From a virus (taxonomy: Duplodnaviria; Heunggongvirae; Uroviricota; Caudoviricetes), in IMG/VR virus record IMGVR_UViG_2548876954_000009: DNA of 43,895 nucleotides. The stretch is one strand, 5' to 3'. The notes beneath the pieces were generated by a model. That model did not search any database and was not told the origin of the DNA. It saw only the letters and a list, made by a program, of their open reading frames with translations. Position 1 is the first letter of the stretch. Every line of letters starts with the position of its first letter. The position numbers and the translations under genes were made by a program. Shown here piece after piece: positions 1 to 43,895 of the stretch.

Positions 1-234
1 ATGAAATCAAAAGACACCCTAAAGTGGTTCCCTGCGCAGCTTCCTGAAGTCAGAATTATCCTGGGAGATGCTGTCGTGGAAGTAGCAAAACAGGGAAGAC
101 CTATCAATACCAGAACATTGCTTGATTACATTGAAGGAAACATAAAGAAAAAGTCATGGCTGGATAACAAAGAATTATTACAAACAGCGATATCAGTTCT
201 TAAAGACAACCAAAATTTAAATGGTAAAGTGTAA
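1..234 (+). CDS. Hypothetical protein, possibly 5'-truncated by window edge
   Basis: 77-codon ORF starting at base 1 with ATG; no recognisable motifs. Confidence 0.25.
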   Translation: MKSKDTLKWFPAQLPEVRIILGDAVVEVAKQGRPINTRTLLDYIEGNIKKKSWLDNKELLQTAISVLKDNQNLNGKV

Positions 235-612
235 TACCTCCCCTGAAAAATAATTTTTCAATGCATTAAAAAATATCAACAACTACGTTATTCCGCAACA
301 ACCTACTTTTTTTACCATTTTTCCACTTTAACAACATTTTGCTCCACTTTTCCACGACCAAACAACTTAAAATCTGGTTAAAATAACATACAACACTATT
401 ATTCGTCTTCCTCGAGTCCGCCCGGAGTTCGAAAAACAAACCGAGTTAAAGCCATTTTTCAAAAAATCGATTTTTGGTTACACCAAAATTACGGGACTGC
501 ATCCGAATTCGTTTATTTTCGAACGTATACATACAAATATGTACAATAATAAGCGAAATAATTTTTGGATATGCATTATGATATGTACACCAATTTCGTA
601 TAGAGTCTCACT

Positions 613-1203
613 ATGTCTCGAATTTTTGCTTACTGTCGGATATCAACGCTGGATCAGCCCCCCGAAAATCAACGCCGGGAAATCGAAAGTGCAGGTTTTA
701 AAATCAAACCTCAGCAAATAATCGAAGAACACATTAGCGGCTCAGCAGCAACCAGTGAGCGTCCTGGTTTTAACCGGTTGCTTGCTCGCCTGAAATGTGG
801 TGATCAATTGATTGTGACAAAACTGGATCGCCTTGGTTGTAATGCAATGGATATCAGGAAAACAGTGGAACAACTGACCGAAACAGGTATCAGAGTGCAT
901 TGCTTAGCATTGGGGGGCATTGACCTGACCAGTCCAACAGGAAAAATGATGATGCAAGTAATTTCAGCAGTCGCTGAATTTGAACGAGACCTTTTACTTG
1001 AACGCACTCATTCCGGGATAGTAAGAGCCCGGGGCGCAGGGAAACGTTTTGGTCGACCACCTGTGTTAAATGAAGAACAGAAACAGGTGGTATTCGAACG
1101 AATTAAGTCAGGTGTAAGTATAAGTGCCATTGCCCGGGAATTCAAAACCTCGCGGCAAACCATTTTAAGAACCAAAGCAAAACTTCAGACACCTGACATA
1201 TAA
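613..1203 (+). CDS. pin: Serine recombinase, Pin/Hin/Gin-family DNA invertase
   Basis: N-terminal catalytic Ser motif YCRISTLDQ, resolvase-type core and C-terminal HTH; 196 aa typical of DNA invertases. Confidence 0.9.
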
Positions 1204-1559
1204 AAAATAATCTCGGTGTGAGATGCTTTACGTCTTCCAAGCCCCCTTCCTTGCCGTAAATGGAAAGATACATCTAATTATAGAATTTATATGTTTTACC
1301 CTACGGCAGTGCTGGCCATTCAATATCCTGTGCAGTTGACGTATCAACACGGTTCAGCAATACCCGATACTTTTTCCAGGCTTCCCGCAATGAAGTCTCT
1401 TCCTCAATTACGATCTGCAGCATCCTGAAGTGGGGCGCACCACGCAAACATCACAAAATATTGTCGTTGTGATGGACCTGTGCAATAGTGAATCACGCTA
1501 CGTTTCTGTGTACAACGTACTGTAGTTTTCTTTACGATTTATAGCTGTACTGGTGAATC

Positions 1560-1889
1560 ATGAGCAATCTGAATCCATGCATGGTGTGTGGTGCCTGCTG
1601 TGCATTTTTCCGCGTCTCTTTTTACTGGGCCGAAGCCGATGATGCTGGCGGTACCATTCCCGCCAGACTCACTGAACAAATATCCCCTTATCATAGATGC
1701 ATGAGCGGTACCAATCAGAAAAACCCAAGATGTATTGCCCTTGCAGGAACCCCGGGAAAAAATGCCTGCTGTACGATATATGAAAATCGACCATCCACGT
1801 GCAGAGAATTCGCCATGTCTGGTGAGAACGGAGAAGTCAATGAGGCTTGCAATCGTGCAAGAGCTAAATATGGGCTGACACCGTTATAA
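1560..1889 (+). CDS. YkgJ-family putative zinc/iron-chelating CxxCxxCC protein (moron)
   Basis: CMVCGACC motif (CxxCxxCC) plus downstream Cys cluster; 109 aa; followed by a terminator. Confidence 0.65.
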
Positions 1890-1907
1890 ATATACAATAA
1901 TTGCACT

Positions 1908-1942
1908 GCCCCGCCAGCTGTAGTTGGCGGGGCTTTGTTTTT
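1908..1942 (+). terminator. Rho-independent terminator after ykgJ-like gene
   Basis: Stem GCCCCGCCA/TGGCGGGGC with 8-nt loop followed by TTTGTTTTT. Confidence 0.65.
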
Positions 1943-2026
1943 CAGGTACAACAAAACCGCTTCTCAGCAGATTTTATTCGGCGGAGCGTCACCCGGTCAT
2001 TCAATACCTGTATCGGTTAATATGAG

Positions 2027-4831
2027 TTATAACCCGGATAACTTCGCTTCAAGCTCCTCAACCCTTTTTGTCAGTTTCTGAATATGGTGAATGAGAGGAA
2101 CAACCAGACGATCATACATCACGCCTTCAGCAACCATCCCGTTCAGGGAAATATCTTCCGGGTCGTCGTCATCTACAGCCTCACGCCAGTGAACATATTG
2201 CGGTGCAATCTCTCCAACTTCTTCCGCAATAAGGCCATAATGCCCCCAGTCCTTTCTGTCCCTTTCACAAGTCGAGCGATACCATACAGGACGCAGTTTC
2301 AACAGTTCGTCCGCGTACCTGTTCTCTAAAGACTCGATATCCGTCTTGTATCGACGTGATGAAGTCGAACGAAATACCATGTTGTAACCAGCAATCGGAC
2401 TTACGAACATGTTAGGACTATCGGTTGTTGTCTGAACATCAAAGATCTGCAGACTGTAACAGCTTAACGTCTGGAATCCTGCATCCAAAGAACCAGACTC
2501 AAGTTTCGTTGACGTAACAAAGTTACGGGTCATCTGGTTTACTTCGGATATGCTGTAAGCGCCGATTTCAAGCGGTGTGGGCAGTTTCTTTGTGTTCAGT
2601 GCACGACGCCATCCGGGGGAATAAGCAGTACCGTTAAACACATAGATAAATTCCGCATTAGTGAGGGCGTCAGAGACACTTGTCGTCGTGGCTGTTGTTA
2701 TTCGAATGGTGTAATGCGTTGCACTGTGACTGAATACTTCTATCACAGCTCCTGCCAGTGGAATAATGCCGCACCCAGTTTCACTGTCTGGTATGGAGGC
2801 GCTGTCAGCGTATGCCCAGGCACAGCGTGCCACCCATGCTTTTGTATTAAATGCACCATTATTCTGCAATATCGTCACTAACTGAGCCGTCGTTATCGAT
2901 GCACCATTACTCCCTGTGCCTAACCAGCCGGTTGGAGATGCAGGGCAACCAATATTCGCCGGTGACAGCGAAATATTAGCCGTTCCGTCAAATGAGACCC
3001 CATTAATGGTGCATGCTGTTTGCAGTTTTGTGGCTGTAGCTGCATTACCATTCAATGAACCAGTTAACCCGCCTGTAACAGACAACGGACCTGAAACTGT
3101 TCCTCCGGTTGTTGGCAGTGCTCCAATATCTGACGGCGTCGGTTTCTGATGTGAACTATACATCGTATAAACAACACCATCGGTAACGCTGGAAGGCTTA
3201 CTCGCTGAATATGTTGGCGAGGTATAAACAGAAACTGACGCATTTGCGGTACAATCCCAATGGATATTTACACTCGTCGCATAATTGCCAGTCTCAACGT
3301 AAATATCATATGTATCGCCGGATGTGTTGTTCCAGGCGAAATTAGTTAATCCGACGGCTGTACGCTTCCACAAAGCCCCGGTAATCCCTTTGGGGTTTCC
3401 ATTGCCTGCTCGTAGAACCAGTTCTGAAATGCCTGCCTGCTGTGGGGAGCCGACGTTGTAACCAGCACCACCAATCAATGCGATGTAAACGATGGAACTC
3501 GCTTGTGGCATTGTAACCGTAGCCAGTTTGAACCATCCTGCCCCGCCAGAGAAAGACATCGTTACTGAATTTAAAGTACCAATATCTTTCGGCGTTAATG
3601 TGATATCCGCAGTCAGTGCTTTCCCGTTAACTTTTCGGTCAGATGGCACCCTGCTGTTCGCATTGTCATTTGCTGCTTTAACTGCCTTTGGCGTTGCGGC
3701 CAGCGATTCACTGGTGCTGTCGACAGCACTGCTAAGTTTCACAACACCTTTAGTGGTAAGGCTTGCGTCCTCCATCGCAACCGCACCGGCAATCTCTTCA
3801 GCACGATTGGCTGCAGCTTGTGCACGCGTTGCAGCGGATTCAGCAGCAGTTTTGCTCTGAGATGCAGCCGTCGCACTACCAGCTGCCTCTGTTGCCTTCG
3901 TGGATGCCGTCGTGGCACTGCCCTTCGCAGCTGACGCCTGCCTGATCGCCTCATCTTTTGAAGCGGACGCCGAGGTAGCTGATGCAGACGCAGAACTTGC
4001 AGATTCAGCAGCTGCCGACTTAGAGGAAGCGGCATTGTCTTCTGAAGTCTTTGCATTTGTTTCAGAGGTTTTTGCTGCCGATGCTGAATCTTTCGCGGCT
4101 GTAGCCTGACTCGTCGCCTCAGTCGCTTTTGCGGTAGCTGTTGTTGCCGATGACGACGCGCTTTCTGCTGATTTTCCGGCGGCGGTGGCACTGGCTGCGG
4201 CATTCGTTTCTGACATTTTTGCCGCACCGGCACTGGTGGCCGCCGCGCTTTTTGAGGACTCTGCAGCGGCAGCACTTTTTGATGCTTCAGTGGCCTTTGC
4301 TGATGCCGTTCCTGCGCTGGAAGACGCTGACTGAGCAGATGATGCAGCCTGTCCGGCTGACGTGCTGGCGGCACGTGCTGAGCCTGCAGCATCGGTTGCA
4401 TGAGTTGCCGCCTCGCTGGCTGATGCACTGGCATCGCTGGCTGATTTTTTCGCGGCTGCCGTATTCTGTGCAACCGCGGAGGCGTTACGCGCCACCTCTT
4501 CCACCATCAGTTCAAAACGGCGCAGTGCCTCCGGACGGGCATCATCCTCCGTCATTGCGCCGAGAAAATCATTCAGCGTACCCGGCTGAGAATCTTCATA
4601 CACGGTGATGGTCCCGGCATGTGACGGCGGGAATCCCTCCACCAACAGGATGACGCTGTACTGACCGTACTCAACGTCCATTGTGTAACGCCCGGCTTCA
4701 TCCGGGTTTTCTGAAGCCACCGTGTTCACCACCACCGTGGTGCTGTTGCGCCTGGCTTTCAGCTGAATGGTGCAGTTCTGTATTGGTTTTCCCGCACCAT
4801 CTTTCAGTACACCTGAAATCTTTACTGCCAT
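2027..4831 (-). CDS. stf: Side tail fibre protein (lambda Stf-like N-terminus, Ala/Ser/Thr-rich repeat stalk, C-terminal intramolecular chaperone/S74-like domain)
   Basis: N-terminus MAVKISGVLKDG... resembles lambda Stf; long A/S/T-rich repeats; C-terminal ...YKTDIESL...GLIAEEVGEIAPQYVHW... resembles auto-cleaving chaperone domains; ATG at 4831 with GGGGTGAG RBS (ORF track start at 4837 is GTG). Confidence 0.85.
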   Translation of the reverse strand: MAVKISGVLKDGAGKPIQNCTIQLKARRNSTTVVVNTVASENPDEAGRYTMDVEYGQYSVILLVEGFPPSHAGTITVYEDSQPGTLNDFLGAMTEDDARPEALRRFELMVEEVARNASAVAQNTAAAKKSASDASASASEAATHATDAAGSARAASTSAGQAASSAQSASSSAGTASAKATEASKSAAAAESSKSAAATSAGAAKMSETNAAASATAAGKSAESASSSATTATAKATEATSQATAAKDSASAAKTSETNAKTSEDNAASSKSAAAESASSASASATSASASKDEAIRQASAAKGSATTASTKATEAAGSATAASQSKTAAESAATRAQAAANRAEEIAGAVAMEDASLTTKGVVKLSSAVDSTSESLAATPKAVKAANDNANSRVPSDRKVNGKALTADITLTPKDIGTLNSVTMSFSGGAGWFKLATVTMPQASSIVYIALIGGAGYNVGSPQQAGISELVLRAGNGNPKGITGALWKRTAVGLTNFAWNNTSGDTYDIYVETGNYATSVNIHWDCTANASVSVYTSPTYSASKPSSVTDGVVYTMYSSHQKPTPSDIGALPTTGGTVSGPLSVTGGLTGSLNGNAATATKLQTACTINGVSFDGTANISLSPANIGCPASPTGWLGTGSNGASITTAQLVTILQNNGAFNTKAWVARCAWAYADSASIPDSETGCGIIPLAGAVIEVFSHSATHYTIRITTATTTSVSDALTNAEFIYVFNGTAYSPGWRRALNTKKLPTPLEIGAYSISEVNQMTRNFVTSTKLESGSLDAGFQTLSCYSLQIFDVQTTTDSPNMFVSPIAGYNMVFRSTSSRRYKTDIESLENRYADELLKLRPVWYRSTCERDRKDWGHYGLIAEEVGEIAPQYVHWREAVDDDDPEDISLNGMVAEGVMYDRLVVPLIHHIQKLTKRVEELEAKLSGL

Positions 4832-4841
4832 ACTCACCCCA

Positions 4842-4869
4842 CAAAAAAGCCCGCCTGAACCTGCGGGCT
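4842..4869 (-). terminator. Rho-independent terminator downstream of lom
   Basis: Stem AGCCCGC/GCGGGCT with 8-nt loop, T-tract on minus strand. Confidence 0.5.
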
Positions 4870-4895
4870 GTCATAACACTGTGTTACCTGGCTAA

Positions 4896-5495
4896 TCAGA
4901 ATTTATAACCGACACCCACGATGAAACCGTCAGTGCGCCAGTCACCACTGCCGGAGCCTTCATAAGCGACATCAACGGCCACGGATTCGGTCGGGTTAAA
5001 CTGCACGCCAGCCCCCCACGCCAGAGACGTGTTACTGTGGCGACCGTCATCACTTCCGGTCAGCACATCGTGCGTTTTCCCCTTGTTGTCAGTTACGCGG
5101 AGATAATCCCCGGAAAAAGCCGACACACGGCTGTAAGCCACACCCGCCATCGCATACGTGCTGAACCATTCATTCACGCGCACAGATGGCCCCGCCATCA
5201 CGCTGAACCAGCGGTTACGAACGGAATCTTCATGCCAGCGGGTATCGCTGTAATGGGTCAGCTGGCGATTCCTGTCTCCTGCATAGCTGAATGACGTCAC
5301 CACCCCCAGTGTGTCCGTAAACTCATAACGGTATTTCACGTTAATCCCGTTAAGCTCATCGCTGCCGGAAACGTTCGTCGGGGCATGAAGATAGCCCGCG
5401 CTCAGCGTGGACTGATGTTCAGACGCCCATGCAGGCGCACCGGATACGGCCAGACAAATGGCTGCGGACAAAATGGCTGCACAAACTTTACGCAT
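4896..5495 (-). CDS. lom: Lom/Ail-family outer membrane beta-barrel protein
   Basis: 199 aa, N-terminal signal peptide, C-terminal GYKF; position immediately after J as in lambda. Confidence 0.9.
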   Translation of the reverse strand: MRKVCAAILSAAICLAVSGAPAWASEHQSTLSAGYLHAPTNVSGSDELNGINVKYRYEFTDTLGVVTSFSYAGDRNRQLTHYSDTRWHEDSVRNRWFSVMAGPSVRVNEWFSTYAMAGVAYSRVSAFSGDYLRVTDNKGKTHDVLTGSDDGRHSNTSLAWGAGVQFNPTESVAVDVAYEGSGSGDWRTDGFIVGVGYKF

Positions 5496-5518
5496 AATTA
5501 CCTCTCGCTTTTCTGCAA

Positions 5519-5543
5519 TAAAAAAGGCGCCATTTCTGGCGCC
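5519..5543 (-). terminator. Rho-independent terminator downstream of J
   Basis: Stem GGCGCCA/TGGCGCC, loop TTTC, T-tract on minus strand. Confidence 0.5.
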
Positions 5544-5565
5544 CGTTATTAGGGTTATAAATATT

Positions 5566-8500
5566 TCAACGGATACTGATGCCGGAAGCCGCTTTTTTGG
5601 TCACAATCACCGTACAGTCGGTGATATTGCCTGCCCCCTGATTCCCTTTCTGGAAAATCTTAAACTCCAGAGTGACGCTTCCCCTGCCACCCGGCATATC
5701 AATAACCGCACTGTAACTACCGGGAATGGCCCCTTTAGTTTCTCTGGATGCGATTAATACGCCGTTTTTGCGAACTTCAAATCCATAACCCGTGTACCTT
5801 GTACCTCCCGGATTATTACCACTTCCCGGATCGGTATACGCTATACCGTTAAAGATAATGGGCGGGATAATAATCTGACGGTCAAAGTTATGATCATCGC
5901 TGATGGTGACTGTAACCGTCCCGTCTGGCGTTTCCGTGTTACCCCACGTACCGACTTTTTTCGGGAAGGCTTTTGATACAGCTTTAACGAAATCCCCTCT
6001 GACCTGGGTCGCCTCCAGCATGCCCTTAATCGTACAGTTCTCACTTATCGTGACATTGTTGAGCGTTCCTGAGTTCGCATTCACGTTACCGCTGATATCA
6101 GCGTTTTTCGCCGTCAGCCGCCCGTCCGGTGTCAGGGAAAATGCCGGAGGATTGCCGCCGCTGGTGATGGTCGGGGCCGTCAGACGCTTCAGGAACACGT
6201 CGTTCATGAATATCTGGTTGCCCTGCGCCACAAACATTGGTCGTGTGTTGCCATTAGACGGATCAATAAACGCAATACGGTTAGCGGCGACCAGAAACTG
6301 GCTCAGTTTGCCTTCCGGCGTGTCCTCCATGCTGAGGCCAAGTCCCGCGACATAATGTTTGCCGTCTTTGGTCTGCTCAATTTTGACGCCCCACATGGCA
6401 TTCCATTTATCACTGGCGTCCTTCCACTCTTTCGAAAACTCCTCCAGTCTGCTGGCGTTATCCTCCGTCAGCTCGACTTTTTCCAGCAGCTCCTTGCCGA
6501 GATGGGATTCGGTTATCTGGCCTTTGAAAAAATCCAGGTAACCTTCCGCATCATCGCTCGCCTGACCGACAGCCTCCACGAATACCGATTTGCCAACGGT
6601 GTTCACACTGCGGATATAAAAGTAGTAATCAGAACCCGGCTTAATATTGATACTGGCGGCTATCCAGTACATCCCCGTGCCAAGATAGCGCGCGCTGGTT
6701 TCAACCTGCCGGATATCGGCAATCCGCTTTTCCGAAAACCAGAACTCAAACTGTACCGTCGGGTCATAAACTGCAAGATGCGGCGTGGCGGTTATCTGAA
6801 AATAGCCCGGCGTCAGCTCAATCTGTGACGGCGCTGCCGGTGCGGCAATCCTGAACGATACCGACGCCGGGTCGCCCTGCTGTCCCCACGCATTTACCGC
6901 CCGGACTGTCAGCCTGTAGTTCCCTGGCGCCAGTTGCGTGAAGCGGTATGTGGTTTCCGTCGTCCTGGCCGTGCTGACCAGCCGCTCACTGCCGTCGTCT
7001 GCTGCCACAGTCAGGCGAAGCATAAAGCTCACCCCCTTCACCACCTTCGGCGTGTCCCAGCGCGCCAGTACCTGATATTCCCCGCTGTCTGCCGAAACTT
7101 CGGCGGTCAGGTGCTGCACCGCTGGCGGCGTGACACCGTTCACCGTGCCGCTCTGGTCGCCGTCAAAGTGCGCCCCGTTATCCACGATGGCTTCTTTTTC
7201 CGGTACATGCTGCACGGCAGTGATGGCATACGTGCCGTCATCGTTCTCACGGATACTCACACAGCGGAACAGGCGCTGGCGCAGCGTCGGCAACTTCAGC
7301 CCCCACACGCTGTATCCGGCAACGCCGTCAGGGATACGGTTCACTTTCACCTGCACGCCGTCGGTGACAGACTGGACCTCCACGCTGACCGGACTCCCCG
7401 TCCCGTCAACCAGGCTTATCAGCGTGGTACCGGAGGATGGCAGCGTGATTTCACGGTCGAGCGTCAGCGTCCGGGTCTGGCTGTTCACCGCCAGTACGCG
7501 CCCGCCGGTGCTGATACCCGCATAGTCATCATCGCAGATTTCAATGACGTCTCCCGGTACATGGCGAAGCCCTTCTGCACCCACGCTGAAATCCACGGTC
7601 TGCGTTTCCAGCAGTTCTGTTTTAATCAGCCACAGCCCGGCGCGGTGTGCCTGCCCCCGGCTGGTACAGCCAAAGGCATCCATCTTCGTGACGTTACGAC
7701 CGTAACGGGCAATGGCCTGCGTGTCCTCCACAAGCTCTGTTGCCGTCTCCCAGCCGTTGTCCGGGTCAATCCAGTTCACCTCAACGGCATTATGGCGGTC
7801 CTTCAGGGCGCTGAAGCTGTAGCGGAACGGCGCGCCATCATCCGGCATCACCACATTACTGCGGTTATAGGTCCACACCTTATCCGATGGCCGGTCCTGC
7901 ACGAACGTCAGCGTCTGCCCGTTCCATACCGGCATACAGCGCATCGCCGAGCAGAAATCACTGAGCACATCCCACGCCTTGCGCTGTGTGGTCAGGTACG
8001 CATTACAGGTGATGCGCGGCTCCGTGCCGCCAGAGCCATCCGGTACCGACTGGTCGCAGTACCGACCGATGGCATACAACGCCCATTTATCAACATCCGC
8101 CGCACCAAGACGTTTCCCCATGCCGTAGCGCGGGTGGGTCAGCATGTCCCACAGACACCAGGCCATGTTGTCGCTGTACGCTGGCCTGAACGTTCCGTCC
8201 CAGATACCGCTGTATTGCCGTGTTTGCGGGTTATAGTTCGACGGCACCTGCAGAATGCGCCCGCGCAGATGATAATTACGGCTCACCTGCTGGCTGCCGA
8301 ACTGCTCAGAGTCCACCTGCACGCCGACCAGTGCCGTGTTCGGGTAGCACTGTTTCACATCGATAATTTCGGTGTATGACGACCAGAGCGTTTTGTTCTG
8401 CAGCTGGTCTGTGGTGCTGTCCGGCGTCATCCTGCGCAGCCGGATATTGAACGGGCGCGGCGGCAGGTTATCCACCACCACCGAGGCCAGATACTGCGAG

Positions 8501-8979
8501 GTGGTTTTGCCCTTAATGGTGATGTCTTTTTCCGTCACCCAGCCACCATTACGTTGTATCTGAACCAGCAGGCGGACTTCCGACGGATTCCGGTCCCCCT
8601 TTGAAGTGGTTTCCACCAGTGCCTGCACACCGAAGGTCAGGCGCAGACGGTCGATGTTTGCCGACGTGATGGTGCGGGTAATCGGCGTGTCGTACTTCAC
8701 TTCCGTACCCAGCACCGTCTCGGAGCCGGAGGATTCAAATCCCTCCGGCGGTGTCTGCTCCTGCTCACCTGCCCGGAACACCACCGTGACACCGGAGATA
8801 TTGGTATTCCCCTCACTGTCCAGCACCGGCGTACTGTTCAGCAGCACGCTTTTTAATCCATCCACCGGACCTTCAATCGGCCCTTCACTGATGGCGTCTA
8901 TCACGCTCAGCAGCTGGGATGATTTCAGGTTGTCCTTCGCTTCGCGCGGGGTATGCCCCTTACTGCTGCCTTTACCCAT
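5566..8979 (-). CDS. J: Tail tip host-specificity protein J (central tail fibre)
   Basis: 1137 aa; N-terminus [20 protein letters not shown]... matches lambda J; fibronectin-like repeats; GAGGA RBS. Confidence 0.95.
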
Positions 8980-9039
8980 TCCTCATGCTCCATAAACGAC
9001 AAAACCGCCCTGAGGCGGTTTCACATAAAACATGTTCCA

Positions 9040-9711
9040 TCAGCGACCAATCACCACAACCTGACCACCGTCCCCCTCGTCTGCCGTGCTGATCTCCTGA
9101 GAGACAACACGTGACCCCACGCGCATTTCACCGTACAGAACAGGCAGAACATTGCCCTGGGCAACCATGTTGTCCAGTGACGAGAAATACGTGTTCTGCT
9201 TACCGTTATCCGTTGTTTGTGTGCGGGGAGTTCTGGGTTTAGGGGCCAGCATCTGGGCCACACCGCCAAGCACCATACTGGCACCGAGAGAAAACAGGAT
9301 GCCGGTCATACCACCGGCCCCAATGGCTGCCCCCCATGCTGCAAGAGTGGCTCCGGCAGTAAAGAATGATCCGGCAATGGCGGCAGCCCCCAGAACAATC
9401 TGGAATACGCCACCTGACTTGGCCCCGGCGACTCTGGGAACAATATGAATCACAGCGCCATCAGGCAGAGTCTCATGTAACTGCGCCGTTAATCCGGACG
9501 TGCTGACATCCTGCCCGGCAATCCGTACCTGATACCAGCCGTCGCTCAGTTTCTGACGAAACGCCGGGAGCTGTGTGGCCAGCGCCCGGATGGCTTCAGC
9601 CCCCGTTTTCACACGAAGGTCGATGCGGCGGCCAAATCGTTGTAAATCCCCGTAAAGGCAGATGCGTGCCATGCCCGGTGACGCCAGAGGGAGTGTGTGC
9701 GTCGCTGCCAT
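9040..9711 (-). CDS. I: Tail tip assembly protein I
   Basis: 223 aa, MAATHTLPLASPGMARICLYGDL... lambda I-like; overlaps K 3' end by about 100 nt as in lambda. Confidence 0.95.
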   Translation of the reverse strand: MAATHTLPLASPGMARICLYGDLQRFGRRIDLRVKTGAEAIRALATQLPAFRQKLSDGWYQVRIAGQDVSTSGLTAQLHETLPDGAVIHIVPRVAGAKSGGVFQIVLGAAAIAGSFFTAGATLAAWGAAIGAGGMTGILFSLGASMVLGGVAQMLAPKPRTPRTQTTDNGKQNTYFSSLDNMVAQGNVLPVLYGEMRVGSRVVSQEISTADEGDGGQVVVIGR

Positions 9712-10346
9712 TTTTCGGTATACCTCTCTCGTTTGCTCAGTTGTTCAGGAATATGGTGCAGCAGCTCGCCGTCACCACAGTAAATGGCGGCATGATTCGG
9801 CACCGATGAACCAAAACAGCACAGCAGCACATCGCCCGGCTGCGCCGCTGACAACGGCACCTGATACAGCCCTGTGGCCTCCAGATTATCCAGATAGAGA
9901 TTCTGACCGTTACGCCACCAGTCATCCTCACGATGAAAATCCGGCATCTCAATCCCCGCCAGATGGTAAGCATCCCGGAACAGCGTGTAACAATCTGTCA
10001 CCCCGTGCTCAAAGTGCCGCCCGGTGAGATGCGGCACACAGCGGAATTTATGAATCTCACCCCGGCAGACCAGCCACCACGGCAAATCACTCTGCACCTG
10101 CATCCGCCGGTCGGCCTCACTCAGCCAGGGCAGACCACCGGGGTGGCTGTGGACCAGCGCCACAATCTCACCCTGCATCTCTGCCTGCAGCCAGTCTTCC
10201 GGCGACATACGGAAATACGCCTCCGGCTCACCGGAGATATTCACGCAGGGGAAATATCTTTCCCCCTCCGGCGTGCTTACCACGAAGCCGCACGACTCCG
10301 CTGGCGCACATCGCCGGGCGTGCGCCAGAATCGCTGATTCTGTCAT
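9609..10346 (-). CDS. K: Tail tip assembly protein K (MPN/JAMM plus NlpC/P60-like); start taken at ATG 10346, alternative internal start at 10208
   Basis: JAMM motif HSHPGGLPWLSEAD; lambda K-like C-terminus; in-frame extension MTESAILAHARRCAPAESCGF upstream of the classical start. Confidence 0.85.
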   Translation of the reverse strand: MTESAILAHARRCAPAESCGFVVSTPEGERYFPCVNISGEPEAYFRMSPEDWLQAEMQGEIVALVHSHPGGLPWLSEADRRMQVQSDLPWWLVCRGEIHKFRCVPHLTGRHFEHGVTDCYTLFRDAYHLAGIEMPDFHREDDWWRNGQNLYLDNLEATGLYQVPLSAAQPGDVLLCCFGSSVPNHAAIYCGDGELLHHIPEQLSKRERYTEKWQRRTHSLWRHRAWHASAFTGIYNDLAAASTFV

Positions 10347-10350
10347 GGGT

Positions 10351-11049
10351 TTACTGCGAAAGTTTGTTAATGGAAAGGAAGCCGCCAAAGTTGCCGACGT
10401 TATTGCGAAACTTACAGCCGCTCAGGCATTTGCTGCATTTATCCTTCGTGATATCGGACGTTGGCTGGTCATATTCATCCGCGACCGCCGGACCGTGATA
10501 ACCGCACTCATCGCCGCGATAGGTCCAGGTGCAGGTGTTGGCCAGCATGATACGTCCCGGAAAAACAGCGCCGTCCGTTTCCGTCGGCGTGGACAGTACA
10601 AAAGAGGCACTGACCGCGCTCAGTTCGCTGCACTGCTCAATGCGCCAGCGGCTGATCACCTCCTGCTCCGGGTCTGCCTCGATGTTTCCGTTGACGAAGT
10701 TCACCGCATCCAGAAAACGGGCGTAAACCTTACGCCGGACCACCGTTCCGCCGACCAGACTCTGCATATCTTCCACCATGCCGGTGACCATACCGTACAG
10801 GTTAGAAACCGTCAGCGTGGGGCGCGTACTGGTGCCTTTGCCATTCAGTTCAAAACCACTCCCCTGAATGGGATACGGCTGATACTGTCGCCCCTGCCAG
10901 GTGACCGGCTCACCTTTTTCGTTCTGCTCATTGCAGAAAAAATAACGTTCTCCACCGACCTCTGTCAGGTCGATTTCCCAGAGCACCACGCTGGCCGACT
11001 GCTCCGCACGGGTGCATTCATTCAGTGTTTCCTGCCGGATATCCTGCAT
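10351..11049 (-). CDS. L: Tail tip protein L
   Basis: 232 aa, lambda L-like, Cys cluster near C-terminus. Confidence 0.95.
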   Translation of the reverse strand: MQDIRQETLNECTRAEQSASVVLWEIDLTEVGGERYFFCNEQNEKGEPVTWQGRQYQPYPIQGSGFELNGKGTSTRPTLTVSNLYGMVTGMVEDMQSLVGGTVVRRKVYARFLDAVNFVNGNIEADPEQEVISRWRIEQCSELSAVSASFVLSTPTETDGAVFPGRIMLANTCTWTYRGDECGYHGPAVADEYDQPTSDITKDKCSKCLSGCKFRNNVGNFGGFLSINKLSQ

Positions 11050-11378
11050 CAGTTCACCACCTGTTCAAACTCTGCGCTGAACTCAACACGCAGCATACTG
11101 ACCCGCGACGACCATTTTGCGCAGGTCACCTTTATCTGTCGCCACTCATAAGGCGGCGTCCACAGAAAGGCTTTCCAGCCCCCGTGCTCAGCCAGAAACG
11201 ACTCCAGCGCCGTGGCCTCCCGACGGGGAACAGAAAACGTCACGCTGTACGTTTTCAGGTTGGAATTCAGCCCGGCAGGCGCTCGCTGGGAATAGCCATC
11301 ACCAAAGCGCACCTTTCTTACGGAAGGGGCCGAAGCCACATCCATGCCGGGTTTCACTTTCCAGCGGAAGGTTTTCAT
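11049..11378 (-). CDS. M: Tail tip assembly protein M
   Basis: 109 aa, MKTFRWKVKPGMDV... lambda M-like. Confidence 0.95.
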   Translation of the reverse strand: MKTFRWKVKPGMDVASAPSVRKVRFGDGYSQRAPAGLNSNLKTYSVTFSVPRREATALESFLAEHGGWKAFLWTPPYEWRQIKVTCAKWSSRVSMLRVEFSAEFEQVVN

Positions 11379-14300
11379 CGTCCACCTCCGGAGAACAGGC
11401 CACCATCACGCATCTGTGTCTGAATTTCATCACGGGCACCCTTGCGGGCCATGTCATACACCGCCTTCAGAGCAGCCGGACCTATCTGCCCGTTCGTGCC
11501 GTCGTTGTTAATCACCACATGGTTATTCTGCTCAAACATCGCCATACCTGAACCACCAATATTTGCCACAACCCCCAGCTTACCGTCAGCACCACGGCGC
11601 AGTGGCAGAATGGCTTCAGGTCCCGCTTCCCCCATCACACCCGCGCCTTTTGCAAAAGCAAAAAACGTCGGTCGGTTAACCACCGTGCCGCTGTAGCGAC
11701 TCAAATCAGCCGACTGATAAACGCCACCATCAGCATTGGGCGTCACACTGGCAGCGGCTGCACTCCCCCAGCCAAACGCCGAACCAATCCCCTTCACCGC
11801 CTGCATCATGGCCATCTGCGCCATAATTTTTGCCAGATCGGAAAGGAGTGAGGCGGTAAAAGATTTGAAGTTCAGTTTTCCGGTGGTACAGAAGGTCGCC
11901 AGTGCATTACCAGCACTGTTAAATGCCGCTGTAAGCATCTGCTCAGCAGTGCCTGCCGCATTATCCGCATCTGCCGTGAAATTCTGAAACGCCCGCATGG
12001 CACCGTTTTTCCAGTTACCCTGAGCAATTTCAAGCTGTTGCCAGTAACGGCGATTCTCATTCAGTTGTCGGTTCAGGCTCTCCGTCAGCGCCTGCTCGGC
12101 CTTTCTGTAGTCATCCGTGTTATATGTCCCTTTCTGCTCACTATCCCGCCTCAACTGCTCCAGCTGTTGCTGGTATTTCTGGCGAAGACTCAGTTGTACC
12201 TGATATCGCTGCCGCTGCTGATCACCCATACCCACCGTGGCGATATCCAGGTCATGTTGCTGACGCTGAGCGCGCTCTTCTTCAGCCAGTTGACTGGTCA
12301 GCTGAATTGTTTTTTTCTTCAGATCGTTGAGTGCCGTCTGTTTCTGAAGCTCCTGCTGTTTTACATCCAGCAGCGTCAGTGCCTGAATCAGTTCATCTTT
12401 ACGGGCCAGCACACTCTTTTCATCTGCCGTCAGTTTTTTCCCGTCCAGATCGCTGATGCGCTGCTGCAGAGCCAGAAGCTGTTTATGCGCTTCTGTCATC
12501 CTGTCAGTGGCAATGCCTGCTGACTGTCTGGCAGCAGCAATCTGTCCTTCCACCTGTGCCTGTTGCTGGCTGTACTGCAGCAATAACCGGGTGGCCTCAT
12601 CATTACGGGTTTCGCGTGTTTTTTTCTTACCGGATGCCAGGGCTTTCTCGTAACGTTCATTTTCACGTTGTATCGCCGCATCCCTGACAGCCTGATCGGC
12701 GTACTGCATGGCATTAATACGCGCAATTTCACACTGATGTCGTGCAGCTTCCGTTTCATTCATCCGGTTCAGTGCAGCATTTTCAGCATTACGGCGTTTC
12801 TGTTGCTCCTGATAATTCCGCTCTGCCTGCTCTTTTGCATCCTGCAAATCCTTCTGGCGTTTTTTCTCCTGAAGATCGTTAAGACGCTGCTGATCGTATT
12901 CAACCTGAGAAGATGATGCCGTCCAGGGGAGTCTTTTCGCCCGCGACACTTTCTCCTGCAAAGTGGCAATCTGCGCATCCAGCGAGTCTTCACGACCAAT
13001 ATTCATGGCCGCATCCCAGAACTGCTTCCACCAGTCAGACAAGGTTTGCAGCGTACTACCCAGCGCATTGAGGTTATTATCAATATCCGCAGTACGCCGA
13101 CCGGTTTCCTCTGCCAGTGCAGACATGGCTATCCGTGCCGCATCACTGGACCGCCCCTGTTCCCCAAGGACGCGTATCTGCTCAAGCTGAGTGGCAGTAA
13201 GAAAATGCAGCTCATTGTCCAGAGCCTTCGCGGCATTTACAGGATCATCCTTCAGCCGCTTAAACTGATTTATGGTATCGCTGACCGACTGGCCAACCGA
13301 TCGCTCCATCTGTGCGGCAGCTTTCGCCACCATACCGATATCGTTTCCACGAAATGCACCACTCCCCACCACCTGAGCCAGCGCACCGGCTGCAGCATGT
13401 TGCGTAATACCATTCCCGGAAATAGCACGACTGAGCGTCCACAGCTGCCCGGCAGTGACTCCGGCATAATGCCCCGTCAGCGACAACTGGCGGTTAAATT
13501 CTTCCCCCTCCTTCTGACCATCATACCAGGCTTTACCCAGACCATAGACGGCCGCGGCAATACCGCCAATAACCGCTCCTGGCATCATGCCTTTCGGTGA
13601 CATCAGTGTGTCTATCCATCCGGCACGGTTAGCCAGCGTTATCCCGGATCCCCTCAGCGCACCTAAATTGCCACGAGCCAGTTCACCTATCAGAACGCCT
13701 ATCTCCTGGCGGGCCGCTGCACTTTTCAGACCCAGCGAATGCGTGGCTTTTCCTGCCTGCTCCATTTTGCGGATATACACTTCTGCAGCACTGCTTACCC
13801 CCAGCTGGGCAGCCTTAGCACGAAGCAACTCAGAAGAGGAAAGATTCTGGCGGGTTGCCTGCTCTTTAAGCTGACGGATAAACGCCACTTTCTGTCGGGT
13901 AGCCTCTGCCTCAGCCTGCGTAAGAACACGGGTTTTCGCCGTAACCTCAGAAATCAGCGCCAGATAATCCTGCTGACCAATCCCGCCACTGTTTCTGGCC
14001 TGTCGGATCTGCTGCTGAATACGCTGTAATTCCTGCAGCCCCGCACTGGCCTGTTTCACACTGTCAATCTGACGATAAAACGCGGCAGCCGCTTTATCCT
14101 GAGCCTCCGCCAGAGCCATGGCCTGCGCCTGTTCCTCGCGCATTTTCTGGCTCAGTGCCTCCATACGCTGGCGGGTTTGCTCCACCTCGCGGGCCATGCG
14201 TTCATGAGCCTGTGCGCTCTTCTCCACCGTCTGCGCATGGACGGATGCGGCTGTTGCAGCCGAAGAAGCCGCCTGCATTGTCTGCCGGGCGGCCTGAGTC

Positions 14301-14449
14301 TGACGCTCCATAAAACGCTGCATACGGGCAGAAGACCGTTCTGCATCGCTGGCTGCACCATTCAGAAGGTTTTTGATACGGGGAATTTCATTTTTAAACT
14401 CTGCCGCATCAATCCCCAAATCAATGACCAGGTTGGCTATCTGGTCCAT
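11375..14449 (-). CDS. H: Tail tape measure protein H
   Basis: About 1024 aa from ATG at 14449 (ORF track start 14458 is GTG); coiled-coil-rich; C-terminus ...FEQNNHVVINNDGTNGQIGPAALKAVYDMARKGARDEIQTQMRDGGLFSGGGR matches lambda H. Confidence 0.9.
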   Translation of the reverse strand: MDQIANLVIDLGIDAAEFKNEIPRIKNLLNGAASDAERSSARMQRFMERQTQAARQTMQAASSAATAASVHAQTVEKSAQAHERMAREVEQTRQRMEALSQKMREEQAQAMALAEAQDKAAAAFYRQIDSVKQASAGLQELQRIQQQIRQARNSGGIGQQDYLALISEVTAKTRVLTQAEAEATRQKVAFIRQLKEQATRQNLSSSELLRAKAAQLGVSSAAEVYIRKMEQAGKATHSLGLKSAAARQEIGVLIGELARGNLGALRGSGITLANRAGWIDTLMSPKGMMPGAVIGGIAAAVYGLGKAWYDGQKEGEEFNRQLSLTGHYAGVTAGQLWTLSRAISGNGITQHAAAGALAQVVGSGAFRGNDIGMVAKAAAQMERSVGQSVSDTINQFKRLKDDPVNAAKALDNELHFLTATQLEQIRVLGEQGRSSDAARIAMSALAEETGRRTADIDNNLNALGSTLQTLSDWWKQFWDAAMNIGREDSLDAQIATLQEKVSRAKRLPWTASSSQVEYDQQRLNDLQEKKRQKDLQDAKEQAERNYQEQQKRRNAENAALNRMNETEAARHQCEIARINAMQYADQAVRDAAIQRENERYEKALASGKKKTRETRNDEATRLLLQYSQQQAQVEGQIAAARQSAGIATDRMTEAHKQLLALQQRISDLDGKKLTADEKSVLARKDELIQALTLLDVKQQELQKQTALNDLKKKTIQLTSQLAEEERAQRQQHDLDIATVGMGDQQRQRYQVQLSLRQKYQQQLEQLRRDSEQKGTYNTDDYRKAEQALTESLNRQLNENRRYWQQLEIAQGNWKNGAMRAFQNFTADADNAAGTAEQMLTAAFNSAGNALATFCTTGKLNFKSFTASLLSDLAKIMAQMAMMQAVKGIGSAFGWGSAAAASVTPNADGGVYQSADLSRYSGTVVNRPTFFAFAKGAGVMGEAGPEAILPLRRGADGKLGVVANIGGSGMAMFEQNNHVVINNDGTNGQIGPAALKAVYDMARKGARDEIQTQMRDGGLFSGGGR

Positions 14450-15148
14450 AACGCACACCTCCGGAAATACCTTCCCCTAGATGCATCAGTTCTTCGTCCG
14501 TTCGCTCCGGTATCCCGTTCTCTTCCGGTAAAAGGCTGAAATCAGCCACCGCAGCATCACTGCTACCGGACACCATTCTCACGATCAATGCCTTCAGCGA
14601 GGCAAACTGCGCATCCATCCACACATCACTGAAGCTCTGCATCCGGAAATAATCGCCCCACTCACCAAGCTCAGTGGCCGACATTTCCGACAGCATCCGC
14701 CGCCAGTCTGCCCGCCGGAACTCCCGGGCAAGCCGCATGACAAACTGCATTTCCCGCGTCAGGACTTTTCCGGCGTCAGCACCTCATGCTCCAGATCCCC
14801 GGCATTCTCAATGGCTCCCATACCGCTCAGCGACAGAACCATCTCCGCCCCCGCTCCCAGGGCATCATACGACCATGTTGTAATAACGGATGCGCAAAGC
14901 GTCTCAACATCCTGAGACTGTTCCGCATTCCACAGTGAGCGGGAAACCAGCCAGGCATTGATATCCATCCCCATCCGCAGAAAAGCAATCTGTCGTTCAG
15001 CCTCCGGCAGTTCTCCCTCTTCGGCATCAAACTTTGCCGTTCGCTGCTGAACAAACGCCAGATATTCAATTCTCTGCAGCCCGGACAGCTCACTGAGCAC
15101 CACGGACTGCTTTTCATAATTAAACGTGCCCTGTTTCAGAAACATCAT
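14421..15148 (-). CDS. T: Tail assembly chaperone G-T fusion via programmed -1 ribosomal frameshift (T portion 14421..14783)
   Basis: T-frame ORF is in -1 frame relative to G and open across the last 22 nt of G; GGAAAAG near G stop resembles lambda GGGAAAG slip site. Confidence 0.6.
14759..15148 (-). CDS. G: Tail assembly chaperone G
   Basis: MMFLKQGTF... lambda G-like; ATG at 15148 with GGTGGAG RBS. Confidence 0.9.
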   Translation of the reverse strand: MMFLKQGTFNYEKQSVVLSELSGLQRIEYLAFVQQRTAKFDAEEGELPEAERQIAFLRMGMDINAWLVSRSLWNAEQSQDVETLCASVITTWSYDALGAGAEMVLSLSGMGAIENAGDLEHEVLTPEKS

Positions 15149-15160
15149 GTTCTCCACCTG

Positions 15161-15185
15161 CAAAAAAGCCCCGGATAACCGGGGC
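15161..15185 (-). terminator. Rho-independent terminator between V and G
   Basis: Stem GCCCCGG/CCGGGGC, loop ATAA, T-tract on minus strand. Confidence 0.5.
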
Positions 15186-15205
15186 AAATGATGAGTATCG
15201 TCCTG

Positions 15206-15949
15206 TTAACCTGCGGCGCTGACAGCCACCGCAGCCACTGCCACAAAATCGCCGTCAGAAGTCATGCCCACAATGCTGACACTGCCCTGCTTCACGCCTT
15301 TCACCGTGGCCACAAGCCCGTTCAGGGTCACCGTGGCAGTCTGTGGATCTGTCGAATGCACACTGATCGCTTTGTCACTGGCTCCGTCAGGTTTTACTGT
15401 AAAGGTCAGCGTGGTGGTTGCTCCCACTTTTACACTGGCAGATGCCGGTGCCACCGTCAGCCCGGTAACGCTCACGGTTTCAGTGCCTTCCTCTGCCAGA
15501 TACGGACGCCCCACACCGCTGATTTTCACAGTGCGGGTCATCACGTCTTTTGAGGCAATGGTTTTACCCAGTGAGCTCAGCCAGCCGCGGAAAACATCAA
15601 CAGTACCGTTGGGATATTTGATACGAAACGCGCAGACTTCACCGGAGTCGAACAACTGAACCAGTTTTTTCTGCCCGCTGTCACCCGGACGCCAGGCCAG
15701 CGTCGCCGAAGTATCACCAACGGATTTCTGCCCCTGGGTTGTCGTTTTCCAGTCTGCATCCTCATCATCGAGATAAGTGTCATCTTCTGCATCAGCGGTC
15801 ATTTCGCCAGGTTGCAGATCCTTCACCATCGCAAGACGCAGCCAGTCAGTGTCCGACAAAGGGTTCGCAAACGCATCGCCGTTGCCGGTATACATCCAGA
15901 ACGTCGTCCCCGCACCTTTCGTCTTTGCCAGTGGATTTGGTGTGGTCAT
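15206..15949 (-). CDS. V: Major tail tube protein V with C-terminal Ig-like domain
   Basis: MTTPNPLAKTKGAGTTFW... lambda V-like; ATG 15949 preceded by GGAGGTGG RBS. Confidence 0.95.
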   Translation of the reverse strand: MTTPNPLAKTKGAGTTFWMYTGNGDAFANPLSDTDWLRLAMVKDLQPGEMTADAEDDTYLDDEDADWKTTTQGQKSVGDTSATLAWRPGDSGQKKLVQLFDSGEVCAFRIKYPNGTVDVFRGWLSSLGKTIASKDVMTRTVKISGVGRPYLAEEGTETVSVTGLTVAPASASVKVGATTTLTFTVKPDGASDKAISVHSTDPQTATVTLNGLVATVKGVKQGSVSIVGMTSDGDFVAVAAVAVSAAG

Positions 15950-15959
15950 TACCACCTCC

Positions 15960-16361
15960 TTAATTCGTGTACGTGATCTGGTACGTGATTTCCGCCATCG
16001 CCCAGGTGGCCATCTCATTATCACGTTGATAGTTAAAACCGAGTGGGATCAGGGTGTCGATGAGTCCGGAAAGTGCCGGTACATCATTCAGGGCCGGGAA
16101 AATGGTGCTCTCCATCCACATATCCAGCTCTGAATCCGGTGCCTGTGCCCGGATGAAGACAGCAATATGCAGAACAGCCTGCCAGTCATCTTCATCCGTC
16201 ATTTTTCCGGTGTACTGAGCATCACTCAGCCACACCGCCACGGCAGGCAGTTCCTGCGCATCAACAAATGCCGGAAGCCCGTCAAAAAACGTGGCGCTGT
16301 CTCCACACTGTTCCCGAAGGCGTGCCAGTACGGCCTGGCGGATTTGTGTATGTCGGTTCAT
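15960..16361 (-). CDS. U: Tail terminator protein U
   Basis: MNRHTQIRQAVLARL...ATFFDG... lambda U-like; ATG overlaps Z stop (ATGA). Confidence 0.9.
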   Translation of the reverse strand: MNRHTQIRQAVLARLREQCGDSATFFDGLPAFVDAQELPAVAVWLSDAQYTGKMTDEDDWQAVLHIAVFIRAQAPDSELDMWMESTIFPALNDVPALSGLIDTLIPLGFNYQRDNEMATWAMAEITYQITYTN

Positions 16362-16936
16362 CGGGTCAGCCATAACCTCAGTTGTTGTTTCAGTGCATAC
16401 CCCAGCTGTTTCGGCATTTCCGCAGCAATGATGCGGTCGCGGGCATCTTCAAATGCCTGTGTCAGCGGTCCGGAAAGCGGGATTTTCACCACATCAATGG
16501 GGTAACGATTTTTGCCATCAATACGCCGCATCACATGCCAGCGACCATTCGCCAGTTGCTGAATAAACGCATCCCGGAAAAGATATTTACCCACCTTCAG
16601 CACACTGCCACGGTACTGCAGTTTTCCACCACGCCGGGCCAGTCTGACCCGGGCTGTCCCCAGCTTAATGGCGGGCAGATTGCCCCGGTTAACGCGGATC
16701 CTGGCCGTCATTTTTCCTGACGGACTGGCTTTAAACACCCGGACACGCTGACGTACCAGTTTCAGGGGGATCCCTTTCACCTGGTTATCTCCCGCAACGG
16801 TATTCCCGGCAACCTGCCGGGTGGCAACCGAGACCGCTTTCTGTGCCACACGGTTTATCGCCCATGCGCTGGCCTGTGGCACCATACGGGTATCAAGGCT
16901 GTTCAGATTGCGGATGGCATTCTCAAGCCCCTTCAT
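16358..16936 (-). CDS. Z: Tail completion protein Z
   Basis: 192 aa, same length and position as lambda Z. Confidence 0.85.
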   Translation of the reverse strand: MKGLENAIRNLNSLDTRMVPQASAWAINRVAQKAVSVATRQVAGNTVAGDNQVKGIPLKLVRQRVRVFKASPSGKMTARIRVNRGNLPAIKLGTARVRLARRGGKLQYRGSVLKVGKYLFRDAFIQQLANGRWHVMRRIDGKNRYPIDVVKIPLSGPLTQAFEDARDRIIAAEMPKQLGYALKQQLRLWLTR

Positions 16937-16947
16937 CCCACACCTCT

Positions 16948-17223
16948 TTACTCAATAAAGATCATTGGCTTACCGTTAAAGCGTTCATGCCGTGTGACCG
17001 TCCATTGTTGTCCGTCATAAACAACGCGATCCCCGCGCCGTGGGCGGTATCCCGAAGAAAACACCACCAGAGAGACCGCAGGTCCGGACAGAGCATTCAG
17101 CTCTGCCAGTGTTTCTCCCGGGATCACAGTCATATCGACATCATTAATCGAGGCTGTCTTTCCCATCTTTCTGACCGTGATAGCATCCATACGCGCTGCC
17201 AGCCGGGAAAAGGGATCAGACAT
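16948..17223 (-). CDS. Putative head-tail joining/head completion protein
   Basis: 91-aa ORF in the FII-equivalent position between head and tail genes; no motif recognised. Confidence 0.4.
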   Translation of the reverse strand: MSDPFSRLAARMDAITVRKMGKTASINDVDMTVIPGETLAELNALSGPAVSLVVFSSGYRPRRGDRVVYDGQQWTVTRHERFNGKPMIFIE

Positions 17224-17539
17224 TGAGTTTTACCGGCACTTCTTCTGCACTGGTTCCGGCATCTGCCCAGACAACCCCGACCAGCGGATCAGAGCCGCTG
17301 TTAGTCAGCTGAACTTTTCCTGACTTCAGATAAACCTTCTTACCCGTTTTCATGTCATCCGTTTTCAGCTTAGGCAGGATAAACACACCTTCGGTCATGC
17401 CGTCGCCTGTTTCACCCTGTGGAATATCGGTCAGCGCCACCGCAAAAACATCGCCCACCTGCACCAGATCTCCGCTGCTGATGGCTGCACTGGCAACAAT
17501 CGCCACCGTTTTTCCTTCTTCTACAAAATTCTTTGCCAT
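17216..17539 (-). CDS. Small phage head-associated protein (DUF2190-like, possible decoration protein)
   Basis: MAKNFVEEGKT... 107 aa from ATG 17539 with GGAGA RBS; directly downstream of capsid gene. Confidence 0.4.
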   Translation of the reverse strand: MAKNFVEEGKTVAIVASAAISSGDLVQVGDVFAVALTDIPQGETGDGMTEGVFILPKLKTDDMKTGKKVYLKSGKVQLTNSGSDPLVGVVWADAGTSAEEVPVKLNV

Positions 17540-17625
17540 AACTGTCTCCGCACAGCCCCGTTCAGGGGCTGATTTCAGGTACAAAAAAAGCCCTTACGGG
17601 CCATCAGAGTTGTTGTCTGCGACGT

Positions 17626-19584
17626 TTACGCCGTACATTTCACCAGACCGCGGTGATCAACTGGCGCGACACCGGCGTCAATACGCACTTTCGTTGTCAC
17701 GCCATCCACACTGAAGCCCTCCATCTGATCAATATATGGCGTATCCACACCGTTGAGATAAGCCACTTCAATCGTATCGGAGCCTTTTGACGCAGCCAGG
17801 TAGAAGGTGGTCTGGCTGTTATCATCAAGACGAGGCTCTGCAATAACGGTCGCAAAATCTTTCACCGGGTTAATAATACCGGCGTTAATGTCAGCCCCCT
17901 TGACACTTGAGGAGCGAATGACCTGGTTAGCAACAGACTCCATCGCCGTCGGTACCAGTACGAACGCAGGACGAATATTCAGATGACGCTCCCCCTCTTT
18001 CTGAACGCGCATCAACTGGCGGGCTTTATCCAGCGATGCCACGTCCATTGCAGCGCTCTCCAGTACGTTTGCGTGTTTCGCTTTATCGAACAGACTTACA
18101 TTATCTGTGGAGATTTTCGGGTTAGACGTCAGAATGGCATAAACCAGATCGGCAATAGTGGATTTCGCCGCACGGCCCAGTTTCATCGGGACATCAGTCA
18201 GCATATTCAGATCATCATTGATAATGGCCTGACGGGTGATACTGAACAGCTCGCCATAGGTCGCCAGTGCAATAGTGGCCTGTTTATCTCCGGTGGTGAC
18301 GTATTTATATTCCGCCCCTTCACGCACCTGACGCAGAGCACTGAAGCCCCCCATACCCACACGATGGGCAATTTTAAAATCAGACAACTGACCTTTCCGC
18401 GTCCACTGTTCATAGGTTTCAGGGGCATCTTCCCAGCCCTGCAGAATGGCTTTGTTCGCAACATCCAGCAGAATATTACCGAAGTCAGACGTACTGTGTG
18501 TGAACGCCGCACCGACCATCTGCATCGGGTTATAACCGGAAACCCCAATACCCCGTTCAGTCAGTGACATACGGGCATATTCACGCAGGGTCATCCCGTT
18601 GTAGACATTATCACGTTCGGTTTTTTCAAATCCGGCACGCGCCATCAGCGCCTGGCGGATCCCGTCCCCCACAAAATTACCGTTACCGGCATAAATATGA
18701 GCCGGGATATTTTTATTGGATGGCGTGGACTCGCGCCCCATTTCGTTCAACAGCTTTTCACGGGCCTGCTCCAGCGAACATTCAGGATCGGCAAGACACT
18801 GAGCCTGCAGCGTCTGATAACGCCCGCCAAACATGGCAAACAGATCATTAATACCGTTTACACGCGCTTTTTGCTCTGCCAGTACCTGCGCACGGATACT
18901 GTTTTCATCCACCACGGGGGCTGCTGCCTGCACTGGCGTCCGGGAAGCTGCAGGTTCATTATCCTGTACGCGTGGAGCACTGTTGCGTGGCGGAGTAATC
19001 ATGTTTCGAATGGATTCCGGCATCTTTTTAAATTCCTCTGTACGTTTTGACTGAATACATGCCATTGCCTTAACGGCTGGCGTTACCTGATCAGCAAATC
19101 CCTGTGCCAGACATTCGGCACCGGACATCCAGGTCTCATCCGCCAGCATGGCAGCAATTTCATCGGTGGTTTTCCCGGTTTTCTGTGCATAAGCGGGTAA
19201 CAGAACCGCCTCAACCTTATCGAGCAGGTCGGCATAGGTGCGCATGTCCTCCGCATCACCGCCCGTAAAGCCAAATGGTTTATGAATCATCATGAAAGTG
19301 TTTTCCGGCATAATGACCGGGTTTCCCACCATCGCAATGACCGACGCCATTGACGCCGCCACACCGTCGACATAAACGGTAATGGACGCACCATGTGTTT
19401 TCAGTGCATTAAAAATGGCGATGCCTTCAAAGACATCGCCACCCGGTGAATTGATATGGAGATTAATGTGGGTGATATCGCCCAGTGCATTCAGATCACT
19501 GATAAACTGCTTCGCTGTAACACCCCAGAAACCAATCTCGTCATAAATATAAATATCCGCGTCACTCTGGTGACCAGCCTGCAT
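17626..19584 (-). CDS. Prohead protease (ClpP/S14-like) fused to major capsid protein (HK97-fold type)
   Basis: N-terminal ClpP-like region (...INSPGGDVFEGIAIFNAL...MMIHKPFGFTGG...), C-terminal capsid-like domain; ATG 19584 is 13 nt after portal stop. Confidence 0.8.
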   Translation of the reverse strand: MQAGHQSDADIYIYDEIGFWGVTAKQFISDLNALGDITHINLHINSPGGDVFEGIAIFNALKTHGASITVYVDGVAASMASVIAMVGNPVIMPENTFMMIHKPFGFTGGDAEDMRTYADLLDKVEAVLLPAYAQKTGKTTDEIAAMLADETWMSGAECLAQGFADQVTPAVKAMACIQSKRTEEFKKMPESIRNMITPPRNSAPRVQDNEPAASRTPVQAAAPVVDENSIRAQVLAEQKARVNGINDLFAMFGGRYQTLQAQCLADPECSLEQAREKLLNEMGRESTPSNKNIPAHIYAGNGNFVGDGIRQALMARAGFEKTERDNVYNGMTLREYARMSLTERGIGVSGYNPMQMVGAAFTHSTSDFGNILLDVANKAILQGWEDAPETYEQWTRKGQLSDFKIAHRVGMGGFSALRQVREGAEYKYVTTGDKQATIALATYGELFSITRQAIINDDLNMLTDVPMKLGRAAKSTIADLVYAILTSNPKISTDNVSLFDKAKHANVLESAAMDVASLDKARQLMRVQKEGERHLNIRPAFVLVPTAMESVANQVIRSSSVKGADINAGIINPVKDFATVIAEPRLDDNSQTTFYLAASKGSDTIEVAYLNGVDTPYIDQMEGFSVDGVTTKVRIDAGVAPVDHRGLVKCTA

Positions 19585-19597
19585 CCTGAACCAGGAA

Positions 19598-21106
19598 TTA
19601 TTCTTCGAACTGGTCGTCGGTGTGCTGCGGATCCTGTCGTTTCGTTGCGGCACTGCTGCCTCCTTTATCACTGGCCGGATCGGTATCAAATACCAGATCC
19701 AGCTTGCGGTTTTCATCAATTTCGGCCTTGCGCCGACGTTTGACATCATCCGGATTACGACCACCAGCACGTACCCAGTCTGATTCTGTCGCCGCTCCAC
19801 CACGAATCTGGATTTTCCAGGCCTCAGCCTCCTTAACAGGGTCAATCCACGGCATCACTGGTCCGGAATACACCGCGGTATACAGTGAAGAACGGTCAAG
19901 ATCGCGGGGTAGCCTGATAACACCGGATGCCACAGCCTGTTTCAGCCAGGCACGATACATCGGGCGGGTGACGGCACCAATAAACCAGTCCTGCAGGATC
20001 AGGTAGCCATCAGTAGACTCAACCAGTTCCTGACGCTGGGCGCTGTAAGTGCCGTTATAGTTGCGTGCCGTACTGGAAAAACTCAGACGACTGCCCGCCG
20101 CCACGGCACGCAACTGACCATTACGAAAAGTTTCAAGGTTAGGATTGGGACGATCCGACTTCACCATTCCGATTTCTTCGCCGGGTTTCAGATCGTCGTA
20201 AATAATGCCTGGCTGAATGGTAAGCTCGCGTTCATTCTCCTTGCTGTCATTACCATCCGTTTCATAGCTCTGTCCGTCGCCTTTCCGGATGTACATCCCC
20301 AGAGCAGCGGCGATCCTTGCTGCAGTCAGCTCAGAATCTTCATACTCTTTCAGGGCGCTGAGGCGGATCAGCACACCGGACAATAAAGACGTCCCGCGCA
20401 TCTGGTGCAGACGGCGAACAAATTTAAGATGCAGCATTCGCTCTGCATCCACTTCTTTGGTTTCCATCTGCCGTCCGGATATGGGACGGCTTTTATACAC
20501 CAGATATTTTTCGGGACGCCCCCAGTCATCAACAAACACGCCCTGATTCAGCCTGTTGCTCTCATCACTGGTCATGGGAATAAAGTCCGGCTCGAGCGCC
20601 TCCAGCCAGAAATGAACACCGGCAGAAGGCGTCAGGCTGTTTATGCGCCCGGAAACCATCTGGGCAAACACCTCACCATCGCGCAGCCAGGTACGCAGCA
20701 TCAGACGTTCCAGCATCGGACGGGTAAACTGCCCGGTGACTTCCGGACTGACAGACCATTCACTCCATCGGGTGCGTATCTCCGCTGCCAGATCACGGGC
20801 AATGGCCCCATTGCGTAATACCGGATGTGGCTCGACAATAATCCCGTTTTTCCCCACCACCCGTTCTTCCAGCTTGTCAAATACACCAATGACCAGATCG
20901 TGGTTGTTATCAAGGTAACGGGCCTGCTCACGTAACGACACGGCCCCGTACTGGCTTAACTGGTCGGCAGTTCGGTTCTCCCGCCGGGCTTTGTGTGTCC
21001 GCGTCGTTTTTACGGCCTCATAAGCCTGGATCACCGCACGGGAACGCAGCCTTGCCGCTTTCCATCCTGGTGAAAAAACGCCAATCACATCATCAAGAAT
21101 TGCCAT
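19598..21106 (-). CDS. B: Portal protein (lambda B family)
   Basis: About 502 aa from ATG 21106 overlapping W stop (TGATG); position between W and capsid. Confidence 0.85.
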   Translation of the reverse strand: MAILDDVIGVFSPGWKAARLRSRAVIQAYEAVKTTRTHKARRENRTADQLSQYGAVSLREQARYLDNNHDLVIGVFDKLEERVVGKNGIIVEPHPVLRNGAIARDLAAEIRTRWSEWSVSPEVTGQFTRPMLERLMLRTWLRDGEVFAQMVSGRINSLTPSAGVHFWLEALEPDFIPMTSDESNRLNQGVFVDDWGRPEKYLVYKSRPISGRQMETKEVDAERMLHLKFVRRLHQMRGTSLLSGVLIRLSALKEYEDSELTAARIAAALGMYIRKGDGQSYETDGNDSKENERELTIQPGIIYDDLKPGEEIGMVKSDRPNPNLETFRNGQLRAVAAGSRLSFSSTARNYNGTYSAQRQELVESTDGYLILQDWFIGAVTRPMYRAWLKQAVASGVIRLPRDLDRSSLYTAVYSGPVMPWIDPVKEAEAWKIQIRGGAATESDWVRAGGRNPDDVKRRRKAEIDENRKLDLVFDTDPASDKGGSSAATKRQDPQHTDDQFEE

Positions 21107-21324
21107 CAGAACCTCGCCAGCCGGTACCCGGGATGCCCCCGTCGTCGTGTAATCAGAGCCGCAAGGCGGCGCTCCCACTCCTGCCGCCCCTGCCGGATCT
21201 CAGATAAGTTTTCCATGGTCATCTGCTGACCATTAAAAGTGACGGATTTTCCGTCCAGCACCGCCATTTCAGCTTCCGTATAACGCTGAATCATGGCTTC
21301 AATATCATTCTGATTCATAACCAT
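21106..21324 (-). CDS. W: Head-tail joining protein W
   Basis: 72 aa, gpW-like, ends ...RRRGHPGYRLARF; between terminase and portal. Confidence 0.8.
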   Translation of the reverse strand: MVMNQNDIEAMIQRYTEAEMAVLDGKSVTFNGQQMTMENLSEIRQGRQEWERRLAALITRRRGHPGYRLARF

Positions 21325-23414
21325 CCTCCGGAAGTCAGCCAGGGGTTAACATCGTCAGTTACTGTTTTCTTCCGTTTTTGTTTTTTAACAGGCGTGGATA
21401 CCGGTTCCGGTGAGGGTGACGGTTCGGTACTGTCCGGGACACACTCCAGCCAGGTTTCCCGGCTCGCCCACTCCGGTGCATCCGGCCAGCGGATCTTTTC
21501 GTATCCATGCAGAATGACCAGAGCCTCGGCATACACCATCAGGTCAAAAGCTTCGTTGGCACCGCGACCCGGTTTACTCCATTTCCCGTCACTGCTCCGC
21601 TCTTCATACGTCAGTTCGTCGTAAAACCAGCTCCCCAGCCAGTCAGGGAAATGCACATAGCCGGGACCTGGCGAGTCACGCCATAACGCGTTATTCACCC
21701 GGTCTTTCAGGGCATCCGTCTGAAGAAGCCAGAGCGGCACATCACCTGCGGCCTGCGCCCGTCGGCCCGTTCGTCCGGTGTTATCAGGGAATGTACGGCT
21801 GATCAGTTTTGCGCGCCGGATGCTGTCGCCCTTAAACAGGTAAATACGTTTACCAAGGCCATCACGACGGCAACGACGCCAGAATTTATAGGCATTATCA
21901 GTGACCCCGTCTTCACCGCCGGAGTCCACCGCCATTGCCATCAGTCGCATTTGTTGAGAAGGATCGGAGGCCAGCGGCCAGCTTTTATGAAAAACATCCG
22001 TCAGCAGGACATCCCAGTCTTCCGGATAGCTGGCCGGATCAATTCGCTGGCTCTCCCCGTCGCTGTCACCGCGCAATGACTGCGTGATGTTGTAACGATC
22101 AATAATCCAGCGTTCGCCACGGCTGCCATAGCCCGTTACCTGAACCACAAAACGGCGATGACGTCCCGCCTGCACATCCACTGCCGCCACAAGGAAATTA
22201 ACGCCATCCGGCACACTGCGGGAAGGAACTGGCTCTGCCCGCTGCTCAAGCAGTTCACTTTTTCGTTGCTCCATGCTGGCGCGGGGAAGATAAGGCAATC
22301 CCCAGTCGGTATTGATAACCGCCCTGAGTGTTTCTTCGCTTCCTGTCGCTTCATACTCCTGTTCTGCAGTCAGTAATTTGTAAACCAGTTGCGCCCAGGT
22401 CTGATACGCAGCAGCTGGCCCTTCCATCCAGAAACTGGCGATACGGGAGCGGCGCGGTTCACCGGAAACGTTGCCGTTACGATCAATGACCTGACCTTCA
22501 CGCAACCAGACTCCTGCACTATTGAGCTCACGCTTTTTCTCCGCAGTGATAATGCCGCTGCAGTGCGGGCAAAGTAGATACGCCGCCTCACTGGCTTTAA
22601 AGGGATCCGGTTCATTACGGTAGCCGGTCATGGCATCCATGGCTGGCTGAAAATATTCACCGCAGTGCGGACATGGCCAGTACCAGCGGCGGCGGTCACC
22701 ACGATTGTAAAGGGAAAGAATACCAGTCGTCGGTGGCGCTTCATGAGGCGACTTACGTCGCCATTTGCTGTCGCAGATGTCACGTCCCGGCGAGCTCTCC
22801 ACCAGAGTCATCCCGGCGGACATAAATGTGGTGGTACGTTTTGAGGCCAGGGAGAAACCATCACCCTCGCTGTCGATATTCTCCGGAAAACGGTCGTAAT
22901 CGGTTAAGGCGACAAACCGGTAATCCGACGACGACATAATGTTGACCGAGGGCCAACCAATTTTAAGGAACGAGCCATCCCTGAACGTCTTATCATGAAC
23001 ATTATTGTCGTTACGACGTGGACTCATTCTTTTCTTTACCGCCGCACTGCTTCTGAACGTTCTGTCGAGGCGCTTTTTAGAATGCTCGCGGGCCTTATCT
23101 TCGGTCATCTGCACAACGAGCATGTCCGAAGGATCGCAAACGATGGTATAGACAATCCATCCATCGATCAGACCAATGGTCTTCCCTGTTCGCGCAGGAC
23201 CAACAAAAATCACCGCATCGTATTCACGCGATGCCAGGCAGTTCATGGGCTCAATGATGTAGGGTGTCAGTTCAGGATCCCATGGCACAGAGTTACCAGC
23301 CCCCTTGGGAACACGCATGAATTTTTTAACAGCCTCCGAAATCGGCATGCGACGTGGTGGGGAAAATCCTGCCGATATGTCCCTTCCCAAATTTCGGGCT
23401 GATGAAAAACCCAT
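21315..23414 (-). CDS. A: Terminase large subunit (GpA family)
   Basis: 699 aa; Walker A GPARTGKT; Cys-rich CPHCGEYF...CPHCSG zinc-finger-like region; position after Nu1. Confidence 0.95.
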   Translation of the reverse strand: MGFSSARNLGRDISAGFSPPRRMPISEAVKKFMRVPKGAGNSVPWDPELTPYIIEPMNCLASREYDAVIFVGPARTGKTIGLIDGWIVYTIVCDPSDMLVVQMTEDKAREHSKKRLDRTFRSSAAVKKRMSPRRNDNNVHDKTFRDGSFLKIGWPSVNIMSSSDYRFVALTDYDRFPENIDSEGDGFSLASKRTTTFMSAGMTLVESSPGRDICDSKWRRKSPHEAPPTTGILSLYNRGDRRRWYWPCPHCGEYFQPAMDAMTGYRNEPDPFKASEAAYLLCPHCSGIITAEKKRELNSAGVWLREGQVIDRNGNVSGEPRRSRIASFWMEGPAAAYQTWAQLVYKLLTAEQEYEATGSEETLRAVINTDWGLPYLPRASMEQRKSELLEQRAEPVPSRSVPDGVNFLVAAVDVQAGRHRRFVVQVTGYGSRGERWIIDRYNITQSLRGDSDGESQRIDPASYPEDWDVLLTDVFHKSWPLASDPSQQMRLMAMAVDSGGEDGVTDNAYKFWRRCRRDGLGKRIYLFKGDSIRRAKLISRTFPDNTGRTGRRAQAAGDVPLWLLQTDALKDRVNNALWRDSPGPGYVHFPDWLGSWFYDELTYEERSSDGKWSKPGRGANEAFDLMVYAEALVILHGYEKIRWPDAPEWASRETWLECVPDSTEPSPSPEPVSTPVKKQKRKKTVTDDVNPWLTSGGWL

Positions 23415-23422
23415 TATTCCTC

Positions 23423-23962
23423 CTAGAGACTCTCTCCTTCCTCATCAGGAATTAATTCAGCAGCACAAGCCTCGTAGGATTTTTCCTGAAGAGTGTATCG
23501 CAGGTCATCAATGGCCTGCTGTACAACGCCGACGGCCTGAGGAGTCAGGGCGCAATCGCGTTCAAGAACATCCGGAATTGTCTCCAGAACCTGGACGACA
23601 GCCTTTCTCATGGACGAATAGACGATGACTACTTCATCAACTGGGATGAGTTTTCGCTGCTCCTTTTCCAGCTTGATCCTTTCATTTTCAGACTGGTACC
23701 AGTCCTTTCTCTCTTTCGGCTCCATACGGGATGGATCATGAACAGAGTCTGCTGCCTCATGCTTCACACTAAACAGGGCGGGCCCGACATGCTGCAGGGC
23801 GTAAACGGGGTTCCCCCTGACAGTCGCAGCCACAGGAGTGTTGGCCGCGAGGAGCCGTTTTTTTACTGTGTCCCGGTGAAGCCCAAAGGCCTCGGCGATT
23901 TTAAAAACACTCCAGTAATAAGCATCACCGATCCCGCTCACATTTGACATAAGCAACTCCAT
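23423..23962 (-). CDS. nu1: Terminase small subunit (Nu1-like)
   Basis: N-terminal HTH (DAYYWSVFKIAEAFGLHRDTVKKRL), 179 aa, immediately upstream of terminase large subunit. Confidence 0.8.
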   Translation of the reverse strand: MELLMSNVSGIGDAYYWSVFKIAEAFGLHRDTVKKRLLAANTPVAATVRGNPVYALQHVGPALFSVKHEAADSVHDPSRMEPKERKDWYQSENERIKLEKEQRKLIPVDEVVIVYSSMRKAVVQVLETIPDVLERDCALTPQAVGVVQQAIDDLRYTLQEKSYEACAAELIPDEEGESL

Positions 23963-24059
23963 CTGGCAGGTGAAAATCAGGTTTATTTATATATTTCAAT
24001 TAATTGCAAACTGGTCTAATGACAGGGAGAAAAAAATATTGTACAGGTGAAAAGAGAAA

Positions 24060-24160
24060 TAACTTTTAATTATCAATAAATTACTAAACATGCTGCCGCC
24101 GCCATGGAAATGCAAAAACTAGCCTTTTTCCGCGACGCTCCCGCCCCGTGGCAAGCCCCC
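24060..24160. other. Putative cos region (cosN-like core with cosB/IHF-like AT-rich segment toward Nu1)
   Basis: Minus-strand ACGGGGCGGGAGCGTCGCGG resembles lambda cohesive-end region ACGGGGCGGCGACCTCGCGGG (recalled from memory), followed by AT-rich stretch up to Nu1 start. Confidence 0.4.
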
Positions 24161-24466
24161 CACCGGGAGGACCCGTCAGCCTGACAGCTCTGACGAACGT
24201 CTGATACCGCGCCTTGCATGAATGGCATCGGGATAATCCAGAAAGGTATAGCATCGTACCCACAAGAATCTGTGTGAGTGTCCTGTTTCTTCCACCCCCG
24301 CACAGGACTGGCGAGCATGAGGGACAAACCCGCGAATCATTAGCGCGGTAAAAACCCGGTGTGCATCGTTTTTGATTATTCCCGCACACTCACGCAAAAG
24401 GAGTTCCCCGTCGGGCTACGGTCATGGTTAATGCAGGAATACAGCGACGATACAGCGCATGATGTG

Positions 24467-25021
24467 TCAGGCTTGAATCCCCTTATCGAATCCCGGTAAT
24501 AAAAACTGTCCCTGTCTCTCCAGGCGTTTCAGCTTTGCAAGCAATTGAGGTTTTTTCGTTCTCCCCCAGCGATTGAGCAGACGGCCTGACATGCTGGCGA
24601 CATCCTTCTCTTTCATGTACTCCAGCATTACGGCATTTCTCTCTTCTTCAAATTGACGATGACCAACCTGAAGCATGGCGTACATCCAGTTAAATGCGTT
24701 GATATAAGCAATTTTGATACGCATTGCTTCTTTTTTGGTGTAGGACATAACCAAAAGCATCAACCCATCCTTGCGGAGACGGTAGAATTTTTGCGGCTTA
24801 CCATTCTGTAACTCATTGTTTTTATAGCAAAGCTCAAAGTTGAGCTTTGTATCAAACTCAGGAGGGCAAGCTTCTATGGTTCGTTCAATGTCACGAACTA
24901 CGTTCTTCGGCAGCTTTCCAAATGCTTTTGCCACCATAAAAGAATCTGTAACCGGATCGTTGTTTGCCACAAAAATCAGATCTCGGAAATCGATGCCGTT
25001 AACGATAGTTGGATAATTCAT
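24467..25021 (-). CDS. Rha-family phage regulatory protein
   Basis: N-terminal ...VTDSFMVAKAFGKLPKNVVRDIERTI... typical of Phage_pRha family. Confidence 0.65.
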   Translation of the reverse strand: MNYPTIVNGIDFRDLIFVANNDPVTDSFMVAKAFGKLPKNVVRDIERTIEACPPEFDTKLNFELCYKNNELQNGKPQKFYRLRKDGLMLLVMSYTKKEAMRIKIAYINAFNWMYAMLQVGHRQFEEERNAVMLEYMKEKDVASMSGRLLNRWGRTKKPQLLAKLKRLERQGQFLLPGFDKGIQA

Positions 25022-25224
25022 CAGTGCTCACCTTTTAGTGATGAACCTTGTCACACAGGATTCCGGCCCACAGAAAGGCACCGATCACCAAACCGGCATC
25101 CTCAAGGGTCATCCTGAAAGGTTCTGTGTTCATAAGTCGCGCGTGTGAAGCGCGTTTACTGCGGACATAAAAAAGCCCCGCATCGCGAGGCTCATTAAAT
25201 TGACTTTGTGATTTGCAAAAAAAA

Positions 25225-25662
25225 TTATTTCAGGCATTGCGTCCTGATGTACTCCTGCAGGTAGTTAACCTGCGCGGTTATCCTGTCGATTCCACTTCGG
25301 AGACGGTAATAATTGAGTTCAGCATCTGCTGTAAGTCTTGGGCTTTCTCCATCGCCCATGCTGCTGGCTCCGGTCGTTGACTTTGCACAGGTGGCGGTGA
25401 CTTGCAGGCGCTTACGCCCAGCAGAAACATCAGCACGTAGACTTTCGATAGTCGCGTTAGCATCAGCAAGCTCCTTTGTGTATCTGGCATCGAGTTCTGC
25501 TACATCACGTTGACGCTTCTGCATGTCAGCGATGATGTACGTGGCTTTATCGCGCTGTTCTTTATAGGTAATGGCGTTATCACGGTAATGATTAACAGCC
25601 CATGACAGACAGACGATGATGCAGATAACCAGAGCGGAGATAATCGCGATTAATCTGTTCAT
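25225..25662 (-). CDS. Rz: i-spanin Rz
   Basis: [34 protein letters not shown]... lambda Rz-like TM anchor plus coiled coil; ATG overlaps endolysin stop (ATGA). Confidence 0.9.
25278..25463 (-). CDS. Rz1: o-spanin Rz1 (lipoprotein) embedded in +1 frame within Rz
   Basis: Signal peptide with lipobox LLGVSAC followed by Pro-rich mature region [14 protein letters not shown]; fully nested in Rz. Confidence 0.75.
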
Positions 25663-26156
25663 TGCTGCCCCCACAAACAGACTTCACGCTCAATCTCACG
25701 ACGAGTCATCAGGCCTTTCCATTGCTTACCGCCAGCGTATGTCCAGCGACGTAGTTGGTCACATGCGCCTTTGATATCCCCCTGGTTTATTTTGCGAAGA
25801 AGCGTCGATGTTCTGAAATTGCCAGCACCCACGTTGTAAACGAACGAGTAAAGAGCGCCGCGCGTTGTTTCCGGTATATCGACTTTAATGTACGGGTTAA
25901 TTTGTCTGGCGACCGTGGCAAGGTCTTTATTCAGGAGGGCTTTGCATTCTGCTTCGGTATACGTTTTACCGAGCATAATGTCTTTTCCGGTGTGCCCGTA
26001 ACATACAGTCCATACGCCAACGATATCTTTATATGGTATGTAGCTGACACCTTCCAGACCATCGTCACCACTCGGACCAGTGATGAGCACAGACGCTATG
26101 GCAACAGCCCCACCACCAATAGCAGCTGCAACAGCCTTGCGTAATGATGGCGACAT
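25659..26156 (-). CDS. R: SAR endolysin (phage 21 R-type lysozyme)
   Basis: N-terminal SAR domain [21 protein letters not shown]; catalytic-region sequence very close to recalled P21 R. Confidence 0.95.
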
Positions 26157-26371
26157 TATTCACCTCTCGCAGCCTTACGCTTATCTTCTTTAATCTTGAA
26201 ATAAAGGTTTGTCAGGTACGTCAGCAAGCCAAATACCAAGCTCCCCAGCACACCAATTGCAGCCCACTGTGACGGAGTTACTTTATCGAGTAACTGCAGT
26301 GCCCAGAAGCCGGCATTACCTGCCGATGTGCCATAGGCGACACCTGTTGTTAACTTATCCATTGATTTCAT
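26156..26371 (-). CDS. S: Pinholin S21 with dual start (antiholin S71 / holin S68)
   Basis: MKSMDK... dual start at Met1 and Met4, two TM segments, charged C-terminus; GGTGAGG RBS. Confidence 0.95.
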
Positions 26372-26592
26372 ATCCTCACCCCGATGTACACGGATGGTGC
26401 AATATGTTTGAAAAGATCGGAGTCTACGGGTTAGTTTTTACAGCAAACGTTGTTCTCAACGACGCTCAAAAAATAGAAGCTTAAAATAATGCGGTTAAAT
26501 ATTTTAAAAGAAAAACCATCTATTAAATAATAATGCGGGATATATTTTTCTATTTAGTGTACTATATACGGCTATTTATACAGGAAAAGCCT

Positions 26593-26763
26593 ATGTCAGA
26601 ACGTAAAAACTCAAAATCACGCCGTAATTATCTCGTTAAATGTTCCTGCCCAAACTGCACCCAAGAGTCAGAACACAGTTTTTCAAGAGTACAAAAAGGT
26701 GCCCTTTTGATCTGCCCTCATTGCAACAAAGTATTCCAGACAAATCTTAAAGCTGTAGCCTGA
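26593..26763 (+). CDS. YdfK/YnaE-family small zinc-ribbon protein (cold-shock associated moron)
   Basis: MSERKNSKSRRNYLVKCSCPNCTQESEHSFSRVQKGALLICPHCNKVF...; CxxC...CxxC; ATG 26593 with AGGA RBS. Confidence 0.65.
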   Translation: MSERKNSKSRRNYLVKCSCPNCTQESEHSFSRVQKGALLICPHCNKVFQTNLKAVA

Positions 26764-26811
26764 TTGATTTTATTAATTGCAAGTGTTTTTATATTTTATA
26801 AATCAGATAAT

Positions 26812-26834
26812 AAAAAACCCGCCTGAGCGGGTTT
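26812..26834 (-). terminator. Hairpin terminator (minus-strand T-tract) between ydfK-like and cspB-like genes
   Basis: Stem ACCCGC/GCGGGT with loop CTGA, flanked by A6 on plus strand. Confidence 0.4.
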
Positions 26835-27115
26835 GATATTGTGGTGCTTTTTGTGGGAGTCATCCACTTACGCACTTTGTTTTTCTATACCAGCAGTTAG
26901 CTTCTGCTGTAAAACTATTCATGCAGCAAACCTGCACTTCACCACGATGGTTAGCATACTTTTCCTGATTAAGATCTTGCCAAATATGCTTGCCATTATT
27001 TCATGCATTGAACATCCTTACTTTTTATTAAAGATATCCAATATTCGCCACTCTGTCTGTATCTCCACTCAGGCATCAGCCTTCTTCGTTATCGTATACA
27101 GACGAGCTATGAATT

Positions 27116-27331
27116 TTAATCAGTAATAATGACATTTGCTGCTGCAGGACCTTTAGCACCACTCTCTATAGAGAAGATAACCTTTTGACCTTCAAATAAG
27201 GTTCGATAATTATCATTCTGAATTGCAGAAAAATGCACAAACACATCTTTACTACCATCAACAGGAGAAATAAAGCCAAAACCTTTATCAGCGTTAAACC
27301 ATTTTACTAAACCAGTCATTTTATTTGACAT
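27116..27331 (-). CDS. cspB: Cold shock protein, CspB/CspI-like
   Basis: [23 protein letters not shown]... with RNP motifs; 71 aa. Confidence 0.9.
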
Positions 27332-27631
27332 TCTACATTCCTTAACTTGAGCCTTTCGGCATAAATGATTTGTATAACAGAAACGACTTCGTACTTAATT
27401 GGAGAGACTCAAAGAAGGAATAAGTGAATAACACCTGAAATGAGAACTGCTTTAGTAAACTACTTCGTATATCGTCTGTTCTTCAAACCGACGCAATCAT
27501 TAACGCATAGTTGAACATATGAAGCAATGTTTATTTTAGACATCCAGCCATCTTCAACCCCATCAAAAAACTATAGCTTTCTTCAGGAAGGTGTGTATAG
27601 TGCGCCCAGTTATCAGTATTAAGGAATTTTT

Positions 27632-27844
27632 TTGTCCCGTAAAATGACAGGAATTGTCAAAACCTTTGACGGCAAAAGCGGCAAGGGTCTTATCACCCCA
27701 TCCGATGGTCGTATCGATGTCCAGCTTCATGTTTCAGCGCTCAATCTCCGCGATGCAGAAGAAATTGCCACCGGATTACGCGTGGAATTTTGCCGGATAA
27801 ATGGTCTGCGTGGCCCTTCAGCTGCCAATGTTTACCTTTCATGA
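27632..27844 (+). CDS. cspF: Cold shock-like protein, CspF/CspH-like (TTG start in ORF track)
   Basis: [26 protein letters not shown]...[13 protein letters not shown]; 70 aa. Confidence 0.8.
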
Positions 27845-27898
27845 GCTATATTAAAGCTTTAATTTCAGACCCCATCGAATCAAACATGGAGAGTTTTC

Positions 27899-27988
27899 AT
27901 GAATAACCCCGTCTGTCTTGATGACTGGTTGATTGGCTTTAAAAGCTTATGCTGTACTTTGACCGTAATAGCTCTGCTAATAATGTAA
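27899..27988 (+). CDS. Small hydrophobic ORF (29 aa) with strong RBS, unknown function
   Basis: GGAGAG 6 nt upstream of ATG; [29 protein letters not shown]. Confidence 0.3.
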
Positions 27989-28130
27989 TAAGCAGACTCA
28001 TTGTATCTAGGGACATTGTACTGGAAGAAAACATTTTAAACATCAGGCAGAAAACAAAGTCACCCGATAAATAATAAGTAAACAAACATGAATCCCGAAA
28101 TGAGATTCAACATCTCTATTACCCTATTTA

Positions 28131-28158
28131 AAGCACAAAAACCCGCTCATCAGCGGGT
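28131..28158 (-). terminator. Putative tR' terminator of the Q-dependent late transcript
   Basis: Stem ACCCGC/GCGGGT, 6-nt loop, T-tract on minus strand, about 50 nt downstream of predicted PR' start. Confidence 0.55.
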
Positions 28159-28206
28159 TTTCTACTTTTTCTTAACGTCGGGTATACAAAGCCCATCGTT
28201 GAAAAA

Positions 28207-28235
28207 ATTTTATCCATATTTTTTGAAAAATGCAA
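28207..28235 (-). promoter_or_regulatory. Putative late promoter PR' (TTGCAT-N17-TAAAAT) immediately downstream of Q
   Basis: Minus-strand -35 TTGCAT (28235..28230), 17-nt spacer, -10 TAAAAT (28212..28207). Confidence 0.5.
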
Positions 28236-28266
28236 GCATTACGTCGCCATCTTCGGCGAAAATCAT

Positions 28267-29019
28267 TTATCTCGTCACTTTTCTTAATTGCACCTCAGCA
28301 TATGCTTCTTCCTGCCAGCACTTTGTAACCAGTTTATCAATGACATCTGCATATCCTTTGTACCACTGATAATCCGTCAGGTCTGGTACCAGCTTCTTGA
28401 CATGAAGCCGCGCCAGTGTGGTTGGTAAACGGCTAAACCGGTTTCCATTGCAACGCCCACAAATCTTATAAACAGGCGTGCCATGAAGCCGGGTTCTTTT
28501 TTCATCCAGGACAATACCTTTACCCTTACACCCTCTGCACGCTGTGCTGACTTCTCCCTTACCATGACAATACTGACATAGTTCCTTCACCCACTCTTCC
28601 TTGATAACAGACTCCCCGCTTCTGGAGTGTTTCACCACTTCGCGCAATACATTATGAAATCCAGTACCAGAACAACGCTCACAGCGAGCCTTACTTGCCG
28701 CAGACCTGGAATAATCAGCAAAGGCAAAATTCACAAGGTAAGGAATGATCTGTAGCCGGGTTTCTTCACTCAATTTATTCAATGTCGGGTTATCCAGTGC
28801 CATCGCGTAATTGAGCAGACCTTCAATCGCAAACTGAGGATCCTGAACACCAACTTTTGCCAGGAATAAGGCAAACCCAAGCGGTGCTTTCGACTGCACC
28901 ATCCCCTGCGCAGCCATTACATCCGTAATTGTTAAACCACCAGAGCCTGTCGCCGGTGCGTCATCGCTCAATTTTGGAGATTTTGGGGAGTAATATTTTG
29001 GTAAGGCTTCAAGGTTCAT
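28267..29019 (-). CDS. Q: Late gene antiterminator Q (QuuQ-like)
   Basis: 250 aa with multiple CxxC zinc-finger pairs (CERCSGTG, CQYCHGKG, CRGCKGKG, CGRCNGNR); upstream of lysis cassette. Confidence 0.8.
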   Translation of the reverse strand: MNLEALPKYYSPKSPKLSDDAPATGSGGLTITDVMAAQGMVQSKAPLGFALFLAKVGVQDPQFAIEGLLNYAMALDNPTLNKLSEETRLQIIPYLVNFAFADYSRSAASKARCERCSGTGFHNVLREVVKHSRSGESVIKEEWVKELCQYCHGKGEVSTACRGCKGKGIVLDEKRTRLHGTPVYKICGRCNGNRFSRLPTTLARLHVKKLVPDLTDYQWYKGYADVIDKLVTKCWQEEAYAEVQLRKVTR

Positions 29020-29032
29020 GCTCGTTCTCCAC

Positions 29033-30028
29033 TTACGCCAGTACGCCTATTGCCAGCGCACGATCGATAAAACGAAATATCAGCTCCAGCTGGGAGCCAT
29101 ACTTCTCTTCAAATGCCACGGTATCCGCATGCAGCTCGTCGTGATGCTTTCTGCACAAAGGCAACACAAAGAGGTCATGCGCTTTTGTACCCATTCCACC
29201 CTGACCGTGACCTATCAGGTGGTGGGGATCATCAGCAGGCTTTCCACAACATGCACACGGCTGTGTCTTAACCCAGCGTGTGTACTTTTCATTAACCCAG
29301 CGGCGACGTTTTGGGCGTAACATAAAAGACTCCGGCGACTCCGGATCCACTTTCAGCGCCAGCACCTTTTTTGCCTTATCCTGGATGATGCTGGTGGCAG
29401 GAACCGAAGGCACAAGGTCACTTTCCCGGGTGACAGACGGCACAACAGGCTTTGGTAATCTCAGTGCTTTACGGGCTGCACTTTCCGGTAAGGCATCCGC
29501 CAGGTCATTACGAATCAGCCACCAGCACAGTTCCGGCATTGTCACAACGTGACTATCATCAAAACCGAGATCCCGACGCACAACAGACAACACCCAGCGG
29601 GCACAGTTATCCGTTGCCATTGATTCCAGCCGTTCCGTGAACTGATCGCGCAGCTGGTTATCACAGTGCCAGCACAGACGGATTGCGCCCGGAGCGTGTC
29701 GCATTGTGGTCATGTTCTCGCTGTGCCAGTCGGAATGAGGCCACTGGCAGCCTTTTTCACGAAGTAACCAGCTTTCAAGACATTCCACGCCACCAGCACG
29801 ACGGATCACTGCCTCATTGCGGAACACGGCCCGAACAGCAGGATCATCCGCCAGCGGTTGTGATGCCGCGGGAACGGCACCACTGGCGAAAGATGAATAA
29901 CGTTCCGGCTCAGGCTCCAGCAGTACACGCCCCTGCATAAACAGGGGCATCAGCTCTGAACCAGGTCTGAACAATACGATCCCCATACGCGGGGCAATTT
30001 CAGGGGTCAGTAGTGCTCTCACGGTCAC
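29033..30028 (-). CDS. DUF968/YdfU-like protein (Cys/His-rich C-terminus); GTG start or internal ATG at 29986
   Basis: C-terminal ...CACCGKPADDPHHLIGHGQGG...LCRKHHDELH; position upstream of Q as in Qin. Confidence 0.6.
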   Translation of the reverse strand: MTVRALLTPEIAPRMGIVLFRPGSELMPLFMQGRVLLEPEPERYSSFASGAVPAASQPLADDPAVRAVFRNEAVIRRAGGVECLESWLLREKGCQWPHSDWHSENMTTMRHAPGAIRLCWHCDNQLRDQFTERLESMATDNCARWVLSVVRRDLGFDDSHVVTMPELCWWLIRNDLADALPESAARKALRLPKPVVPSVTRESDLVPSVPATSIIQDKAKKVLALKVDPESPESFMLRPKRRRWVNEKYTRWVKTQPCACCGKPADDPHHLIGHGQGGMGTKAHDLFVLPLCRKHHDELHADTVAFEEKYGSQLELIFRFIDRALAIGVLA

Positions 30029-30029
30029 C

Positions 30030-30845
30030 TCAATGAACGGTATCGAGCAGCTTTAACAGCTCAGGGAATCGGGATTCGAAGAAATGCGGCTGCGTCTCGC
30101 GCGGATTTGCAGGACTGGTGATGTTCTTGCCGAACATGCAGCCTTTCGCGGTCAGCGACCAGAATTTTTTGATGTTGTTAATCGCGGTACGACTGTATCG
30201 TTCGCGTTGTTCAACGATCCCCAGCTTCGCCATCTGGTGATATGCCTGATTAGCCGTCAGGCGGATACCATACTGCTTCAGCAGTGCACTCAGCGACAGC
30301 GTAGGGCGGCTTGAACCATCTGGCGCATCAGCAGGTGCATCAATGGCATAGATCGGCATAAGTTCAGGAAGACCAGCTACCTTTGATAATTTCTGGTATG
30401 CACCAAGTTTCGAGGAGTTTGACAGATTTAGAGTCTTTGCTGCTGATTCAAGCAGAATGACCCCGGATTTAATTTTGTCGGATGTGGTTTCTTCTGGTGA
30501 TGAATTATGAAGCGCATCAAAAGTACGTATCACTTTTAAGCTGAATGCCGGGCTGATCCACATTGCATATGCATAGACCAGCTCTTTACAGACATACGTC
30601 CCACCATTGCGCCCCTGAATGGTGATGACAGGAATACTACGGGAATCTCCCGTAGTTTCTTCTTCCAATAATTCCACAAGAGCCTTCGTTTCAGGACGAC
30701 GCATAAACTCGTGAACTTCCAGCGAACGGGAGGAGCGATTCTCACCAGCGGCAAGAAGAGCAGCTTTCTGAAGGTCGTTAAGACAGTAGTTAGATTCGAA
30801 GTACTGGCGCACAGAAACGCCATCAATTACAAGCAACTGATTCAT
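30030..30845 (-). CDS. KilA-N domain protein
   Basis: N-terminal KilA-N/APSES-like signature (...GRNGGTYVCKELVYAYAMWISPAF...); ATG 30845 with GGAGA RBS. Confidence 0.65.
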   Translation of the reverse strand: MNQLLVIDGVSVRQYFESNYCLNDLQKAALLAAGENRSSRSLEVHEFMRRPETKALVELLEEETTGDSRSIPVITIQGRNGGTYVCKELVYAYAMWISPAFSLKVIRTFDALHNSSPEETTSDKIKSGVILLESAAKTLNLSNSSKLGAYQKLSKVAGLPELMPIYAIDAPADAPDGSSRPTLSLSALLKQYGIRLTANQAYHQMAKLGIVEQRERYSRTAINNIKKFWSLTAKGCMFGKNITSPANPRETQPHFFESRFPELLKLLDTVH

Positions 30846-30942
30846 TGGTTTCTCCACAAATTTTTATCCACGAGCGGGACTGCACTCCCTTTTCGTTGAT
30901 GCCGGATGAACTTACTGCGATTTTTAATAGTTATCAAGGATA

Positions 30943-30962
30943 CACTGTTCATAAATACAGTA
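30943..30962. promoter_or_regulatory. Near-consensus LexA/SOS box (CTGT-N8-ACAG) upstream of kilA-N/DUF968/Q operon
   Basis: cACTGTtcATAaATACAGTA, 16/20 match to TACTGTATATATATACAGTA with invariant CTGT and ACAG intact. Confidence 0.55.
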
Positions 30963-31007
30963 TCTTTAACGAGGTAATACCCAAATTTAGGGTGTTGCTC
31001 AATTCCG

Positions 31008-31403
31008 TTACCGAGTTGCTAATTTGCAACTCGCTTTTTCGTACTTACTGATAGTGATCTCGACCTTCCCCTCCGGGATAACCGGTCCCCACTCCACCAG
31101 CATTCTTTTCACCTGACTGTCGTCTTCCCACACACCCGCGTGGGTCAGGGCGTCAAACAGCGCCTTGTTATAGTTGTCCAGATCGCGGATCCGGTTATCC
31201 GGAGGAAACAACACGATCTCCACTGAAGCAGGTGCCGACGTTGGTTTCGGCAGACGACGTAACTGCTCAACTATTGCTGCACACGCCGCGCTCTGGAATT
31301 TTCGCCCCGCCGCGCTTATCAGGCTCTTACCAGCAAACGCCCCTTTGTTGGGGTGTCGCCAGTACGTGTTCACGCTGGGCGGAAAAGGCAGAATCAGCTT
31401 CAT
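31008..31403 (-). CDS. rusA: Holliday junction resolvase RusA
   Basis: 131 aa, ...RIRDLDNYNKALFDALTHAGVWEDDSQV... RusA signature. Confidence 0.9.
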   Translation of the reverse strand: MKLILPFPPSVNTYWRHPNKGAFAGKSLISAAGRKFQSAACAAIVEQLRRLPKPTSAPASVEIVLFPPDNRIRDLDNYNKALFDALTHAGVWEDDSQVKRMLVEWGPVIPEGKVEITISKYEKASCKLATR

Positions 31404-31726
31404 ACTTTCAGGCCTCTCTCATGTAACCAATGGGCTGCACGCAGCCTGGCGTTTTCCTCACCGGCAAGCAGTGAGCGGATAATCCCGACCGCCTCGCTGT
31501 CGTCGTCCTTCACCACGGTATGAAGCGTGATCCCCCGGGCCACACCACGCTTTATCGTGATGACGCCTTTTTTCTCCAGTGCGCGAAGATGCTCCACCGC
31601 TGCATTCACTGAACGGTATCCCAGCATGATTGCCACCTCCTGATTGGTTGGCGGGAAGCCACGTTCTTTCTGATAAGAAATCAGCATATCCAGCACCTGC
31701 TGCTGGCATTGAGTTAACGTCGTCAT
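31400..31726 (-). CDS. LexA N-terminal DNA-binding domain homologue lacking the S24 autocleavage domain
   Basis: QQQVLDMLISYQKERGFPPTNQEVAIMLGYRSVNAAVEHLRALEKKGVI..RGVARGITL aligns with LexA residues about 5-70 including recognition-helix S-x-N-A-A; only 108 aa. Confidence 0.75.
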   Translation of the reverse strand: MTTLTQCQQQVLDMLISYQKERGFPPTNQEVAIMLGYRSVNAAVEHLRALEKKGVITIKRGVARGITLHTVVKDDDSEAVGIIRSLLAGEENARLRAAHWLHERGLKV

Positions 31727-32376
31727 GCCGCCATCTCCCTGACCAGTTTTTCCGCCTGCTGGCGAACCTGCGCCAGAAACGCCTCACCACATGCCTCAAG
31801 TTCATCGCGCCCGATGTAGCTGATTGCCGGTCCCTTCCAGGTCTTGTCGAAAACAGCAATAGCACCAGCGAAGAAAGCGCCTGTCGGCACCTGCTTCTCA
31901 TCTTTCGGGATAAACCAGGCAGGCAGTTCAAAACCAATACGCCCGCGAATAAAAGCAATATGATCTGCATCTTCCGGCCACCACACTTCGCTGGTGGCAG
32001 CTTTGATCAGGAAAACATAGCGCCCGCCTTTATCACGCATGGCACTGGCATGCTTCATGATGTAACGCATGCCGGTGATGTATTGCCCCTCATGCTGACT
32101 GGCGCGGCTGTATGGGGGATTACCAAAGGCAGCACCTTTAAGCTCCGCAAGACGTTCTGACCAGTCATGCGCCAGCGCGTTGTCTTCCGCCGTGTAATAC
32201 GCGGCACATTTGGTGTTATCACCGTCAGTGAACAGATCCAGAACAAACGGGCCAAACAGGGTGTTAATTCCCCAGAAAATGTTGTCCGGCGTGCGCCACT
32301 GATCGCCCACTTCCTTCAGTTCATGGGCTGGTTTGTTCCGCAGTTCCACCAGCGCCTGGCAATATTTATTACTCAT
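31723..32376 (-). CDS. Phage DNA N6-adenine methyltransferase (orphan Dam-type)
   Basis: NPPY motif (FGNPPYSRA); ATG 32376 overlaps upstream stop (TAATG). Confidence 0.8.
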   Translation of the reverse strand: MSNKYCQALVELRNKPAHELKEVGDQWRTPDNIFWGINTLFGPFVLDLFTDGDNTKCAAYYTAEDNALAHDWSERLAELKGAAFGNPPYSRASQHEGQYITGMRYIMKHASAMRDKGGRYVFLIKAATSEVWWPEDADHIAFIRGRIGFELPAWFIPKDEKQVPTGAFFAGAIAVFDKTWKGPAISYIGRDELEACGEAFLAQVRQQAEKLVREMAA

Positions 32377-32864
32377 TAAGCCCCCACGTAATTCCCTGAC
32401 AGATACCACTCTTCACCCGATGCAGCGCGCTTGCTGCTTTTCCGTAAGCACCGCTCACGACGCGCCAGAAAATTGTTTCGTTCTGGCTGGGAGTGGCTTT
32501 CACGGAATGCCGCCATCCACACCGTTGCAGCACGACGGTATAAGCCCCTGGACTCCAGTTCTTCAGCCTGGCGGGTCAGGCACAAAATCTCCCGCGGGTC
32601 GTTAGTGCCGACATAGAAATTGCGCACAGGTCTGGTTTCACGAACTGGTTGCGGTTCCGCCTCCTGCGCTCTCTCAGTCAGGCGCGGGAAATGTCTGCGT
32701 GTATCCCCTTCACAACGGTGAGCCACACGACCACTCTGACGTAACTTGCTTGCTGACTGCAGAACGCGCTGCCGTGAGTAACCTGCAAAAGCATCCGCAA
32801 TGTCTCCGGAAGTACACCCCGGATGGGCTTCAATGTATTTCTGAACTTCATTCAAAAGACTCAT
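32376..32864 (-). CDS. Putative PerC-like transcriptional regulator
   Basis: C-terminal ...AEELESRGLYRRAATVWMAAF... resembles PerC family; ATG at 32864. Confidence 0.35.
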   Translation of the reverse strand: MSLLNEVQKYIEAHPGCTSGDIADAFAGYSRQRVLQSASKLRQSGRVAHRCEGDTRRHFPRLTERAQEAEPQPVRETRPVRNFYVGTNDPREILCLTRQAEELESRGLYRRAATVWMAAFRESHSQPERNNFLARRERCLRKSSKRAASGEEWYLSGNYVGA

Positions 32865-32866
32865 GA

Positions 32867-33685
32867 TCACCCCCTGAATCCTGCCGGGATCTGGCTGTAG
32901 TCCACGTTGTCGTAACTGGCTTTGAAGTACGGGTCCTCGCGTCTGGCTGCAGATACCACAGGAACTTCCCAGGATTCTTCGAAATGACGATCCGGACCAA
33001 AGAACGTGACAGCCTGTTTCACAAATTGTGTGCCGCTGTTACCCATCGCAGATACCCAGCCCGCATAGCGTTTCACACCTTCCAGCATGGTTTCGGGGTT
33101 TACCCCCTCATTCAAACGGGCTTTCCAGGCTTTGAAGGCTGCAGATTTTGAATTGCCACCAGCACGTTTGGGATATGCCAGCCATGCCTGCTCAAACTCC
33201 GGAGAGTATTCCGGTCGGTTTGAACGAACTCGCACAGACTCATCAGCAGATGCACCAACAGCTATTGGTTCATTGACTGGTTCTTTGGCTGGTTCAAAAG
33301 AGTGACTGGTTCTGGGTGAATCTCCTGCACTACCCCCTGGTGCAACTCCTGCACTACCTGGTGAATTTGCTGCACCAGATAGTGAATTATTTGCACTACC
33401 CCCTAGTGAATCTCCTGCACCATCAAGATGAAGGAGATAGATATTACTTGAGTTACCTTTTTCACCTTTCCGGGTGACTTTTTTTACCAGCCCGGAATCA
33501 CAAAGGGCCGCAATATGATTCATCACAGAACGTTTGCTAATCTCGCACTGGTCAGCAATATGCTGGTAGCTGGGCCAGCACTCACCCTGATCGCTGGCAT
33601 TATCAGCCAGCTTGATCAGAACCAGTTTTCGCAATGGATTACCCACTCGAATTTTCATCGCTTTAACCATCAGCTCCATACTCAT
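32867..33685 (-). CDS. Putative replication initiator/replisome organiser (HTH N-domain, Gly/Ser-rich linker, YdaU/O-like)
   Basis: N-terminal HTH (...SYQHIADQCEISKRSVMNHIAALCDSGLV...), linker encoded by iteron-like repeats, GGAGG RBS before ATG 33685. Confidence 0.5.
   Translation of the reverse strand: MSMELMVKAMKIRVGNPLRKLVLIKLADNASDQGECWPSYQHIADQCEISKRSVMNHIAALCDSGLVKKVTRKGEKGNSSNIYLLHLDGAGDSLGGSANNSLSGAANSPGSAGVAPGGSAGDSPRTSHSFEPAKEPVNEPIAVGASADESVRVRSNRPEYSPEFEQAWLAYPKRAGGNSKSAAFKAWKARLNEGVNPETMLEGVKRYAGWVSAMGNSGTQFVKQAVTFFGPDRHFEESWEVPVVSAARREDPYFKASYDNVDYSQIPAGFRG
33316..33427. repeat. Five tandem 21-24 bp direct repeats (iteron-like; candidate ori) inside the replication gene
   Basis: Units GTGAATCTCCTGCACTACCCCCTG / GTGCAACTCCTGCACTACCTG / GTGAATTTGCTGCACCAGATA / GTGAATTATTTGCACTACCCCCTA / GTGAATCTCCTGCACCATCAAG. 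Confidence 0.55.
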
Positions 33686-33918
33686 GCTGCACCTCCGAGA
33701 TGCTTCATGTTTTTTCCGGAGCAAAAGGCTATAAGCGGCATACTGATGCGGTAATTACGGCCCAGCGGTTCACAAATCACCTTCTGACATTCACGGTCAA
33801 CCAGGCTAACACGTAGAACATGCCCTGCAGGCGTGGTGTACCACTGCCCAACTGTAGGAATTGATGTTTTTTTACGCTTAAGCAAACGGCAAATATTGAG
33901 GATCAACGGATTAAGCAT
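33682..33918 (-). CDS. Small basic hypothetical protein, translationally coupled to replication gene
   Basis: 78 aa; GGAGGG RBS; stop overlaps downstream ATG (ATGA). Confidence 0.4.
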   Translation of the reverse strand: MLNPLILNICRLLKRKKTSIPTVGQWYTTPAGHVLRVSLVDRECQKVICEPLGRNYRISMPLIAFCSGKNMKHLGGAA

Positions 33919-34747
33919 GACGATGCCCTCCGCGGATATTCAGGAGACGGTGAATATGAAAATTAGCCTTATCCGCCAGACGAATACGTTCAGCTTGCAA
34001 GTTAAGAAGGGTTTCTACCAGAACCTGATGCGCCTGCGGATCCGAAAGAGTTACCTTGCGCAGAGCACGTAGTGCAGTCGTTACATAACTGAGTTTATGT
34101 AAGTCTTCATCATTCAGACGAGTGAGGGCTGGGACAGTAGCCATGATGGCAGCCTCCTTGATCGGTGAAATACTTCCACCACCGGAAACGCCAATTTCGC
34201 TGGTGGTGAACTGAACGGGGTTGGCGTAACCGGTGATCAAGGAAACCGGCGCATCTTTCGATGCCCCCGCCCAGCCCACCATAACTTTGATGTGAGCAAA
34301 TGCGGACGATAAAAAAGACGCTGGCGCGTCATATATCGCCTTGATCAATTCCAGGACGCCAATCCCGGCACCCGCTTTATAAGGTGCCTGAACAGTGTAA
34401 CGTCCCGGAATGGCAGAATCAATGTGCTGGTGGTCCTTCACACTCAACAAAATCACGCCTGAATTTCCACAAAGGACTAAAGCACTCATGCGGGTAGTCT
34501 TTGCGAAGATAGATAACGCGCTGTGTTTCTGGCTCCCAACGAATAACATGAACATAAAGTCCTCTTCCGTCACGAAACCAGCGGTTAAGTTCCTGCACAA
34601 CTCGCCCCCCACAGTCAGGTAAAGTTCTCTGTGGTTACTTACAGCCAGGTGATTTGGTAATCTGCATTCATGCCGTAACAACAGGTGTTCAGCGACGCTG
34701 ACCACCAGCTGTTGCGACAAACGGTTATTTGCCGTTAAACTGTTCAT
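33911..34747 (-). CDS. Hypothetical protein (278 aa) in early-right operon
   Basis: ATG overlaps upstream stop (ATGA); no recognisable motif, no Walker A. Confidence 0.4.
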   Translation of the reverse strand: MNSLTANNRLSQQLVVSVAEHLLLRHECRLPNHLAVSNHRELYLTVGGELCRNLTAGFVTEEDFMFMLFVGSQKHSALSIFAKTTRMSALVLCGNSGVILLSVKDHQHIDSAIPGRYTVQAPYKAGAGIGVLELIKAIYDAPASFLSSAFAHIKVMVGWAGASKDAPVSLITGYANPVQFTTSEIGVSGGGSISPIKEAAIMATVPALTRLNDEDLHKLSYVTTALRALRKVTLSDPQAHQVLVETLLNLQAERIRLADKANFHIHRLLNIRGGHRHA

Positions 34748-35307
34748 GCGTTAGTTTCTCCACAGACACAAAACGCCACGACGCCCGGAGCTGCACACTC
34801 GCGGGCGTCACTCTTTTCTGGAGCGCAAAAGATTTTGTAGACCAGTGCTGCATGCTCCTGGAGCTTCGAAATTGACAGATACAACTCATCATTAATTGCT
34901 GTCTGCTCGTGTGGCTCCACGACCCCATCTTCGATTGCCGAACGAATCTGCTTTGAGTAACTCCCGATCTGTTCGATGACTTCCAGCAGGCGCTGGTTTA
35001 TATCGGCATTCTCTACTTCCTCAATTTCAGGAAGCGATACAAACACCCCACCAGCAGACTGTGCGACAGCATCCGCAATGTAGTGAGTGCCAGCCGCGCG
35101 CTGTAAAATCATTGCCCATCCCAGCGGGAAAATCTGATCGCCATCTGCACGAAGGCGGTTGAATAAAGCGTTCTCTGTTACATCCAGCCACTCAGCAGCT
35201 TCAGCGTAACCCCCCGGCAACGCCGCGATAGTTTTCCTGACAGCTTTCACGTACCACTCAGGCTGTTTTTCTATTTTCCAGTGATGCTTACCCACGATTA
35301 GCCTCAT
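34744..35307 (-). CDS. Putative CII/YdaT-like regulatory protein
   Basis: 187 aa immediately downstream of cro-like gene, the position of cII/ydaT. Confidence 0.35.
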   Translation of the reverse strand: MRLIVGKHHWKIEKQPEWYVKAVRKTIAALPGGYAEAAEWLDVTENALFNRLRADGDQIFPLGWAMILQRAAGTHYIADAVAQSAGGVFVSLPEIEEVENADINQRLLEVIEQIGSYSKQIRSAIEDGVVEPHEQTAINDELYLSISKLQEHAALVYKIFCAPEKSDARECAAPGVVAFCVCGETNA

Positions 35308-35338
35308 CGTTCTGTGGTTAAAAATTGAAAGTGTTCTG

Positions 35339-35539
35339 CTAATCTTTCGGATAGATATCCGGTCTTAAGTCAGATTTCGTAATTGCACCTGACGTGCATT
35401 GCTCAAGTTTTTTAGCCAGCACAAAACTGGCTTTTTTATAGCCATTGAAAACCAGCCGTAAGTAGCCAGGTGTTGAGCCAACTTTTCCGGCCAACTCGCC
35501 CTGCTGTTCTTTGGTTAAAGAGTCCCAATACGCTTTCAT
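35339..35539 (-). CDS. cro: Cro/YdaS-like HTH regulator
   Basis: 66 aa from ATG 35539 with GGAGG RBS; ...GSTPGYLRLVFNGYKKASFVLAKKLEQCTSGAITKSDLRPDIYP HTH; divergent from cI. Confidence 0.75.
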   Translation of the reverse strand: MKAYWDSLTKEQQGELAGKVGSTPGYLRLVFNGYKKASFVLAKKLEQCTSGAITKSDLRPDIYPKD

Positions 35540-35544
35540 ACAAC

Positions 35545-35623
35545 ATGTACCTCCGGTATACATATTACATGATTGAAATGAACCTTCAAGATACTTGTAC
35601 CTTAACGGTACAAGGGTTTTAAT
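35545..35623. promoter_or_regulatory. OR region: two palindromic operators plus candidate PR (minus) and PRM (plus)
   Basis: Operators ATGTACCtccGGTATACAT (35545..35563) and CTTGTACCttaacGGTACAAG (35594..35614); PR -35 TTGAAG/-10 TAATAT on minus; PRM -35 TTGTAC/-10 TTTAAT with near-leaderless cI start. Confidence 0.5.
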
Positions 35624-35629
35624 TTCGTT

Positions 35630-36304
35630 ATGAAAACAATCCATGACATCCGGCGGTCTAACGCCAGAAAACTGAGAGATGGTGTTGGCGGGAATTCTTC
35701 CTTTGCCACTATGATTGATCGCGAGCCAACCCAGACCAGCAGGTTTATGGGAGATGGTGCTACTAAAAATATCGGTGACAGCATGGCACGACACATCGAA
35801 AAATGTTTCGACCTGCCTGTCGGATGGCTCGATCAAGAACACCAGACAACGAACATCACAAAAAAACCTGATGTTTCAATCACTAATAAACAAATCACAT
35901 TAGTCCCTGTCATATCATGGGTACAGGCCGGAGCATGGAAAGAAGTTGGATATTCTGAGGTTGATTTGAGCACAGCAGAAACGTATCCCTGCCCTGTACC
36001 CTGTGGGGAAATGACTTATATCTTGCGGGTGATAGGTGATTCAATGATTGATGAGTACCGCCCGGGAGACATGATTTTTGTCGATCCTGAAGTACCTGCC
36101 TGCCACGGTGACGACGTTATTGCATTGATGCACGATACAGGTGAAACCACCTTCAAAAGGTTGATAGAAGATGGGACACAGCGTTATCTCAAAGCGTTAA
36201 ACCCAAACTGGCCTGAGCCTTACATTAAGATCAACGGTAATTGCTCTATAATTGGAACTGTGATTTTCTCAGGAAAACCAAGAAGATACAAAATCAAAGC
36301 CTAA
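35630..36304 (+). CDS. cI: CI-type repressor (N-terminal HTH, C-terminal S24 LexA-like peptidase)
   Basis: 224 aa; C-terminal ...VIGDSMIDEYRPGDMIFVDPE... S24 signature with catalytic Ser and downstream Lys (FKRL); divergent from cro. Confidence 0.9.
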   Translation: MKTIHDIRRSNARKLRDGVGGNSSFATMIDREPTQTSRFMGDGATKNIGDSMARHIEKCFDLPVGWLDQEHQTTNITKKPDVSITNKQITLVPVISWVQAGAWKEVGYSEVDLSTAETYPCPVPCGEMTYILRVIGDSMIDEYRPGDMIFVDPEVPACHGDDVIALMHDTGETTFKRLIEDGTQRYLKALNPNWPEPYIKINGNCSIIGTVIFSGKPRRYKIKA

Positions 36305-36316
36305 TCAATGTTTATG

Positions 36317-36340
36317 AACCTGCTTCGGCAGGTTTTTTTA
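36317..36340 (+). terminator. Rho-independent terminator after cI
   Basis: Stem AACCTGC/GCAGGTT, loop TTCG, followed by T7. Confidence 0.7.
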
Positions 36341-36343
36341 TAC

Positions 36344-36380
36344 TTGACAATGTACCCATGAGATACATAATGTACCCAAG
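36344..36380 (+). promoter_or_regulatory. Putative PL promoter with OL operators
   Basis: TTGACA (36344..36349), 16-nt spacer, CATAAT; overlapped by ATGTACCCATGAGATACAT and a second ATGTACCCA copy sharing the OR half-site. Confidence 0.5.
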
Positions 36381-36456
36381 AGAAACAACAAACAGGCAGG
36401 ACGCCCACGAAGTAGCCGCCAGGGGCATATGAAGTCCTGGATGATTCGTTAGTAAC

Positions 36457-36480
36457 AAAAAAAGCGTCGTACAGGACGCT
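36457..36480 (-). terminator. Terminator after the exported-protein moron
   Basis: Stem AGCGTC/GACGCT, loop GTACAG, T-tract on minus strand. Confidence 0.5.
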
Positions 36481-36504
36481 TCGCTCTTTAACAATCTGGA
36501 TGAC

Positions 36505-37020
36505 TTATCGGTCAGATTTAAACTGGGGTTCTGGCAAAACTGGTGGTGTTGAATCTTCAAATCGTAACCAGTGTTCCCAAATATCATGTGTTCGTAATTT
36601 CTGTAGACTAATTTGACGCGATGCAATTGCGGAATTAGTGGTTACTCCACCAGAAGCATCGCTCTCTACTGACGTTGAGGCTTTTTCTACTAATTCTGAC
36701 CAAGCTTCACTTTCTGCGTCAAAAGCTTCTGTTAAGTCCCGCAGACGCTGTGGCTCATTTTTATGGTCTTCCTTCAAACGATTCAAAGCGGCAGTTGAAT
36801 ACTTATTCCTGACCCATTCGATCTGAGTTAGCTGAATCCGCAGACAATTATCTATATCAATGGTTGTGTTCTGAGGCATGTCAGAACAAGAAATATAAAA
36901 GGTCACAACTCCACCGTTCAAACTACTGCCCGGTTCGATTAAAACATTAGAGGAATTTGACGTAGTCGGCAATATTAATGCTAACGACAAAACCACATGT
37001 TTAACAGAAATCGCACCCAT
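36505..37020 (-). CDS. Hypothetical exported protein (N-terminal signal peptide); moron antisense to PL
   Basis: MGAISVKHVVLSLALILPTT... signal-like N-terminus; own terminator; convergent with cI. Confidence 0.5.
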   Translation of the reverse strand: MGAISVKHVVLSLALILPTTSNSSNVLIEPGSSLNGGVVTFYISCSDMPQNTTIDIDNCLRIQLTQIEWVRNKYSTAALNRLKEDHKNEPQRLRDLTEAFDAESEAWSELVEKASTSVESDASGGVTTNSAIASRQISLQKLRTHDIWEHWLRFEDSTPPVLPEPQFKSDR

Positions 37021-37354
37021 TTAAATTGCCCTCTAAAGAACAAGGTCATCCAGATTAACCGAAACCTGGTTATTGGGGAATAACCAAATCCACCTCGCCT
37101 GATGTGGCTAAAAGCAGGCACATAACAGCTAAGTATTTTCAACCAGAGAGAATCCTTAGCGTTGTGGTGAATGCGCAGGCTGATGCGCGAAAGACATTGC
37201 AGCTATTGCGGAAAAGAGCTGTTCGGCGGAGCAATTAAATGCCCGTGAGAGTCTGAAATAACCGCAAGCCGGAGATCAGCATCGGTCACCACAACAGCCA
37301 CTGCTTTGGCGGTACCAGTTTGTACACTTGCTTCCGGCTGGTACCGCTCTTTTT

Positions 37355-37443
37355 ACAAAACAGAGAAGAACATCATCGGACGACGGGCTCATAACCCAAT
37401 CCATCCGGGCGGCGGCCACCACAGGTGTTCTTCTCTGTTTTGT
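37355..37443. repeat. Perfect 18-bp inverted repeat separated by 53 bp
   Basis: ACAAAACAGAGAAGAACA (37355..37372) and TGTTCTTCTCTGTTTTGT (37426..37443). Confidence 0.7.
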
Positions 37444-37491
37444 GGAGAAACTAATAGGCCTTGCAGGGTCGATATGATGAGGAGCAGCAAA

Positions 37492-37854
37492 ATGGCTAGC
37501 GAACGCAGTACTGATGTACAGGCATTTATCGGGGAGCTGGACGGCGGCGTATTTGAAACCAAAATCGGCGCAGTTCTCAGTGAAGTCGCTTCCGGTGTGA
37601 TGAACACGAAAACCAAAGGTAAGGTCTCGCTCAACCTGGAAATTGAACCATTTGATGAGAACCGTGTGAAAATCAAACACAAACTCTCATATGTTCGCCC
37701 AACTAACCGCGGGAAAATTTCCGAAGAAGACACTACCGAAACGCCGATGTATGTCAATCGCGGTGGTCGCCTGACTATTCTGCAGGAAGACCAGGGACAA
37801 TTACTGACTCTTGCCGGTGAACCTGACGGAAAACTCCGCGCAGCAGGTCGTTAA
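37492..37854 (+). CDS. YfdP-like protein (CPS-53-type early gene)
   Basis: 120 aa from ATG 37492 with GAGGAG RBS; first gene of yfdP/Q/R/S-like block. Confidence 0.5.
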   Translation: MASERSTDVQAFIGELDGGVFETKIGAVLSEVASGVMNTKTKGKVSLNLEIEPFDENRVKIKHKLSYVRPTNRGKISEEDTTETPMYVNRGGRLTILQEDQGQLLTLAGEPDGKLRAAGR

Positions 37855-37919
37855 TATCGTTCTTAATAAACTGATTATTTATCTCATCACTGAATATCTT
37901 TGTATAGTGAGGACTTATT

Positions 37920-38744
37920 ATGTCTCAGAACTTAGACGCAACCGCAATTAATCAAATCCATGCCCTTATTTCTGCTCAGGGTGTTAATGAAATTATCAGT
38001 AAGATTGGTGCCGACGCAGTGGCATTACCTGAAAATTTCCGCATTCATGATCTGGAAAAATTTAATTTAAATCGCTTCCGTTTCCGTGGTGCGCTTTCCA
38101 CTGCCAGCATCGATGACTTTACCCGTTATTCTAAAGATCTTGCAGATGAAGGCACCCGCTGCTTTATCGATGCCGATAATATGCGAGCCGTCAGTGTGCT
38201 TAACCTAGGCACTATTGATGAACCTGGTCATGCAGATAACACCGCCACTCTCAAACTGAAAAAGACAGCACCGTTCTCTGCTCTGTTGTCTGTTAATGGC
38301 GAGCGTAACTCCCAGAAGTCACTGGCAGAATGGATTGAAGACTGGGCCGACTACCTTGTAGGCTTTGATGCTAATGGTGACGCTATTCAGGCAACAAAAG
38401 CGGCTGCGGCTGTCCGTAAAATCACGATTGAAGCAAACCAGACCGCTGATTTTGAAGATAATGACTTCAGCGGAAAACGCTCCCTGATGGAGTCTGTCGA
38501 AGCGAAGACCAAAGATATTATGCCAGTGGCATTTGAATTTAAATGCGTTCCGTTTGAAGGTCTGAAAGAACGTCCGTTTAAATTACGCCTCAGCATTATC
38601 ACTGGCGATCGTCCTGTACTGGTTCTGCGCATTATTCAGTTGGAAGCAGTCCAGGAAGAAATGGCTAACGAATTTCGTGATCTGCTTGTTGAGAAATTCA
38701 AAGACAGCAAAGTAGAAACCTTTATTGGTACTTTCACCGCCTGA
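37920..38744 (+). CDS. YfdQ-like protein (DUF2303)
   Basis: 274 aa, [20 protein letters not shown]...; same length as recalled YfdQ. Confidence 0.65.
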
Positions 38745-38871
38745 TTTCATTACTGCAAATGCCCCTGCGGGGGCATTTATGGAAACGTAATTTACTCAAT
38801 AATCGCCGGATGGTAAGGGATTCTTTTTACCAGAATTCAGCGCGGTGCAGCGCATATACGTGGAGAACAAA

Positions 38872-39408
38872 ATGTCATTTATTAAAACTTTTTCCGGGAA
38901 GCATTTTTATTATGACAAGATAAATAAAGATGACATCGTTATTAACGATATCGCGGTTTCCCTTTCAAATATCTGTCGTTTTGCAGGACATCTTTCACAC
39001 TTCTACAGTGTCGCCCAGCATGCGGTGCTTTGCAGCCAGCTGGTGCCGCAGGAATTTGCTTTTGAAGCGTTAATGCATGATGCAACAGAAGCGTATTGCC
39101 AGGACATCCCCGCACCACTGAAACGCCTTCTTCCTGACTATAAACGGATGGAAGAAAAAATAGATGCCGTAATCCGTGAGAAATACGGGTTACCCCCGGT
39201 TATGAGCACGCCCGTGAAATATGCCGATCTCATCATGCTGGCAACCGAACGCCGCGATCTCGGGCTTGATGATGGCTCTTTCTGGCCTGTATTGGAAGGT
39301 ATCCCGGCAACAGAGATGTTCAAAGTGATTCCACTGGCTCCAGGCCATGCCTACGGGATGTTTATGGAACGTTTTAACGAGTTATCGGAGTTACGCAAAT
39401 GCGCATGA
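38872..39408 (+). CDS. HD-domain phosphohydrolase, YfdR-like 5'-deoxynucleotidase
   Basis: MSFIKTFSGKHFYY...; HD motif (ALMHDATEAY) and upstream His; ATG 38872 with GGAG RBS. Confidence 0.7.
   Translation: MSFIKTFSGKHFYYDKINKDDIVINDIAVSLSNICRFAGHLSHFYSVAQHAVLCSQLVPQEFAFEALMHDATEAYCQDIPAPLKRLLPDYKRMEEKIDAVIREKYGLPPVMSTPVKYADLIMLATERRDLGLDDGSFWPVLEGIPATEMFKVIPLAPGHAYGMFMERFNELSELRKCA

Positions 39409-43895: not shown

Follow-up and report, generated by a model that had tools for sequence, protein, structure and literature searches.

In the E. coli thrS operator, a hairpin of the 5′-UTR that lies upstream of the ribosome-binding site mimics the anticodon arm of tRNA-Thr. In the N leader of phage lambda, a hairpin sensitive to RNase III separates the leader signals from the first early-left gene, and the pseudo-ToxI RNA of phage PhiTE acts against ToxN by mimicking its RNA partner. 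Three G-C pairs of the anticodon stem are a known determinant for the selection of the initiator tRNA by the P site and IF3. The put elements of HK022, for which we used the putL and putR sequences of NC_002166, measure ~70 nt and are recognised by two adjacent stem-loops, an AACGGC loop and the motifs GUCGGG, GGAUGA and CAAUG, with copies after both PL and PR; they act in cis on RNA polymerase, through its β′ zinc-binding domain, to suppress terminators. Phage tRNAs counter anticodon nucleases such as PARIS (PMC11464382), and the VapC toxins of Shigella, Salmonella, Haemophilus and Leptospira cut the anticodon stem-loop of tRNA-fMet in a sequence- and structure-specific manner (PMC8522696, PMC4705866). 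A 2025 paper on phages of the LLS, ST64B and phiNP type stated that these lack an N homologue, and a put-like mechanism was only guessed at (PMC12315714).

Here we analysed a 43,895-nt stretch of viral DNA (the window), whose early-left leader contains a perfect inverted repeat. A repeat search returned the arms recorded in a preliminary description of this DNA, namely 37355–37372 (ACAAAACAGAGAAGAACA) and 37426–37443 (TGTTCTTCTCTGTTTTGT), which are 18 nt long, 100% complementary and separated by a spacer of 53 nt. The view that such a stem is unlikely to have arisen by chance is borne out by an expectation of 6.5e-5 perfect 18-bp inverted repeats (spacer of at most 100 nt) per 43,895 nt. Our analysis identified the repeat as helix P1 of a Y-shaped RNA domain on the + strand (element E), in which P1 closes a three-way junction. 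The main point, which the preliminary description missed, lies in the spacer, where the anticodon stem-loop of the initiator tRNA is copied.

The surroundings of the repeat contain the following features:

34744–35307, − strand: CII/CP76 gene (Pfam)
35339–35539, − strand: cro-like gene (Pfam)
35630–36304, + strand: cI-like repressor gene with a Peptidase_S24 domain (Pfam)
36344–36371, + strand: predicted strong PL promoter, TTGACA-16-CATAAT, after the cI terminator (11 of 12 consensus positions)
36350–36368 and 36370–36388, + strand: two putative operator copies overlapping PL (TGTACC...ATACA motif)
36388–36455: another conserved RNA of ~65 nt, immediately after PL, with a covarying hairpin
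36505–37020, − strand: 171-aa ORF between PL and element E, flanked by a perfect 12-bp inverted repeat
37308–37354, + strand: terminator-like hairpin D, GGCGGUACCAG...CUGGUACCGC[U] followed by UCUUUUU, abutting P1 (−21 kcal/mol)
37479–37494, + strand: Shine-Dalgarno sequence GAGGAG and start codon (ATG, 37492) of yfdP, the first early-left gene

The Pfam assignments confirm this part of the window as a lambdoid immunity region. The operator motif TGTACC...ATACA also occurs twice in the cro–cI interval (35545–35564 and 35594–35614), and the promoter at 36344–36371, as judged from its sequence, is PL with its operators and should transcribe element E. In keeping with the placement given in the preliminary description, the repeat lies 3′ of this promoter and 48 nt 5′ of the yfdP start; yfdP is followed by yfdQ (DUF2303) and then by a yfdR-like gene. 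The distance from PL to element E is ~1 kb, or ~430 nt without the 171-aa insert. The earlier remark that no N-like antiterminator is evident also holds, as Pfam revealed no N homologue among nine neighbouring ORFs.

Hairpin D has a 10–11-bp, G+C-rich stem. The stem has a completely different sequence in ST64B, Kp4866-6 and phiNP, with complementarity kept, and a run of at least five T residues directly precedes P1 in 57 of 59 unique early-type variants. The RNA at 36388–36455 is conserved right after many different, heteroimmune PL promoters. Next to it on the 3′ side come a hairpin and a perfect boxA, in this window as in many relatives (CGCUCUUUAACAA at 36482–36494 in the window, where it is the sole consensus boxA). 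The leader of these phages is a chain of conserved RNA domains, of which element E is composed as follows, with hairpin F beyond its 3′ end:

37346–37451, + strand: RNA domain E, ~106 nt, comprising the U-run, P1, P2, P3 and GGAGAAAC (covariance-model match)
37355–37374, + strand: 5′ strand of P1, the left arm plus two pairs (repeat search, fold and 44-variant alignment)
37376–37382, + strand: 5′ strand of helix P2, UCGGACG, seven layers including one C·A (pairs with 37402–37408)
37382–37402, + strand: core module GACGGGCUCAUAACCCAAUCC, 21 nt, near-invariant (lone match in the window, 0 expected)
37384–37397, + strand: fMet-like stretch CGGGCUCAUAACCC, 14 nt (identical to the tRNA-fMet anticodon stem-loop)
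37402–37408, + strand: 3′ strand of helix P2, CAUCCGG (compensatory changes)
37408–37423, + strand: variable hairpin P3, weak in this window (closing pairs covary in relatives)
37424–37443, + strand: 3′ strand of P1, the right arm plus two pairs (repeat search, fold and 44-variant alignment)
37444–37451, + strand: conserved GGAGAAAC, directly 3′ of P1 (kept in the early-left subfamily)
37457–37470, + strand: hairpin F (GGCCU-UGCA-GGGUC), before the yfdP Shine-Dalgarno sequence (stem covaries)

Beyond the two arms, P1 is lengthened to 20 bp by U37373·G37425 and C37374-G37424, and it can be extended to 25 bp via U·G and U-A pairs with the U-run. RNA folding of the PL leader, which had been proposed as a check, gave −47 kcal/mol for the + strand of 37340–37460 (z = −4.97), with none of 200 shuffles folding as well. 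We then assessed P1 (20 bp), P2 and P3 on an alignment of 44 distinct variants. In the true structure 95.4% of cells were paired, compared with about 40–50% when the partners were slid. For P1 alone this value was 95.5%, with changes on both sides in 6 of its 20 pairs; across the whole structure such both-side changes affected 10 pairs, including G-C to C-G in 17 sequences and C-G to A-U in 13. The observed covariation score was reached by none of 500 shuffles. Compensatory changes in P2 convert CCGGA/UCCGG into CCGGG/CCCGG and CCAGG/CCUGG, and in other subfamilies the P2 sequence is wholly different and still forms seven complementary layers.

The helices also reveal the strand. G·U combinations occupy 76 cells as against 15 for A·C, and our covariance model R1 scored domain E, its sole significant match in the window, at 113.6 bits (E = 3e-28) for the + strand, compared with 40.3 bits for the − strand. 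Because of the covariation, the G·U bias and these strand scores, we conclude that the functional form is RNA of the + strand, which is the strand transcribed from PL. Together with the position 3′ of PL, these results support the earlier suggestion of a structured RNA on the PL transcript, and we regard this structural part of the explanation, taken alone, as very likely to be correct.

The perfect pairing of the two arms is private to this window: none of the E. coli genomes matches it at 99% or more (top match 98.1%), the usual variant carries a G·U at arm position 16, and a C·C or A·C mismatch in the centre is seen in many relatives. The P3 hairpin ranges from 15 to ~45 nt in relatives and is missing from acidobacterial viral contigs. 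Within the early-left subfamily, GGAGAAAC is kept even in the absence of the upstream U-run, and the loop of hairpin F keeps (U/G)GCAG also where the downstream gene differs. A kissing interaction between the loops of P3 and hairpin F was discarded, being inconsistent across variants when compared by eye.

The core module consists of a closing G-C pair, a 2×4 internal loop (AC/AAUC), a GGG/CCC stem and the 7-nt loop CUCAUAA. Its CGGGCUCAUAACCC stretch is identical at 14 of 14 nt to the anticodon stem-loop of the E. coli initiator tRNA-fMet, for which the reference used agrees at 100% identity with annotated tRNA-Met genes of all 5426 E. coli genomes, and which we take to span C28–C41 in conventional tRNA numbering. 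The elongator tRNA-Met (metU) shares the loop CUCAUAA only, its stem being UCA/UGA and not GGG/CCC; the copy is therefore initiator-specific because of its three G-C pairs. Calculated from 4^-14, the chance of a 14-nt in-register match to one specific stem-loop is ~1e-5 or less. Only these three G-C pairs of the stem are kept; where the tRNA has its two upper stem pairs, element E has the internal loop. At the level of the whole domain, the helix order P1-P2-P3-P1′ is that of a tRNA without a D arm. Homologues retrieved by blastn carry 0–2 changes per 21-nt core compared with 4–5 per 18-nt arm, whereas most other loci were retrieved with a core-containing pattern, so that the invariance of their core is partly by construction. 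Natural variants retain CUCAU, as seen in ST64B (CUCAUUA) and Eeyore (CUCAUUC), and one core stem pair is changed to G·U in PA-1.

Element E does not correspond to a canonical tRNA gene, whose cloverleaf has D and T arms, a 7-bp acceptor stem and a discriminator followed by CCA: the three G-C pairs and CUCAUAA of the fMet anticodon stem-loop are present, whereas the D arm and a canonical T loop are lacking and most members do not end in CCA. ARAGORN identified no tRNA genes in the window and did not call element E a tRNA, and the Rfam tRNA model gave no match to the element even at E ≤ 10. At gathering thresholds, Rfam 15 matched the window only with cspA, C4 and isrK, all away from element E; over 36950–37560 at E ≤ 10, only chance miRNA and ribozyme matches of at most 18.5 bits were returned. 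Among described small RNAs, svsR was rejected since it is located at the 3′ end of cI, and the Pas sRNAs since they lie in late or structural regions; the Pas preprint contains no mention of yfdP. The titles and abstracts of the listed papers naming both yfdP and yfdQ do not point to element E, which is apparently undescribed within the literature searched.

According to blastn, the segment 37343–37454 is ~95% identical in phages mEp460, cdtI, SfV, SfII and SfIV and in Stx2a and Stx2c phages, and ~80% identical or less in ST64B, 118970_sal3, F1055, Klebsiella Kp4866-6, Citrobacter phiNP, LLS, Eeyore and Pantoea PA-1. The synteny is constant in these relatives and runs cI, optional inserts, element E, first early-left gene. 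Element E is found in 2479 of 5426 complete E. coli genomes (~46%), with a median of one and a maximum of five copies per genome, always in prophages and 5′ of yfdP-type genes, and the loci are annotated as nothing or as “hypothetical protein”. In E. coli K-12, CPS-53 is without the element. A pattern scan of one genome per species detected element E in 15 Enterobacterales genera. Core matches in Prosthecobacter, Pedobacter, Synergistaceae, Rhizobiaceae and a gammaproteobacterial MAG were dismissed, as they have no helices and agree with a chance expectation of ~17 (18 specified bases in 596 Gb). An initiator-arm RNA acting in trans would concern temperate phages of Enterobacterales, possibly beyond.

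In other phages, the same core is embedded in unrelated helices between Q (three Pfam Q families) and holin/lysozyme genes; this late-type element is nearly absent from the isolated-phage collection. The lineage represented by loci L163, L171 and L187 has the core beginning 19 nt after a tRNA-Thr(UGU) gene, with ~6 nt to the P1 start as read, and its variant of the element has a 6-bp P1 followed by GCCA and then, ahead of the holin gene, by a terminator. Adjacency to a tRNA gene is limited to 3 of 177 loci and is not a general rule. Viral contigs from bog metagenomes and an Acidobacteriaceae MAG carry a plain 19-bp hairpin without P3; in this acidobacterial form 38 nt separate the core end from an 83-aa ORF, and the element was read as lying ~15 nt before that ORF. 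The P2 helix comprises seven layers in the early, late, tRNA-adjacent and PA-1 subfamilies, a constancy that suggests a constraint on geometry. Other subfamilies keep the core with a P1 that measures just 6–12 bp or is interrupted. Nearly all loci have a terminator-like hairpin or U-run 0–70 nt upstream. The first downstream genes form 13 clusters, including yfdP/sb37, unidentified 331-aa and 318-aa families, holins and an HD-domain family that we take to be YfdR-like, and the distance from core to start codon varies from ~30 to ~350 nt. The long perfect P1, GGAGAAAC and hairpin F belong to the early-left subfamily only, which hints at an additional cis function there, outside the mimic explanation.

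The explanation that we favour, tentatively and at somewhat less than an even chance, is a composite one: element E would be a tRNA-derived mimic of the initiator anticodon arm that is produced only in lytic development, excised from its transcript and able to compete with tRNA-fMet. Transcription from PL, assumed to proceed across the antisense of the 171-aa gene, would reach element E with hairpin D acting as a gatekeeper. Because the element lies directly behind this terminator-like hairpin, it is expected to be made only on PL read-through, that is, during lytic development; its relatives in other phages lie behind the terminator of a Q-dependent late leader. In the early-left subfamily, the 20–25 bp of P1 are a likely RNase III entry site, at which the Y-shaped piece would be excised. 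Once exposed, the arm would rival tRNA-fMet in binding a factor that reads the initiator anticodon arm. From the resemblance to the tRNA-fMet arm, we infer as the preferred partner a VapC-type initiator-tRNA anticodon nuclease, for which the RNA would be a decoy or inhibitor that protects translation initiation while the phage grows; the second choice would be the 30S P site with IF3. The variation in downstream genes and distances, together with the terminator that separates the element from the holin gene at L171, suggests an RNA acting on its own and not a one-gene operator.

We consider it possible but doubtful that element E is a dedicated, terminator-gated, tRNA-derived phage RNA acting in trans, either as a decoy or inhibitor of a VapC-type enzyme or by docking into the 30S P site and reprogramming initiation. 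Against mimicry, titrating an enzyme with a stoichiometric decoy is inefficient as long as the decoy can be cleaved, tRNA adjacency is as rare as noted above (3/177 loci), and both ARAGORN and the Rfam tRNA model are blind to the element.

Two alternatives place the function of element E in cis on its own transcript. A translational operator on the first gene, similar to that of thrS, would have the 30S P site with IF3, or MetRS reading CAU, dock onto the element and recruit or block ribosomes. In every case the element lies in a 5′-UTR, a short way ahead of the gene that opens a long operon, the early subfamily adds the Shine-Dalgarno-like GGAGAAAC and a conserved hairpin by the real Shine-Dalgarno sequence, and the three G-C pairs are generally known to govern P-site/IF3 selection of the initiator tRNA. 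Such an operator is nevertheless unlikely in view of core-to-start distances that range from ~30 to ~350 nt, 13 clusters of first genes with unrelated start contexts, the L171 terminator, the lack of GGAGAAAC and hairpin F in late-type and other subfamilies, and the lack of an AUG at Shine-Dalgarno spacing after GGAG. The 20-bp P1 duplex is in turn a plausible RNase III substrate: a near-perfect duplex of about two turns (~20 bp), extendable to 25 bp, is found in all 59 early-type variants, and its site between the leader terminator and the first gene parallels the lambda N leader. That the element is an RNase III processing or mRNA-stability element and nothing else, with its likeness to tRNA-fMet a relic or coincidence, is quite unlikely in our judgement. 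Processing would leave unexplained the contrast between a freely covarying P1 and an apical stretch of 21 nt that hardly changes, the 6–12-bp or interrupted P1 of other subfamilies would be a poor substrate and the core is still kept there, and a coincidental 14-nt match has the low probability given above.

The remaining alternatives concern antitermination and DNA-level features, and several of them had been raised in the preliminary description. A put-like processive antiterminator, whose nascent RNA would bind RNA polymerase, render it resistant to terminators further along the early-left operon and replace the missing N, agrees with the position of this conserved, structured RNA at the start of long operons, with the lack of an N homologue among the nine neighbouring ORFs, and with the related LLS, for which none was reported either and for which Casjens and colleagues guessed at a put-like mechanism (PMC12315714). 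Yet element E is a three-way junction and not two tandem stem-loops, shares no sequence with HK022 putL or putR (blastn of putL against 36301–37520 returned only chance matches of 7–11 nt), and occurs once per phage with no copy in the PR operon, neither a pattern allowing 3 mismatches nor the covariance model with filters off detecting a second copy in the window. It also lies behind the terminator-like hairpin and ~430–1000 nt from PL, whereas putL starts at its promoter (PMC9378689), and an RNA antiterminator would be redundant in the Q-controlled late leaders where the core is also located. The RNA at 36388–36455 matches the position of putL better and would be the better put-like candidate, and a put-like role for element E itself appears distinctly improbable. 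Still more remote is a nut-like site for an N analogue, with the anticodon-like hairpin or the P3 loop as boxB and CGCUCUUUUUACAA over the U-run as boxA. The U-run region does read CGCTCTTTTTACAA, near the boxA consensus CGCTCTTTAACAA, and some relatives carry in P3 the CUAACC that in phage 21 boxB is a hexaloop forming a GNRA-like (UMAC) motif (PMC12550061). Relatives do not keep the boxA-like reading, however, and have GCCCUUUUU or GACCUUUUU instead; a boxB of the phage 21 type is likewise not conserved in P3, CUAACC is missing from P3 of this window, the spacing is wrong, the perfect boxA lies elsewhere at 36482–36494, there is one site per phage, and the variable first gene after the element is not an Arg-rich, N-like gene. 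A lambda-type nut site, in which a boxA precedes a short boxB hairpin by no more than ~10 nt in both early operons and which works with an Arg-rich N protein, was rejected on the same grounds. Least credible of all, and close to negligible, is a feature of the DNA itself (a long-spacer operator, a cruciform or the ends of a MITE) or a small ORF. In its favour, this window has a perfect repeat when read as DNA, most variants leave two frames across the element free of stop codons, an open frame beginning at 37306 continues into yfdP, and some records annotate a long yfdP/sb37 that takes in element E, as for sb37 in 118970_sal3. A long-spacer regulator site is contradicted by arms that covary rather than being conserved in sequence (with G·U at 76 cells against 15 for A·C) and by a spacer that is the conserved part. 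The notion of miniature insertion ends fails on the single copy in the window, the median of one copy per genome and the constant syntenic position, without dispersed copies or target-site duplications and with arms that covary between copies. A coding function is at odds with length differences that are not multiples of 3 in 16 of 59 variants, a core without synonymous-type changes and arm changes that are compensatory. The general idea of the preliminary description, a structured leader RNA, was right, and its specific ideas were not supported.

Element E belongs to a widespread, unannotated family of phage RNAs that mimic the initiator anticodon arm; tRNA-mimicking RNAs are a class already known, and the function of this one may be new. 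Absent from Rfam 15, it is carried by Stx-converting phages, Shigella serotype-converting phages and Salmonella ST64B phages, and annotators currently call spurious ORFs across it. The element bears on early control in N-less phages, which is acknowledged not to be understood, and a viral leader that carries an exact copy of the initiator anticodon arm suggests an interplay with initiator-tRNA nucleases or the ribosomal P site. Should the trans-acting mimic prove true, it would be a viral tRNA mimic of a new class, and the long “empty” leaders of N-less lambdoid phages would gain a new role; as a VapC decoy, element E would be an RNA anti-defence factor.

Among the described systems, HK022 put resembles element E in that an N-less lambdoid phage encodes a structured RNA in cis within its early leader; element E differs in being a single copy with a different fold, far from the promoter and behind a terminator (PMC9378689 for putL). 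The RNase III-sensitive hairpin of the lambda N leader is likewise a long duplex between leader signals and the first early-left gene; lambda lacks a conserved apical tRNA-like module, whereas the core of element E is also found with a short P1. The likeness to the thrS operator is that both are 5′-UTR copies of the anticodon stem-loop of one tRNA. Element E, in contrast, copies the initiator, and because it is phage-borne and precedes many unrelated genes, synthetase autoregulation is not its logic. With anti-toxin RNA mimics it would share the concept of a phage RNA that imitates the partner or substrate of a host ribonuclease, the toxin link being, for element E, one that we infer. In comparison with phage tRNAs and tRNA-like RNAs of lambdoid late leaders, element E has a P1 that reaches 20–25 bp and goes unrecognised by ARAGORN and the Rfam tRNA model. 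It occupies the same niche, behind the late terminator and before the lysis genes, or in the early-left leader; one of its lineages follows a tRNA-Thr gene and ends in GCCA, and its helix order is that of a D-armless tRNA.

Between the early-left promoter (PL) and the first early-left gene, yfdP, the leader contains the element, a conserved RNA domain of about 106 nt with helices P1, P2 and P3 and a near-invariant core, and the following additional features:
36388–36455, + strand: PL-proximal RNA of ~65 nt with the layout AACAGGCAGGACGCCCACGAAGUAGCCGCC-hairpin-GAUGAUUCG, beginning right after PL
36461–36494, + strand: hairpin followed by boxA, with the perfect boxA consensus CGCTCTTTAACAA at 36482–36494
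36493–36504 and 37045–37056: perfect 12-bp inverted repeat, AATCTGGATGAC / GTCATCCAGATT
37161–37295, + strand: module C, a second structured domain located 5′ of the element
37306–37854, + strand (2480–3013 in locus L005): ORF running through the element
37444–37470, + strand: conserved GGAGAAAC-UAAC linker and small hairpin with a (U/G)GCAG loop, located after the element and ahead of the Shine-Dalgarno sequence

The ORF uses a TTG start and remains in frame as it crosses first hairpin D, the terminator-like hairpin abutting P1, then the element, and finally joins yfdP. In some database entries the element is covered by a long version of this kind or by a “hypothetical protein”; such annotated ORFs are probably mis-annotated non-coding RNA. 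The linker and its small hairpin are retained where an unrelated gene replaces the first gene.

Module C is composed of three hairpins enclosed by a 10-bp closing stem (GUUGUGGUGA/UCACCACAAC), giving a fold of −47.7 kcal/mol with a cloverleaf-like outline. This domain is conserved in ST64B, phiNP and Kp4866-6, and P1-like plasmids match 37154–37296 at ~96%, the matching plasmid stretch being unannotated and located 75 nt 3′ of tRNA-Asn and tRNA-Thr genes. The segment 37090–37175 matches the ymfH region of e14. Closer to PL, the perfect 12-bp inverted repeat flanks an ORF of 171 aa (36505–37020, − strand), the product of which has a signal peptide–like N terminus and a weak match to LprI; this gene looks like a cassette inserted in the PL leader.

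Elsewhere in the window, matches to other RNA families were localised to the − strand:
34199–34286 and 34311–34387, − strand: hits to the Rfam families C4 antisense RNA (82 bits) and isrK (64 bits)
27074–27492, − strand: cspA thermoregulator family, matched over its full length at 157 bits

The C4 and isrK matches belong to the PR-side operon and lie within a 278-aa ORF (33911–34747, − strand) that contains a Phage_ASH domain, which suggests a P1/Gifsy-type module for antirepressor control. The cspA match indicates that the phage carries a cold-shock-protein gene together with its 5′ UTR.

Among the retrieved loci, a variant of the element was found 3′ of a tRNA-Thr(UGU) gene (L163, 865–935; L171, 2731–2801; and L187). 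The core of this variant starts 19 nt after the end of the tRNA gene, and by our reading P1 starts about 6 nt after it. P1, P2 and P3 span 6, 7 and 7 bp, respectively, and are accompanied by a 3′ GCCA. P1 and P3 together (~13 bp) are similar to an acceptor/T minihelix, and the variant may be processed, or even used, in tRNA fashion.

In L159, L160, L164 and similar loci, where the element lies in the late leader between the Q and holin genes, inspection by eye indicated that the 5′ strand of P1 (GGCGGCC) has a potential alternative partner in an upstream GCCGCCAGA...UCUGGCGGC hairpin. Through this alternative pairing, the late-leader subfamily could possibly switch conformation between two folds.

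The PL-proximal RNA is kept immediately 3′ of many differing heteroimmune PL promoters and operators (58 variants), and its hairpin, CCNGG-GGCAUAUGAAGN-CCNGG, shows covariation. HK022 putL, a cis-acting antiterminator RNA, occupies the same position but has only short words in common with it (CGAA, GGAUGA), and 36388–36455 is therefore a candidate RNA antiterminator of these phages, which lack the antiterminator protein N. The boxA at 36482–36494, ~110 nt 3′ of the PL start, is the sole perfect consensus match in the window, and many related leaders repeat the same hairpin and (A/C/T)GCTCTTTAAC. The hairpin-then-boxA order is similar to that of rrn leaders, an analogy hinting at antitermination that would use host factors alone.
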